Positions 1 to 64,000 of a stretch of 64,000 nt of DNA are shown here, piece after piece. Source of the stretch: Diplonema japonicum (taxonomy: Eukaryota; Protista; Euglenozoa: Diplonemea); the NCBI GenBank assembly GCA_964019335.1, contig OZ025663.1, forward strand, positions 434,001 through 498,000, given 5' to 3'. Numbering within the stretch: position 1 is the stretch's first letter; the number at the start of each line of letters is the position of its first letter. Under the pieces are notes generated by a model that was given only the letters and a program-made list of their open reading frames with translations, searched no databases and was not told where the DNA came from. Position numbers and translations under genes: made by a program.

Positions 1-1056
1 ATCGACTTTTTGGTCAAAAAAGGGGTGTATACATGGGTTAGGTCGGCTCGGCTAGTACCCTGCACAGGCATAACTGAGAAAAGCCCGTTGCACGACTACC
101 CTGTGACCCCCCCACCCCCCGGTCCCCCCAAAAAAAAAAGGAAAGGGGGTCGGGAATTATTTGGGAAATTTGGAGCGGAAAAATCCCCGAAAAAAAAAAA
201 AAAAGAATTATTTGGGAAAAAAAAACACATTATTTGGGAGGGAATTATTCGGGGCCCCCCCTTTACGTTTCTTACCTATAACTGCCCACTTCCCCTTCCA
301 GCTCCCTCTATCATTGTTTTAACTATTTTTTTTTGTACCCAAAACATTACATGCTGCTATTTCTTTTTTTTTTTTCTTTTTTTCTTTGTGGGGATAATAT
401 GGAAATATAAGAAGTACATCGGATGTGTTGTGCGTGCCCTAGTGGAAGAACACCGCAGAACCTTGGTTACTAAGGGCGCCCCGGCTAGGGTTGAGTTGCA
501 CACCGCACGCATTAACAACACGGCGCGGAACGCAGAAGAAGCTACTGCTCGGCCGAGGGGCACCCCCTGTAATGAAGTAGACTGCGCCTGCAGTTGGTTG
601 TACGCCAGGCGGTTATGAGTAGCCAAAGTCATTCTTCTTCTTCTTCTTTTTTTTTTTACTCCACTCTGGTATTCGTTTTGTGCCTTACGTATTTTTTGAT
701 CTCAGGTGCTGAGTGTCAATGAAACCCTTCAAAAGAAGGCTTCCCACGAAAAAAGATTCCAACAGGCCCTTTTTTTTTTTTTTTTTTTTTTTTTGTCACG
801 CGTCCCCCCGCTACCCTCTCTTGAGATCCAAGAAAGATATGGTTGTAAACTATCTAAGAAAAAAAAGGGGGGCACTATGCATAATATTGGCAAAAGAGAA
901 AGGACACATAACTGTATTTGTACTATAATAGGGAGGGGGGATGAGAAGGACGGCCGGTGGAAGAAGAAAAAAGAAAGAAAGAAAAAAAACAAGGAAACCC
1001 ACGTCGATCCATCTCCCCTCCCTGCTTCTTCCCAATCGAGTATTTCTTGAGAAAAA

Positions 1057-1407
1057 ATATGGTCACCTCTCCGCTATTTGTCAATGCTTTTTTCGAAAAA
1101 TGCGAAAAAACGCTTTTTTAAATATTCACAAAAAAGGGGCAGCATGCAACCACAGGAAGTATGAAAGAAACGTGTAAATAGTCCCGAAAACTCCGTTAAG
1201 GGCTTGCTTTTGAGAAAAAATAAAATGTGGAGGGATGAAACATAAAAATGAACCGAAATTCGGCTGTCACGAAAACGGGGAAAATGCAGCAATCCCGATT
1301 TATCTTCTTCTGGAGCAAATCCAGGCATGGCTTTTGATTTTTACACTTAAAGAAATATGAAATTTGCGGGCAGTACTTTGTGACAAATAGCGGAGAGGTG
1401 ACCATAT
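1057..1407. mobile_element. MITE (non-autonomous DNA transposon, probably Tc1/mariner-type with TA target duplication)
   Basis: Perfect 27-bp inverted repeat: ATATGGTCACCTCTCCGCTATTTGTCA (1057-1083) and TGACAAATAGCGGAGAGGTGACCATAT (1381-1407). These enclose about 300 bp of AT-rich non-coding DNA, with TA at 1058-1059 and 1405-1406. Confidence 0.85.
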
Positions 1408-1596
1408 CGACAATTATTGTAAAAAAAAAAAGAGAAAGAAAAATGGGAATTGCACTTTATAATAAAAATTGTAAAGCAGGGGTTTTCCTTTTTCTTTTTT
1501 TTTTTTCTTCTTATATATAAAAAGGAACGCTTTTTAAGCTTCCAAAGGGAATCGTGTTGTACATTTTCAATTCTATAGGTTAGCTCCAATTTCTAT

Positions 1597-1627
<31 letters not shown>

Positions 1628-4335
1628 GTTGGCCATTATTCGCTATTTGTCAAGACAGAAAACCCGTTTTTCTTTAGGAAATTGAACCTTTTCAAGATTA
1701 TGTAAAGAAAGCGGCAACATCTGACCGATAAAGGTACCTTGAATGTGTACATCTGACGAAAGAATCTACTAAAGCTGTCGCAGCCTGTTTTTCTTTTTTT
1801 CTTCTTCTTTTTTTTTTGTTCATTAGCATTGTCTCATTGAGGTCCTGTCATGGTTGCGCCTTATCACAACTAAAGTCCAACCCTGATGGACTTGATAGGT
1901 TATGCTGTTTAGATGTACTTTTCAGCAATAACGAGAACTTGTCATCTTTGTGTGTCGAGTAAAGATCCCCCCCCCCCCACTTTATCAAAAAAACTTTTTT
2001 TTTTTTTTAGGGAAAGTTTTTTCTTCTCTTTACCCACCCTTTGGCCCTCAGTTCAACAATGGTGGGAATGAACTCAGATTTTCTCGATCCTTGAAAATAT
2101 CAATTTCTTTTTTTTTTTTTATTTTTATTTGTTTGGCGATCTCTGGCAACCAGCTTGAACTAACAACAATCGCCGCCTCTTGAATTTGAATATTTTACCT
2201 TTTGAGACCTTCTGACTTCTGCACTACTTTACAGGGCTTAAAGGTATGGCTTGGCTTCCCCCCCCCCTTTTTTTTATCAGGCATCCCTTAAATGTCTCTT
2301 TTTTTATAAACGGTGCACTCCACTCCACTTCCCATGTTTTTTTTTTGTTTTTTTTTTGTTTTCCTTCCACAGAGATGGGACCAGCTTCCCTCTCTTTCTT
2401 TTGTTTCTTTCAGCAAACAAGAAAAAGAAAAAAAGAACTGGGAAAAAAAAAAAGGAAAAAAGAAGAAAAAGAACAAAAAGAGAACAACACCCCTTCCCCT
2501 CTTGCGCGATCTTCCTGTCCCCTTTTTCTCCTTTCTCGCTCCTTAAGTTTCATTTCCTCCTCGCAAAAAAAAAAAAAAAAAAAAAGAAAAAAAAGAAACA
2601 ACAACAAATAATTTTTGTTTTTTTTTTAATTTCAAAGAGCTGAGGGGACACATCCTAGTGTTTAAAGGCCTGATAAGATTACTACAATGTGGTGAGCTAG
2701 TGGCCTATTCCTAAAGACGCTATTTTTTTTTCTTCTTCTTTTTTTCCCCCCCGTTCAAAAAAAAATGACCCCAACAAAAAAATGGAGGGGAGAAAAAAGA
2801 AAAAAAAAAAGAAACTGATATATCAGTGCTTGCTTTGTCTACCTTTTTTTTTTTTTTTTTTATTACCGCACCAGTGGTATACAATCGACATTGAGCAAGT
2901 GGGTAGGGAAAAAAAAAAAAGAAAAGAAAAAAAAAGAATCTTAATTGACAATTGGTGTTAAGGAGTCTTTGACTGTCTAAACAAAATGGGGGCCATTGGC
3001 AACAGTGTTCTTGGGTTAAAGAAGCCACTCCAGGTTTCTGTCCGGCTCGGTCTGGCACGAACCACGCGACGCATCTTTATCCCTGAGCTGATACCAACGA
3101 CGAATAGGGTAGGTTTCTCCTCCCTCTCTTTAATATGTACCTTGTTTCGCGATTATCAAGGTAAAAGAGGAGAAAAAAAAAAAGAATTGTTTATCCCAAA
3201 AGAATTTCTTTTTTTTAAAATAATAAAGAGAGGGGTGGTAGCAGGTGAACTTAACTTTCGTACTTCTAGACCCGTGGCTAAAAAAAAAAAGAAAAAGAAA
3301 AAGAAAAACTCGCTATTTCCACTCTTCCCTTCCCCCCCCCCCTATTATTATTAATTATATGCAAATCTTTAAAATAAAAGATGCAACCAAAAAAAAAAGC
3401 AGAAAAAAAACCAACAAAAACAAAGTGACAATTTAGGACAAAGTTTAAAAGAAAAATGAAGGTGAAAGATAAATTAAAAGGAGAATTTAAAAAGAAAAAA
3501 AAAAGAGAGAACTGGGGCACTAATGCTCTTGAAAAAAAAAGGACGCTCCCTCAACACAGATCTGTTGATGGTTTCAGTTCTACTGTCAAGCAAATTGTAT
3601 TGTGCCTTCTTAGTGGGTGTTGGAAGGAGTGAAAAACCTCTTTTCCTGCACTTAGTGCTTTCTTTTTAAATTCCCTCCCCCCAACCCGCACCTCCGCCTG
3701 GAAGAATACGAAAATTATGAGACCACTACGTATTTCCTTCCTCACCCCCCCCCCTTTTTTTTTCAATGCCACCAAGGGCGAAAATCTGCAGTGGCAGAAA
3801 ACAGTGCGGAATCATTCTCCGAAAGGGCAGAAAAAAAAAAAAAAAAAAAAAAGCAAATTGCTTTTTCTATCACTTTTTTTCATGGATAAAAGAAGAAAAA
3901 AAAAAGATCACCCATTTTTATTTTTTATTTTAATTTTCTGGAAAAAAAAAGGAAAAAGAAATTGTTCTTTATAATGTTATGAATTTATAATGGCGTATTG
4001 CCTCTAAACCGTTCGTATTCCTATCCTTTCCTTGCCGTCCTCCCCCTCCCCCCCCCCCCCCCCCCCAAGCACTTTTTTCACGAGAAGAGCCAGCAGCTTC
4101 CATTCGCTTGGAGTCCCCCCCCCTTTTTTTTCTACTTCCGCTTTCCATCCAAACCTCCCTTATTTATTTGTGCTTCAAACAATGTTATGACATAATTGGC
4201 AACTTGAACACAAATGGCTTATCTTTCTTGCGGGTATTTTTTCTTTCTTTTTTTTTTTCTTTTTTTTTTCTTTTTTTTTTTTTGTTCACTCTTACTTTTA
4301 GAGTTTGTTTGCGAGAAAAAAAAAGAAGAAGAAAG

Positions 4336-4372
<37 letters not shown>

Positions 4373-4907
4373 ACGTACCCCTTACGTTAATTTGTGAAAA
4401 ATTATCCTTTGCCGGGAGAAGAAGAAAAAGAAAAAAGAAAAGAAGAAGAAAAAAATGAACAAAAAAAAAAAAGAAAATCTCTTTTGCTCCACGCCAGATA
4501 TCTGGGGGAGGAAAAGGGAGAAGCGATCGATCTTGGCACAGGATTCTTTTTTAAATTATTCCCTTCATTCTCACACGTAGCGTTCCAACCTTTTTTTTTT
4601 TTTTTTTGGCGGGCCGTTGCTAACCACTTCGTTCCTATCATAGTGAATTTTTTTTTTTTTTTTTTTTCCCTGCAGTAAACACTGCCACACTGCTGTACAG
4701 CCCGTAATGACGTCGCCCGCTTACTCCAATGTGCCTATACTTCAAAACTAGCGTAATAACCCATGGTGACACTCCCACCGCGGCGCGGCGAAACGGAAAA
4801 CTGTGCACTCCCTACCCAGCCACAATTAGCTAGCACAGATTAAGCAAAGTAGTACAAAAGGGAGGCCAGTTCTCTCAAATGCGTTTTTAAAAGCATGTTG
4901 AAAGATA

Positions 4908-4946
<39 letters not shown>

Positions 4947-5507
4947 CCGTTACTTATATGTTGCGCTCCTTTTCCCCCTAGTTTATAGGTTGCAGGTACG
5001 CTGTTATGTGAAGTTTTCGTTGTGTGATGAGAAAAAAGAAGGGAGAAAAAAACAAAAAAGAAGAAGAATAGAAGGTTGTATTGTGAAGGGGATTTTTTTG
5101 TGTCCCCCGAGAAACCTTGGGGGGATGGGTAACGGTAAAATCAAGGTGAAAAGAAATTCTGATCAAAACAAAGCCCCAAAACTTCAAAATGAGTATCGCC
5201 CGGCGACTCTTCCTAGGACAATGGAGAGAGTGAACCTGCGAGGGACATCAACTTTTTGTTTGTTTTTTTTTCCCCCCTCCTTTCCGTTTTCTTCTCTTTC
5301 TCCCCTACTTTTTTGTGTACCTTCTCTTTTTTTTTTTTTTTCTTCTCCCCCTTCTCTTCATCTGATATATCCCTGCTCCAATCACCCTTCTCCTACCATT
5401 TTTGTTTCCCCCTCTCCTTCTTCAGGTTTGTTCCCCAATTCCCTTTCATTTACTTTCTTCCATTCAATTCAATACCAATTATCAAAAAAAGAAATGCACA
5501 AAATAAA

Positions 5508-8081
5508 ATGGAGAAAAAGCGTGAAAGAAACGAGGCAGCGCAGCGTAAGGACACAACAGACATCCTAAAAGACATAAAAGCCCAAGGGGTCCAAATTGAA
5601 CAGATTTCGTACTTGAACCTATCTGGTTGCAACATTACAAATTTAGATGCCTTCGAAGCAGCGGGGCTGCGGTCTCTATCATTCTTAGACTTGAGCGAGA
5701 ACAGGCTTAAGGACTTACGTGGGGTCCTTGACTCACCTGCCATGCCCGTGCTCTGGGCTGTTAGCGCCCAAGGGAACCCCGTCTCAGAGCTTGGCGGGAA
5801 GAAGCGCGTCCTAGGAGGGCTCGACCTCCGCAACACAAAAGCACCCCCCACAGCCGTCGAGAACGTTACGTGTTTCCACCTAAAGGTCAAAGGTAGCCCC
5901 GCTGAGGGGTCCGAAGACCGTTTTTTCGAGAAAATCAAACCCTTGCTCATCGTCGACAACGCAGTCCGGACCACACCCGCAGAGACACATCACTACACAA
6001 AACTGCTCAAAAGGATACACACGAGCTACAAAAAAGCACAAAAACATATATCACTCTCATTATCGTGGGATGCGGGGGAGACACCCTGCCCCGCACGTTT
6101 GCTTCATAGCCTGTACACAGACCTCTACCTTGCGCAGGACGATGACCCACCGTCATCAGACCCCCCGTTCTTCCTTACGGGGTGGGTGGTGCGTCCTGTG
6201 GCGGCATCGGACCTCGTCATGCTTCTCTCATATGTGCTGAGCACCCCCGACCCTGCAGCGTGCCGTGCCATGCTCCACGAAGGCATCGCTGCCATTGCCC
6301 GCCGTCATGACATGTACCCCGCCACTGCGACAACCATCCCCGCGTTGCCCCCTCATGCCTTGGCCGCCTTCCGGTCACTCCTCCTTGCGAGGCTCTCAAT
6401 AGCCCCAACTCCCGACACCCAGCTCACCCTCGTTACGTATGACATGCTCACCTCGTACGGTCTTCCCCGTGGCTCGCTGACACGAAAGCTTCGCGAGGAC
6501 GCCGCTGTCATCACACGCCAAGCTAAAGAGCTGAAAACCGCCGAGCATGCTCACACGCAAGAGGCCCATGCCGAGCGCATGGTGAAGATGAACTACGCGC
6601 AGGAAGTGATGATCCGGAACGAACGGCAGTACTCAAGCAGCAAGTCGTTGCGCATGGTGAAAAAGGAGAAAAAAGGAAGACCCATTACAGCAAACCATGA
6701 GCAGGAACCCGCCCACGAGACACATTTCTTGTCACCTGTGGCAGAGTGCTTGCAGTCCATTCCCCAGGTGCCCAGGAGCCACAGTGCAGGCCCTGCGCCG
6801 TATCGCAAGTACAGCAAGGCAAAAAGGAGCTCCCGTTTGTCGTTGGAGGGCTTTGCCGATGATGAGACTGGACTCCTCCTTTCAGCAAAGGCAAGCCATA
6901 CTAAACATGATACCCTTGCGCCCACCAGGCAGCCTGCCTTCGGGGACCTTGTCGTTATCAACGACTACCTGGGAAGGATCGCTCATATCAGTGCGGAGTC
7001 GGTGGTCTATCTGCAGGACGAAGGCTTCGGCACAATGCAGAGGCATGTGAAACGCGATGACATGGGTAGAATCGTACTGCCAGAGAGCCAACATCAAAAA
7101 CACATCCCTCTTGACCTGCGGTCCCCTGCACGGGTAAGGGAGCGGACGCCCGAACGGAATACCGCCGCAGACGAAGAGGTGAGTGCATACTCAACCAGCC
7201 CAAAGGGGGGCACGAAGTATGTGCTTGTGAACACAAACATCCTGTCGTGGAGACCGCGGGTCGGGTGGGTGGTTTTAAGGCCCACAAGGCCTTCTGTCGG
7301 CGAAAGGGTGGTGGAAGCTGTCACGCATGAGCAAGCTGCTGTCACAAAGGTAGCACTCCAAGAAGTGAGTATCCGACCGTTGGAACACGTGAAATCCGAG
7401 GAAGGAGAAGTCTGCCTCAGGTTGCACGATCTGGCGTGGTTCCCCGGACCACATGGCAACACATGGCAGTACACGAGACCTCCGCCAGTGCACCTTGCAA
7501 AGGGGAATGAGGTCAGGATGCATCTGAGCAGTTCGCCGGAGAATGTTAAGAGGGCTTCTTCGAAGGGAACGATGGAGAGCTTGCTTGAGAAGAGCGGCGA
7601 GGTGGTGATGACACCACGGTGGTCGGAGGTGAGGAGTGGGAACCATGCCTTTGTTGTGAAGGACCCGCAGGTGCCGTGGCACCCGTTTACGGAGGAGAGC
7701 TTGAGGCGGATGGCAGTGAAGAGGCAGCAAATGGACACCAAAGCGGATGTGCAGGGCGACACCATTCGTGCAGGGCCCATGGCATGCTCGACAGCCATGA
7801 TGGGAGCACGGAAGTCGTATGCTGCTGGCACTACCAACCAGTTCATGCCGTCGACGATCCGGACCCAGGTTGCTGCCTTCGCACAGCTGCAAGGACGGCC
7901 AACCTTCCCACGCCCCAAGTCCGCTACCCTTAAGCCACTTCAAAAGCCGGTGGTCCCCACACCTTCAGCCCTCACGGCGGAAGCCCTGCAAAAGGGCACC
8001 GCAACTGTAAGTGAGATCCTCACCGACCACCGCACTCCATCACCCGCACCCGACCCCACGCTCTTCCGGGTGAAGTGGTAG
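5508..8081 (+). CDS. Uncharacterised ~857-aa protein with N-terminal leucine-rich repeats
   Basis: Long ORF with LRR motifs (ISYLNLSGCNITNL, LSFLDLSENRLKDL, LWAVSAQGNPV). Start placed at ATG 5508 (MEKKRER) because the longer ORF-track start runs through a polypyrimidine tract. Confidence 0.85.
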   Translation: MEKKRERNEAAQRKDTTDILKDIKAQGVQIEQISYLNLSGCNITNLDAFEAAGLRSLSFLDLSENRLKDLRGVLDSPAMPVLWAVSAQGNPVSELGGKKRVLGGLDLRNTKAPPTAVENVTCFHLKVKGSPAEGSEDRFFEKIKPLLIVDNAVRTTPAETHHYTKLLKRIHTSYKKAQKHISLSLSWDAGETPCPARLLHSLYTDLYLAQDDDPPSSDPPFFLTGWVVRPVAASDLVMLLSYVLSTPDPAACRAMLHEGIAAIARRHDMYPATATTIPALPPHALAAFRSLLLARLSIAPTPDTQLTLVTYDMLTSYGLPRGSLTRKLREDAAVITRQAKELKTAEHAHTQEAHAERMVKMNYAQEVMIRNERQYSSSKSLRMVKKEKKGRPITANHEQEPAHETHFLSPVAECLQSIPQVPRSHSAGPAPYRKYSKAKRSSRLSLEGFADDETGLLLSAKASHTKHDTLAPTRQPAFGDLVVINDYLGRIAHISAESVVYLQDEGFGTMQRHVKRDDMGRIVLPESQHQKHIPLDLRSPARVRERTPERNTAADEEVSAYSTSPKGGTKYVLVNTNILSWRPRVGWVVLRPTRPSVGERVVEAVTHEQAAVTKVALQEVSIRPLEHVKSEEGEVCLRLHDLAWFPGPHGNTWQYTRPPPVHLAKGNEVRMHLSSSPENVKRASSKGTMESLLEKSGEVVMTPRWSEVRSGNHAFVVKDPQVPWHPFTEESLRRMAVKRQQMDTKADVQGDTIRAGPMACSTAMMGARKSYAAGTTNQFMPSTIRTQVAAFAQLQGRPTFPRPKSATLKPLQKPVVPTPSALTAEALQKGTATVSEILTDHRTPSPAPDPTLFRVKW

Positions 8082-8132
8082 TGCTTTTTTTCCTTTACTT
8101 TTCACTCAAAACGTTCCCTATTTTGCACACAG
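8082..8132 (+). promoter_or_regulatory. Putative SL trans-splice acceptor (polypyrimidine tract + AG)
   Basis: 58-bp intergenic spacer, pyrimidine-rich, ending ...ttttgcacacAG 7 nt before ATG 8140. No room for a conventional promoter. Confidence 0.5.
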
Positions 8133-8139
8133 GTACACT

Positions 8140-8334
8140 ATGGGGCCTTCATGGTACCACTCTGTGAATAGGAAAGCGGGTATTTGCATGCAGTGGGACG
8201 CCACAAAGACGGGGTGGGTCTCGAAGTTCCCGGGAATGGAGAAAGGGGCGTGCCCAGACAAAATGTGCTTGAAGCTCAACAAAGGGACGGTTTTGGAGGA
8301 AGAAAAAGGGGACCACAGGGTCCTGATGTATTAA
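8140..8334 (+). CDS. 64-aa Cys-containing microprotein, paralog A (intronless)
   Basis: MGPSWYHSVNRKAGICMQWDATKTGW...GACPDKMC...DHRVLMY. Aligns end to end with the spliced microprotein at 9046-9297. Confidence 0.8.
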   Translation: MGPSWYHSVNRKAGICMQWDATKTGWVSKFPGMEKGACPDKMCLKLNKGTVLEEEKGDHRVLMY

Positions 8335-8436
8335 AAAAAAAAAAAACGCCTTCTTTTTTTCTATAGAAAAGAAGTAACAAGACACAACTCACTCCCTATA
8401 CAGAGGAGGGAAAAAAAGAAAAGAAAAAGGAAAACA

Positions 8437-8915
8437 ATGCAAGAGCTATTAATCCTGCTGGGATTGGGTATCGTCTACTCTGGGGTAGGGTTCCTCATGA
8501 AAGCGGTGACAATTTACCCGTACTATGGAGTGGCAACTTTTTTTATCTCTGTTTGCGTGCAGACGCTGTTGGCGTCGAGATATGCAGGGAAGAACAAGGT
8601 GAAGAAGGGGAAATGGACCTTTGAGAAGCTTTTGAACCGGTTCCTCCCTGTGATAATGGCAGGGTCGATCCTAGCTGGTCTCGCAGGCTCCAGTGGAGTC
8701 GTTGCGAGTACCTCTTTCTACATGAAGGTATGTCGTGAAATCGGGAAAAGAAAAAGAAGAAAAAAAAAAAAAAAAAAAAAATGGGGCCGCAGAATCCTAC
8801 TCGCACCTTCGCTAGATGTTGCATCTCTTTCCTCACCGCCCTCCTCCCCTTACGGAACTTACGAGACGCCCTTGAAGAATCTATAGAAAAGCGTGATCTT
8901 AAAAAACACGAGTAG
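8437..8915 (+). CDS. Small multi-pass membrane protein (137 aa); exons 8437-8727, 8793-8915
   Basis: Three to four hydrophobic segments. GTATG...CAG intron 8728-8792 removes a spurious poly-Lys stretch and gives the C-terminus NPTRTFARCCISFLTALLPLRNLRDALEESIEKRDLKKHE*. Confidence 0.7.
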
Positions 8916-9045
8916 TATAGTTTTTATTTTTATAATGTTACAAAAAGGAAAGCAGCACTCCGTCGAGATATTTTAGTCACAAAAAAAAAAAAAAATCCCC
9001 CCTCTTTTTGTGATACGTTAATTTGTCGTCAGGGGGAAGGGAAGT

Positions 9046-9150
9046 ATGGAGCTGCCTTCCTGGAACCACAGGGTGGACAAGGTGAACGGGATGTGCATGC
9101 AGTGGGACACGTCAAAAGTTAAATGGCCTCTGGGTGTCAAAGAAGTATGA

Positions 9151-9184
<34 letters not shown>

Positions 9185-9297
9185 AATAGTCGTTCGGGAT
9201 ACAAGAAGGAGAGTGCCCTGACCAGCTGTGCGAAGCTTCCGTCAATTCACATGAGCTTATAAAACACGACGACTATCGTGTCGTGAAGTACACTTAA
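9046..9297 (+). CDS. 68-aa Cys-containing microprotein, paralog B; exons 9046-9144, 9190-9297 (absent from ORF track)
   Basis: MELPSWNHRVDKVNGMCMQWDTSKVKWPLGVKE/SFGIQEGECPDQLCEASVNSHELIKHDDYRVVKYT*. The intron (9145-9189) is GTATGA-poly(A)-TAG, and homology to paralog A continues across the splice. Confidence 0.8.
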
Positions 9298-9300
9298 TGT

Positions 9301-9353
9301 TATTATTATTTTTTTCTTTTTCTGCTTCCTTTTCCCCTTACTTTCCTCACCAG
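9301..9353 (+). promoter_or_regulatory. Putative SL trans-splice acceptor (polypyrimidine tract + AG)
   Basis: About 40-nt pyrimidine tract ending cctcaccAG, 8 nt before ATG 9362, within a 64-bp spacer. Confidence 0.55.
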
Positions 9354-9361
9354 GCACCACC

Positions 9362-11114
9362 ATGCGGCCAGTAGACGAAGCCGTAGAGAAGCTCCGAAGG
9401 GGCCCTGCCATCAGCGAATGTATGCTCTGGAACGACCCTTCCCTCAACGTCTCCCTCCCAGCGGGAGAAATGGAGATCCTTTGCAAAGCGCTTAAGGCAC
9501 ACGGCAGGGTCACCACGCTGTCCCTCTCGGGGAATACCATCACAGAGACATCTGCTGTTGTACTCGCGAAGTACATTTCTGTTTGCAAGACTATTAAGGT
9601 GCTTGACCTGTCCTTCTGTGGGCTGAAGGCCAGCTCTCTAATCAAAATCGCACGTTCTATCTGCGGCAACGTAAACCTTGAAGGTGTCCTCCTGAATGCC
9701 AGCTACAACGACATGTCCCCGGAAGGCGCTGTGGAGCTCAGCCGTGCCTTGACGTCCGCCCATTCTTCGGGTCTTAAGCACCTTGTCCTTCGCTTCAACC
9801 CGCTCCTTGAGAAAGGTGTCTCCTCCCTCCTCCTCAACTGCCACAGCCTCGAGTCCCTCGACTGCTCCTACGCTGGAGTCAAGTCCCCCGTCGCGCAGCT
9901 CATCACGTCGCTGTCTTCGTCTTCCATCAAAACAGTACGCCTCTGCGGGATGGAGCTCAAGGGGAATGAGATGCAGATGCTCCTTAGCAGTGTGCCTCTC
10001 GGGTGCACCCTGCTCCTAGATGAAGACTCACCAAAGTATGCTTTTTTTTTGTTACCACATGACCGTCACCACAGGGAGTGCCACTCACCGCAGTGCCTGT
10101 CGCCTGTGTCCGCGTCATCGCCCGTTATGAACAGAGACGTCGAGGAGCTGATGTGGAAGGAGGAGCTGGCAATCCTCAGGGGCGCCATGAACAAGGACAG
10201 GTCGCCTCCGAAGACAGTGCGAACCACGCCCCCCAAGCCTCCTCAGCCTGTGTACACGGAGATGCACAGGTCGCCCCCTAGGTCGGTGTACGTGGAGTCG
10301 CGCAAATCGCCCCCCAAGCCTGCCACGTCGGATGCCTCGCACAGGTCGCCGCCACTGCGCAGCAACGCGACCATCTCGCCGACATCATCGTCCCCACCGC
10401 CGTTGGCGTCATCGCCGTACTACGAGCGCAGCATGTCGAGCGAGCGGTCTGTCAGCAGGCAGGAGTCTTTGGACAGGGTGTCTGTGTCACGGACAGAGGT
10501 CACAAGGAGCGAAACAGCCTCGACAAGGGTGCACACGAGGTCGCCGCCTGTGCAGCAGGACGACGGGACGGTGAAGTCGCTGTCACTGGCGTTGAACGTG
10601 CTGCACGACAACTACAACACCGTCAGCAAGGAGCGCAACTCGTTGAAGATGGAGCTCGAGGCAGAGGTCGCGATGCGGAAGGAGCTAGAGAAGCAGGTGT
10701 CGCAGCTGAGGTACGAGCTGCGGCTGAGGGACTCGCCGAAGAAAGAAGCAAGAGGAACACCACGGGAAACGAGAGAAGAAAGAGCACCCAGAAAGCCTGG
10801 TCGAAGCGTTTCACCTAAGGTAAGGAGCAACTCCGCCTCGAGGAGGCCCCTCGGGGATGTGGCAGGCAATACATTCCGCGAAGAGAAGTCCAAACGCACA
10901 TCCCCTGCACGTGCTCCTACAGCGAGAGTCTTGAAATCAGCTAGCGGTCTGAAGGCAAAACCATGTGGTGCCGGGTATGTGCCTTATTCGAAAATGCTGT
11001 ATTAAAAAAAAAAAAAAAAAAAACAGTAAATCCCCGCCGAGGGGCAACGCCCTGACCCGAACCCTTACGAACAGGTCGCGGAGGACATCCACCTCCACTA
11101 CTGGGAAGTTTTAA
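9362..11114 (+). CDS. RNI-like LRR protein with Ser/Pro-rich SPP repeats and coiled coil; introns 10036-10074 and 10975-11026
   Basis: LRRs (VTTLSLSGNTI, IKVLDLSFCGL, LKHLVLRFNPL), recurring (H/D/K)RSPP motifs and a coiled coil. Two GTATG...CAG introns; the last exon reads GKSPPRGNALTRTLTNRSRRTSTSTTGKF*. Confidence 0.8.
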
Positions 11115-11352
11115 GTAATGTGGAAAGCGCATTTAGATTTTTTTTTTTTTTTTTTACTCCCGCCTTGTTGGCTTTTTTTATTGTTCATTCTAGAACCCGC
11201 ATCTCCCCTTACCCCCTTAGACTTATACAGATTTTCTTTTTTTTTAAATTACTTCATCCCCTTATTCGATAAAGGCACTGTTTTGTAGTTGTGTGGCGCC
11301 TGAATCTTATTTTTCTTCTTTTTCTTTTTTTTTTTAAAAGTTGTCATTAGAA

Positions 11353-11382
11353 TTTGTTGTTGTTGTTGTTGTTGTTGTTGTT
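11353..11382. repeat. (TTG)n microsatellite
   Basis: About 10 tandem TTG units seen directly. Confidence 0.9.
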
Positions 11383-11636
11383 ATTCAAGTCGTTTGTTGT
11401 TTTTCCAGAAGTCGGCTAGAAAGAAGAAGGACATGGGAAAGAAATACAATATCAACCCCCCCTTTTTTTTGAATTGTAAAGTTCCCCTCCCCCCCCCCCC
11501 CCCCCCCGCATCGTTCGATAAGTGAATGATTCTATTTATTTTTTTTTCATCCCCTTCCCCACAACGCCGGGGACAAAAAAAAAATCAAGGCGAGAAGACG
11601 GGAGGGGGAAGGGAGAAGAAATATAATAAAAAATAC

Positions 11637-12623
11637 ATGCCACCAAAAGCAGCTGCGGTACCGGTGCTACCCCAACGGCCACAGGTAGGAGCAAAAAAAA
11701 AAAAAAAAGAAAAAAAAGAAACACAACACAACACAACAGACACCTAATGACGTTGCGATACAAAAAACAGAAAGCGCCCTACATGGCATAGAATCGAAGG
11801 GGGACAAGTGGAAGTTGAGAGAACACCAGTCGATGGGTGAGGGGATAAAAACCTTCCACCAGAAAGCCACAATCGAAATCGGGCTACAGGTCTGTGAGAA
11901 GCTTCTAGCTGGGCTGGACGCAAAGGTGGAGAATATACTCCACCAACGGTTAGAACCGCAGGCTGAGAAGGATGAGAAGGGGAAAAAGAAACCGCAGGGT
12001 ACCGACAGTGCGGTGACACCGCAACCCGTCTTCAAAAAAAACGAAATACGTGACGTGACACAGCTGCTGATGAGCTTCTACATGTTCGATAATGGTGCAT
12101 CCTTCAGAAGCACGGGGTCCCCTCCGAAACTAGTGGGAGACCTGAAACAAGAGGTTTGGAACGCAATAGAAGCTGCTAAAGAACAAGGCGATGCCACAGC
12201 GAAGAAAATCAGATCGAAGGCTGTTTTCAACCAGGTGGCCGTGGTTGACTTTCAAATACCTCATGATGACAGCGCAATCGCGCATATGTCAGTCCTTCCC
12301 GCCCCTCGGGGCTTCGACAGGGCAATATGGGAAGAGGTATAAAGAAGGGGAAGGAAAAAAAAAAAAAAAAAAGCCAGATGATACAATACCGAGGGAAGCG
12401 TATCCACCTGAAATGGGTGATGCACTGCCTCAAGAACGAGGTGATCCCGATCGTCACCCGAGACAAGGGCCTGGTCTCCATGTATGGTGTGACCCAATAC
12501 GCTTTGAAAGCGGTCAGCAGGGAAAAGGCACAGTTGCTGAACATCTTAAAGGAACAAGAACGAGTGCGGCATGAAGAGAGCACTGCTTGGGGCGACGGGC
12601 AAAAAGCAAAAGCTGGAAAATGA
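11637..12623 (+). CDS. Uncharacterised ~296-aa protein; exons 11637-11684, 11740-12336, 12378-12623
   Basis: MPPK- start. Two poly(A)-rich GT-AG introns (11685-11739, 12337-12377) join three ORF-track fragments in frame. Confidence 0.75.
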
Positions 12624-12788
12624 AAATGAACGAGGGGGGGGGGGGGGGGATACATCCACAACATCTATGTTAATACAAAAAGAAAAAGAAATCGCCCCAT
12701 CCCACATTTGCCTAACACACACAAAAGGGAGGGGTAGTGTAGGGGGAGGGGGGAGGGGAGGTGTTGAACAATGTTTGACATCTCTGAC

Positions 12789-14504
12789 ATGGCAGAGGCC
12801 GCAGGTGGAAACGACGAGCTTTACGACAGGGACACTTCAATGAGAGACGGGAGCACGGTATTTTAAAAAAAAAAAAAACTCACCCACCCCCCACCCCCCC
12901 CTTCACAGCAACTATACAACAAATATGAATTCCTCGAAGAGCTCGGGAAAGGAAGCTACGGCGTCGTAAGCAGAGCCAGAAGCAGAGACACGGGCACCGA
13001 AATGGCCGTCAAGCACATCGACAAAAAAGCAGCGGGCGACCGAGTATGGACAAAAAAAAAATTTAAAAAAAAACACAACCCCCAGGGCCTGCGAGAAGTA
13101 TTTTCCGAAGTGGAGATCCTGTCACTTCTAAGACACCCTAACATCATCCGGCTAGAGGAGATTTATGAGGATAGCAGTAATCTATGGTTGGTGATGGACC
13201 TAGTAGAGGGCGGCGAGCTGGAACAAGAGCTTAAAAAACACGGTTCGCTGCGAGAGAACATTGTAAAGAGGATCACAAAACACGTACTGCTCGCACTAGA
13301 ATACCTCCACGGGAAGGGCATTGTACACCGCGACTTAAAACTGGCCAACATGCTAGTAAGCGGGCGGTTTGAAGAAGGCGGCAACTGCGATGTAAAAATC
13401 GCCGATTTCGGATTTTCTTGTGTTGTGTCCAACGAGTCCACTCTGACAAGCTTCTGCGGTACGACAGTCTTCATGGCACCGGAGATTTTAATGGATCTTC
13501 CTTATGGAAAGCCGGTTGATATGTGGGCTGTTGGTGTTATTACGTATTTACTACTCTTCGGGCATCATCCTTTCGTGGGGCCTTCAGAAAGCCAGCTCAT
13601 CACCAGAATCTGCAACATTGATTTTTCATTAGATGACTCCCGCCTTGCAGCGTCGCTTTCAAAGCCTTGCAAGGATTTCATCTCACAACTCATTATCCTT
13701 GATGTTCATCAACGCCTCTCTGCAACAGAAGCGCTTCACCACGCGTGGCTAAGAGGTGATGATCTACCAAACTACGATTGCGATCCTTTGTACATGGATC
13801 TTGACTGCGAAGGGCTTACAACGCTTAAGGTGGATCCGAAAGGGAAATTTTTGAAATGTATCACTGCTTTGATGGCGTTGAACAGATTGATTTACTACAA
13901 CAAATCGAAAAAACTGGCCGAGGAAGACTGCAAGGATATTCAAATAACTCATGATTTCAGCTACCTTGTATCTGGGCGGTTTGAACCGAAGAGTGGGGTG
14001 GTTGCTGTTCCGGGAATGGTTGGTCCCAAGGCGGTACAAAGGCTTTGCGACATGGTTGAAGCTGGACGGGATATCGGAACGTGGAACATGTCCGGGAATA
14101 ATCTTTCTTACGAAGCGCTGCAAATGGTCGTCAAGGTGGCCGCAAACCACCCTAAACTAACCGATATCGATTTGTCGAACAATATAATCAGTAGCACTGG
14201 GGCCAGGGCTATCCTGAGGCTTGCGCGTTCTGGAACTTTACGTGAAATCCATCTTGTCGGAACCACGATTTCTGCAGATTTGCAAAATCAGATCGATTCA
14301 GCTCTGAAGGAGGCAAGGGCGCCGAGGAAGCCTCATCGTGTAAATCGGGTATCTTCGCCTGCCCCTCGGTCTGGGAAGAACAATTCAACACTCCCTTCTA
14401 TACATTCTGCGGTCCTTCCAAAGCTGGGTCTTCCTACTATCAAATCAACGCGGCCATCTGCGGGATCCGGGCGTTTTGGGATTACACCGAGGAAGCAAAA
14501 ATAA
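12789..14504 (+). CDS. CAMK-group Ser/Thr protein kinase with C-terminal LRR region; introns 12858-12908 and 13044-13085
   Basis: After splicing the kinase motifs are complete: LGKGSYGVV, MAVK, HRDLKLAN, DFG, CGTTVFMAPE, DMWAVG. LRRs follow (WNMSGNNL, IDLSNNII). The Gly-loop lies upstream of the ORF-track start. Confidence 0.92.
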
Positions 14505-14627
14505 AAAAAAAAAAAAAAAAAAAAAAAAAACTTCTCTTTTGTTGTATTATTACAATTTTTTTTTGTTTCTCCTTATTACTGTTTCTTCTTTTTTTTTTTT
14601 GGGTGAGGAGTGTCGACACCAAATGAC

Positions 14628-14679
<52 letters not shown>

Positions 14680-15398
14680 CGTTTCTCAAAAAAAAAAAAA
14701 GGAAATAAAAAAAAAAGTTGAATAAAACCTTTTCCAAGGTTTTTTGTTTTTTTTTTATTTTTATCCTTTTTACCTTAGTCGTTCACATTTTTTTTTTAAT
14801 TATTCCCCCACGCGCTGTCCCCTCAATACACAACACTGGAAAAGGAAAAAAAAGGGGGGAAAAAAAAAAGAATTAAAAAAAGAAAAAGAAAGAAAAGAGT
14901 TTGAGAATGCCCAAAAGTTGGCAGTCGAAACTTGCACATCACCACATTTAAAAAAAGAAGGAAATAGAAAATCAAAGATCGTGCACGTCCCCCCGAACCA
15001 TGTTCATGTTTGTTGTTTCATTCTAGTTCTACAAAACAGAAAAAGAACGAATAACAACAACAACAACAACAACAAAAGAAAGAAAGAAAGAAAGAAAGAA
15101 AAATAAATACACCTGGAAACCCCACGCACATCGCACTATCCACTTTTTTTTTTCTTCTTTCTCTTTCTTGAATTAAACAATATTTTTGTCGAGACTAAAA
15201 ACTACTTGATAAGCGCCAAAAAAAAAAAAAAAAAAAAATGATTTTTTTTTTCTTCTTCTTCCCTGTTTGCCTCCCTCTCTTTCTCCCTCTTTGATTTTTT
15301 GAAGATTTTTTTCATATTGCACCCACCCGTTTTTTTTTTTCTTCCTCCTGCCTTCCAAAAAAAAAAAAAACTCAAAGGGAAAAAAAAAAAAAAAAAAA

Positions 15399-17565
15399 AT
15401 GGTAGTACTCGATGTGCGTGCTCAACTGCCGCATGAAAATATCAAAGGAAAGACGTACGACCCGTACAGGGACATGTTGGGGAAGAATGTCTTTGAGACC
15501 GATTGGCAGCGTATCATAGAAGACGTTAAGAAGAACAGGCTTGTGAAAAACATGCTTGAAAAGGAGAGAGAGGCAAAGGGCAAGCGAGCCCGCAACGAGA
15601 TGAAAGCGAAAATGATGAAAATGGCGGAGGGATTGACCCAAGGTTTCAACAGCTGGTTAATATGGGGGTTCTCAACGTCCGCTTACATCGCAGGAGGGCA
15701 GGTTTACTCAGGGCTCCACATCGACCCTGACCAGTACATTGCACTCCGAGAACTCGCTGCCAAAGCTGCAAAGGAGAAAAGATCATTGATTTTCCTTCCT
15801 TCCCACAAATCGCATATCGATTACATCGCGATTCACTATTTGCTACACCGACTCGGCATAGACCTCCCATCGGTAGCGGCGGGGGAGAACCTTAACATAC
15901 CATTTGTAGGAAGCTTGTTGCAAAGATCCGGAGCGTTCTTCATCCGCAGATCCTTCGGCGGCAGCGATGGAAAACTGTACTCCTCCGTGGTGGGTGCATA
16001 CATTGAAGAACTTTTGAAACGAGGGATAAACCTGGAGTTTTTCCCGGAAGGCGGCCGATCCCGTACAGGCAAGCTCCTCCAACCAAAAGTTGGAATGCTC
16101 GGAATGGTTCTGAACGCCCTTCTAGACGGCGTCGTTTCCGACGCTTATGTAGTACCCATATCAGTTCAATACGACAGGCTGCTTGAAGGAAGCGATTATG
16201 CTGACGAACTTCTCGGCGCGAAAAAAAAGAAAGAATCCGTTACAGGCCTTGTCAATTCGGTTCAAACAATCGCCGTGAACAAAACCGGTAAGACAATGGG
16301 GTCCATCGAGGTCCGTATCGCCTCTGGTTTCTCCCTCAAACAATACATCACAGAGCATTCTTCTATCAAGCAGAACATACTCAAATGGGACCCTGTTGCA
16401 AATCCTACACATCGTCTACAGCTTTTCAAATCAACCGCTTATCGTGTCATGGATGATATAAACAGGATCTCTACCATCACACCAACCGCCATAGTTGGAA
16501 CGGTACTGTTAACCACCCGTGGGAGGGGTGTGGGGCGGGAAGAGTTGTTCAGAAAGGTTCTGTGGTTAAAGGATGAAATTGAGAAATCAGGCGGCGATGT
16601 TGCATGGCCGGCGGGGAGCACCTCTGAAATCATCGACATGTCATTGAAGGTTTTAGGGGATCTCGTCGAACCGCACTACCTCCTAGAACCCGTTTACTCT
16701 GTCAAAAACCATTTAGAACTCTCTTTCTACCGTAACATGGTGGTACATGTGTTCACAGAAAAAGCGATTGTTGCTGCGTCTTTGCACAGTTTTATGAGAG
16801 CGGACCCGTCACGAAAAACGGTTCAGCAACAAGAACTGATGGAAATGGCGGGAAAGCTAAGTAGGTTATTGAAGAATGAGTTCGTGTTCTCCGGGAATAC
16901 CGGCCGGATCCGTTCACAGCCTGGTCTTTCACAGGCATCCGGGGTGAAAGCTTTCCCTGCAGAAACACCTCTTCAAACAAATTTCCGTCTCGCGCTTGAT
17001 TCCCTTGTCGCGCAGGGTATTGTGCAGCTTGACAGCAACAACGATATTATCCTCTTCTCTACCGACCCTGAGCTTTGGAACCCTACGTTTACGTTTTTGT
17101 GTATGCTTGTGTGGCCGTTTATTGAATCGTATTGGTTGTGTTTAATAGGGTTTAGAGCAGCTTTTGGTGGTAAGGTGAACATGCTGATCAGAGAGGAGCA
17201 GTTTATGACCCAGCTGCAGAGCTTTGGGCAGATTATGTTCCACTTGGGGAATCTTAACTTTTTTGAGTCGATTTCAAAGGAGCCTTTGAAGTATGAAGGA
17301 AAAAAAAAAAAAAAAAAAAAACAGGCTGGCCTTGACAGCTTACGTGGAACTGGGTGTCGCGGTGCGCCGTGAGATTGAGGATGCGTCAAAAACGGTTACT
17401 AGTTACATTGAGCTTGGTACCGAGTTCAAAGCTGAGATTGCGAAGCTGCACGAATTCGAGCAGAGCATCAGGATGTTCAGGAGGCAGGGGAGATTCCAGA
17501 AGGATTTGGAATCGTACCCATCTTACCTTGCCAAGCTGGCTTTTGCGACAAAGGCCAAGATGTGA
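15399..17565 (+). CDS. GNPAT: Dihydroxyacetone-phosphate / glycerol-3-phosphate acyltransferase (PlsB family), probably peroxisomal; intron 17291-17324
   Basis: Acyltransferase blocks HKSHIDY (HxxxxD), GAFFIRR, FFPEGGRSR and VVPISVQY. The spliced C-terminus ends -AKM*, a PTS1-like tripeptide. Confidence 0.85.
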
Positions 17566-17774
17566 TGAAGTGTTTTATTCCCCCCCCTTTTTTTTTTTTT
17601 TTTATTCTAAACAAAATTTGAACATTGAACTTTGTGAGAGGGTGCAAACCTCGTCGGGGGGGAAGAGAAAAAAAGAAAAAAAGGAAAAAAGAGAGAAGAA
17701 GAAAAAAAAGAAATGATTTCTGGGTTGGCGTCCTGCCCCCATTTTCTTTTCTTTCTTCTTTTTTTTTCCTTTTT

Positions 17775-17835
<61 letters not shown>

Positions 17836-17931
17836 GGCTCCATTGAAGACCGTGAAGAAAGGAAGAGATAAAAACGATGATGTTAAAATCTTTTTTTTTT
17901 TTTTTTATATTAACCCAAAGAAGTTTTCGGG

Positions 17932-17964
<33 letters not shown>

Positions 17965-18839
17965 GAGAACAAAAATACCCTCACAAAGTTTTTTTTTTTC
18001 GCTCCTATTTGTCCCACCCCTTTGTATTTTTTTTCCCCCGCCTTTTATGTGCTCCTTACACTCTTTCTTCTTTACCCCTTCCTCTTTTTTTTTATATGTA
18101 CTGGCTGATCGTGGTCATGGAGGGTCTGTGGCTTTTAACTCCTTTTTACCTTGTGTCTGAAAACAACAGACACTTAACTATCTTGTGATGCTCAGTACTG
18201 CCCCCCAAATCTCGAGATGTTTTTTTTTCTCCTGGATTTCTTTTTTTTTTTTCCCGCCACCAAAAAGAGGAAAAAAAAACAATTTAGGGGGTTTTATTGT
18301 CCCCCCCCCCCCAAAAAAAGAATTTAAATTTTCTACTTTTTAAATATGTTCTCGTCAGGTTGTTGATTTTATCGTGTCTCTTTTTTTTTTTTTTTTTTTT
18401 TTTTTTTCTTTTTTCCCTCTTACATTCACCTCAAAAAGATCGAAAATGTATCTGCAGCAGAGGGGAGAAAATAAAGAAGAGAAAGGAAGAAGAAATTTAA
18501 AACAAAAAAAAAAAAGAAAACAAAAAAAAGAAGAAAATCCATCAGAGACCACACACACAACCCCTTTATATATATTGTTAAAGAAAACAGAGGTAACGGG
18601 GCGGCGGCTATGTAACCTTAAAACCACTTTTTTTTTTCTTTTTCTTTTTGCAACAATGACGAAACAAAAAAAAAGAAGAAAGAAAAAACCCCTCCCCCCG
18701 ACCCTGCTCTTTCTCGATATTTTCTTCCTTTTTTTTTACCCCCTTTTTTTTGCCGGTTTTCTATTTCGTCCCTCCCCTCTCCCCATTACATTTTTTTTTC
18801 AAAGAAATAAAACACACAGGAGAGGGGAGAAGGAGCGAC

Positions 18840-21800
18840 ATGCTATCCTTCATTGAAGAAGCAGATGAGAGTAAAAGGCTGAGCACGCTAGCAGGCCACA
18901 TCCAGCTAGGGCAATATGGGATGGCGAAGGGGATGATGCACAGTGTGTATCAGAAATGCAACAAGCTCGGGTTACTGAAGCTCCTCGGGGACGCAGTGAG
19001 GTGGGGGTGCATACGGCAAGACGCCAACGAAGAGTCTGTTGGCTACTACGGGCCTTGCTGGTACTGGTGGCGGTCCATCCCTGTAGGGGAGTCCAACAGC
19101 ATTCCGGGAATGTACCACTTCAGACAAATGGTCTTTGATGACTACCAGTACTTTGCGAGTGCGTACGTCCGAGAGCACGGCCAAGAAAGTACCCTCCCCT
19201 GCCCGTTGATAGCTGACACTGACGATGTCCGTACTGCCGACATACCACACTTCCTTGCTTACCTCGCACAAGGAACACTCTCCACAGAGCTCCGTCGGCT
19301 GTGCCCCTCCGAGACGAGCAATCTTAATGCGTTGATGAACTGGTACATCAGTCATTACCAGCACAAGCTCATCACCCACACCTTCCTTCCCGCAGAGATC
19401 GAGTTCAGCAGCCTTACACCCCGCGATGCTTCCGACATCCTCTACAACATATTCGACACAAAAGGATACAAAGCCATTGCGCACAAGCTTCTCCTCGGTC
19501 TCTGCAAAGTCACGTCTGAAGGGGAAGCCCTCTTTCAGATGTTTCAAGGACACGTCTGCACATCTCTCACTTCTCTGCACAGCCTACCTGTTGTGCTCAC
19601 ATCTCTTCCTTATCTGAGCCTCTCCTACGATGATGACGTTGCTGAGGACTGTCCTGCTTCCATCCCTCTCGAGGAACTCTTCACCATTCTCGTCAAGAAG
19701 TTCCCTTCGCACACCCAGCACTCCCTCATGGTTTCTGCCCTCATGTCGACGCACCTCCCCACTGCCTTGCCCATTCTACAACGTGTCATCCACTCCGGCA
19801 TCGACACCTCAGGTGTATCACGCATGCTGGGCACAAAGGGCGCCCCCGTCGATTGGGACTCTCTGACGCAAATTTCGGCTGCAGGCCACGGGAGCCCCTT
19901 CCACATCATCTTCAGCAAGGCGCTGGCCGTCATTGACGAACACTTGTCGCGTGGTGTTGACAACGACAAGCACCTCGGCAGCGCCTTAGCACCTCTCATC
20001 AATCCTCAAGACACGCAGCCTCTCAGGTGGCTGCTGCTTGTCGTCCTCTCAACTGGCGTGGCAGGCGTGCCTTGGAAACGGCGAAGGGTTACCTTTGGGG
20101 CTTGCTTCAGGATGCTAGCAGAGATGCCGGGGGATCTTCCTGAAGACCCCGTTTTGCAGTACTTAGCCAAGAATGCCATTTACGAGGGGAGCATGTACCA
20201 CACGCTGGCAGGGATGCTGGTGCGTGCGGCAGGGTCGCCTCAAGGCGAGGTGGTGATCCGGGGCATGGTGGGTGACGAAGCAATGGACATCTTGGCACGC
20301 ATCTTAGGGAGGGATACAGGAAGCTGGAGGTCCAGCGATGCTGATGCTGACGATGAGCGACTTGATCAGGTGGGGCGCGTGGCGTCTGCACTGGCAAGGC
20401 ACAAAGAGTCGTCGCTCCTATCAATACTGCAGCCCTTCCTCTCCCTGCTGGACCTTGATGCCGTGTCGACACTGCTCGCGTCACGTCCTGTGCTGGACGA
20501 TGCACACCGCAGGTACAGGCAGCGCGAGCTTAGTGTGCTTCGCTCACTGGGCGTGCTCGACGTACTGCTGAAGGCGATCCTGCGGCCGCGCAGCACAGAG
20601 GACGTGACGTCGCATATGATATCACACATGGAAGGCATCACATGGCCATCGCTGAAGATAGTCACCTTAGTGCACTGCCTGAGGCTTCTGTTTCTGAAGA
20701 GAGCAACGTTGAAGAAGGACACTGACTTGTGCAGTGGTCAGAAAAAGCCGTACTTGTGTGACCCAGCTGTTGTGCTGGCGGTGACACAAGTGGTGACTAA
20801 GATGTGTGAGGCCATTGTGGACGACGAGGATGCTGATGACTCAGACGTTCAAAGGGCGCAGGCGGTAATGCGATGGGCAGCATCGATCACCGAGAGGATG
20901 TCGCTGGCGAGGTGGGTCATGGAATACGACAACAAGGGCTTGCCTAAAGGGTGCCTTATCTCGCATGCATTGCTACCTGCAGCTTCCTATCTGGTTGTAG
21001 CGCTGAATAGAAATGATTACGTGCGAGCAAAACAAATACGCTTGTTCTTCACTCAGCGACGCACTTCCCCTACCCCCGACGACGGCCTCAAGCAGCTGCT
21101 GTACGAACTGCGTTTCAATTCAACTGACCAACCAGCTCAGAGCTTCATCGAGCGAATCGACAAGAGTATTAAAAGAGGTGAGACCTCTTCACTTCTGGGT
21201 GAGCACCTTCCAAGCCAAGTGGTACGCAAAAGTGGTGACGAGCTTCTCTCAATCGAAGAGGTGGTGCTGGGGGAGGCTGATCCCTTTAAGGAGAACGAGA
21301 CGCACGCAGGGAGGTTGGTGCTAACATTGATGCAACGGCAAGGGTGGCAAGGCATCCATTTTGATGGTGGTGCTGAGATGCTGCAGGCTGTTGGTGGAAA
21401 TACAAGTATCGTAGGCATGTTCGTGGAGTACATGCGGCGGGCCTCACTGGCCATCTCGCCTGGCCCAGAACTACTCTCGATGCTGCCCACCGACCACATG
21501 CGAAGGATGATTTATGAGACGCACCAGTTTAAAGCTGTAGAGGAGTACGCAAAGCTCATTCGCATCAACCCACGCAGGTCTGCTTTCAGCTTGCTATCGC
21601 AGAAGCGTGACGAGAATGAAGCAGTGCCGAACATCTCAGTGCCTGTGGTGAAGTGGTTGTCACGGAACAAGCAGCACTGCAACGTGGATACTGTACTCGC
21701 GTGTCTGCTACTGCAAACGGGTGGCGAATGGGACCACTCGCTGCTTCACTGTGCTGCCCAGATGGCCACAAACCTCCCCTCACCCCATGTGGCGCGATGG

Positions 21801-24800
21801 ATAGCCTTGCGCCTGCAGGCTTTGGAGCATCTCGTCGAGGTATATGGGATGAGCTCGAAGCCCGGTGTACCGCTCCACGAAAAGCCTCTGCCCCTAGACA
21901 CGGAGAGGATCATCAAGTCATTAACATTGGGAACGAGTTCCGTGCACCCTGCCCACCACAGCAAGCTGACCCTTATTACGAACGAGAAGAAACACGAGCT
22001 CGACATGGAAGCTGATGACGTTGCCTTGCAGGCATTGAGGCGGATCAGTGACCTCATCGGGATCGAGGACGACGCGTCTAATGAGTACAAACAGATCTTC
22101 GAGGTGGCCTGTGAGGGTCTCGAGTTCTTGAAATTGGCGGTGAATTCGAAGAACATCCCTGCGGACGAGTTCTACTCCGGGCTTGCTGACAGGCACAAGT
22201 ACAGCACTTCCCTGGATGAGGCGCTGAGCTGCATCGCGCACAATGATGAAACAGTTGCAGGACCGCCTGATTCGGCTCTTATTGACGCCGCTCATCTGCT
22301 GCTGAGGACAGCTTTACAGCTGAAGAAGCCAAAACCCGACCTGTCCGCAAGGCTTGTGACAGCTGCATCCAGCTTCATGCAGCGTGTAAAGGTGCCTTCT
22401 ATGATCGCAGGCGAGTTCTTGCTGTCAGACGTCTACGCGCCCCTCCTCACGCATTCTGTGCTGAGCGACGTGCTGCAAATCATTCCGCACGACGTCTCGT
22501 CTGTGCAGAACCTGCGTGAGAGCACAACACTCCATTTCGAGCTCTTGTCAAATTCAAAAACAGCACAGCTTGTGAAAGACGTCGCGCGGCTAGAACTGCT
22601 TGACACGGAGAGGGCGGAGGAGCTGCTGGAGTGCATTGAGAACCCGTTCCAAGCTCTCTCTGTGTTCAAAGCGCTTGGAACAAAAGACGACGACAAGTTC
22701 AGGCAGATGCACTGCGAGTGCATCAGCTTTCTGATCAATGAAGGACGGTACTTTGAAGTAAGCCAGTACCTGGATGAGGTTGGTGAGAAGTATGGTGAAG
22801 ATGAGACGAGGGAAGTATGCTTGACATTCGCAAGCTCAAGGTCACAAACGCTGGAGGCCAAGGAAATCGTTGCTGAGTTCGGGTGCGTGCAGCATGAAGT
22901 AAAACTAGGACTGAGTTTGCTGAACAGCTTGTCTGACAGCCAGCGGGGCAGCGTTATGATCCTCGTGAAGCGTCCTGATCTCCTGGCAGAGCAACTCCTC
23001 CGCGATGGGAAGATTCACAACGTGCACAAAGCGCTGCTCGACTTCCCCGACGTGGTGGGGACTAATGTACTTGTCTTCTACGCCAAGCGCAGCATGGAAG
23101 TGGCTGGGGCGAAGGCCCGCTCAACTGCCAACAAGCACCTCACACCCACGACGCCTAGGTTCAAAGAGGATGATCCCCACAGGGTTTCGTTCCGGTACTC
23201 TCAAGCACCTTGCCTTGCATTATGCAGGTCGTTGGTTCTTGTCATTACCGATAATCAAGTGGCGGGGAAGGTCTGCATGGACATCGCAGAAGAGATGGGT
23301 GACCTGCTCAAAGTGGCAAACCCCCCGAAGGGCAGGAAGTGGATCTTGTCAGCAATGGAGGAGCTCATCGTCATGGCACAGCGCAGGCTGATGGGCGGGT
23401 TCGGCGAGCTAATTGGCAGGTGCGACAGCCTTCTCAGCAAAGTAAAACTCCTGAAGTCTATTGAAGTTGCAGTGGGCTTCCGCTATGACCGGTGGACGCC
23501 GTGGGACGAGGGGTGGAACATGAACGACACAAAGGGCGACATTATAAAAGCACTCGATCTGGAGGGCCTGCTAGACAGGACGAAAGTGACGAAGGTAGTG
23601 GAATGCCTTGTGAGCTGGGACCGTATGGACCTCGCGTTGAACGTCTGCACAAAGTGCGGCATGGCACCCGATGCAGTGTGGGTGGCTTGGGGCAGAGCAG
23701 CTATCAAACTCGGCGACTGGGAAGCTGCAAAGCTTTACTTCGGAAAGTCCAACCCTTCTGTCGTGTGTGCCAACTTGAAGGAAATCCAAGAGTGCCTAGA
23801 AGGACCACCTATGCAAAGGCATGCCACTTTTACAACAGATGGCAGAATGCAGCCTCCACCCCCTGACAAGGGCCCGAGCTCAAAGGCAAGCTTTACAGCT
23901 GGCCTCAACAAAATGAGGTACCAGCAAGCCGTGTGGTACACCGACAATTACGGCATGGAGGAGGACGTGGTCACCTTCTACGTCAGGAGAAACGAACTGC
24001 AAAAGGCTGTGGCGCACATCATACAGAAGAAGCAACCCGCTTCGTGCTTCGTGACGAAGGTTGTGAAGCCGATGAGGCAGAAGGGCGACCTCGCCACGTT
24101 AAGGTCGGCCCTCTTGAGGCAGGACCAAAGCCTTGCCTCATGCCGCCACTTGTTGTTTGGCATGTGCAGGTACTTGCGGGATCTTATTAACAAGTCGAGC
24201 GGGTCGAGCAAGGCTGCGCTGCTGGAGGAGCTCTTCGAATGGCAAACGTGGATGTGCGACCATGTAAGGAGTGCCCTCACAGCGAGGGATCGATTCATCC
24301 TTGAAAACGACGTCGAGAAGCAAACACGGCTCATTGAGCTGGCGGAGTCAAGTCTCCGTCTTGCGCTTGACGAGCGCCAGCCGTACCAGCAATTGTCCGA
24401 CTCGCGTCCAGGCAGCACGGCCAGCACCCCTGTTGAGACGTCTCTGGCAACGCCGACCTTGACACCGCCCACTGCTACCTTGAGCTTCAACACGACGAAC
24501 AATGCCACCGGTGTCTCGCCAGGGCTGAGAAAGAAGGACTCTCTTATTGATGATCTGATGCTGGAAGCGCCTGTTCTCAACGCGAAAGGAATATCGTTGC
24601 CGCCATGCTGCCTAGACGAGGCGGGGATACGCGAGATCCTTGAAGTGGTGGAGCTGCAGAAGGCAGCGTTGAGGGTTCTGCGCGACTCGCTCCCAGGCAA
24701 ACGGTGCACGCTGTTCGGGTCGCAGGAAGAGCAGCGGATCATCGCAGAGCGCACGCTGGTGTATGACTTCGCTGTGGGATTCCAGATTATCAGAAAGCTG

Positions 24801-25383
24801 AACCTCCCGAGGCAGACGACCTTCTTGAAGGCGGTGAGCCATTGCGTCACGACAGGGAATGAAAAGAAAGTGGAAGCTACACTGCGGCAGATGAAGAACA
24901 CTTTGCCCTCTGAGGACCTGGACAAGATTGTCTTGTCGTGCGTTGAGCAGGTGTGTTTTATTTAATAAATAAATTATTGGGTTTTTTTTTTTTTTTTTTT
25001 TTTTTTTTTCATTACCACCGCAGTTTGCTGAAGTCATGTCCAGTGACACCAAGGCTGCCGAGCGGATCATCCCTCTTATCTCCGCGCCAAGCATGGAAGC
25101 TGCCAAGGCCTGGCTTCTCTGCAAAAAATGGAAAAAGGTATGCAATCGTGTGTTTTGAAGGTGCAACACCCCTCAGGCTTACTTCATTGCCGCTGAGCTT
25201 GCTGATCGCCCCCAAGGCATGGACCTCATACAAACTGTGCTAGATATGTGCTTGAACCAAGCAGGACCTTCCATGGAGGGCAAAAAGGTATGAGGGGGAT
25301 TCGTGGGGGAAAAAACAAAACAAAACAAAAACAAAAAGGTCATCGCAGCATGCCAAGACCTGCTCTCAAGGAACGGAAGGTAA
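18840..25383 (+). CDS. ZFYVE26: Spastizin/ZFYVE26 (SPG15)-like protein without a recognisable FYVE finger; introns 24951-25023, 25138-25176, 25288-25338
   Basis: C-terminal blocks resemble spastizin as I recall it: FRYSQAPCLALC, VWVAWGRAAIKLGDWEAAK, LFEWQTWMCDHVRSALT, KKAYFIA, terminal VIAACQDLL. Three short 3' introns restore the frame to the stop at 25381-25383. Confidence 0.8.
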
Positions 25384-25706
25384 AAAAAAAAGAAGAAGAA
25401 GAGGAAGAAGAAAAAACGCTGGGGAAACGTTTTTTTTTTTTTTTTCTTTTTTTTTTCTCGTCTCGTTTTTTCGTTTTCTTCATCCCTCTTTTTTTAACAG
25501 TCTTTCCTAGCCGATCGGTCCATGAGTGTGCCCAGAGGTTTTTTTTTTTTCTTCTTTGTTTTTCTTTTCAATACCCCCCTTTTTTTTGTTGTGGTTCTCG
25601 AGTCTAAAGTGAGCGTTTTCATTTTTTTTTCTTTTCCCCCTTTCTTTTTTTTTTTAACACAACAATCAGGAAGAGGAGAAGGGGAGAAAAAAAAAGGGGG
25701 GGGGAA

Positions 25707-26291
25707 ATGGCACTCCGACCAACCGCCATGAGGAGCATAAGCTATAACCAAATTATGGGTGCTAAATCCATGTACACTACAACTGCGAGAGTCCCTGGTG
25801 ACAAGTCTACAGATTACATGAACAGGGGTCAGATCACGAACAGACGGGTGAATTATTTCATGAAGAGACAGAGACCTTGGTGGAAACAGATGCCGAAATA
25901 TAAATTAAACAACAGCCAGTTGCAGTGGTTCGAGCCGCTGCCCTCCGCAAACTATCTTACATGGTATGCAAAAAAAAGGGGGGGGGGGAAACTTTTTTTC
26001 CCCAGGAAAGCAGACGGTATCTACACTGTACCCGCCCAGTCCATTATCACTCTAGAGCACGTTCTACATCTAAAAATGCTCCCTGTGAAGATGGTTGGCC
26101 GGACATTTTCCATGCCTCTTGTTAGGTGGCTAATTGGTGCCCATGTGAGACAGACAGTGGGAAGTGGGAAGATTAAGTATGTAGGGGAAAAAAAGGGGGA
26201 GGGTATTTTTTTTTTTTTTTAATTTTTTTTTTTCCTAAGGAATATCCCCGAGTACAAGCTGACAAAACCGAAGTACTGGGCCAAGAGTTAG
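25707..26291 (+). CDS. Basic ~159-aa protein with mitochondrial-presequence-like N-terminus (possible divergent mitoribosomal protein); introns 25964-26005, 26177-26239
   Basis: MALRPTAMRS start, Arg/Lys-rich. Two GTATG introns give ...YLTW/KADGIY... and ...KIK/NIPEYKLTKPKYWAKS*. The function is a guess. Confidence 0.65.
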
Positions 26292-26408
26292 AACGGAAAT
26301 TACGAAAGGATATTTTAGTGTTTTCTTTTTTTTTTTTTTTTTTTTTTTTTTGTTGATATTATTTTCTTCTCCCTATGTTTCACTGTCACAGACCCTTCCC
26401 TCCCTTCC

Positions 26409-27863
26409 ATGCACGTTGTGCGTGAAGAGCGTAGGAGAATACGATGCGAGCTCCGAATGGGGAGGAAGACGAACGCGTACGACCAGAGCATGCTCAAGAT
26501 GCAACGAACAAGGAAGAGGAAGACGCCCAAGGCCATCGAGCTTCGGCACCAACCCGTCGCTGCAGGGAAGATGATCTCCCGCTTCCAATACATGCCCGAC
26601 GAAACCGTGGAAATAGTGAAACGAAAGAAGGAGGAAAAAAAAGAACCCCCCACAGCCAAGAATACCGAAGAGGTAACACCAGAGCTCGATTTCTATGGTG
26701 CCCTGCGCCCCGCCCCAAAGACCCCCAACACCGCAGAAACAAGCCGCATTCTGAGAGTCCCTAAACATTACCACATATACTACAACCTTGACAAGCGTGA
26801 TCTCCACAGAGTCCAGAGTAAGTTCCCTACCCGTGCGCTGGTTGCCTCTTCTAAAGCACTGGTTGCCTTTAGCTCCGGTGCACGGCATAATGTCACGTCC
26901 GAAGTCCTCCCGTCACTGGAAGAAAGCCTCCCACTGCTGCCCGAGGAAGGGTGTGTGAGCTTGCGGAGATCATTTGAAGGGCCGTTCCTCCCACTGCTCA
27001 GCAGCAGCGAGATGGATGAGGACGACGTGCTTCTGCTGTCGAATGACTTTGCTGGGATCAAGCAGGTCATGGCAGGCATTACAAAGAGCGGGATCCCCGA
27101 AGTGGCGATTGAGGACTTCCACATCGAACAGTACTCGAAAGGCGAGCACGTCCCTTCTGAGCGAGGCAGCGACGACGGGTCCATGCACCACACGCGCAGC
27201 CTGCAGGGCGATGAGTTCGACGTGAACTGTACAATATGCAAAGACTACCTAGGCGGGGGTACACTTCGGCACGATTCGTGGAGGACTGTGATGGTGTCAT
27301 CGCGGTTGCAAAACTCGCAGCAGCTCGACAGGATATTAGACAGCAGAATGCGCACACGCCAGAATATGGTAAAGTCGCCCCACTATCTCGCAGAGCTCGG
27401 CAGGACAGCAGAGCAACAGGCAATGAGCTGGTATAACACACGGCACACGTCACCCCCGAGACGTGCACACCCCGATCAGGTGCCCAACATATGGGAGAAT
27501 GCGTCGACGGTGTGCAGGGAACGTGGCCTTCGTGCGCACTGCATAGTTCTGTACACAAGACTGCTGTGCTACTTGGAAACAATCAGCGCACAGCCGACTT
27601 ATGACCAACGTGAAGTTGTGCATGCTCTGCGGCGGCACCTGATAACCCGCAGTGTTGTGACACAGCACGCCTTCTTCGAGACGCTGTCGACACTAGGGCC
27701 GAAGGTCATCCACTCCAGAGACTGCATGAGAATCCTGCACTTCATACGCCTCGAGCTGAAGGTGTCGACAAACGCTTTGCTGAGATTTGTGAAACGCAAT
27801 CGGCACCTGGGATGGTCCGTACCCAGGGACTTGGCTGTCCTTGGCGAGAAGATAAATGGGTGA
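26409..27863 (+). CDS. Uncharacterised 484-aa protein
   Basis: Intronless ORF with coding-like composition, preceded by a polypyrimidine tract and AG. Confidence 0.75.
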   Translation: MHVVREERRRIRCELRMGRKTNAYDQSMLKMQRTRKRKTPKAIELRHQPVAAGKMISRFQYMPDETVEIVKRKKEEKKEPPTAKNTEEVTPELDFYGALRPAPKTPNTAETSRILRVPKHYHIYYNLDKRDLHRVQSKFPTRALVASSKALVAFSSGARHNVTSEVLPSLEESLPLLPEEGCVSLRRSFEGPFLPLLSSSEMDEDDVLLLSNDFAGIKQVMAGITKSGIPEVAIEDFHIEQYSKGEHVPSERGSDDGSMHHTRSLQGDEFDVNCTICKDYLGGGTLRHDSWRTVMVSSRLQNSQQLDRILDSRMRTRQNMVKSPHYLAELGRTAEQQAMSWYNTRHTSPPRRAHPDQVPNIWENASTVCRERGLRAHCIVLYTRLLCYLETISAQPTYDQREVVHALRRHLITRSVVTQHAFFETLSTLGPKVIHSRDCMRILHFIRLELKVSTNALLRFVKRNRHLGWSVPRDLAVLGEKING

Positions 27864-27995
27864 ACGGTGCTCTGTGGCCTTCCGGTCACAAAGCATAAAC
27901 TCACTCTTTTTTTTTTTTCTTTTTTTCTTCTTCTGTTTCAAATTCGCCATTTCATAAGAAGAAGGTGGACGACAAAAAAAAAAAGAGAAAATAAA

Positions 27996-28487
27996 ATGCC
28001 GCTTTCCACATCACAGATTAAGGAAACGTTCGGGCTGTTTGACGCCGATGGGAGCGGTGCGATCGACAAGGAGGAGCTTGCCCTGGCGTGCAAGGGCTTG
28101 GGGCTGTCATTGGACGCCACGCAAATAGATGAAATGCTGCAAAAGATCGACAAGGACGGGAACAGCATCATCGAGGTAGACGAGTTCGAGAAAATGATTC
28201 GCATAAAGGAAGGCGAGATGGACTCCACGTCTGAGGTGAAGAAAGCGTTCGATCTGTTTGGTGAAAACAGTCCCACGTTGACCGCTGAACACTTCGAGAG
28301 AGTCGCCCAGCAGATCGGCATCGAATTCGATGCGGAGAAAACCGCCCTGTTCATCAAGGTTTGTTACGTAAATAAAAATTAAAAAACTCTTTTCTAAAAG
28401 GAAGCCTCAAACGGCGCCGGCAGTGTCAACCTCAACCAATGGAACGTTGTACACGGCCTCCCTGAAGAGGAGCCCGAGGAGTACTAA
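27996..28487 (+). CDS. Centrin/calmodulin-like EF-hand protein (149 aa); intron 28359-28400
   Basis: QIKETFGLFDADGSGAIDKEEL and IDKDGNSIIEVDEF are canonical EF-hands; EF3 and EF4 are degenerate. Confidence 0.88.
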
Positions 28488-28780
28488 GTTTTTTATTTAA
28501 AAAAAAGAAAGAAAGAGTGTTATCCAAAAAAAAAAAAACCCCCCCTTTTTTTTTTCTTTCATTCCCTCGTTCAACGTTCTCCATGCGACCTTGTAACGGT
28601 GCCCATCCCCCATTTTATGTGTTTCCCCGCAAGCTCACCCCCCCTTTTTTTTTCCTTTTCCTGTATGAGTTTTTTTACCAATTTTTTTTTGTTCTCCTAC
28701 TCTCCCCGGCATTATCCAAAAAAAACAAAACAAAAGGGAAAGGGTCGTAAGGAAAAAAAAAAAAAAAAAGAAAGAAACCG

Positions 28781-31700
28781 ATGTCAACGAAGTGCAGGTT
28801 CTCGATCGACAGGGGTGGTACGTTCACAGACGTCTATGCCGACACGCCTAAAGGTGTGATGGTGATGAAGCTGTTGAGCGTCGACCCTGCGAACTACAAA
28901 GACGCACCGAGGGAAGGGATCAGGAGGATTCTGGAGAAGGTTTATGGCGAGAGTTGTGACAAGGATAAGGTGCCGACTGAAAACGTCGAGTGGATAAGGA
29001 TGGGCACAACGGTGGCGACCAACGCGCTGCTTGAGAGGAAGGGTGTCGAGACAGCACTGGCCATCACCTCCGGGCTGAAGGATCTCTTAAAGATCGGAAC
29101 CCAGGCAAGGCCTGAGATCTTCGACCTTTCTGTAACCATGCCCGAGCTTCTCTACACGAAGGTCATCGAAATCGATGAACGTGTTCGCCTGGTCCCTGAC
29201 ACCGAGCAAGAGGGCACCTTTATCACAGGCGCAAGTGGTGAGCGTGTCGAAGTTCTCCAAGAACCCAACCCCGACGCCATCCGTGCCCAGATCACCGATG
29301 TCTACAACTCAGGCATACGCTCCCTCGCCGTGGTTCTCATGCACTCCTACACATACAACAAGCATGAGCTGATGGTGCGCGACATCGCCAAGGAGGTTGG
29401 CATGTCTCTCGTCAGCGTCTCCAGTGAGCTGATGCCCATGATCAAGATCGTCCCTCGTGGGCTCACAACCTGCGTTGACGGATACCTCACGCCACTCATC
29501 ACCACGTACATCAACAGCTTCAAGTCCGGGTTTGCCAACAACTTGGAGGGCGTCGCTGTCAGCTTTATGCAGTCGGATGGTGGGCTGACCAACGCGGACA
29601 AATTCCATGGTTTCCGCGCCATCTTGTCTGGCCCCGCGGGCGGTGTTGTAGGGTATTCGCAAACGACGTGGGACACAGAAGACAAGAAGCCCGTCATCGG
29701 GTTCGACATGGGCGGTACATCGACAGACGTGTCTCGCTTCGGTGGCGAGTACGAGCACGTTTTCGAGACGAATACTGCTGGAGTCATTGTGCAGGCACCC
29801 CAGCTGGATATCACCACTGTTGCGGCAGGCGGAGGCAGCATCTGCTCCTTCACACAGGAAAGGTTCAAAGTTGGCCCGGAGTCCGCAGGAGCCCACCCTG
29901 GTCCCGTGTGCTACCGCAAGGGCGGGGAACTTGCTGTAACTGATGCAAACCTCGCCCTTGGGCGAATCATCCCAGACTTCTTCCCCAAGATCTTCGGTCC
30001 CAACGAGGACCTCCCGGTCGACAGGGAAGCGTCTTTGGCTGCCTTTAAGGAGGTTGCCGAGCGTGTCAACAAAGTCTCTGAGAACAAGCTCGGCGTCGAG
30101 GAGGTTGCGTACGGCTTCATCAAAGTAGCGAACGAAGCCATGTGCAGACCGATCAGGAGCCTTACCGAAGCAAAGGGCTTCAGCACGGCGGACCATGTGC
30201 TGTCTTGCTTCGGGGGTGCTGGTGGGCAACACGCATGTGCCATCGCGCGATCTTTAGGGATGGACACCGTGTTTGTGCACAGGTACTCAGGCATCCTGAG
30301 TGCCTTTGGGATCGGGCTTGCCGATGTGGTGGTGGATGAACAGAGTCCGGCACAGCAGGTATATACGAACGGTGCAAAAAACGTGGAGGAGAAGCTCGAA
30401 CAGCTGAGGGCGAGGTCTGCAAAGAAGCTAGCAGACGATGGGTTCGAGCCTGAGCAGGTCAGATTTGAGTTCTTTCTGAACCTCAGGTACGACAGGACAG
30501 GGACTGCAATCATGGTGAAAAGGCCAGCCGATGGGGACTACATCAAAGCCTTCGAGGCCAACTACAAAAGGGAGTACGGCTTCACGATTTCCGGCAGGTG
30601 TATCATGCTAGACGACGTGCGTGTCCGTGCCATTGGGAAATCTATGGCGCTATCTACAGAAACTATCCCGGAGGCCACAGCATCCCCTGTCCCTGTCTTA
30701 CATCACAAGACGTACTTCGAGTCAGGCTGGCTCGACACTCCTGTCTACCGCCTTGAGAACCTGCAGGCCAACCACTCTATCGCTGGGCCTGCCATCATCA
30801 TGCAGGGTGGGAGCACAATTCTCGTCGAACCTGGTTGCACAGCGCTCATCACCCCCCTGGGCGACATCAAGATCACAGTCAGTGTTGGGTCCTTTAAGAT
30901 CACCACAGAGCTTAACCATATCTCTCTCTCCATCTTTTCGCACCGCTTCATGAGCATTGCCGAGCAGATGGGTAGAGCTCTCCAAAGAACGTCCATCTCC
31001 ACGAACATAAAGGAGAGGCTAGACTTCTCGTGTGCTCTGTTTGGGCCGGACGGGGGTCTGGTGGCAAATGCGCCGCACATCCCTGTCCACCTTGGCGCGA
31101 TGGGGGCCATGGTTAGAAAACAGCGCGACATGCTTGGTGACGACTGGAAAGAGGGCGACGTTGTAGTCACGAACCACCCCTCTGTGGGCGGTTCACACCT
31201 GCCTGACATCACTGTCATTACACCAGTGTTCTCAGGTGGCAAGGCAGTGTTTTACGTGGCGTGCAGGGGGCACCACGCGGACATCGGCGGCACAACACCA
31301 GGTTCCATCCCGCCATTCTCCAAGAGATTAATCGAAGAAGGTGCTCATATCAAGAGCTTCAAACTCGTGAGCGGAGGTGTCTTCCAAGAGGAGGGCATCA
31401 CGGAGATTCTTATGGAACCCGGGAAACACGAGGGAATGTCTGGCACCAGGGCACTCAGTGACAACCTGGCTGACCTAAGGGCACAGGTGGCGGCGAACCA
31501 GAAAGGTATCAAGCTGATGCATGAGCTGATTGAGCAGTACGGGCTGGAGGTGGTGCAGGGCTACATGCAGTACGTACAGGACAACGCTGCAACAGCTGTG
31601 AAGCAGATGCTCCGTAAGATTGCAGAGAGGGAAGGGACTGTACTCACAGCGTGCGATAGCATGGACGACGGGACGGACATCAAGCTGAAGGTGACCATTG

Positions 31701-32509
31701 ACCCTGAGGTGCCGAGAGCGACCTTCGACTTCACAGGAACTGGAGCGCAGGTCTACGCGAACCACAACTGCCCCTCTGCTGTGGTTGCCTCTGCCATCAT
31801 CTACTGCTTGCGGTGCCTTGTCGACGAGGACATCCCTCTGAACCAGGGTTGCATGCACCCCATCGATATCGTGATCCAGGAAAACTCGCTGCTAGCACCG
31901 TCTGAGAAGTGTGCTGTTGTTGGTGGAAATGTGCTGACGTCACAACGTGTCACTGATGTGGTGTTGCAGGCGTTCAATGCTTGTGCAGACTCGCAAGGAG
32001 ACACAAACAATCTTACGTTTGGTGACGAGACCTTCGGGTACTACGAGACCATCTCCGGGGGTGCGGGTGCCGGGAGGGATTGGGACGGAACCAGCGGCGT
32101 GCACACGCATATGACGAACACGAGGATCACTGACGCGGAGATCTTCGAACGCCGGTACCCCGTGATGCTGTCGAGGTTCCACCTGAGGGAAGGGTCCGGT
32201 GGGAAAGGGAACCATGCTGGCGGCGAAGGGGTTCATCGTGAAATTATATTCCTAAAGAAGCTGACTGTGGGGATCCTGTCCGAACGGCGTGCGATCGCCC
32301 CCAATGGACGCCAGGGCGGTGGAAACGGCGTCCGCGGAAAGAACACGATCTTCGAAGTAACCCCCGAGAAGCTCGCCCCGAAGATCTGGGCAGGCCGCCA
32401 CAACGGCCAAGCACTCAACTTCGGAGCAAAGAACTCAATTGACGTAAATCGTGGCGATAGGCTACTCATCGAAACCCCCGGCGGTGGTGCTTGGGGTGCA
32501 AAGCAATAA
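28781..32509 (+). CDS. OPLAH: 5-oxoprolinase (ATP-hydrolysing; fused hydantoinase A/B)
   Basis: IDRGGTFTD, RMGTTVATNALLERKG, DMGGTSTDVS, NIKERLDFSCA, HTHMTNTRITD, ETPGGG motifs; 1242 aa, intronless. Confidence 0.97.
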   Translation: MSTKCRFSIDRGGTFTDVYADTPKGVMVMKLLSVDPANYKDAPREGIRRILEKVYGESCDKDKVPTENVEWIRMGTTVATNALLERKGVETALAITSGLKDLLKIGTQARPEIFDLSVTMPELLYTKVIEIDERVRLVPDTEQEGTFITGASGERVEVLQEPNPDAIRAQITDVYNSGIRSLAVVLMHSYTYNKHELMVRDIAKEVGMSLVSVSSELMPMIKIVPRGLTTCVDGYLTPLITTYINSFKSGFANNLEGVAVSFMQSDGGLTNADKFHGFRAILSGPAGGVVGYSQTTWDTEDKKPVIGFDMGGTSTDVSRFGGEYEHVFETNTAGVIVQAPQLDITTVAAGGGSICSFTQERFKVGPESAGAHPGPVCYRKGGELAVTDANLALGRIIPDFFPKIFGPNEDLPVDREASLAAFKEVAERVNKVSENKLGVEEVAYGFIKVANEAMCRPIRSLTEAKGFSTADHVLSCFGGAGGQHACAIARSLGMDTVFVHRYSGILSAFGIGLADVVVDEQSPAQQVYTNGAKNVEEKLEQLRARSAKKLADDGFEPEQVRFEFFLNLRYDRTGTAIMVKRPADGDYIKAFEANYKREYGFTISGRCIMLDDVRVRAIGKSMALSTETIPEATASPVPVLHHKTYFESGWLDTPVYRLENLQANHSIAGPAIIMQGGSTILVEPGCTALITPLGDIKITVSVGSFKITTELNHISLSIFSHRFMSIAEQMGRALQRTSISTNIKERLDFSCALFGPDGGLVANAPHIPVHLGAMGAMVRKQRDMLGDDWKEGDVVVTNHPSVGGSHLPDITVITPVFSGGKAVFYVACRGHHADIGGTTPGSIPPFSKRLIEEGAHIKSFKLVSGGVFQEEGITEILMEPGKHEGMSGTRALSDNLADLRAQVAANQKGIKLMHELIEQYGLEVVQGYMQYVQDNAATAVKQMLRKIAEREGTVLTACDSMDDGTDIKLKVTIDPEVPRATFDFTGTGAQVYANHNCPSAVVASAIIYCLRCLVDEDIPLNQGCMHPIDIVIQENSLLAPSEKCAVVGGNVLTSQRVTDVVLQAFNACADSQGDTNNLTFGDETFGYYETISGGAGAGRDWDGTSGVHTHMTNTRITDAEIFERRYPVMLSRFHLREGSGGKGNHAGGEGVHREIIFLKKLTVGILSERRAIAPNGRQGGGNGVRGKNTIFEVTPEKLAPKIWAGRHNGQALNFGAKNSIDVNRGDRLLIETPGGGAWGAKQ

Positions 32510-32525
32510 GCTCGACAGAGAGCTC

Positions 32526-32725
32526 NNNNNNNNNNNNNNNNNNNNNNNNNNNNNNNNNNNNNNNNNNNNNNNNNNNNNNNNNNNNNNNNNNNNNNNNNNN
32601 NNNNNNNNNNNNNNNNNNNNNNNNNNNNNNNNNNNNNNNNNNNNNNNNNNNNNNNNNNNNNNNNNNNNNNNNNNNNNNNNNNNNNNNNNNNNNNNNNNNN
32701 NNNNNNNNNNNNNNNNNNNNNNNNN
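32526..32725. other. Assembly gap (200 N)
   Basis: Run of N. The true length and the adjacency across it are unknown. Confidence 0.99.
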
Positions 32726-35211
32726 GGGAAGAGAGACCCAAGCCCTGCACATGGGAGAAGCTCAGTGAGTGATAGTGAAGGAAGAAACACGCCTACCGGT
32801 GAGAAGAAAAGGGTAATGAAGAAAAAGAGAGACGAGTTGAAGGCGAACGCGACGACAACCGGTGCATCGCCAATGACGCCTGAAGACAAACGGCGGAAGA
32901 AGAAGGTTGTCACGCCTGTTAAGAAGCCTGAGTTCCGGAAGACGATGTCGCTTCGCTCCCCTTCGTCCCCGGCGTCTCCCAGCCGGCGGCTGCTCTCTGG
33001 CTCCCAGACGCCCCGCGGCAATGCAACTTCATCTCCCTCTCCGAGAAAGGATAAGCTCAACAGCCCCACAGCGCGTGAAGCCTTCAAAAGAACCGCCACC
33101 CTACCCGTCCACAGCAACGCAGCACGTGCAAATGCAGCATCGCCCATTGCACCCCAACGGCTGAGAGGCAACAGCACCATCGTCGCCCCGCAAACACGTC
33201 TCGATGAAGGCCTCCCATTAGGGATCCCAACAGGACTTCTTCCTGCAGCGGACATGCCGCCTCGCGATGTGCTGATGGACACTTTCAAACGGAAAGCTAT
33301 GCTTCTTAAGATCTGCCAGGAGCTTGAGGACAGTCTCCCACACCACCTGAAAACCATTGACGTCAGCGAGGAAGGGAAGCGAAAGGCCGTGAGAAAGAAA
33401 AAAGGCCCCGAGGAGAACGCGAAGGAAGACGAACGCAAGCCTGTGACGTCCAAGTTCCTACGAAAGATATTAATCCTATTCTACGCGTCTCGCAACGAAG
33501 CAGAAGAGTGCAGATGCAGGCTGGAGAGGGCAGTGCACGAAGGAATCGTGTTAAAAGAATGGCCACCGTCCATCACATGCATGCACGCCTCGTACAACAT
33601 CATCGATGCTTTGGTTCGGATAGGGCACAGAAGGGTCCTTAAGGTACTGTTCGGCACCTTGTACTGGCATATTCTTGATGTGTTGGAGTGGCCCCCGCAG
33701 CCCTTTGGTGGAAAGGTGCGCATCCCGCACCGAACAAAGGTAAAGGCAATGCAGCTTCCTGATTCTACGGTGGTGCCACAGTCACAGATAGAAGACATCA
33801 TAAAGCTGCACCGAGTGATGTATGTACAAAACAGCTGCTTGGTTCGTGCTTGCGACTCGATCACATATCTTGCTTTGTACGAGTTTATCGAAGCGGAAAA
33901 GCTGCGCATGATTCGTGGCATCATCGACTCCGGCTACACCGACGACAGGGACCCCTCCTTCCTCGTGAGGTGGGTGAAGCAGTGGACGCTGGCCCCTACC
34001 TCCGCCAGACGTAACGAGCTGCTCGCATCACTTATGGCCGTCACAACTGGCGTCTGGGAACACGACCTTACTATCCCGTTCACGAAAAAGCTGCAATCCC
34101 TCGGCATTGTTGACATCCTCATCAATGTGGTGTGTACCTTTCATTTGATTTCCCACCCTTTTTTTTCCCGTTTCGTATCTCATAACCCGCAGCTCACTAT
34201 ACCGTCTCTCGCATCAGGTGCTGCTGAAGTACTAGGTGTTCTTGCTTCTGACCCCAGCGCACAGAAGGTACTCAAAAAAGGGGGGTAAATTGGGTTTTGA
34301 TTTCATTTGCTTTCTACAGGATCTCCGGCAAATATTTCTCGGGGTCACACACCAGCAGAGGGTGGTGGCGTGGAAGAAGTTTATCAAAGCTACAATGGGC
34401 GAGGGCAGCAAAGGCATTAGGGAATTGGTATGGTGCAAAAAAAAAAAAAAAAAAAAAAAAAAAAGCACACACTATTCAGGTCCAGGTGATCCTAACCAGT
34501 ACGGACGACATGTGGGATGTGATGATGTATCTGCAGGCGCTGGAGGAACTGTCCGGTGATGGGTTTCTGCAGACAGATGCGGAAGGCGTGCGTAACTTCT
34601 GCGACAGTTTGAACCTGTTGTTGCTGCCTTTGGGACGGGTGTTTAAGGAAGCGTTTGCGGGGAACATTGCAGCGATGGTGGTGAGTGAACTGGCAGGGTG
34701 GGTGAAAGGTGTGTACAGGTTGGAATGGGCTCCCACGGTGGCATCCGTTTTACGGACGATGACATTGTTGCTGCGGGTGCCTTGCAGGGAAGCCGCCATG
34801 GCCATGAAGAAGCTCCGAGTGTTTGAAAACCTTGTTGGGTTCATTCCTAAGAAGGACTGTCTTACCAGAGCTGCGGCGCTGTCTCTCAGCAGGGCTGTCT
34901 GGTGGCGGGCCGATAGTAGCGCCTCCAGTCCTTCCTATCAAACCGAACTCCCTGACTCCTTAGACATGGGCTGCTACACTGCTAATGACAACGACATCCG
35001 CACTACCTTGCAACTCCCCGCAACAAAATTTCTTGTCAAGATAGGACTGAACAACGTGCTCCAAAACGTAATGAATGGAGAAAACACCCTTTGTGCCTCT
35101 ATGCACTCCAAGGTATTTGTGTGTCAAAAGAGGGCAGAGGGGGAAAAAAAAAAAAAAAACCTACAGCCCGGAGTCCGCTGCTTCTTCAATCTTCGTACGC
35201 ACTTCGAATAG
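32726..35211 (+). CDS. Uncharacterised protein, probably 5'-partial, with low-complexity N-terminus and helical (ARM-like) C-terminal half; introns 34130-34192, 34268-34319, 34428-34479, 35113-35166
   Basis: The frame is open from the gap edge. GT-AG introns link ORF fragments 32765..34288, 34236..34559 and 34297..35211 in phase. Confidence 0.7.
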
Positions 35212-35399
35212 ATTTTTTTATGTTTGCTCCCCTTAAGAAGCAAACGAAAGAATGAACGAATTTCTCTTTCCTGCGAGATTTTTTTTTTAGACCACATGAG
35301 AAAAACCCTTTCCAAAAAAGAAGAAAAGATGTCAATTGTTTAGCGTTGTGCACCCTATGTTCAGTTTTAGTATTTCTTCATTTTTTTTTTAAAAAAAAA

Positions 35400-35471
35400 G
35401 GGCTCAGCAGGGAATCGAACCCTGGACCTCTCGCACCCAAAGCGAGAATCATGCCACTAGACCACTAAGCC
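35400..35471 (-). tRNA. trnP-UGG: tRNA-Pro (anticodon UGG)
   Basis: GGCTTAGTGGTCTAGTGGCATGATTCTCGCTTTGGGTGCGAGAGGTCCAGGGTTCGATTCCCTGCTGAGCCC. It has a 7-bp acceptor stem, CTCGC/GCGAG anticodon stem and GTTCGATTC B box, and is followed at once by a T9 Pol III terminator. Confidence 0.98.
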
Positions 35472-35486
35472 TTTGTTTTTTTTTTG
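35467..35486 (-). repeat. 20-bp direct repeat copy 1 (putative target-site duplication overlapping tRNA nt 1-5)
   Basis: AAGCCTTTGTTTTTTTTTTG is identical to 40984-41003. Confidence 0.85.
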
Positions 35487-36002
35487 CTAATAAATGAACC
35501 ACTGACGTGCGAAGCAAAGGCTGGGGGGGGGGGACAGAACAGGTGGACCAAGGGTCTCCCTGTATCTAACGAAAGGGGGAAAGGAATGTGATAACCTTGA
35601 AACTTCCGCTAAACTATCCATACGTACCGAGGACGGAGGTGGGGCCGGTTCGTGGGCTCCAGTGTTCGCGACTTCGCCCACCTCCGTGACCCCGGCAGCT
35701 CTCCAGCCCGCTTCCCAAGCCAGCACCCTTCGGGCGAACCTCCGGGTTTTTGAGGAGTGGGGTACCTCGTCCGTGCTCGCCCTCACGAGCGGCACACTGG
35801 CACGGAGGCATCCCCTTCAGCCAGCTTTGTTGGGCGGCGGAGCCTTAGAAAATTCAAAACAAAGGGAAATGATACGGGGGGATGTGTGAAGGGGCGGGGA
35901 AAGGTGAAGACAGAAGTTGGGGTGCACGACAGGGTAATAATGGGAAACACAGGGGGAGGGGGAGAGGGTTCACTAGTACTTTTTGGTTCACTTTTTTCTG
36001 TT

Positions 36003-36004
<2 letters not shown>
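35487..36004 (-). mobile_element. Short retroposon / LINE 3'-UTR fragment E1
   Basis: On the - strand it ends CAGTGGTTCATTTATTAG-C(A)10 directly at the tRNA flank. It shares the 3' signature CAGTGGTT and an internal GGGCGAACC block (+ strand) with E4. 11-bp hairpin at 35633-35687. Confidence 0.6.
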
Positions 36005-36039
<35 letters not shown>

Positions 36040-39000
36040 CTACGTCCTGCGATTGCGGTCAGCGGCTCGGCGGTCGTGAGAGTCTCAGATGAGGTCCATC
36101 CTCTTCAGGTAGGAGGCGGTTTCACTCACCCTCATTGTGAGCATCTCCTTCGTGGTCGTGGGGATGTCATCCCCGAAGATCTCTTCGCGGACCTTGTCTC
36201 CAGCTGGGCACCCGATCAGCAGATGGTGTCTGTCCTGGATCGAATGGCACGAGAGGCAACGTAAGTCATTCTGGACGGGTTTCGACAGGAAACCGCAAGT
36301 CAGGTGGCTCCTGCCCGTTCGCAGTCTCGTTATCTGTACCTCATCGTGTCTGCAGGACAGTTCCTTCAAGGGGAGGTACCTCGCGCCGATCTCCTCTCGG
36401 TACTTCTTGTCCCGACCCGTCTTCTCCCACGAGGCTGCCCAGTCGCGGTTCACCGACCTCTTGATGAGGCTCTTTGTGGTCATCAGGTCCGTCGGTCCGT
36501 CCGGTGTCGACTCCTTTGCGGCGCGTTTGGCGTGTCGGTCGGCTTGCTCGTTACCTGGTAGGCCGCAGTGTCCGGGAACGTACTGGATGATGGTGGAGAG
36601 GCCTTGGCGGTCAAGCGCGTCCAGCCATTTCCAAGCCAGCAGTTCCTCCTTCTGCCTCATCTCTCTGTGGCCCTGCATCAGTCTTCTGATCACCGACTGG
36701 GAGTCCGAGCACAGCAGCACTACTCCGGTCGTCACACCTTGTCTCCGGGTATGGTACAGTGTCAATTGCAGCCCCAGGTTCAGCGCTTTCAGTTCGCATC
36801 GGTAGGCCGAAGTCACTGCTCCTCCGCTCTTGCGAGCCTGCTTCGGTGTGTCAGACCCGATCCTTATCACAGCTGCCGAACCGCCGTTCCTGTGTCCGGT
36901 GACTGACCCGTCGGTGTAGACGATCACATCTGGGATGCCGTGCCTCCTGATCGATTCGAAGGCCGCTCGGAGTTTGAGACTTTTTTCGTCCTTCTTGTGT
37001 ACCTTGCGGACTAGGTCGGGGTGGAACAGGACTTTGGGTTGGACCCATGGAGGGAGCTGCAGGTCTGCGCTCTGAGTGACTGAGTGGTGTGGTAGGTCTT
37101 CGCGTTCCGGCATCCCGTGACTCTTCGCCAAGTCGAGCGCGGTGTTTCGCCAGCTTTTCCCGTACCACATCTGACCCCCGGATATCTTTGTTGCCTTCTC
37201 CGCTGTCGTCCCCGGTTGACGCTGTGCCTTCTCGTAGAGCACCAGGGTGACGTGTTCCAGCAAGGATTCAATCTCCCAGATGCCCGCCTCTGACCTGGTC
37301 ACCGTCGCGGAAGTCTTGTCGAAGCATCCCGTTATCAACCTCGCTGCTGTGTATTGTAGCGAGTCGAACTCGGCCAGAGCAGCATGTCCCACGAAGTTGC
37401 CGTAAGCACCGAGACAGTAGCGCAGAACCGGTTGGACGTACGTCAGGTACAGCGTCCTTAGGGTGTGCTTGCGGCAGCCCCACCTTGTTCCGGCGAGTTT
37501 GCGCAGCAGGCGAAGACGGCTGTTGATCTTTCCCTTCACCTTCTGCACATGCTCGTGGAAGTTCATGCTTTCGTCGAAGGTGACGCCAAGATATTTAGCC
37601 TCGCGTACCACCTTGACTTTCGCCCCACTCGAGGGGAAGCGGGCGTTGATGAGGTTTGCGAGACTGTCGTGCGAGTTCCAGAACTGTCCCTCTACCGGCA
37701 TGAACTCTGTCTTTTCCTGGGACAGTTTCATCGAGAACGTCTCGCACCATCGCTCCGTGAGGCTCACCGCGCGTTGCACCTTCTTGTTCAGCTCGGCAGG
37801 ACTCCCCGCCTCCAGCACTATCGCTATGTCGTCTGCGTACACTACCGCGTCGATTCCAGCCTTCCTGTACAACCTGGCCAGGTCGTTGACGTAGATGGAA
37901 AAGAGCTGCGGGGCCAGGATGGTGCCTTGGGGTACGCCCCCTGTCATTGTCTTCACGCAGCCGTGTTCCCCGTTCACACAGACGGAGGCTTTACGTTGGT
38001 CGAGGAAAGAGGTGATCCATTTCACGAGCTTGGGAGGGTATCCGTCGCCTATCAGCTTTGCGATCACTCCCTTGTGCCAGACTGTGTCGAAGGCTCCTTT
38101 GAAGTCGAACAGCAGGAGACCCCCCAGACCTTGGCTCAGTCTGACACTTTTGAGCTTTGAGGCGGCGTACAGCACGTTTTCCTCCGTGGACCTCCCTTTC
38201 CGGAAACCCGCCTGCGATGTGTGCAATTGCCTTACCCGTCCTGTGTCCTGCAGGAAGCACATCCTGTCCTTGACTATTCGCTCCAACGTCTTCACGATGT
38301 TTGACGTCAGCGCGATCGGCCTGTACGAGGCGGGTTCGGATTGGTCTTTGCCCTTTTTCATGAGGGGGATGATGGAAGACCGCCTCCATTCGGCAGGGAC
38401 GACACCGGTCTGGAGGGATGAGTTGTAGAGGAGGAGTTGAACTTCCCTGGCCACCGGTCCCAGGTACTTCAGCATTTCGTTGTAGATGCCGTCTGGGCCC
38501 GGAGCCTTGCCCTTCTTCAGCCTTCGCAGCACCGAGTCCAGCTCGTCCTTCGTTACCAGGGGGAAGTCGTTGTCTGTCCCGGGCTTCGCGTCCTTCTTGA
38601 TGGTGGTGATCACTTCCTCCGACTTGGCAGTCGTCCTTGGGGAGCAGGCCCTCGCGTAGTGTTCGACGAGTACACTGGCCTTCTCCCTGTCGGTGGTGGC
38701 GATACCGTTTCCTCGTCGGAGCGGGGCTATTGGTGGCTTCTCGCTGCGACCGTCGAATCTGCGGATGACCGAGAAGGCTTGCGTCAGGTTTCCGTCCTTG
38801 GACAACTTCTTGGTGTAGTCGCCCCAGGCAGCCTGCTTCCCGCTCGTTATCGCCCTGTCCAGCTCAGCCTCCATCGCCGCTAGACGTGCCAGGTCTTCGT
38901 CGTTCCCGTCGTGATCCTCGGACAACAGCTTCGCCTTCAGTGTGCTTCGTCGCCTTGCGAGTGCGTCAATCTCGTCGTTCCACCAAACCTTCCCTTTCTT

Positions 39001-39200
39001 CTGTCCTTTCCTGGGGACGCACGATTCGGTTGCCGATAGAAGAAGTGTGCGAAACTCAGCGTTTAGCCTTATCGGGTCTCTGGCCCTGAGCAGCCTGCTG
39101 CACTTTTCTTCCATCGTCTCCCTGTACGCGCTCCTTGCCTCCTTCCCCCAAGAGTAGAGTACTCTTCTGGTCGGTTGGCTGACTCCCCCTCTCAGACTGA
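36005..39200 (-). mobile_element. 5'-truncated non-LTR retrotransposon E2 (RT + RNase H; Ingi/I-group-like) with 45-nt 3' UTR and A35 tail
   Basis: Uninterrupted ORF ending at 36085, poly(A) at 36005-36039. The 5' end abuts the tail of E3, just downstream of where the APE endonuclease would lie. Confidence 0.93.
36085..39195 (-). CDS. LINE pol ORF, 5'-partial: reverse transcriptase, RNase H, C-terminal CCHC knuckle
   Basis: RT motifs KAPGPDGI, YRPIALTS, QAGFRKGRST, DFKGAFDTV, GVPQG, YADD, KYLGV. RNase H motifs YTDGS, ELKAL, SDSQS, VPGHCGLPGNEQAD. Knuckle CLSC-x6-HLLIGC. Confidence 0.95.
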   Translation of the reverse strand: MRGGVSQPTRRVLYSWGKEARSAYRETMEEKCSRLLRARDPIRLNAEFRTLLLSATESCVPRKGQKKGKVWWNDEIDALARRRSTLKAKLLSEDHDGNDEDLARLAAMEAELDRAITSGKQAAWGDYTKKLSKDGNLTQAFSVIRRFDGRSEKPPIAPLRRGNGIATTDREKASVLVEHYARACSPRTTAKSEEVITTIKKDAKPGTDNDFPLVTKDELDSVLRRLKKGKAPGPDGIYNEMLKYLGPVAREVQLLLYNSSLQTGVVPAEWRRSSIIPLMKKGKDQSEPASYRPIALTSNIVKTLERIVKDRMCFLQDTGRVRQLHTSQAGFRKGRSTEENVLYAASKLKSVRLSQGLGGLLLFDFKGAFDTVWHKGVIAKLIGDGYPPKLVKWITSFLDQRKASVCVNGEHGCVKTMTGGVPQGTILAPQLFSIYVNDLARLYRKAGIDAVVYADDIAIVLEAGSPAELNKKVQRAVSLTERWCETFSMKLSQEKTEFMPVEGQFWNSHDSLANLINARFPSSGAKVKVVREAKYLGVTFDESMNFHEHVQKVKGKINSRLRLLRKLAGTRWGCRKHTLRTLYLTYVQPVLRYCLGAYGNFVGHAALAEFDSLQYTAARLITGCFDKTSATVTRSEAGIWEIESLLEHVTLVLYEKAQRQPGTTAEKATKISGGQMWYGKSWRNTALDLAKSHGMPEREDLPHHSVTQSADLQLPPWVQPKVLFHPDLVRKVHKKDEKSLKLRAAFESIRRHGIPDVIVYTDGSVTGHRNGGSAAVIRIGSDTPKQARKSGGAVTSAYRCELKALNLGLQLTLYHTRRQGVTTGVVLLCSDSQSVIRRLMQGHREMRQKEELLAWKWLDALDRQGLSTIIQYVPGHCGLPGNEQADRHAKRAAKESTPDGPTDLMTTKSLIKRSVNRDWAASWEKTGRDKKYREEIGARYLPLKELSCRHDEVQITRLRTGRSHLTCGFLSKPVQNDLRCLSCHSIQDRHHLLIGCPAGDKVREEIFGDDIPTTTKEMLTMRVSETASYLKRMDLI

Positions 39201-39215
39201 AAGAATTTTTTTTTG

Positions 39216-40534
39216 CAATAATAATAATAATTATTCCACTACCAGGCGGGGGGGGATGGGGGGCGGAGAAAGTTGAAACCATAAAAATTGGGAAGGGAAG
39301 GTTAAAACAGTCTCTCTTACTGAGCCATATCGGGGGGGACCTCTTGCTCGTTTGCTCGACCTCTTGTATATTTTCCTGGGCCCCCGACATCCACCTTTCT
39401 TATTTTTTCCCCATTCCCCCGCCACGCAGCTCTTGGGCCTCGAAGGCTTCGGCTGTCACCAAATAAAGACAACCCCAAATATTAAAGGACGGCGATGAGA
39501 TCCCTAATTTTGATTTATCCAGCCACAGGGACCCCACCATCTGCTGGTTTTGTTGGGCTGTGGGAGCCTAAAATATAAATTTGAAAAGGAAATGTAAAAG
39601 GAAAAGTCAAGTTCAGAACTCAACTTCCACAAAGAAGGGAGGAATGCATAACTAGAAAAGGAGCCTGGTAGGGAAAATAAAAAGAAAGGGAAACCAATGG
39701 GGGAGGGGGAAAAAAGAATTACTGGTTACTATTTCTAAAAAAAAAAACCCCCCTTCTCAGCTGCGAAAGATGTTTTTCCAACGAGACTCCCTATCGCGTA
39801 ATGACGCGGGCGCACCAGGTAGGCCGGCGAGTGCTGTGGAGTCAATCGTCAGCGGGGAGGAAGAGGTTGTGAGAGGCGAAGTAGAGGAGGGGGACACGTT
39901 GGCAGATAACCCACCGGCCTTGGGCTTTCCCCGTGTGCGACAGGTCACACAATGGTGTTCCTTACACCCCTATGCGGTTCTGCCTGCCTACCCACCAGAA
40001 GTCGGACCTTCACCGAGAGACTGTGTCACACAATGGACTTACATCCCTTGAGGTGGTCCACCGTACTTGACGCCTCCGCTCCGATTCTCTCTCCGCGGGA
40101 ACCCAGCCTACAACTCTGGTGGCTGGAGGACCCACTTTGAAATCGAACCCCTCACGTGGAAAACACTGTTGCGCACTCTGGACATTTTGCATTAATCTTG
40201 TTTTCTGTCGGCAAACAGTGCTCCCCACGCTCAGGCCACTTCGCTCGGGCGTTCAGGTCAGCTTCCCCAGGAAAACCATCAAACGGCGTCTCCGGATCCG
40301 GTCCTCGTTCTGGCGTGCAGGAGGCTTCCCCAGGGGATGCCATCCAACACGGCGCTCCGGCTCCGGCCCTCGGCCGCCCAACGCAACACCGTTCCCCTGC
40401 TCCTCCTCTCGAGCTGCCTCTCAGCCGCGCAACCTTCACCACCTGCGCGTTGCCCAGGGACCACCACCGTGGGCAGCCACCACACACACCGCGTTCGTCT
40501 ACATGTTCATGTGTGTGTGTAATCGGACCCCTAA
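39216..40534 (-). mobile_element. Degenerate LINE 3' fragment E3 with (ATT)n tail
   Basis: Ends CCCGCCTGGTAGTGGAATA(ATT)n-G-C(A)9. Shares TATTCCACTACCAGGCGGG and TTACTGAGCCAT with E5. Carries a stop-interrupted Cys/His remnant (KCPEC...TVDHLKGC). Confidence 0.65.
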
Positions 40535-40544
40535 TTTTTTTTTG

Positions 40545-40983
40545 CAATAATAACCACTGGGGGAAACTGGGGGGGTGGGGGGTGTGTTCCAGTCTTTTGT
40601 CTGGAGGAACCAAGAGGGCCACCACTTGGGTTGGACCATCCCTCTGGCTCTCCGTTCCCCTTGCGTGGGACAGCCGACTTGGCTGATTACATGTGGGGCG
40701 AACCCCTCGAGATTCAACGCAGAAGACCTCGAGCTGCGCCTGCGCCCTCCCGGCCATCCGTGACCATCTCTTGGGAGGCGTTCTTTGGCCCGTTTTGAGT
40801 GTGTGTGTGTGTGTGTGGGGGGGGAGAGAGAGTTTGGGAAATGGAAAAGGTAAAAGGGAAAAAGGGGGGGGTCTATTTTGGGCTCATGTTCACCCTTGAG
40901 CAGCGTTGGTCGGGGGGAGGATCCTACACTCGGACCATGTTAAGAGCCCGGAGGCCTCGATGAAGGCGCAGACCTCGGCGGAG
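40545..40983 (-). mobile_element. 5'-truncated LINE fragment E4 (last ORF codons + 3' UTR)
   Basis: Begins right after the 20-bp repeat with SAEVCAFIEASGLL..., which resembles a LINE ORF C-terminus (compare SETASYLKRMDLI in E2). Ends CAGTGGTTATTATTG-C(A)9. Confidence 0.65.
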
Positions 40984-41003
40984 AAGCCTTTGTTTTTTTT
41001 TTG
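40984..41003 (-). repeat. 20-bp direct repeat copy 2 (putative target-site duplication)
   Basis: Identical to 35467-35486. On the - strand it reads CAAAAAAAAAACAAA-GGCTT, i.e. the tRNA upstream flank plus tRNA nt 1-5. Confidence 0.85.
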
Positions 41004-41010
41004 AAGGGGT

Positions 41011-41880
41011 AATAATAATAATAAATATTCCACTACCAGGCGGGAGGATCGATAGGAAGTAGAGAAAACAATTCAAGGGAAAGGGATATCACTTCCAACC
41101 AAGAGTAGTGTTCGAAGGTGACTCGTGAAAAGCAATCTCTGTTACTGAGCCATTGGTCGAGGGGTCCTGGTCCGCTGCTCCCTGTAGCACATTACTTGGA
41201 CCCCTCACCACGCTCTTTTCATAATATAATAAAACCGATCTATTTTCACTCCCAGTTACCTTGAAATTATGCCCAGGAGTGAAATAATGTTCGAGCATGA
41301 AATAATGTAACATTGTTTCACCCCTGGGCCTAATTTCACCTAGGTTTAGGGCAAGGTACAAGATCAACGCCATCATCCAACGAAACTTCGGTCTACCGAC
41401 AGTCCGTAATATTCCAGAAATTATTCTGGGCTGTATCTGTCTTGGTGGACTTTTGTTCTTTTTTTTTTTTCTTCCCCCTTCCTCGACCACTTCTTCCCCC
41501 CTGCACCTGTGATCCCCCTGGGCTCCAGAGGGTCGGCCCTTTATCGCCGGCAGGACTCCTGCCGTGGCGCCGTTCACCTTGATGCAGGTGTGGTGGGGGG
41601 GGGGGGGGGGGGGGTGTGCGGTGGAGGAAAGACGCGTCTTCCGTCTTCAGAATGATGACTTTCTCGGTCTGCTCTGAGACCGTTGCTGTGAGAATCGCAG
41701 CCTTCCCTTCCAACCCCTTCGGCAGCGGACCGGTGATCCAGTTGCCCTTCCGCACCAATAGGTGCCACCAGGGGAAGCAACACCTGGGAAGGGGAAAAGT
41801 GAAGGGAAGCATGGAAATTGGGAGGGCAAAGACCAGTTCTTCCGCAAGCAGACAGTTCTCTAGCTTCGCCAGCTGCTAAC
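41011..41880 (-). mobile_element. Degenerate retroposon E5 (same family as E3) with (ATT)n tail; 5' boundary uncertain, possibly composite
   Basis: 3' blocks at 41026-41044 and 41142-41153 match E3 at 39232-39250 and 39317-39328. Confidence 0.6.
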
Positions 41881-42304
41881 GTTATCAAATTGATATTTTA
41901 AAATACCCAGTATCAAATACCATAACGCAAAAAAGGGCCCATAATCTTGTTACGTACCCGTTATTTTAACGATATCGAATTAAATAACGTTATTTTATTC
42001 TGTATTCTCTAGGCACGTAGGTGTATCCCCCGCGCCGCTCCGTCGTCCTGACCATACAGCCGTCGTTTTTGCTTCTTGTCATCAGGCGTGTCAAACCGAG
42101 ATGATGGTGACGACGCCTGGCGTTTCTCTTAGAGAACACTCTCATCGCAATGTAGTCATCCTACCTGGCCTTTTTGAAGTCGCGGCCGTCGCCTGCATCG
42201 TTCCCGCAAGGATTCCGGGATGACTGGCTGGTCGGTGTAATGATATTGCACTAACAATGTGGGGGGGCAGAACTACCTAACCTTCATTCACAGTAGGGAG
42301 GGAG

Positions 42305-44568
42305 ATGGCTGACCCATACCACCTCGTTGCGCAGGATGCAATGGAGCCCCCGGAGCTCCCCGATGTGGGTGTGAAAGTCCCTGGGTATGTATTTTCCATC
42401 TTGTTTTTGAATAATTCTACAGATTTCAACTACCCCCTGATGACTGGCAAGCTGAGCTCCCCCCAGGCTGCACACCAGGAGAACCAGGGAGGGCAGCGCC
42501 TGCAGCCGCTGTCCCCGCCCCAGCACCTACACCCGTTCCTGATCCCGTTCCTGAACCCGCTCCTGCTCCTGTTGCTGCTCCTACTCCTGCTCCTGCTCCT
42601 CCCAAACCGGCACCAGCTTTAGTTCGTACTCCAGCAGATGCGCCTAAGCCTGCTGTCGACATTGAAAAATTGAAGAGAGATGAAGAAGCAAAGCGAAAAG
42701 AAGCAGAAGCAAAGAAAGAGCAAGACGCTAAAAAGGCGGAAGAGGCAAAGAGAAGGGCAGAGGAAGATGCGAAAAAAGCAGAGGCCGAAAAGAAAAAGAA
42801 GGAAGAAGAAAACAAAAAAGCTGCAGAAGCCAAAAAAGCCGAGGAGGAAAAGCAAAAAGAAGAAGCAGAAAAACGAGCGGAACAAGCAAGGAAGAAATCG
42901 CCGGAGGCAGCGCCTGCTCCGCCGCCAGTGCCTGCGGCCGCGGTTCCAGTGCGAGAGCCAGTGTCGCCGCTAGCAGGGCTGTCGCCGCAACCAACGTCTC
43001 CTGTGCAGCAAATGCCGACGCAAATGGCTTCGTATTCATTCATGCCGCCTCAGTACCCCTCCAGCCCTACAAGTAGCCCAATGGTGCCTTTTGATTCCGT
43101 TGCTTCGTCTCTGCGAGGTGAGATCGAACGGGTATGCAAGTGAACAATGGGAAATCATAATCAGGCCGAGCGTCGCCTCGAGGACACAAACCGGGCTGCC
43201 TCAGATGACCGCCGAGGCTTTCAAGCGCAGATCGACACCTTGCACGAAGAGCTCAAAAGGGAACGAGACGCCAGGATGGCCCTCCAAACACAAGAACTTA
43301 GCAAAGGGTTTGAGAGTAAAATACATGAAATGGAAAGCACAAAGAAACTTCTAGAGCAACAAGTATGAGTAGAGGGAAGAGGAAGAAAAAAAATAAAATA
43401 AAAACAGTTCAAAGAGCAGATCGAGTTCAACAAGACGCTTCAGAACAAGCTTCTCGAAAAAGAAACAAAGATGAACGAAAAACTCGATGAAATAAAAACC
43501 CGGCAAGCAGAAGAAGCAAACAAGAACATGATGAGGAGTTTCAAGAAGGACATTGAGGAGGAAGGGAAGTCGGCCGCGACCGTCGCGCTGGAGAAATCGG
43601 AAATCATGAAACAGGAGTTCGAGTTGAACCTTAAAAGAGAGAAGGAATCATACCTGTACAGAGAACTGCTGTTGAGCCAACGGGTAGAAATGCAGCACAA
43701 GTCAGCGGTGATTGATTTACTCCGAAAAGAACAAATGGAGAGGGAATGGGAAGAAGGCCAACAATGGGACCACTACGTGATGCTGAAGAAAGATGAGACA
43801 AAGGCAAGGGGAGAGGTCGGGAGAACAGCAGAGAAAAGGCGGCAACTTGTTGGAGGGTTACAAGAGGTTCAGCCATTCAGTGTGAGGGCGAAGGCGCGGC
43901 AGAGTCTTCATTCTGCTGGGAGCCGGACCACCGATGGTGCGTACACGACAAAGAGTTTCCAGAAGGTGTTTAAAGTATTGGAGGAGATTGATCTCGTGAA
44001 GTACGCACCTGTGTTTGCGGCGAATGAGTTTGACATCAACTGCCTGATGGACATCACTGAAGAGGACCTCGACGCGCTGGGCATCACAACGTTTGGTGCG
44101 AGGAAACGTTTGCTTGCGGGGGCCGAAAAACTCCGGTCTCAGCTCGAACCCGCTTCAACAGAACCTTTTTCCATGGCCAGCATGGACCCATCAAAAGCCG
44201 TGGAAGAAACGGTGACCAACGAGTGGGCAAAGGAAAGAATGAAGCATCTCCACAGCGCAAAAGACACGAATTCCTATAACGAGCTGCTTGCATGGGATGA
44301 AGCATGGAGAGACGCAACGAACCTAGACGCAGCCAACGTCCCTTGCGGCACGCCAGGTGGCCACAAGGCCGAGCTCCTCCTGAAGAGGATCTCGGGAGCT
44401 CCGCCACATCCGATGCAATCTTCTCTCACAGCCTCACCTGCTGCTGCGTTGCCTCCTCCACCTCCACCTCCTCCACAATGGATCACATATCACACACATG
44501 AAGGCATTCCTTACTACTTCAGCCCTACCTTGAACGAGACTACATGGACACTGCCTTCGGGTGCGTGA
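42305..44568 (+). CDS. Pro/Ala-rich, coiled-coil, SAM- and WW-domain protein; introns 42385-42422, 43132-43164, 43363-43407
   Basis: SAM domain (LEEIDLVKYAPVFAANEFDINCLMDITEEDLDALGITTFGARKRLL), WW domain (WITYHTHEGIPYYFSPTLNETTWTLP) and a KE-rich helix. Three GTATG...AG introns join four ORFs in phase. Confidence 0.85.
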
Positions 44569-45115
44569 TGCGCGTGGGATGTACTGTATTTTTTTTTTAA
44601 GGGGTGAATTGTTGTTAGCATTTCGCTCCAGTGGTTTTCTTTTTTTTCCCCCTCTTGCGTATTTCTGTCAGAGCTATGCTGTTATATTAACCTCTGGGGG
44701 GGAAAGTCTTCCTCCCCTTTCCCCATCGTCTCCCTTTCTGGTTCTTTCCAAAGGAGTATTTTTTTTATTGGTTCATTGTGTCTCTCCCCCCTCTTTTTTT
44801 TCTTTGTACAGTGAAACCTATCATGACAATACGCAGAGGGTTTCAAAGGAGGGCTCTTACCCCCCAGTCTCCTGCCTGTGTAGGGTTGTGTTTTTTTGTT
44901 TTTCTCCCCCCCCCCCTTTGAAAGACGGAGGGTGCTTGAAAATATTAAAAAAAGAATGCCTCAAATATGTTCCCCTTCCCAGCCACACTTGTATCCTCCC
45001 CCCCCTTTTTTTTACCCGTATACACCCTTCCCTTTATATGTCCCCGCACCACTATGTACTCTTTTTTTTCTTCTTTTTTTTCTTCCCCCACGACACCCAA
45101 GGCAGGGACGCCCAC

Positions 45116-48100
45116 ATGGGTTCTGTGAGTGATGGAGTGGAGGGGGTAAAAGCTTTTTTGGAGGGGTTGAACCTCGGTAGCTATCTGGATGTATTAGTGG
45201 ATGAGGGCTACGATGATTTGAGAAGCGTGAGAACGCTTACGGAGCAGGATTTGAACGAGATTGGGTTCAAGAGAGGGCATATTAAACGGCTACTTGCTGC
45301 TGTGCAGGAGGAACAGAACAAGGTAGCAGTGGCGGTGTCAGCTCCCACAGATATACCCACAGGAGTCAGCTCGTGGTCAAAGATAGAGAAAGTTGCACCG
45401 CCTGCAAAGTTTGATCAACGGTTTGCCGATCTTTGCAAAATGGGTTGTTACTGCTGGCGTATTGTAGACGAGATCAACGAGAAGGGCCGTCGCACGGAGC
45501 GGGTCCTCGCCATCACCACCTCGTTCTTCTTCCTCTCCTCCCTCGAAGCAAATATCAGCACTTCTTTACGTGCGCAGGACATCGAAAAAATACTCCTTCA
45601 AGAGCGGTCTTCCTCATCAGGCGCCATACTCACCCTCATCGCAGTTAAACCCTTTGCATCCTGCAACGAACCTACAGTTATCATCCAGCTCAGACATGAC
45701 CGACGGAACCCTATTAACGATCCTATGCATCCCCTGGCTGCCCTCAACCACGTTTTGAAGCTAAAGAATCGACCAGCACTAGAGGTTTCAAGAATCAGCG
45801 GGAACATCGATATGAGAAAGGTCCCCGGGATCGGTGTCCTTAACAAGCCGTCCGGATACATGGACCCGACGACAAAGCTTAAGAAATGGAAAGAAACTGG
45901 GAAGTGGCCTGGCGAAGGTGGGGAGGCAATGTCACCTCCCGCATCGCCCTTGTCTACTGAATCTCCGAAGTCCCGCAAGGAGCTGCTCCTTCCGAACGGC
46001 TCGAAGATCATCCTTACAAAGAGTAAGACCTTGCAGCTCGTCTCACCTGAATCCACCGTACAACTCGAGGAAATCGGTTCCGTTGCTTGCGAGGGTGCTC
46101 TTATCACCATGAGGACGGAGGGTTGCGAGGATGTCACTGTCGAGCTTGAGGTATGATAACATCCACTTGCAAGCAACACCACTCAGGAAGCATCGCTTGA
46201 GAAAATGCTCCATCTTATTTCTAAGCTTTGCTCTTATTGCAAGGTGGCTGCCACTGGATTGCCTGTGAAGGAGAAGAAGGCTCCTGCTTACCCTGATGTC
46301 GTTTTCACTGACGAGGAGGGTGACAATAGCACATTCTGCGTTCACCACGGGCAGTTGCAGTTGTGGGCTAACGGGAAGCTTGAGGTGTGTCACAGAACCC
46401 CCCACACGCATCACAGATGTCGTCGATCAAGCAACTGTCGCATAAGAAAAGCACTCTGTACATAGGTGATATGGAGCTCAAAATCGTGACTCCTGAGGAA
46501 GGCAGTGGACGGCGCGCAGCGTTGACCGCGTTGGCAATGCTCTGCAAAAGTATGATTGATTGCTGCGTATGAATTTCACACAGTTACGGACGTAAGAGCC
46601 GTAGGACTCCCCATATCAGGGATGACATCGCAGGCTCAACCACAGGGCACGGAGGAGGATGAAAACAACGAAACTGACCTTTTAGAAAAGGTGAAACAGC
46701 AAGACGAGGAGATGGCGGAACTGAAGAAAGAACTGCAGATGCTGAAATCTAGAAGGAAGAGGAGAAACTCGAACTCGTCGTCCGTGACGAGTGGCTCTAC
46801 AACCGCATCCACCAGCTCCTGGCGGCACGACCCGTACGGCGAGGGCAGCGAAGATGTGTCCATGTCGTTGCAGTCTTCATTCAGCAGTAGCCAGCATTCA
46901 AATGCACTGCGCCCGAGCACACCTGTGTCAACAAGACCCAGAGGGCTGACCGAGTCTACGATAGAGTCCGAGCATGGTTCGATGCCCCCCACCCTGCTCT
47001 CTTCATGCTCCGAATATGTGGGTTCGGAGTACGGGTTCACACCTGGATCCTCCGCCGTTTCAACGACGCACATGGGGAACACTCTCTCTGATTACACGGA
47101 GATCTCTGAACAAATGTCTGTGGAGCTGCAGCTGCAAGCGAAAGAATCCGAGGTCGAGAAATACCGTGCGCTGGTGGCTGCAGCGCAAGTGCAACCCGCA
47201 CCCCCTCCGATCGTACAGCCCCCACCTCAGCAACTACAACCCCCTATTGCACCTCTCCAGCAACAAATGCAGCAGCAGCAGCAACAACAAAACCAACAAC
47301 AACACCAGCACCAGCAACAACATCAGCACCACCAGCAGCACATGCTGCCTGTCATGATGGGCAGCCCCAACCCTAATGTTCTGCGGTACACGATCAATTT
47401 GAACACGCAGTTCGAGCCCCTCGGCTTCGAGTACGGTGTTGTCCCCAATGCGCTGGTCATCACGCATGTCGACCCCAACGGCAGCAGCGGCAGGGCAGGC
47501 ATCCCTAATGGGTGCACGCTGCACTCGGTGAATGGCAAACGCATCACATGTGAGGGCGATCTGCTCACCGCTGTGCGTGCCATCCGCGAACGCTGCCAGC
47601 TGTCGTTCATCATCGAGGGCGTGCCAAACATGAACTGGAAGCCAAACCAGCCACGGCACATCCAACCGCAACAGCCCATCCAGCCGACACCGCAGATGGC
47701 ACAACCGCAGTCACCACAGACGCCAAACAGGTGGTCGCAAGGAGCAGACCCCCAAGCAGCTGCAATGAATATAAGACTTGCAGTGTTGTTCAAGCACGGG
47801 AGGCGGGGGGAGTTCATGTTTGACCAGGTATGAGAAATAAAGGTCTAATCGTAACACTGTAAACAGCGTTTGCACCCTGGGACATATGTCCTTGTAGAGA
47901 CGACAGACGGGGTGGACATCGGGCTGGTGACAGGGGCCCGTGCAGGGGGTAAAAAGGGAGACAGGTTCAGGGCAAAGAGGATAGCAACACCGGCAGAAGT
48001 GGCATCATGGAAGGGGCTGGTGGGTGAAGAAGATGCTGCCCTAGAACATATGAAGGAGAGAGTTATCGCACACCAGGTGCCCATCACACTGCACAGAGCA

Positions 48101-48292
48101 GAGCTGCAGATCGACAAGAAAAAGCTAACTCTACACTACAGCACAGATGCGTCCCACCCTGATTTTTCTACCTTGCTCCACGACGGATACTCCAAGTTCG
48201 GGTGTCGCATTTGGCTGAACAACTGCCAACCCGGGCTGGGGAACAAAGGGGAGCCTTTGGACCTCTCGGCCCCACCCATTCCGGAGATCTAG
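45116..48292 (+). CDS. Multidomain SAM + PH/TH1-like + PDZ + PSP1 C-terminal domain protein; introns 46151-46186, 46385-46416, 46550-46583, 47828-47866
   Basis: N-terminal SAM (FLEGLNLGSYLDVLVDEGYDDL...GFKRGHIKRL), PH-like (INEKGRRTERVLAIT), PDZ (PLGFEY...ITHVDPNGSSGRAGI) and PSP1-C (VLFKHGR, YVLVETTDGVDIG, AELQIDKKKLTLHY, DFSTLL, CRIWL). Also a polyQ/H tract. Confidence 0.85.
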
Positions 48293-49403
48293 GTTCCTTT
48301 AGTGTCAACCAAAGCTCCCTTTCCCTTTGTTCTCCCCCTTTTTTTTCTTTGCAGTTCAACGACTTAAAAAAAGAGCAGTGGTATCAGTGCTGACCCCAAA
48401 GTCCGTACTGCGTGCAAACCAATTGTAAGCACCCATACTCTTTTTTTCTCTTCTTTTTTTCTTTTTTTTTTTTGCTTCCGGCTTATTATTTTTTGTTTGT
48501 TCTTTTCTTTTCGCAGAGTGGGGAATGATGAGCAGGGGAAAGAGGGGGAAGTGATTTATGGGCTGACTTCAGCCCCCCTTGCAGTGAGTTGTTGCTAACA
48601 CTTCTCCTTAACACTTATTTTCTATTCCTGATAAGAAGGGAAAGTGAAAGGGGAAAAAAAAAAAAGGAAAAAAAAAAGAGAGCGACAAATAATGTGGGAT
48701 GAAGCAGTTGATGACCAAATGTGGGTCAACTTGTTCTCTGCTCTTACTCTTTTATTATTTTTATTACCCACTGAGTGCAACAGCGCTCCTTTATACACAT
48801 GCTAGCAGGCACGGGAAATGAAGGAATTATTTATAAAGCAACTGGGGAGGGGGAGCTATTTTATTTTGATTTTTTTGTTCGTTTGTTTTTTTTTTTTTTT
48901 TCAATGGGGGAGGACGCGGAGGGGAAAAAAAGGAATGTAAATTATGAAACGTATATGGAATATTTTTTTCTTTTTCTTTTCTTTTTGTTTTGACACCACC
49001 ACCCCTTCTGCTGGAAGAAAATAAGGAGAATAGTAAGTATTAGAATAGGGAAGAAACACAGATGTACTCTTCCCTTTTCCTAGATAGACGCTGCCGGACG
49101 GGGGGGGGGGGGGGGGGGGATAACAAAGAACACCAGCAATCACCGTCCCTGCCCACCCTGCATCCTCTCCTTGTATCCTTCTCATTCCAACTGCGAAAAA
49201 AAGAGAAAAAAAAAAAAAAAAGTGTAGGGCAAGGTGTGTGAACAGAAGAAGAAAAAATAAATCCCTCCTGTTCTCTTTTTTTTTTTTCTTTTTTCTTTTC
49301 CCCCCCACCCCTGCTCTTCTACCTTTTTTATGCCGTCTTTTCTTGATGCTGACCTCCAAAAACTTTCAGCAAGTAAGGAGTCGGGTGTGAATGCAAATGT
49401 AAG

Positions 49404-51177
49404 ATGAGGCTGTCTGTTCTTTTAATGTGTATCGCTGTGCAGTGTTATGGGCAGACGGCGACGCAAACGTTCTCAGAAACGTTGCCTACAGCAACAGAGA
49501 GTGAAACCTTGCGGACGGTTACAATGACAGGTACTGAGACGTTGCCAACTGCAACAGGTAGCGAAACCTTGCTTACAGCAACAGAGACCGACACCTTGCT
49601 TACGGCCACAGCGACTGGTACTGAAACCTTGCCTACCGTCACTGCTTCTGTCACATCATCAGCAACATACAGCCCCACCCTGCTGACACTGACAGAAACA
49701 GTGACGCAAAGCAGTACAAGCTCTTTGACCATCCCCACGTCCACCAGCACTGCTACCTTGCCGACACCATCTCTGACAACTACTTTTACGTTACAAGATG
49801 AAGTTACTCCAACACCCATTTCGCTCACACTGACCATTCGGTCTGTAACATCTACAGCCTCTTTAACAAGCGAGATCACCCCAACACTGACCGTAACATT
49901 GACCCCAGTACCGACCCCTACGCCGACCCCAACTCTGTTGGATTCGCCCACGCTGACCTTAACATCCACTTGGACAGGCACTGCGACCCTTCCCACACCC
50001 ACCCCGTCGCAGGAGCTGCCCACCCCTACCGTGTCTGCCACTTTCACCATGCCTACCATCACAGCATCGTTCACACTTGCCACCGTGACGCCTGTTCCCA
50101 CTGCTACTCCCACTTTAAGTGAAACCCTTATTCCTACCGCTACTCCCACCTTAAGCGGGACCCTCACAAAGCAGGAACTGTTAAAAACCCAGACCGATAG
50201 CCTCACGACCTCGCTCACCTCAATCGTGCCCACGCGGACTCAAAGCGAAACCCTTCCCACCCCCACCGAAACGCTAGCTCTCCCTACGGGTACTATGACA
50301 GGAAGCAACACATTACTCACGCCCACGACCACAGGCACCTTGGTGACACCAACGGTGTCAAGGAGTCTGACTGTGCCTACGCCCACTGCGACGCAGGCTT
50401 TGACCACACCCACTGCGACGGATACAGCCACCCTGCCCACACCTTCAACAACGTTCACACTAACCTCAGCAAACGACACCGAAACGGAACTCCCAATATC
50501 AGACACGAACACAAGTACTATTACTGCGTCTCTTCTGAATGACACAACGGCGACAGTGACGGTGACGGGGACCAGGACTGCTACCAAGACCGTGACTGCA
50601 ACCATGATGGCACAGACCATGACGAGCACGATTAAAACACGCACCGAAACAGTCACAGCCACAGTCACTGAGCCTCTCAATATCACTGAAACCTTGCTCA
50701 ACGCCACGGGAACCCCCACAGAAACGGCAACGGCGACGGCTAGCCCCACGAGCACTGTGCAGATCATAGAAATAGAAGTGCCGAAAGAGTACACACCAGT
50801 TTTTACGATAGTTTTGCTAGTGATGGGAATCTTGGTGTGCTGCGTGGCGGCTATCTTTGGTATGCCAAGCCTCACATTTCTATCATCACAGCCCGCATCA
50901 TGTTGGTGAGGTACAATAATCTGAAAAAGCAGTTAATCGCATCTAGCATCACGCCCATGTCTGAGGGAGAGGTATTCTAACAAGACTGCTCTGAGCCAAC
51001 TTAGGACGTCCTCCTGGCACCTGTTGAACTGAGTCTTTTGGAACGATTGCTTCCTGGGGGCAGGCGGATGGCCATGAGCAACAGAGGCGTGCGCGCAGTC
51101 GATCTGTTAGATCGATGCGATGAGGACGAGGTGTGCAGGCAAAAAGGTCAACCAATTCTCAACAGGTTCTGCTGTGA
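49404..51177 (+). CDS. Thr-rich mucin-like type I membrane protein; introns 50860-50891, 50972-51004, 51131-51165
   Basis: Signal peptide MRLSVLLMCIAVQCYG, about 440 aa of TLPTxTxT repeats, TM helix VFTIVLLVMGILVCCVAAIF, and a spliced cytoplasmic tail ending DEDEVLL*. The last two introns are less certain. Confidence 0.8.
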
Positions 51178-51490
51178 AAAAAACAAAAAAAGAAAATGAA
51201 AAATCAGGAACACAAAATATATTTCAACAACCGGGGAAAAAAGAAAAGGAAGAAAGAAAAAAAACTGCTGGAATAGACTGTCCCCCCCAAAGGGAGAAGA
51301 AGAAAAGAAAGAAAGAGGAAAAAGAAATATCGAACAGGAATTGTTGTAATCACACTGCCCCTCTGCCCCATCTAGTTGCCATGTACCTCGTTTCGTTTAG
51401 TCTCAAGTGAAAGACGTGCGTGGTATTTAGTGGTTCTTCACACAACACAGGTGGGCCTGGTAAAAAAACAATGGTGTAGAAAGAAAAGCA

Positions 51491-54400
51491 ATGGAAGAGA
51501 TAAGTGAGACTGACAGGTCTTTCCGTGCCAGGCTTCTGCGTGGCCATGAGAAACTGAAACGGATACATAAAGAACAACTCGAACGATATCTCCCGAAGCT
51601 TCCCGTGTTCAAGGTCAGCAATGTACAAGAGAAACCCGCAGACAAGAACAACGCACCAGTTATCCCCATGATACGGGGCGTAGACAGCGTGGGGGCATAC
51701 CTTCCGCGTGGGTTCGAGAGGTTCATCGATAACGTGATGCAACAGAAAGAACGGAAAAAACCGGGTAAAATACCTAAGATCCGGACGCTTAGAATGGATA
51801 CCATTTTGAGCTCAGACTGTGCAAGAAAGCTGCTAGGCTACCATGTGCCCACACCTCCGAAGGGTCCTTCTTTATCATCACGTAAGACCTCTACCCCGAC
51901 GGCGTCTGAGAAGACGGGTCCCATCATCAACTCTGACGCTCTTTGGTCTTTGTACAATGACGGCAACTCGTTCCCCAGTGAACGGATAGGCGGGTTCTAC
52001 TCCATCGCACTCGGCACTCTCTCCCCCATCAGGCTCTACCTCGATGAAGTCGCAACGCGTCGGAACACCGCTGCCGTGCCTCTCCCGGTTGCAGACCCGC
52101 TCCTCTTGGGAACTACACATGAATGCGATTCATCACCCCAGCGTTTCATTTACGACAGAATCGATGGCTGCCTGCCGCTTGAGCTTTTCGACCAAGAGAC
52201 CAACCTCTCACCAGGCCCTGGGTACATCCTGCAGTATAAACGAGGTACAAGCCAGATAATTTGGAAACCATGCCGGATACTAGGCAGAGATCCCGAGACG
52301 CTGTTCTATTGGACCGAAGAGGAGAAAGGAAAACGGCAGGTAGCAAGGTATCACCTGCGACCTGAAGAGGAACACCCTGATACATTTCACGAGCGGGTTG
52401 CTAGCTTGAAGAGGAAGCGGAATCACGTGGAAAAGGTGATCAGAACAGAGTTGCTGCTGTCGATGATGTGTGATGACCACGAAAGAGGCTTACCAGATTC
52501 AGTGCTTGAGAATGTGCTGCTGAAAAGCGTTAGTGGGGTGAAGAAGTCATGGGAACAGCGTGTGGCGCAGTATTTGTCCCAAATATGTGCGGAGCACTTA
52601 TACATACTAAGAAAGGCGAGGCTAGAGTACTACATGCTGAGCCCTGTGTTCAGGAGGCAAGTCGAACCTTTGGGCATTGTTACGGATGCAGATGATTTAC
52701 CTTACAGGACACCACCGCTCCGCCCTGACGGTGACAGGGCGGAAAGGTTCGAGGCTGCAAAAGCCTTTCTTCTGCAGCGCTCCTTCCAACTATCCCACCC
52801 GACACAACAAACACTTCTCAACGTCAATGAAACATGGGTCCCCCACGCATCCCTCTCCTTGCTGAACCTCTCGCTTCCCGACAACTCCCGCGCGATACCT
52901 CTCAAAGAGTTCTACGCGCGGCAAGATGTACACGCTAAGAAAATATTCCAATCCTACCTCCTCCGGTGGAAAACAGACGTTGAAGCCGCCCTGTTCGTGT
53001 CCCTCGAAAAGAGGTTTAAGTACAACTACATGTCGGAAGAGTCTTACAGGACCTCTGACATGTGCGTGTTTCTGCGTCTCATAACATTTTACATGTCAGG
53101 AAGGCTGACGCAACTTGTCGACGAATCGCTTGAAAAGTACACACAATACTTGGAAGGATTCATGAAGCCGCTGAGGAATGGGCACAACGACAGCTGGAAC
53201 AATGGGTTTTACAAGAACTGCGGGATGGCACCTGTGTTGCCCGAAAGGGACGCGCCGTTGCTGAAGTTGGAGATCGACTGTGTGGAGGGAGAAGAGGCGT
53301 GGGTGGTTCAGTATACAATCACTCTCAGAGAGATGCGCAACACTCTGCAGGACGTAGTCAGCAACATTGTGCATACGGCGTCTGGTGTTCCCACCGTCGA
53401 GTGCACGTTCCTATCGTCGTTGGTGTTGCCCGTTCAGAATATTAACATAACACACGACACTTCGAAGAAGGTTCACGCCACGCGAGCGAAGATCGACGTC
53501 GCGTTTGAATCCTGCAAGTCCACTTTAAACAATCTGAGAGCAGACTATGCCACTTTTGAGTCCCTCATGCAGGCAGAGCCCTTTGTTGACGACTCTTGTC
53601 TGCAGAGCTCCGATACAAGCTCTGTTATCAGAAAGATCAACAGTTTGCTGAAGAGCCGCAGGAACGTCATATCTACATCTCCTGATGATGTGTACTGCTT
53701 CATGTTTCTCGTGGACTGCAGGCCTGTCAAGGAAAAGCTCTGCCAAAACATTGCGAAGCAGATCGATCAGATACTCCTCAAGGTTTCGCAGTCCATCACC
53801 GAACGTGCTCTCAATGCATGTGGGTTGTACCAAAGGCTCTGGACAGAGCTACAGCTGCGTCCGAAGACTCCCGAAGCATTTGATGTGTTCCGCCGCAGCA
53901 CTGCAGAGATGAGAGAAGAGACATGGAGTGTCGAAAAAGAGGACTTTGGCATTGTGAACATCTGGAAAACAGAGGTCCTCGATGCATTCAACAGAGGGCT
54001 TTCGGATGAGGAGGCTGACGACGTGCATACAATGCAGCAGTGGCCTCAAAAGATACGTATTTGCCTTGAAGAGAGTGACAGGCTACTCAAAAAAGAAGAA
54101 GCGGAGTTCATCAGGAAACTGGAGTTAGACAAGGCCCTCCTCAGGATGGACATCGAGAACTACAAAAAGGGCGTCAAGGAGCTCACAAAGCTGAGCGACT
54201 ACGACCAAACGGAGCTGGCTTCTGCCACAGCTCAAGAAATACAGGAATTGCTTGTCGAGGCCCAGCGAAGGGGCGAACAATGCGCGCGACACGAGAAGAT
54301 TTTCGAGCTGCCTGAATCACAGTGGCCCACTATCGACAAGCTTGTTCGCCAGTCGACGCCCTTCCACAGATTGTGGATGGCAACCTATGAATGGACGCAG

Positions 54401-57400
54401 TTCCAGCCTAGATGCTACGAGACCGCAATGGAAAACCTGGATGCCAAAAAGATTGTGCATTGCATCACTGAATGGCACAGGGTGGCAAGAACATCTGTCC
54501 GCGCGCTGAGGGGCTACCCAGACCCACAAGGGGTCGCTCGAAGGCTCGAAAGCGAAGTTGCAACATTCCATGGCTACGTGCCGTGGATCACTCAGCTGAG
54601 CTTGGCAGGGCTTCGAGTGAGACATTGGAAAATCCTTATCGCAGAACTGGGTTGCTCACATGATGCGGATCTGACCGTGTCTTACTTGCTGGAATGGGAG
54701 ATTGAGAAATATGCAAAATTCGTTGCGCGTCTTGGTCTGCAAGCCAAACAAGAGGGTGAAATAGAGCACCAGCTTGAGTCAATGAAGGCGGAGTGGCGTG
54801 ACAACAAGCTCCACTTGGTAGACTGGAATTCGTGCAGGATCGTTGCAGTGCCAGAAGCTCAGGACCTGCTTGCTGTAATTGACAAACACATCATGACAAC
54901 GCAGCTCCTTCGAGTGGAGGAATTCATAGCACCCTTTGAAAAAACAGCTAAAGAATGGGAGACGCAGCTCCTGCAGTTGCAAGAGATACTCACGCAGTGG
55001 CTGTACTTGCAGTCGCTGTGGATGAGCTTGAAGCCTATCTTCGACAATAGTGAGGTGTGCGCATGCATTGGGAGCGAAGCTAAACGTTTTCACACTGCCA
55101 ACAAGCAGTGGTCTGTGCTGATGAGGGAAGCAGAGATCAATAGCAAGCTCATCATTCTTGCTGGGAGTGACGACCTGCTTATGCGGCTGAAGGACGTCTC
55201 AATGCAGTTCCAGAAGGTGCAAGTAGAGCTGTCTACGTTTCTTGACGTGCGGCGCAGAGTATGGCCACGGTTGTTCTGGCTGACGGACAATGAGTTGCTG
55301 AATGTTCTGTCGTCTGACGGGAGTCTTGAAGCAGCCAGTGAGCACCTTTTGAAATGCTTCTGTGGCATCGTAAGCCTTAGCGGCAGTGCAGAGGAAGGCA
55401 TCACAGGCATCACATCGGCATCCGGAGAGACCGTTCCTCTTGTAAAGCCCGTTCCGATGGCGAACAGGACTCTCGACATATGGCTAGCCGACGTGGAGGG
55501 AGCAATGAAGATTTCGCTCCAAGTGCTTCTCCACACGGCTTTACAGGAAGCTCCGAAAACAGCACTGCGACCATGGTTGTCAGCATGGCCCCGGCAAGTA
55601 ATCCTACTTGCTTTAAAGATACAGGAAGATGCAGATATACAGGAGGTGACGGTGACGAACGGGTGTAAAGGAATCACGGCGTTGAAGACGAAGATAACGC
55701 GGATTTTAATGGACTTGACGGCAATGGCGCAGAGCCCTGTCGAGGGCGAAGAGAAAATCTTTTTGGAGCTGGTGTTGTTGCACTACATGACGACAAAGGA
55801 CAAGCTAGAGCTGCTCATCATGAACACAACAGAGAGCATAGACGACTTCGGGTTCAAAATGCTCATCAGACATGTCATGGCAGACTCTGTGGTACAGGTC
55901 ACAACCCTGCACAGTATGCTTCCTTATCAGTACGAGTACCTTGGGACACCAGCCCCGTTCGTCCGCACACCGCTGATCGACCGAACCCACCGTGCTATGC
56001 TGGTTGCTTTTGCCGGACACAACCCGGCGCTGCTGAGCGGTCCTCCTTCATCAGGGAAATCCATCCTTGTGAAGGACCTCTCGATACAACTCGGGATGAT
56101 GCACGCCGACATCGTGTGCTCACCTTCCATTGAGTGGAAAACCATTCTCAATACTGTGTCAGGAGTTGTCGCTGCAGGGGGGTGGTGCACGTTGACTCAC
56201 ATAGACAGACTGAGACCCGAGGTGCTTATGAAGATCCCGCCCCTTCTCAACCATATCTATAGCTCCGCTTGGGAGAAGTCCGGGATTGTGATCGATGCAT
56301 GGCACAATCCATCTGGCGAAATATTGTACCAAAAAGATACGTTTGTTGTCGCAGCAACCATGCATTACACCCCTCACACTCCGGTGGCAAAACAGCTGAA
56401 GAACATCTTCCGCCCGATCGCCCACCTATCGCTTGAGCTTGGTGTCATCATCCAACATCTGCTGTACCTCGCAGGCTGCACCACACAGTACGGCGTCTTT
56501 GCGCCATGTGTCATTAGGTTCTTCACACAAGCCGAGAGCATCCTCGGTCTACAGAAGCCCATTATTATCATCAAGCGTATCTGCGAGGCTATGTCGCGCA
56601 TTTCTAAGGACAAGCTCAACACCTCTGCGCACGGCCCTGCTGCGGAGGAGCACAGGGTACTGAGCGACGCTCTGTACATCACATTGAAACCTTTGCTCAC
56701 ACAACGCATGATGGGGGCCTTCATGAGCTTGTACGAAGACTGCTTTGGAGAGTTCGGTTCGCTGGCTCATGAGAGCAGGATCTCGATACCCATCCCTGAC
56801 CTCGGGCTTGATGGGCCTGTGAACGACGAACATTTAGAGCTCCTCACGTTGCTACAGCAATTGACGCTGAGGACTTCGGTTATTATCTTAGGTGGTGTAG
56901 GGCGGGGGAAGACAACTTTAATTGAAGCACTTGTTGCGAAATACCCAGCAGAACACCGGCCTGTACAGTACCACGTCCGTCCCGCTGCCATGTCCCTTGC
57001 GACGCTTTACGGTGCTGTCACGCAAGCAAGGTGGCAAGAAGGTGTTCTCCCAAGGATCCTACACAAAATACGCCCTTGCTCCCTTGCATGGATCATTCTG
57101 GACGGTGGTGTGGGGCACATCTTTGACAGAATGTACTCCCTTCTACATACAGGGGTGTACCACTGTGTCAGTGGTGAAAAAATACCACTTTCTGTGCAAG
57201 GAAAGTTGATCTTTGAGGCTGTGAGTCTTGATGATGCTTCGCCTTCTTTGGTAGCAGGCGCTGCTTTGATCGTCTTGAACGAGAAGCTTGACTGGCGGCC
57301 GTTTTTTAAGAAACATCTGCTGACAGTCCCGGCAACACACCCCAACATGAGAAAGATAATAGATGTCTTCGTGCATCAGATCTTCCGTGTGGCAGAGATG

Positions 57401-60400
57401 GCAATCCCGAAGCTGTACGAATTAACAGCAGAGCGTGTGACAACCAAAATACCTCTGTTCCTTGCGGTGCGCCACGTTGTTGTCCTTTACCACGCGTTCC
57501 TTGTCGGTGAGGAATGCGGCGTTGAAGAAGACGATGCGATCCGGTGCCTTGTGGAGGTCCCGCTGGTGCATGCAATTGTTTTGACGTTCTTGACCCCTTT
57601 CACCGACTGTGCACCGGAAGACAGGTTCTACGAAGAGCTGCTCAACAAGTGGCTTCCATCATGGGGCGAGAATCTTCATAACCTTATTCCGGAAGATACA
57701 CCTATCCTCGAATGCTACCCAAGGGGAGGCAAGTGGCACAAACTGTCAGACCACTACGTTGAAGATGGAATACGCGCTCATCACACGAAGTCGGTCGGGC
57801 ACTTCAACCCAACACCCGATTCCACCCGCATAGCGCACCTGTACGAGCTCCTCGTGGCCATTAACAAGCCGTGCCTCATATGGGGCGGTCCTAGCACGGG
57901 GAAGACCGCGCTCTTGACGCAGATACTCAAACGCATGCCCGATAAGTACAGCATCATCAACACCTCTCTCAATTATAACACAACCGCGTCGTCTTTTCAG
58001 CAGTACGTTAGAATACGTTTGCACAAACGCAGGCAGGGCGTGGTGGGACCGCCGCTCGGGAAGCAATGCCTCATCGCCATCGACGACATGAACAAACCCT
58101 GCAGCGATCTCAACCACCCTGATTCAGTGCTGGAGATTGTGCTGCAAGTTGTAAAGCAGAAAACCTGGTATGACGAGAAAGCAGATCTCATCCAGCTTGC
58201 GGATGCCAATCTGGTCGGTGGGATGCAACCAAAGGACTGCAACGATCTGAGGTACCTAACTAGCTTCCACCCATTATGGCTGCGGAAGGAAATCGATGGC
58301 ACTACTCTATGGCGGTCGGTGGCGTCCATCTTCATGGGGTGGCTAGGCAAGAGTGGCTCTGGAGTTGCGAACCACCTTGCAGAAGTCATCGTTGACACAT
58401 GGGTGTTCTTGAGCAAAACGTTCAAGGAGTCCCATGACACACTACAGTTGTGGAACGCAAGCGACGTGATGTCGGTGGTAGGCACCCTGATCCAACATCC
58501 ACGCGATAAGTCCCTTGCCGCACATTCTATTCTCTCTATGGCAGCTAATGAAATGCTGAGAATTTACGGCAGCAAGCTCGTGACACAGGCAGATGTCGAC
58601 GCTCTCGACAGCAGAGCACTGAACACCATCAGTAGGGTGATGCGTGTGCAGTTCAGCGACACTGTCACCAAACCAAGCGAGCTTCTATTCAGCAAAATAT
58701 CTGCTAAAGGCAAGAACAACGTGCAGCTCACTGTCGAGGAGCTAATCAACATAGTGCAGCTCAAAGCTGACGCTTGGTACCAATCTTCCGAAGGGACTTC
58801 GGATCCCATCAAAGCGACCACTATACTCAGTTCCTTCACGAAGAGCACGAATGCGTTGCCTGCAGCAGTGGCCAGGCTCAGCGGGGATTACAGGCCACAA
58901 ATAAAGAAGGAACTTATGTACGTCGATGAGATGTGGGCACGCGCGGTGAATAATCTTGTAAAAGCGCTGGATCAACGAAAAGGGCACTGCATCGTGATAT
59001 CGGACCAAGGGAATGACATAACCCAAGCGGCTCACCTTGCAGCATGGATCCTTGACATGAAGGTATTGCACCAAGTGGACCCACCACGAACTTCGTGGAA
59101 GGCATGCGTGACGGCAGCCATTAAAACAGCGGCTGATAAAGGCAAACGCAATGTGGCGTGGGTACTCAGCGAGAGCTGGCTGACGGAAGAAGCAGTGGCA
59201 GATCTCGCTCTGCTAACAGAGTCCAGAGACTACTGCGGGTTGCTGACAACACATGTCACGTACCAGCTGCAGCACCAGCTGCTCGACGAGGCAACAACAG
59301 AGGTGTACTCATACATCACGAACAAAATAGCATCCAGTCTCCACATTGTGCTTCTGTGCAGCAGCCCGAGCGAAAGGCTCCTCAAATGGAGGCGGTGTTT
59401 CCCTGCGCTTTTAAGGAACTGCAACATCGTGCGGACAGGCACTGTTGTATCAGAAGCAGCTGCAGTGAGGCTCGCCTCCACTATTATCAAAAGGAATCTC
59501 CCCGAAATAAACCCCGAGGACATTACTCCCACAGCAAAGGTGCTGTATTGTGTGCACAGCGAGGCGATTGTACTGTTCGCGAATACAAGGCCGTATCAGT
59601 TCAGGCAGCTGGTACTTACTTTTTGCCACATTTACGAAGCAAGGCGCGTGCCTCTTGAGGATACCCACAAGAAGTACGCCTTGATGATGCGCTTTCTGCG
59701 ATGTGTTAATGAGCAGGCAACGAAATACGGCAGCGACATTGTGCGGCTAGATCCTGTCCTTGCAGCTCTGTTCGAACAGAAGAATAACTTGGAACGGCGA
59801 ATCAAAGACAAGAAGGTTATCGAAGGGATGCGGCAGGCGGACTTTGAGAAACTGGAAGCAAGCTGCCTCGAAAAGGTGCAGAATCACACCAGGACGAAGC
59901 AGGAATGCAAGGACATGTTGGCGGAGGCTGGACCTTCTTTGGAGAAGGCACGCCAGGATCTGCATAGTTTGGATGACAAGCAGCTGGCAGCAGTGCGGTT
60001 TGTTCCGGCACCCGCCCCGATCGTGAAAAAGGTTATGAGTGCAGTGTGTTTTGTCTTGGGCGAGAAACATGACTCAAGCACCCGTGGTGGAGCTGACGGG
60101 GCGTGGTGCTCTGCACAGGCCGTGCTGGGTGACCCTGGCTTTATCAGGAAGCTCACTGCACTCTCTACGGACAAGCTCCCCCCAAAGACTCTTGAGTATC
60201 TCTCGACGTGCGTTGCCCAACCGAGCTTTCGACCCGAGAAGGTGAAAGCTACCTTCGCCGCAGTAGAAAAATTATGCGCGTTCCTTGTGAAGCTGCACCA
60301 TTACCTAAAAACTGTGGCGACTGTGCAGCCCAAGCAGGAACAGATCCGGCGTGAAGACAAGGGGATAAAGGAGCTCATCGATGCCATGGAAGGAAAGAGA

Positions 60401-63400
60401 GACATAGCCTTGTCGCTGAGGAGGGAAATCGACCTTACAAAAAGGCAACTGTCGTTCCTTCAATCAAGGTACACGGAGACCGCAAAGATGAAAGATAGCT
60501 TTCTTGAAAGGTGCAATGAAGCAGACAAGCTGTTGAAGAGCTTTAGAAAATTGTCGGAAGAATGGGCTTTAGAGACAGCGAAGCTCAGCCTGCAGAAAGA
60601 CACGCTGACTGGAAGCTGTGTGGTGGGGGCAGGCTTCATGACGTACCTGACAGCGAACAAGCAAAACCACTCATTTTTAACAACCGTCTCGCGATATCTT
60701 GCAGTTCCCACAGAGATCAAGCCGTCTGATGTGCACGACTATCTGAGCGACTCACCGCTCACGTCCCTTCCATCGTCGTTCGATTCAGCCTTCTCTGTTT
60801 CTGATACGTTGAACTGCACTGCTCTTATCAACAAGTGGACCACAGCCTGTGTCTTACCCAACACCGAGCGGCACCGCAGCAACGCAGCTGTTGTCCTTAG
60901 TTGCATGAAGACCCCGTTACTGTTCGATAGTCACGGTGTTGGTAAAAAGTGGCTCAAGGAGCACCTCCAGCACCACATCTCAACTAAATGGCACAGTCTT
61001 GCCCTGAACAACGACGTAACTAGCGCGATGCGCTCTGGCTTGCCGTGCATCATCGAAGTCGACGATATAATACCTGCACTGCTGCCGTTCTTGAGCGTGC
61101 AGCCGAACAGAAACGAGGACACTGTGGAGTTTATCTACGGAAGAGAAATCGAAACGAAGAAAGGTTTCAACCTTTATTTGATGAAATCTGTGGTAAGTGA
61201 GGATGGCTGCGAGAAGTGGTTAAAAATGCAACCGGATCACATCTTGCAGCTTGTGACTGCAATAAGTTTTTGCCTGTCTGAAGAGGAGGAGATGAACCTG
61301 ACCACTTCGCTAGTGGCGGAGAGCATTGACAACACGCTGACTGAAGAACTTTGGCTTACAACACAGCAGCTACTGAAGAGCACGGATCATGCGATGACTA
61401 CGAAAAACACGTTGTTGACGATGCTGACGGACTCCGCAACAGAGGAGTTGTTGTGGCGGCCTTGCGAGACACCTGAGGCGACGTTGAACGTGCCCACCAC
61501 AGACCTCGATCTCCCTTCAAAACCTAACATTGACCCTCCCTCGCTGCTTTGTGACAAAGAGCTTATCAAGCTAGCCGTATGTGACATAAAGAACTCTGAG
61601 AACGCAGATCTCCGTGTGGCCAACTATCGCAACACGAGGAACATGCAGCGGAACACGCTCACAAAGAAGTACGCGCCTGTAGCAATGCAGGTGAAGCAGG
61701 TCTTGGAATGCTACAACCTGCTAGCGAATATCTATCCTGTTTACCACACGGGTTATACCTTTTGGATAAGCGCCGTAACAAAGGAGCTTTCAGCCCAAGC
61801 GGAAACAAAGCTAAGCAAACTCACGAACGCACCTTGGGACGTGAGACTTGATTGCCTGAAGTCAGTGGCGACAAGTATTCTGTTTAAGATGATGTCTCTT
61901 GTGTTCCCACCGCATATAAGGAGTGTGTTCGGGTTGCTCATCTCGAAGCGACTGGAGGATGGAAACCTCCCCAAAGCCGAGTGGGATCTCTTCGTGCAAT
62001 GTACTTCTGAAGATGAGTCTCTTGATCCCCACCCATTCCTCACACGGAAGCAGCACAGCGCTGTGAAAATGTTGGTAAGATCACTCCCTGCGTTTAAGGA
62101 TCTTCTAAGCTCAATCGAAAACAAGCATGCAATGTGGAAGCCTTTTCTTGAAGGTAGCGGCGAGGCACCCTTGTCGTGGCGGGGCGATCTCAGCCCCTTT
62201 CAAATGGTTGTTCTCGCAAGGCACGTGTCGCCCTCGCTGCTCGGCGAAATGATGCAAACAATGGCTGGCGTGCACCTTCCACATCCTCTTCCGGAAGGCA
62301 GTGCGGCATTGTTCAGTGACATACTGTTCACACGCGTTATGCATCCGGGCACCCCAGTCGTCCTGCTGGTTGATGGCCAAACCTCTTTGAACACCAGACC
62401 GCAGCTGGAAAAGATCGGGTGGGGCATTGGAGGCTACACCGTATTCAGCATACCACCCCTCGGAACAGAAGGCATCGTAAAATTGAAAGCTGTCATCAAA
62501 AAGACAGAACAGCGGGAAGAGGTGAAGCAAGACGGCATTTGGGTACTTCTAGAGGACGTAACCAAGTATGACGAAAGTACTTTCCGAGCTCTGATGTGTA
62601 CCATAGACGATATGTGTAAGTTGTCACGTGTGGACATACGCTTCAGGATATTCTTGGAAGTGGACGTCAAGCACTGGGCGAGTGTTCCGCCGTCTTTGAT
62701 GAACTGCTCGCTGAAGCTGTTCAGCTACACCACGACGTCGATGAAGGCACACATTGTGAATTCGCTGGAGGCGGGACCTTTGACTAGGCAAAGGTTTGCC
62801 TCGGCAGACCATCCCAGACTTAAGGAATATCACCAGTTGCTGCGTATTGCTACTACGTTCCACGCGGTGCTGGTGTGGCGGCAGTTAGTTGGGGTGCCAG
62901 TGTCGGGGGTTGAAAACCATCGGTGGGATGACCGCGATCTCAAGATGCTTGTCGTGGAGATGGAAAGGTGCAACGCGGCGAGGAAGAAGTCCGACTTATG
63001 GATTGCAACCTCGAACCTCATCCAGGACTGCGTTTACGGCGCTTATACAACAGAGCTGGAGTCCAGTAGGTTGGCAAATCTGTTCCTCTTAGTGGTGGAA
63101 GATCTGTGCTCTGACGAACCTTCTAAGTGGTACGCCCCAAGCGCCGACCACACAGAGCAGCTGGCCATCGCGTCGCATCTCCCCCGGTTCTTCCCTGACA
63201 GTCTGTACCACATGTCTCCGTGTGCACAATCGGAGTACGTGGAGAGAAACGCAGACACGTTGCTAAGCATTATCACACAATGTGAAGGAAACACCAGAGT
63301 CCAGAGTGTGGTTGGCTTGGACACCGAAACGTCTCTCGACATGGTGATAAACGAGCTGCAAAACCTTGAGATACAGGAATCGAAACAACCTGCCAGCGAC

Positions 63401-64000
63401 ACGATGCAGTTGATGAGAGAGGCTGAGATACATATGCACAACAAACAGATGAAATCGTTATTGACGCAAATATCACAATGCAATACATTACTCCTTGGAG
63501 ACGTGCCTTCTGGATGGGATAAGGTCTTGCCAAGTCACTACATGGATATAACCCGGAAAGGGCAGCCTTTGGCATTCTTACTGGCGCTGCTGGAAAAGAG
63601 AAAGGAGTATCTTAATGGGTGGAACGACAGGACGCTTTGGTTGCCTGCGTTCAGTGTGCCTTATGCAGTGCTGATGTGTTTTACGAACGTGGGAGACGAT
63701 AGATTTCGTGCGGTGCTTCTGAAGGGGCAGCCCCATGAAACGGAGGGTAGAGTTGAGCTCACCAACTTGTCTTTGCACAACGCCAGTTGGTGTTCTACAG
63801 ATAAGATCAGTTTTTGCAAAACACTCAAGGAAGAGCCCTTTTCAATCCTCCTCCAGCCAGAAGAGTGCCCTTTCACCGAGGGCAGCACTATCGAACTCCC
63901 CCTCCTCCTCTCTGGATCCACAACTACTACTCCCGTCCACTGTTGCACTATCGAGTTCCCTACTTCTGCTGGCAGTGAGCAGGCCTGTCGCTCTCTTGCT
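51491..64000 (+). CDS. Highly divergent axonemal dynein heavy chain (DNAH1/inner-arm-like N-terminus), 3'-partial
   Basis: Frame from ATG 51491 appears open to the window end (the ORF track shows no closed ORF in this frame). Motifs: LPLELFD, WLYLQSLWMSLKPIF, RRRVWPRLFWLTDNELL, YQYEYLG...VRTPLIDR, AAA1-AAA4 remnants, and stalk/MTBD (PIVKKVMSAVCFVLG...LGDPGFIRKL). Confidence 0.92.
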   Translation, partial: MEEISETDRSFRARLLRGHEKLKRIHKEQLERYLPKLPVFKVSNVQEKPADKNNAPVIPMIRGVDSVGAYLPRGFERFIDNVMQQKERKKPGKIPKIRTLRMDTILSSDCARKLLGYHVPTPPKGPSLSSRKTSTPTASEKTGPIINSDALWSLYNDGNSFPSERIGGFYSIALGTLSPIRLYLDEVATRRNTAAVPLPVADPLLLGTTHECDSSPQRFIYDRIDGCLPLELFDQETNLSPGPGYILQYKRGTSQIIWKPCRILGRDPETLFYWTEEEKGKRQVARYHLRPEEEHPDTFHERVASLKRKRNHVEKVIRTELLLSMMCDDHERGLPDSVLENVLLKSVSGVKKSWEQRVAQYLSQICAEHLYILRKARLEYYMLSPVFRRQVEPLGIVTDADDLPYRTPPLRPDGDRAERFEAAKAFLLQRSFQLSHPTQQTLLNVNETWVPHASLSLLNLSLPDNSRAIPLKEFYARQDVHAKKIFQSYLLRWKTDVEAALFVSLEKRFKYNYMSEESYRTSDMCVFLRLITFYMSGRLTQLVDESLEKYTQYLEGFMKPLRNGHNDSWNNGFYKNCGMAPVLPERDAPLLKLEIDCVEGEEAWVVQYTITLREMRNTLQDVVSNIVHTASGVPTVECTFLSSLVLPVQNINITHDTSKKVHATRAKIDVAFESCKSTLNNLRADYATFESLMQAEPFVDDSCLQSSDTSSVIRKINSLLKSRRNVISTSPDDVYCFMFLVDCRPVKEKLCQNIAKQIDQILLKVSQSITERALNACGLYQRLWTELQLRPKTPEAFDVFRRSTAEMREETWSVEKEDFGIVNIWKTEVLDAFNRGLSDEEADDVHTMQQWPQKIRICLEESDRLLKKEEAEFIRKLELDKALLRMDIENYKKGVKELTKLSDYDQTELASATAQEIQELLVEAQRRGEQCARHEKIFELPESQWPTIDKLVRQSTPFHRLWMATYEWTQFQPRCYETAMENLDAKKIVHCITEWHRVARTSVRALRGYPDPQGVARRLESEVATFHGYVPWITQLSLAGLRVRHWKILIAELGCSHDADLTVSYLLEWEIEKYAKFVARLGLQAKQEGEIEHQLESMKAEWRDNKLHLVDWNSCRIVAVPEAQDLLAVIDKHIMTTQLLRVEEFIAPFEKTAKEWETQLLQLQEILTQWLYLQSLWMSLKPIFDNSEVCACIGSEAKRFHTANKQWSVLMREAEINSKLIILAGSDDLLMRLKDVSMQFQKVQVELSTFLDVRRRVWPRLFWLTDNELLNVLSSDGSLEAASEHLLKCFCGIVSLSGSAEEGITGITSASGETVPLVKPVPMANRTLDIWLADVEGAMKISLQVLLHTALQEAPKTALRPWLSAWPRQVILLALKIQEDADIQEVTVTNGCKGITALKTKITRILMDLTAMAQSPVEGEEKIFLELVLLHYMTTKDKLELLIMNTTESIDDFGFKMLIRHVMADSVVQVTTLHSMLPYQYEYLGTPAPFVRTPLIDRTHRAMLVAFAGHNPALLSGPPSSGKSILVKDLSIQLGMMHADIVCSPSIEWKTILNTVSGVVAAGGWCTLTHIDRLRPEVLMKIPPLLNHIYSSAWEKSGIVIDAWHNPSGEILYQKDTFVVAATMHYTPHTPVAKQLKNIFRPIAHLSLELGVIIQHLLYLAGCTTQYGVFAPCVIRFFTQAESILGLQKPIIIIKRICEAMSRISKDKLNTSAHGPAAEEHRVLSDALYITLKPLLTQRMMGAFMSLYEDCFGEFGSLAHESRISIPIPDLGLDGPVNDEHLELLTLLQQLTLRTSVIILGGVGRGKTTLIEALVAKYPAEHRPVQYHVRPAAMSLATLYGAVTQARWQEGVLPRILHKIRPCSLAWIILDGGVGHIFDRMYSLLHTGVYHCVSGEKIPLSVQGKLIFEAVSLDDASPSLVAGAALIVLNEKLDWRPFFKKHLLTVPATHPNMRKIIDVFVHQIFRVAEMAIPKLYELTAERVTTKIPLFLAVRHVVVLYHAFLVGEECGVEEDDAIRCLVEVPLVHAIVLTFLTPFTDCAPEDRFYEELLNKWLPSWGENLHNLIPEDTPILECYPRGGKWHKLSDHYVEDGIRAHHTKSVGHFNPTPDSTRIAHLYELLVAINKPCLIWGGPSTGKTALLTQILKRMPDKYSIINTSLNYNTTASSFQQYVRIRLHKRRQGVVGPPLGKQCLIAIDDMNKPCSDLNHPDSVLEIVLQVVKQKTWYDEKADLIQLADANLVGGMQPKDCNDLRYLTSFHPLWLRKEIDGTTLWRSVASIFMGWLGKSGSGVANHLAEVIVDTWVFLSKTFKESHDTLQLWNASDVMSVVGTLIQHPRDKSLAAHSILSMAANEMLRIYGSKLVTQADVDALDSRALNTISRVMRVQFSDTVTKPSELLFSKISAKGKNNVQLTVEELINIVQLKADAWYQSSEGTSDPIKATTILSSFTKSTNALPAAVARLSGDYRPQIKKELMYVDEMWARAVNNLVKALDQRKGHCIVISDQGNDITQAAHLAAWILDMKVLHQVDPPRTSWKACVTAAIKTAADKGKRNVAWVLSESWLTEEAVADLALLTESRDYCGLLTTHVTYQLQHQLLDEATTEVYSYITNKIASSLHIVLLCSSPSERLLKWRRCFPALLRNCNIVRTGTVVSEAAAVRLASTIIKRNLPEINPEDITPTAKVLYCVHSEAIVLFANTRPYQFRQLVLTFCHIYEARRVPLEDTHKKYALMMRFLRCVNEQATKYGSDIVRLDPVLAALFEQKNNLERRIKDKKVIEGMRQADFEKLEASCLEKVQNHTRTKQECKDMLAEAGPSLEKARQDLHSLDDKQLAAVRFVPAPAPIVKKVMSAVCFVLGEKHDSSTRGGADGAWCSAQAVLGDPGFIRKLTALSTDKLPPKTLEYLSTCVAQPSFRPEKVKATFAAVEKLCAFLVKLHHYLKTVATVQPKQEQIRREDKGIKELIDAMEGKRDIALSLRREIDLTKRQLSFLQSRYTETAKMKDSFLERCNEADKLLKSFRKLSEEWALETAKLSLQKDTLTGSCVVGAGFMTYLTANKQNHSFLTTVSRYLAVPTEIKPSDVHDYLSDSPLTSLPSSFDSAFSVSDTLNCTALINKWTTACVLPNTERHRSNAAVVLSCMKTPLLFDSHGVGKKWLKEHLQHHISTKWHSLALNNDVTSAMRSGLPCIIEVDDIIPALLPFLSVQPNRNEDTVEFIYGREIETKKGFNLYLMKSVVSEDGCEKWLKMQPDHILQLVTAISFCLSEEEEMNLTTSLVAESIDNTLTEELWLTTQQLLKSTDHAMTTKNTLLTMLTDSATEELLWRPCETPEATLNVPTTDLDLPSKPNIDPPSLLCDKELIKLAVCDIKNSENADLRVANYRNTRNMQRNTLTKKYAPVAMQVKQVLECYNLLANIYPVYHTGYTFWISAVTKELSAQAETKLSKLTNAPWDVRLDCLKSVATSILFKMMSLVFPPHIRSVFGLLISKRLEDGNLPKAEWDLFVQCTSEDESLDPHPFLTRKQHSAVKMLVRSLPAFKDLLSSIENKHAMWKPFLEGSGEAPLSWRGDLSPFQMVVLARHVSPSLLGEMMQTMAGVHLPHPLPEGSAALFSDILFTRVMHPGTPVVLLVDGQTSLNTRPQLEKIGWGIGGYTVFSIPPLGTEGIVKLKAVIKKTEQREEVKQDGIWVLLEDVTKYDESTFRALMCTIDDMCKLSRVDIRFRIFLEVDVKHWASVPPSLMNCSLKLFSYTTTSMKAHIVNSLEAGPLTRQRFASADHPRLKEYHQLLRIATTFHAVLVWRQLVGVPVSGVENHRWDDRDLKMLVVEMERCNAARKKSDLWIATSNLIQDCVYGAYTTELESSRLANLFLLVVEDLCSDEPSKWYAPSADHTEQLAIASHLPRFFPDSLYHMSPCAQSEYVERNADTLLSIITQCEGNTRVQSVVGLDTETSLDMVINELQNLEIQESKQPASDTMQLMREAEIHMHNKQMKSLLTQISQCNTLLLGDVPSGWDKVLPSHYMDITRKGQPLAFLLALLEKRKEYLNGWNDRTLWLPAFSVPYAVLMCFTNVGDDRFRAVLLKGQPHETEGRVELTNLSLHNASWCSTDKISFCKTLKEEPFSILLQPEECPFTEGSTIELPLLLSGSTTTTPVHCCTIEFPTSAGSEQACRSLA

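Follow-up and report, generated by a model that had tools for sequence, protein, structure and literature searches.

Among the closest described systems is TRE5-A of Dictyostelium discoideum, a two-ORF LINE of the APE type. It uses target-primed reverse transcription to integrate in front of tRNA genes, whatever their isotype, keeping distance and orientation constant, and its host genome is gene-dense; its targeting is B box-dependent, and its ORF1 protein binds TFIIIB. NLTR-A of Dictyostelium purpureum and NLTR-B of Polysphondylium pallidum are non-LTR elements that carry RNase H and target the 5' flank of tRNA genes. In Saccharomyces cerevisiae, the integration of Ty3 is directed by TFIIIB and occurs with nucleotide precision at the Pol III start region, leaving the gene intact. 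The trypanosomatid elements ingi/L1Tc and SLACS/CZAR/CRE belong to the same phylum as Diplonema (Euglenozoa): L1Tc combines the order APE-RT-RNase H with an N-terminal 2A peptide, a motif present in other LINE clades too, SLACS, CZAR and CRE target spliced-leader genes, and ingi and L1Tc, which have poly(A) ends, are not known to be specific for tRNA genes. The Drosophila I factor is an RNase H-bearing LINE with a (TAA)n trinucleotide repeat rather than poly(A) at its 3' end, and we know of no targeting of tRNA genes by it. For Euglenozoa, we found no report of tRNA-targeting LINEs in the literature that could be searched, in agreement with the initial annotation of this locus, which knew of no such RNase H-bearing system in the group; NLTR-A and NLTR-B lie outside it.

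In a 64-kb stretch of the Diplonema japonicum genome (the window), 6.5 kb of mobile-element sequence is stacked in front of one intact tRNA-Pro(TGG) gene (35400..35471, minus strand, detected by ARAGORN), whose 72-nt sequence is identical at two other genome loci. As initially described, the pieces follow one another head to tail, every one of them on the minus strand and in the same direction as the tRNA, and no further copies of the stack families occur elsewhere within the window. The stacking is genuine and well above chance. We consider it probable that it represents a pile of 5'-truncated LINE copies, produced by repeated target-primed reverse transcription in the last ~16 bp before the tRNA gene, and that it is a local case of a guild of LINEs that target tRNA genes throughout the Diplonema japonicum genome. 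The five elements counted initially (E1–E5) become four clear insertion units plus at least two to three older fragments, because E1 and E2 merge and three repeat pieces lie outside E5.

The tRNA is preceded by the flank g-c-A10-caaa (35472..35487, minus strand), which continues into the gene as GGCTT, exactly as had been noted. Read directly, this flank comprises a third gc(A)n copy of 11-12 nt (35476-35487) and a 4-nt spacer, caaa (35472-35475), consistent with the usual distance of family D, introduced below, from its target (3-6 nt). The innermost element (35488..39205, minus strand) is a single 5'-truncated 3.72-kb copy of a 6.2-kb LINE family, family A, with RVT_1 and RNase_H domains; E1 and E2 are one element because 13 other loci carry 39205..35488 unbroken, with 99.3-99.8% identity, and the A-run at ~36005-36041 is internal to it. 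This copy retains only the RT-RNase H portion of ORF2, with a stop at 36085, and a 0.54-kb 3' UTR terminating in CAGTGGTTCATTTATTA. Beyond it lies an 11-nt gc(A)9 (39206..39216, minus strand), which reads as the upstream target-site duplication copy for family A and the downstream copy for E3; it is duplicated target rather than tail, since A and B tails elsewhere lack gc. E3 itself (39217..40534, minus strand) is a 1.33-kb unit of family B with a (TTA)n tail and no long ORF, shared with an identical 5' end at 97-99% identity by four other loci (L011, L015, L016 and L027), and its 3' end has 25 copies in the genome; the unit is probably non-autonomous.

E4 (40535..40983, minus strand) consists of the 5'-truncated 3' end of family D (body 40546-40983) and its own gc(A)9 tail (40535-40545). 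Homology 5' of the truncation point continues in five other loci (L006, L011, L018, L020 and L032), with RT and RNase H upstream of the family D end in L011, and the tail TTATTGC(A)8+ closes at least 24 family D bodies. GC(A)8-13 is thus the encoded tail of family D, not native tRNA flank. The C-A9/10 that had been seen after the elements is indeed present as gc(A)9 after E3 (39216-39206) and E4 (40545-40535), but the idea that C-A10 is the native target did not hold, and the gc(A)n after E3 and E1 is an 11-nt target-site duplication of the family D tail. The initial annotation had itself named GC(A)9 as the elements' own tail at non-tRNA loci as an observation that would speak against it; this is partly what we find, because GC(A)8-13 belongs to family D itself, but these tails are found at tRNA loci.

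Upstream of E4, the 20-mer c-A10-caaa-GGCTT (41003-40984, minus strand) repeats 35486-35467 exactly, including tRNA nucleotides 1-5, as reported initially; its last 9-10 nt or more (-4/-5 to +5 of the tRNA) form the upstream copy of the E4 duplication. Seven nucleotides, a-cccctt (41004..41010, minus strand), perhaps old native flank or untemplated bases, separate it from the (TTA)n tail of E5 (41011..41240, minus strand), a 5'-truncated, 230-nt 3' end of family B' that reads TAGTGGAATATTTATTA... ahead of the tail and has 88-91% identity to copies in seven loci. Outside E5 lie a dispersed repeat of ~165 nt, itself containing an inverted repeat and possibly part of the stack (41241..41392, minus strand; 87-91% identity to at least 25 copies, with matches on both strands across query positions 416-492), and a fragment that we call H (41393..41753, minus strand; 86% identity to at least 13 copies). 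In a related LINE family, copies of H precede the RT by ~3 kb, as judged by eye against 66%-identity RT matches (for example C3:788491 against an RT match at C3:791741, with a B' end at C3:794997). The outermost piece (41754..41852, minus strand) is a 3'-truncated fragment of a variant (C') of the poly(A)-tailed family C, with 89.5% identity to eight loci, and was matched by eye against family C of locus L001; it is likely the outer edge of the stack, which may extend to about 41880. From the inside outward, identity to the closest relatives drops from about 99.8 through 99.2, 96-98 and 90 to 89%, supporting the proposal that newer copies lie nearer the tRNA and push older ones outward, an order that rests on nearest-copy identity and hence on a rough clock. 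The suggestion that several different families used one site also stands, the RTs of families A and D sharing only 29% amino-acid identity.

Full-length copies of family A, whose recovery the initial annotation had recommended, allowed its endonuclease to be typed. They carry ORF1 followed by an ORF2 with a 2A-like motif (GDIEANPGP) ahead of an APE endonuclease (Exo_endo_phos / Exo_endo_phos_2, ~2e-12), then RT (RVT_1, 1e-36), RNase H (RNase_H also found) and a Cys/His motif. By its endonuclease and RT, family A classifies as an APE-type non-LTR retrotransposon, and the RVT_1 and RNase_H domains agree with the original description of non-LTR elements bearing RNase H; element copies of the several families show 5' truncation at many points, 3' tails of (TTA)n or A-runs, and 9-11 bp duplications that vary by locus. 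Ten full-length copies are 99.5-100% identical to one another, both ORFs being open in eight, and family A appears to have been recently active. The best protein matches come from metagenomes and from transcripts of the diplonemids D. japonicum and D. ambulator, with no trypanosomatid protein by name among the 120 best. Set against ingi/L1Tc, family A has the APE-RT-RNase H order and a 2A-like motif, GDIEANPGP, and D(I/V)ExNPGP before APE is also found in its diplonemid relatives; the tail of family A is (TTA)n rather than poly(A). In their trinucleotide-repeat 3' ends, (TTA)n, families A and B resemble the I factor, with a different repeat unit.

Comparison of junctions across loci reveals two insertion registers, about one helical turn apart. 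The (TTA)n-tailed families A and B, whose repeats vary in length, end 12-17 nt before tRNA +1 with duplications of 10-11 bp covering about -16 to -5; E5, at 21 nt, falls outside this register. For the poly(A)-tailed families D and C, 1-12 nt separate the element end from the tRNA (D: 3-6; C spacers range from 1 to 12 nt), and their duplications span 9-10 bp from -5 to +5 in the three that are readable, in the window, in L026 (tRNA-Ile) and in L007 (tRNA-Glu), so that the copied bases restore the tRNA 5' end. One family C copy (L001) duplicates -14 to -1 instead. Duplications read elsewhere are aaaaaataaa (L010), aaaattgggcg (L002) and ccacggcgg (L012). The proposed second-strand cut at tRNA +5 therefore recurs with the same geometry at two other loci, while the assignment of every element but E5 (placed at about -22) to -15/-16 applies only to E3 and to the merged E1/E2, both at -16, family D having entered at about -5 in the case of E4.

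We then asked how these families are distributed genome-wide. In a pattern search, 15 of 30 exact family A ends were followed 65-95 nt downstream by a same-strand B-box motif; co-oriented B-box motifs directly followed 31 of the 87 exact genome-wide copies of the B/B' anchor sequence and 12 of 81 family D tails, and the matches behind A, B and D ends were nearly all visibly tRNA genes. Reversed-pattern controls gave no match for any of the three gapped patterns (the bare family D tail pattern gave eight), an antisense B box was found near none of the 87 B ends, and by our own estimate about 0.04 and 0.014 matches would be expected by chance. At least 16 tRNA isotypes are hit. Among 20 loci picked by the family A coding region only, 16 contain a tRNA by ARAGORN, an intron-tolerant scan added one more (tRNA-Tyr in L006), and element ends lie directly upstream of most of these tRNAs. 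Conversely, tRNA genes sampled irrespective of elements were occupied in 8 of 31 cases, and all 19 element matches near independently sampled tRNA genes were co-oriented. At least half of the family ends have no tRNA immediately next to them; in the loci inspected, such ends belong to stacks that terminate at a tRNA or extend past the edge of the locus (L004, L012). Contigs C52 and C61 carry many family copies. The genome also has ~19 dispersed 5S rRNA matches above the Rfam cut-off: no element end was seen upstream of the one 5S gene read within a fetched locus, and by coordinates no other match directly abuts an entry in the family lists.

At the level of the genome sequence, these data show at least three deeply diverged RT- and RNase H-bearing families (A, D and B'), together with short partners (B and C), inserting co-oriented and with the 3' tail toward tRNA genes of many isotypes, regardless of flank sequence. 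Occupancy of many isotypes far above chance, with constant distance and orientation, extends across the genome the 5'-flank targeting first proposed from this single locus. The diplonemid elements work like TRE5 and are not members of the TRE5 family: TRE5 inserts upstream at a distance of 40-54 bp and is transcribed in the direction opposite to the gene, carries a zinc finger in place of RNase H, ends in oligo(A) and lives in an amoebozoan, whereas the elements described here lie 3-17 nt upstream, co-oriented with the 3' end toward the gene, combine RNase H with a (TTA)n or poly(A) tail, and live in a discoban. Ty3 differs in being an LTR element with an integrase instead of an APE endonuclease and target-primed reverse transcription. 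NLTR-A and NLTR-B come from another eukaryotic supergroup and show no sign of kinship with the elements described here, of which several families share one site in two registers and build deep stacks.

A likely history of the stack would begin with the old C'/H/B' pieces landing first, followed by E4 at -5, whose gc(A)n tail would then have occupied -16 to -5; E3 would have cut at -16, duplicating the family D tail, and the young family A copy would have repeated the cut and duplication of E3. By analogy with Dictyostelium TRE5-A and yeast Ty3, we infer tethering to the Pol III complex, in which the pre-initiation complex (TFIIIB/TFIIIC) on the tRNA gene would position the endonuclease or ORF1 protein.

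Sequence alone fits equally a model of direct DNA recognition, in which the endonuclease or ORF1 protein binds an intragenic tRNA feature (for example the A box, +8 to +19) and cuts at a set distance without Pol III factors. The A and B boxes common to all targets, the constant distance and orientation, the element tails lying ahead of a tRNA-like SINE head in L002 and L040 at distances like those from tRNA genes, and the vacancy of the only 5S gene read all agree with it; however, at least three LINE families with ~29% RT identity would each need the same DNA specificity, and the tRNA-targeting elements that have been tested use TFIIIB or TFIIIC, making direct recognition rather unlikely in our judgement.

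Targeting might also be only apparent, if elements with an A/T-rich preference inserted widely and only harmless tRNA-adjacent copies were retained. Many occupied flanks are A-rich, and APE-type endonucleases often favour T-rich cut sites, but much of this A-richness stems from earlier element tails, and many B tails adjoin non-A-rich flanks, GC-rich and mixed, at the same 14-17 nt. Orientation is absolute, selection could not fix a distance to the nucleotide, and the 99.5-100% identical copies are too young to have been filtered in this way, leaving this explanation very improbable. We give similarly little credence to a misjoining of repeats during assembly: repeats of 99.8% identity are hard to assemble, yet the assembly was built on 102x PacBio HiFi and Hi-C data (QV 59.4), dozens of loci repeat this architecture, each with duplications of its own, and misjoins would not create the matching duplications at the junctions. 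Least credible of all is the carrying along of tRNA genes by 3' transduction, or the spread of element-plus-tRNA blocks by segmental duplication, which the identical tRNA-Pro(TGG) at three A-occupied loci might suggest and which the junction sequences contradict, as each locus has its own spacer between element and tRNA, including loci with the same tRNA, the duplications enclose only the element and lie upstream of the tRNA, the association covers at least 16 isotypes, and 23 of the 31 sampled tRNA genes have no recognised element end directly upstream.

Returning to tethering, we tentatively propose that diplonemids may possess a self-renewing landing pad that would have arisen independently of those in amoebae and fungi. 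In this scheme a single Pol III pre-initiation complex would guide LINE families that are unrelated to one another, with cuts at about -16/-5 for one register and -5/+5 for the other, a shift of one helical turn. Through their A/T-rich tails, whether (TTA)n or gc(A)n, the elements would restore a TATA-like stretch before the gene, such that each insertion leaves the tRNA gene functional and recreates the precise target of the next. Several LINE families in Diplonema japonicum insert the same way round a few bases before tRNA genes of all types, and a way of landing safely that slime moulds and yeast were known to harbour is here found in a marine protist.

The sole tRNA gene called by ARAGORN in the 64-kb window is a tRNA-Pro(TGG) on the minus strand (35400–35471), identical by string comparison to two further tRNA-Pro(TGG) copies, and the 6.5 kb 5′ of it consist of repeat copies arranged head to tail and read on the minus strand. 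Copies of the same families were searched for elsewhere in the window, and none was found. The initial annotation had named five stacked copies (E1–E5), and every sequence motif it listed was located again: g-c-A10-caaa directly before the tRNA, gc(A)9 after the ends of E3 (39217) and E4 (40546), and the 20-mer c-A10-caaa-GGCTT at 41003–40984, which exactly equals 35486–35467. E1 and E2, listed as two elements, are one, since 39205..35488 is a single contiguous unit in 13 loci (99.3–99.8% identity, BLAST against 20 same-genome loci) and the A-run at ~36005–36041 is internal to the alignment. Beyond this family A copy lie E3 (39217–40534), a 1.33-kb family B element without a long ORF that has the same 5′ end in four other loci; E4 (40546–40983 plus tail), a truncated family D 3′ end whose RT and RNase H are found upstream in locus L011; E5 (41011–41240), the 3′ end of a family B′ element; and, outside E5, a 165-nt dispersed repeat, a fragment termed H and a fragment of the poly(A)-tailed family C. 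The RTs of families D and A share just 29% amino-acid identity. The dispersed repeat (41241–41392, ~165 nt) contains an internal inverted repeat, occurs in at least 25 copies on many contigs (87–91% identity), shows no evident link to tRNA genes and is possibly a MITE-like element. Long ORFs at 5256–50909, encoding a kinase, a GPAT-like acyltransferase, an oxoprolinase, a SAM/WW protein and others, are all on the plus strand, so that the tRNA and its pile lie antisense to the surrounding gene array.

In other loci, family A homology extends ~2.5 kb farther 5′ than in the window, where the copy is 5′-truncated but retains RT and RNase H. The full element is ~6.2 kb long, with an ORF1 of 406 aa overlapped by a 1441-aa ORF2 frame that contains a 2A-like GDIEANPGP motif, an Exo_endo_phos endonuclease, RVT_1, RNase_H and a C-terminal Cys/His motif. 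Recovery of full-length copies, which had been proposed as a check, thus typed the endonuclease as APE, and an endonuclease-less element was dismissed, the window copy being simply truncated. Ten full-length copies are 99.5–100% identical, with both ORFs open in eight. The nearest proteins among the matches listed are D. japonicum and D. ambulator transcripts (33–47% identity) that have the N-terminal 2A motif in common with family A; an Atlas search returned generic RT/APE/RNase H clusters only, and Rfam searches of five loci with elements, of which three hold full-length A, found neither a ribozyme nor any other RNA family. In one full-length copy (L001:2181–2600), ORF2 lies in the +1 frame, is open from 17 nt before the stop of ORF1 and has no ATG ahead of the canonical 2A-like GDIEANPGP motif ~137 codons in, while related diplonemid transcripts have a Met start immediately before it. 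ORF2 may thus be translated by frameshifting or by reinitiation, with co-translational 2A separation afterwards.

To place the stack in its genomic context, we used a sample of 40 fetched loci, together with genome-wide pattern counts that combine element anchors with a generic IUPAC consensus of the B box. In 20 loci picked solely because they resemble the A coding region, ARAGORN found tRNA genes in 16, an intron-tolerant scan added a tRNA-Tyr in L006, and most of these tRNAs have an element 3′ end directly upstream. Genome-wide there are 30 exact copies of the 24-nt A end, 15 of which are followed by a same-strand B-box motif 65–95 nt downstream; all except one of these visibly begin a tRNA 10–16 nt past the tail. 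A B box likewise follows 31 of 87 B/B′ ends, and the B-box search placed a tRNA at 12 of 81 D tails. Reversed-pattern controls gave no matches for the gapped patterns, an antisense B box was found near none of the 87 B ends, and by our own estimate ~0.04 and 0.014 chance matches were expected. When 31 tRNA genes were picked by Rfam score alone, eight were occupied, and all 19 element hits near them were co-oriented with the nearest tRNA. Copies of A that are not directly at a tRNA gene sit atop other elements, in a stack with a co-oriented tRNA at its end, or extend past the edge of the locus. Among distant relatives on metagenome contigs, tRNAs were found in 0 of 60 loci, a weak negative given the short flanks, which doubles as a control for ARAGORN false positives. 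With insertions at no fewer than 16 isotypes (≥16), on a fixed side and in a fixed orientation, the targeting proposed for the tRNA flank holds well beyond tRNA-Pro.

Two side observations concern genome organisation. Contigs C52 and C61 carry many B′ ends, H fragments and related-RT copies within 100–250 kb and may be transposon-rich islands. The 5S rRNA genes (~19 matches above the Rfam cut-off) are single copies on many contigs, with no one tandem array; upstream of the one such gene within the fetched loci, no element end was found.

The tails of the elements separate two insertion registers, approximately one helical turn apart. The family D tail, TTATTGC(A)8–13, recurs at independent Ile, Cys, Leu, Pro, Asn, Val, Tyr, Asp and Thr tRNA genes, leaves just 3–6 nt before tRNA +1 and, by coordinate comparison of its 15-mer, ends at least 24 of 41 D-body matches. 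The GC(A)n tract, previously taken as the native tRNA-Pro flank, is therefore D's own tail. At other loci, the tails of families A and B are (TTA)n and lack ‘gc’; the gc(A)9 following E3 and the gc(A)10 following the A copy are therefore E4 tail sequence, duplicated as target site. Family A generates target-site duplications of 9–11 bp (aaaaaataaa, aaaattgggcg, ccacggcgg and others) that leave 4–7 nt before the tRNA, which implies a bottom-strand cut at about −16 and a top-strand cut at about −5. In the poly(A)-tailed families, 9–10-bp duplications from −5 to +5 were read at three independent junctions, and each of them regenerates the tRNA 5′ end: caaaGGCTT at the window tRNA-Pro, gcatcGGTCG at a tRNA-Ile (L026) and tcaaTCCGG at a tRNA-Glu (L007), all three in agreement with the second-strand cut at +5 that had been proposed. 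Family C shows less regularity: its spacers range over 1–12 nt, and an L001 copy has a duplication spanning −14 to −1. N runs occur in stacks beside tRNA genes (L014 near 3370, L035:1360–1422), leaving some junctions there unreadable.

The domains, tails, truncations and duplications together imply insertion by target-primed reverse transcription with an APE endonuclease. Because insertion is independent of isotype and fixed in distance and orientation, and because TRE5-A and Ty3 offer precedents, we infer that TFIIIB/TFIIIC would steer it; direct recognition of conserved intragenic tRNA DNA is a possible alternative to such steering. A native A-rich flank as the target signal was dismissed, since B tails stop 12–17 nt before +1 at A-rich and GC-rich flanks alike, which argues for positional over sequence recognition. 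Both 3′ transduction of tRNA genes and retention by selection alone were dismissed as explanations. A YAGTGG(W)(W) box is present just before the A/T-rich tail in A, B, B′, D and X, with CATTGGT in C; this box is a candidate for a shared recognition signal through which the short non-coding B and C elements could use LINE proteins.

For the window stack, the registers suggest an order in which the outer pieces would have been inserted first, followed by E4 entering at −5, its 11–12-nt tail then filling exactly −16 to −5, by E3 with a cut at −16, and last by the A copy, cut at −16 again. Identity to the nearest relative drops outward (~99.8, 99.2, 96–98, 90 and 89%), as expected if the inner copies are younger. 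The −15/−16 placement that the initial annotation gave to all elements but E5 thus fits E3 and the A copy, but probably not E4, which in this history would have entered at −5. E4's duplication may comprise the last 9–10 nt of the 20-mer or the full 20; the A10 within it could be the tail of E5, now 21 nt away from the GGCTT copy, or a target that primed on D's poly(A).

Further elements were observed at other loci. A short poly(A)-tailed element with a tRNA-like 5′ head, GGATCGATCGTGGTCTAGTTGGTTAGCG, participates in stacks (L002:7177–7386; L040 ~960–990, minus strand), is bordered in L002 by the duplication aaaattgggcgtg and is preceded by element tails at tRNA-like distances; Rfam made no tRNA call on it. 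A full-length LINE, ‘G’ (L004:7120–10000; L012:7190 onward), begins with a leader of (GAAAA)n and encodes an ORF1 with abundant Ala/Glu/Lys repeats; family A copies abut the 5′ end of G directly. Additionally, a sequencing run labelled as another organism (X11) contained 48% of the 31-mers sampled from window positions 35300–41299, and could come from a closely related organism or strain whose elements are near-identical.

Mobile elements in gene-dense genomes can survive by targeting specific positions at Pol III genes, a textbook example that, for LINEs, has to our knowledge essentially been described just in dictyostelid amoebae. Known tRNA-targeting analogues are the dictyostelid TRE5, TRE3, NLTR-A and NLTR-B and the fungal Ty3 and its relatives. 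Full-text literature searches gave no account of retrotransposons targeted to tRNA genes in diplonemids or elsewhere in Euglenozoa, in line with the initial annotation, and the D. japonicum YPF1604 genome note (102x HiFi coverage) leaves transposons unmentioned. In this genome, the multi-kilobase blocks 5′ of tRNA genes consist of nested LINE debris, which bears on annotation. Young copies are near-identical and have open reading frames, cutting falls into two discrete registers, the tRNA 5′ end is regenerated by duplications, and dozens of filled and empty tRNA sites coexist in a single genome; these features suit the system to asking how a transcription complex steers a target-primed LINE. 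If true, such targeting by an active guild of several families in a diplonemid (Discoba) would mean that the solution had arisen convergently in a third eukaryotic supergroup.
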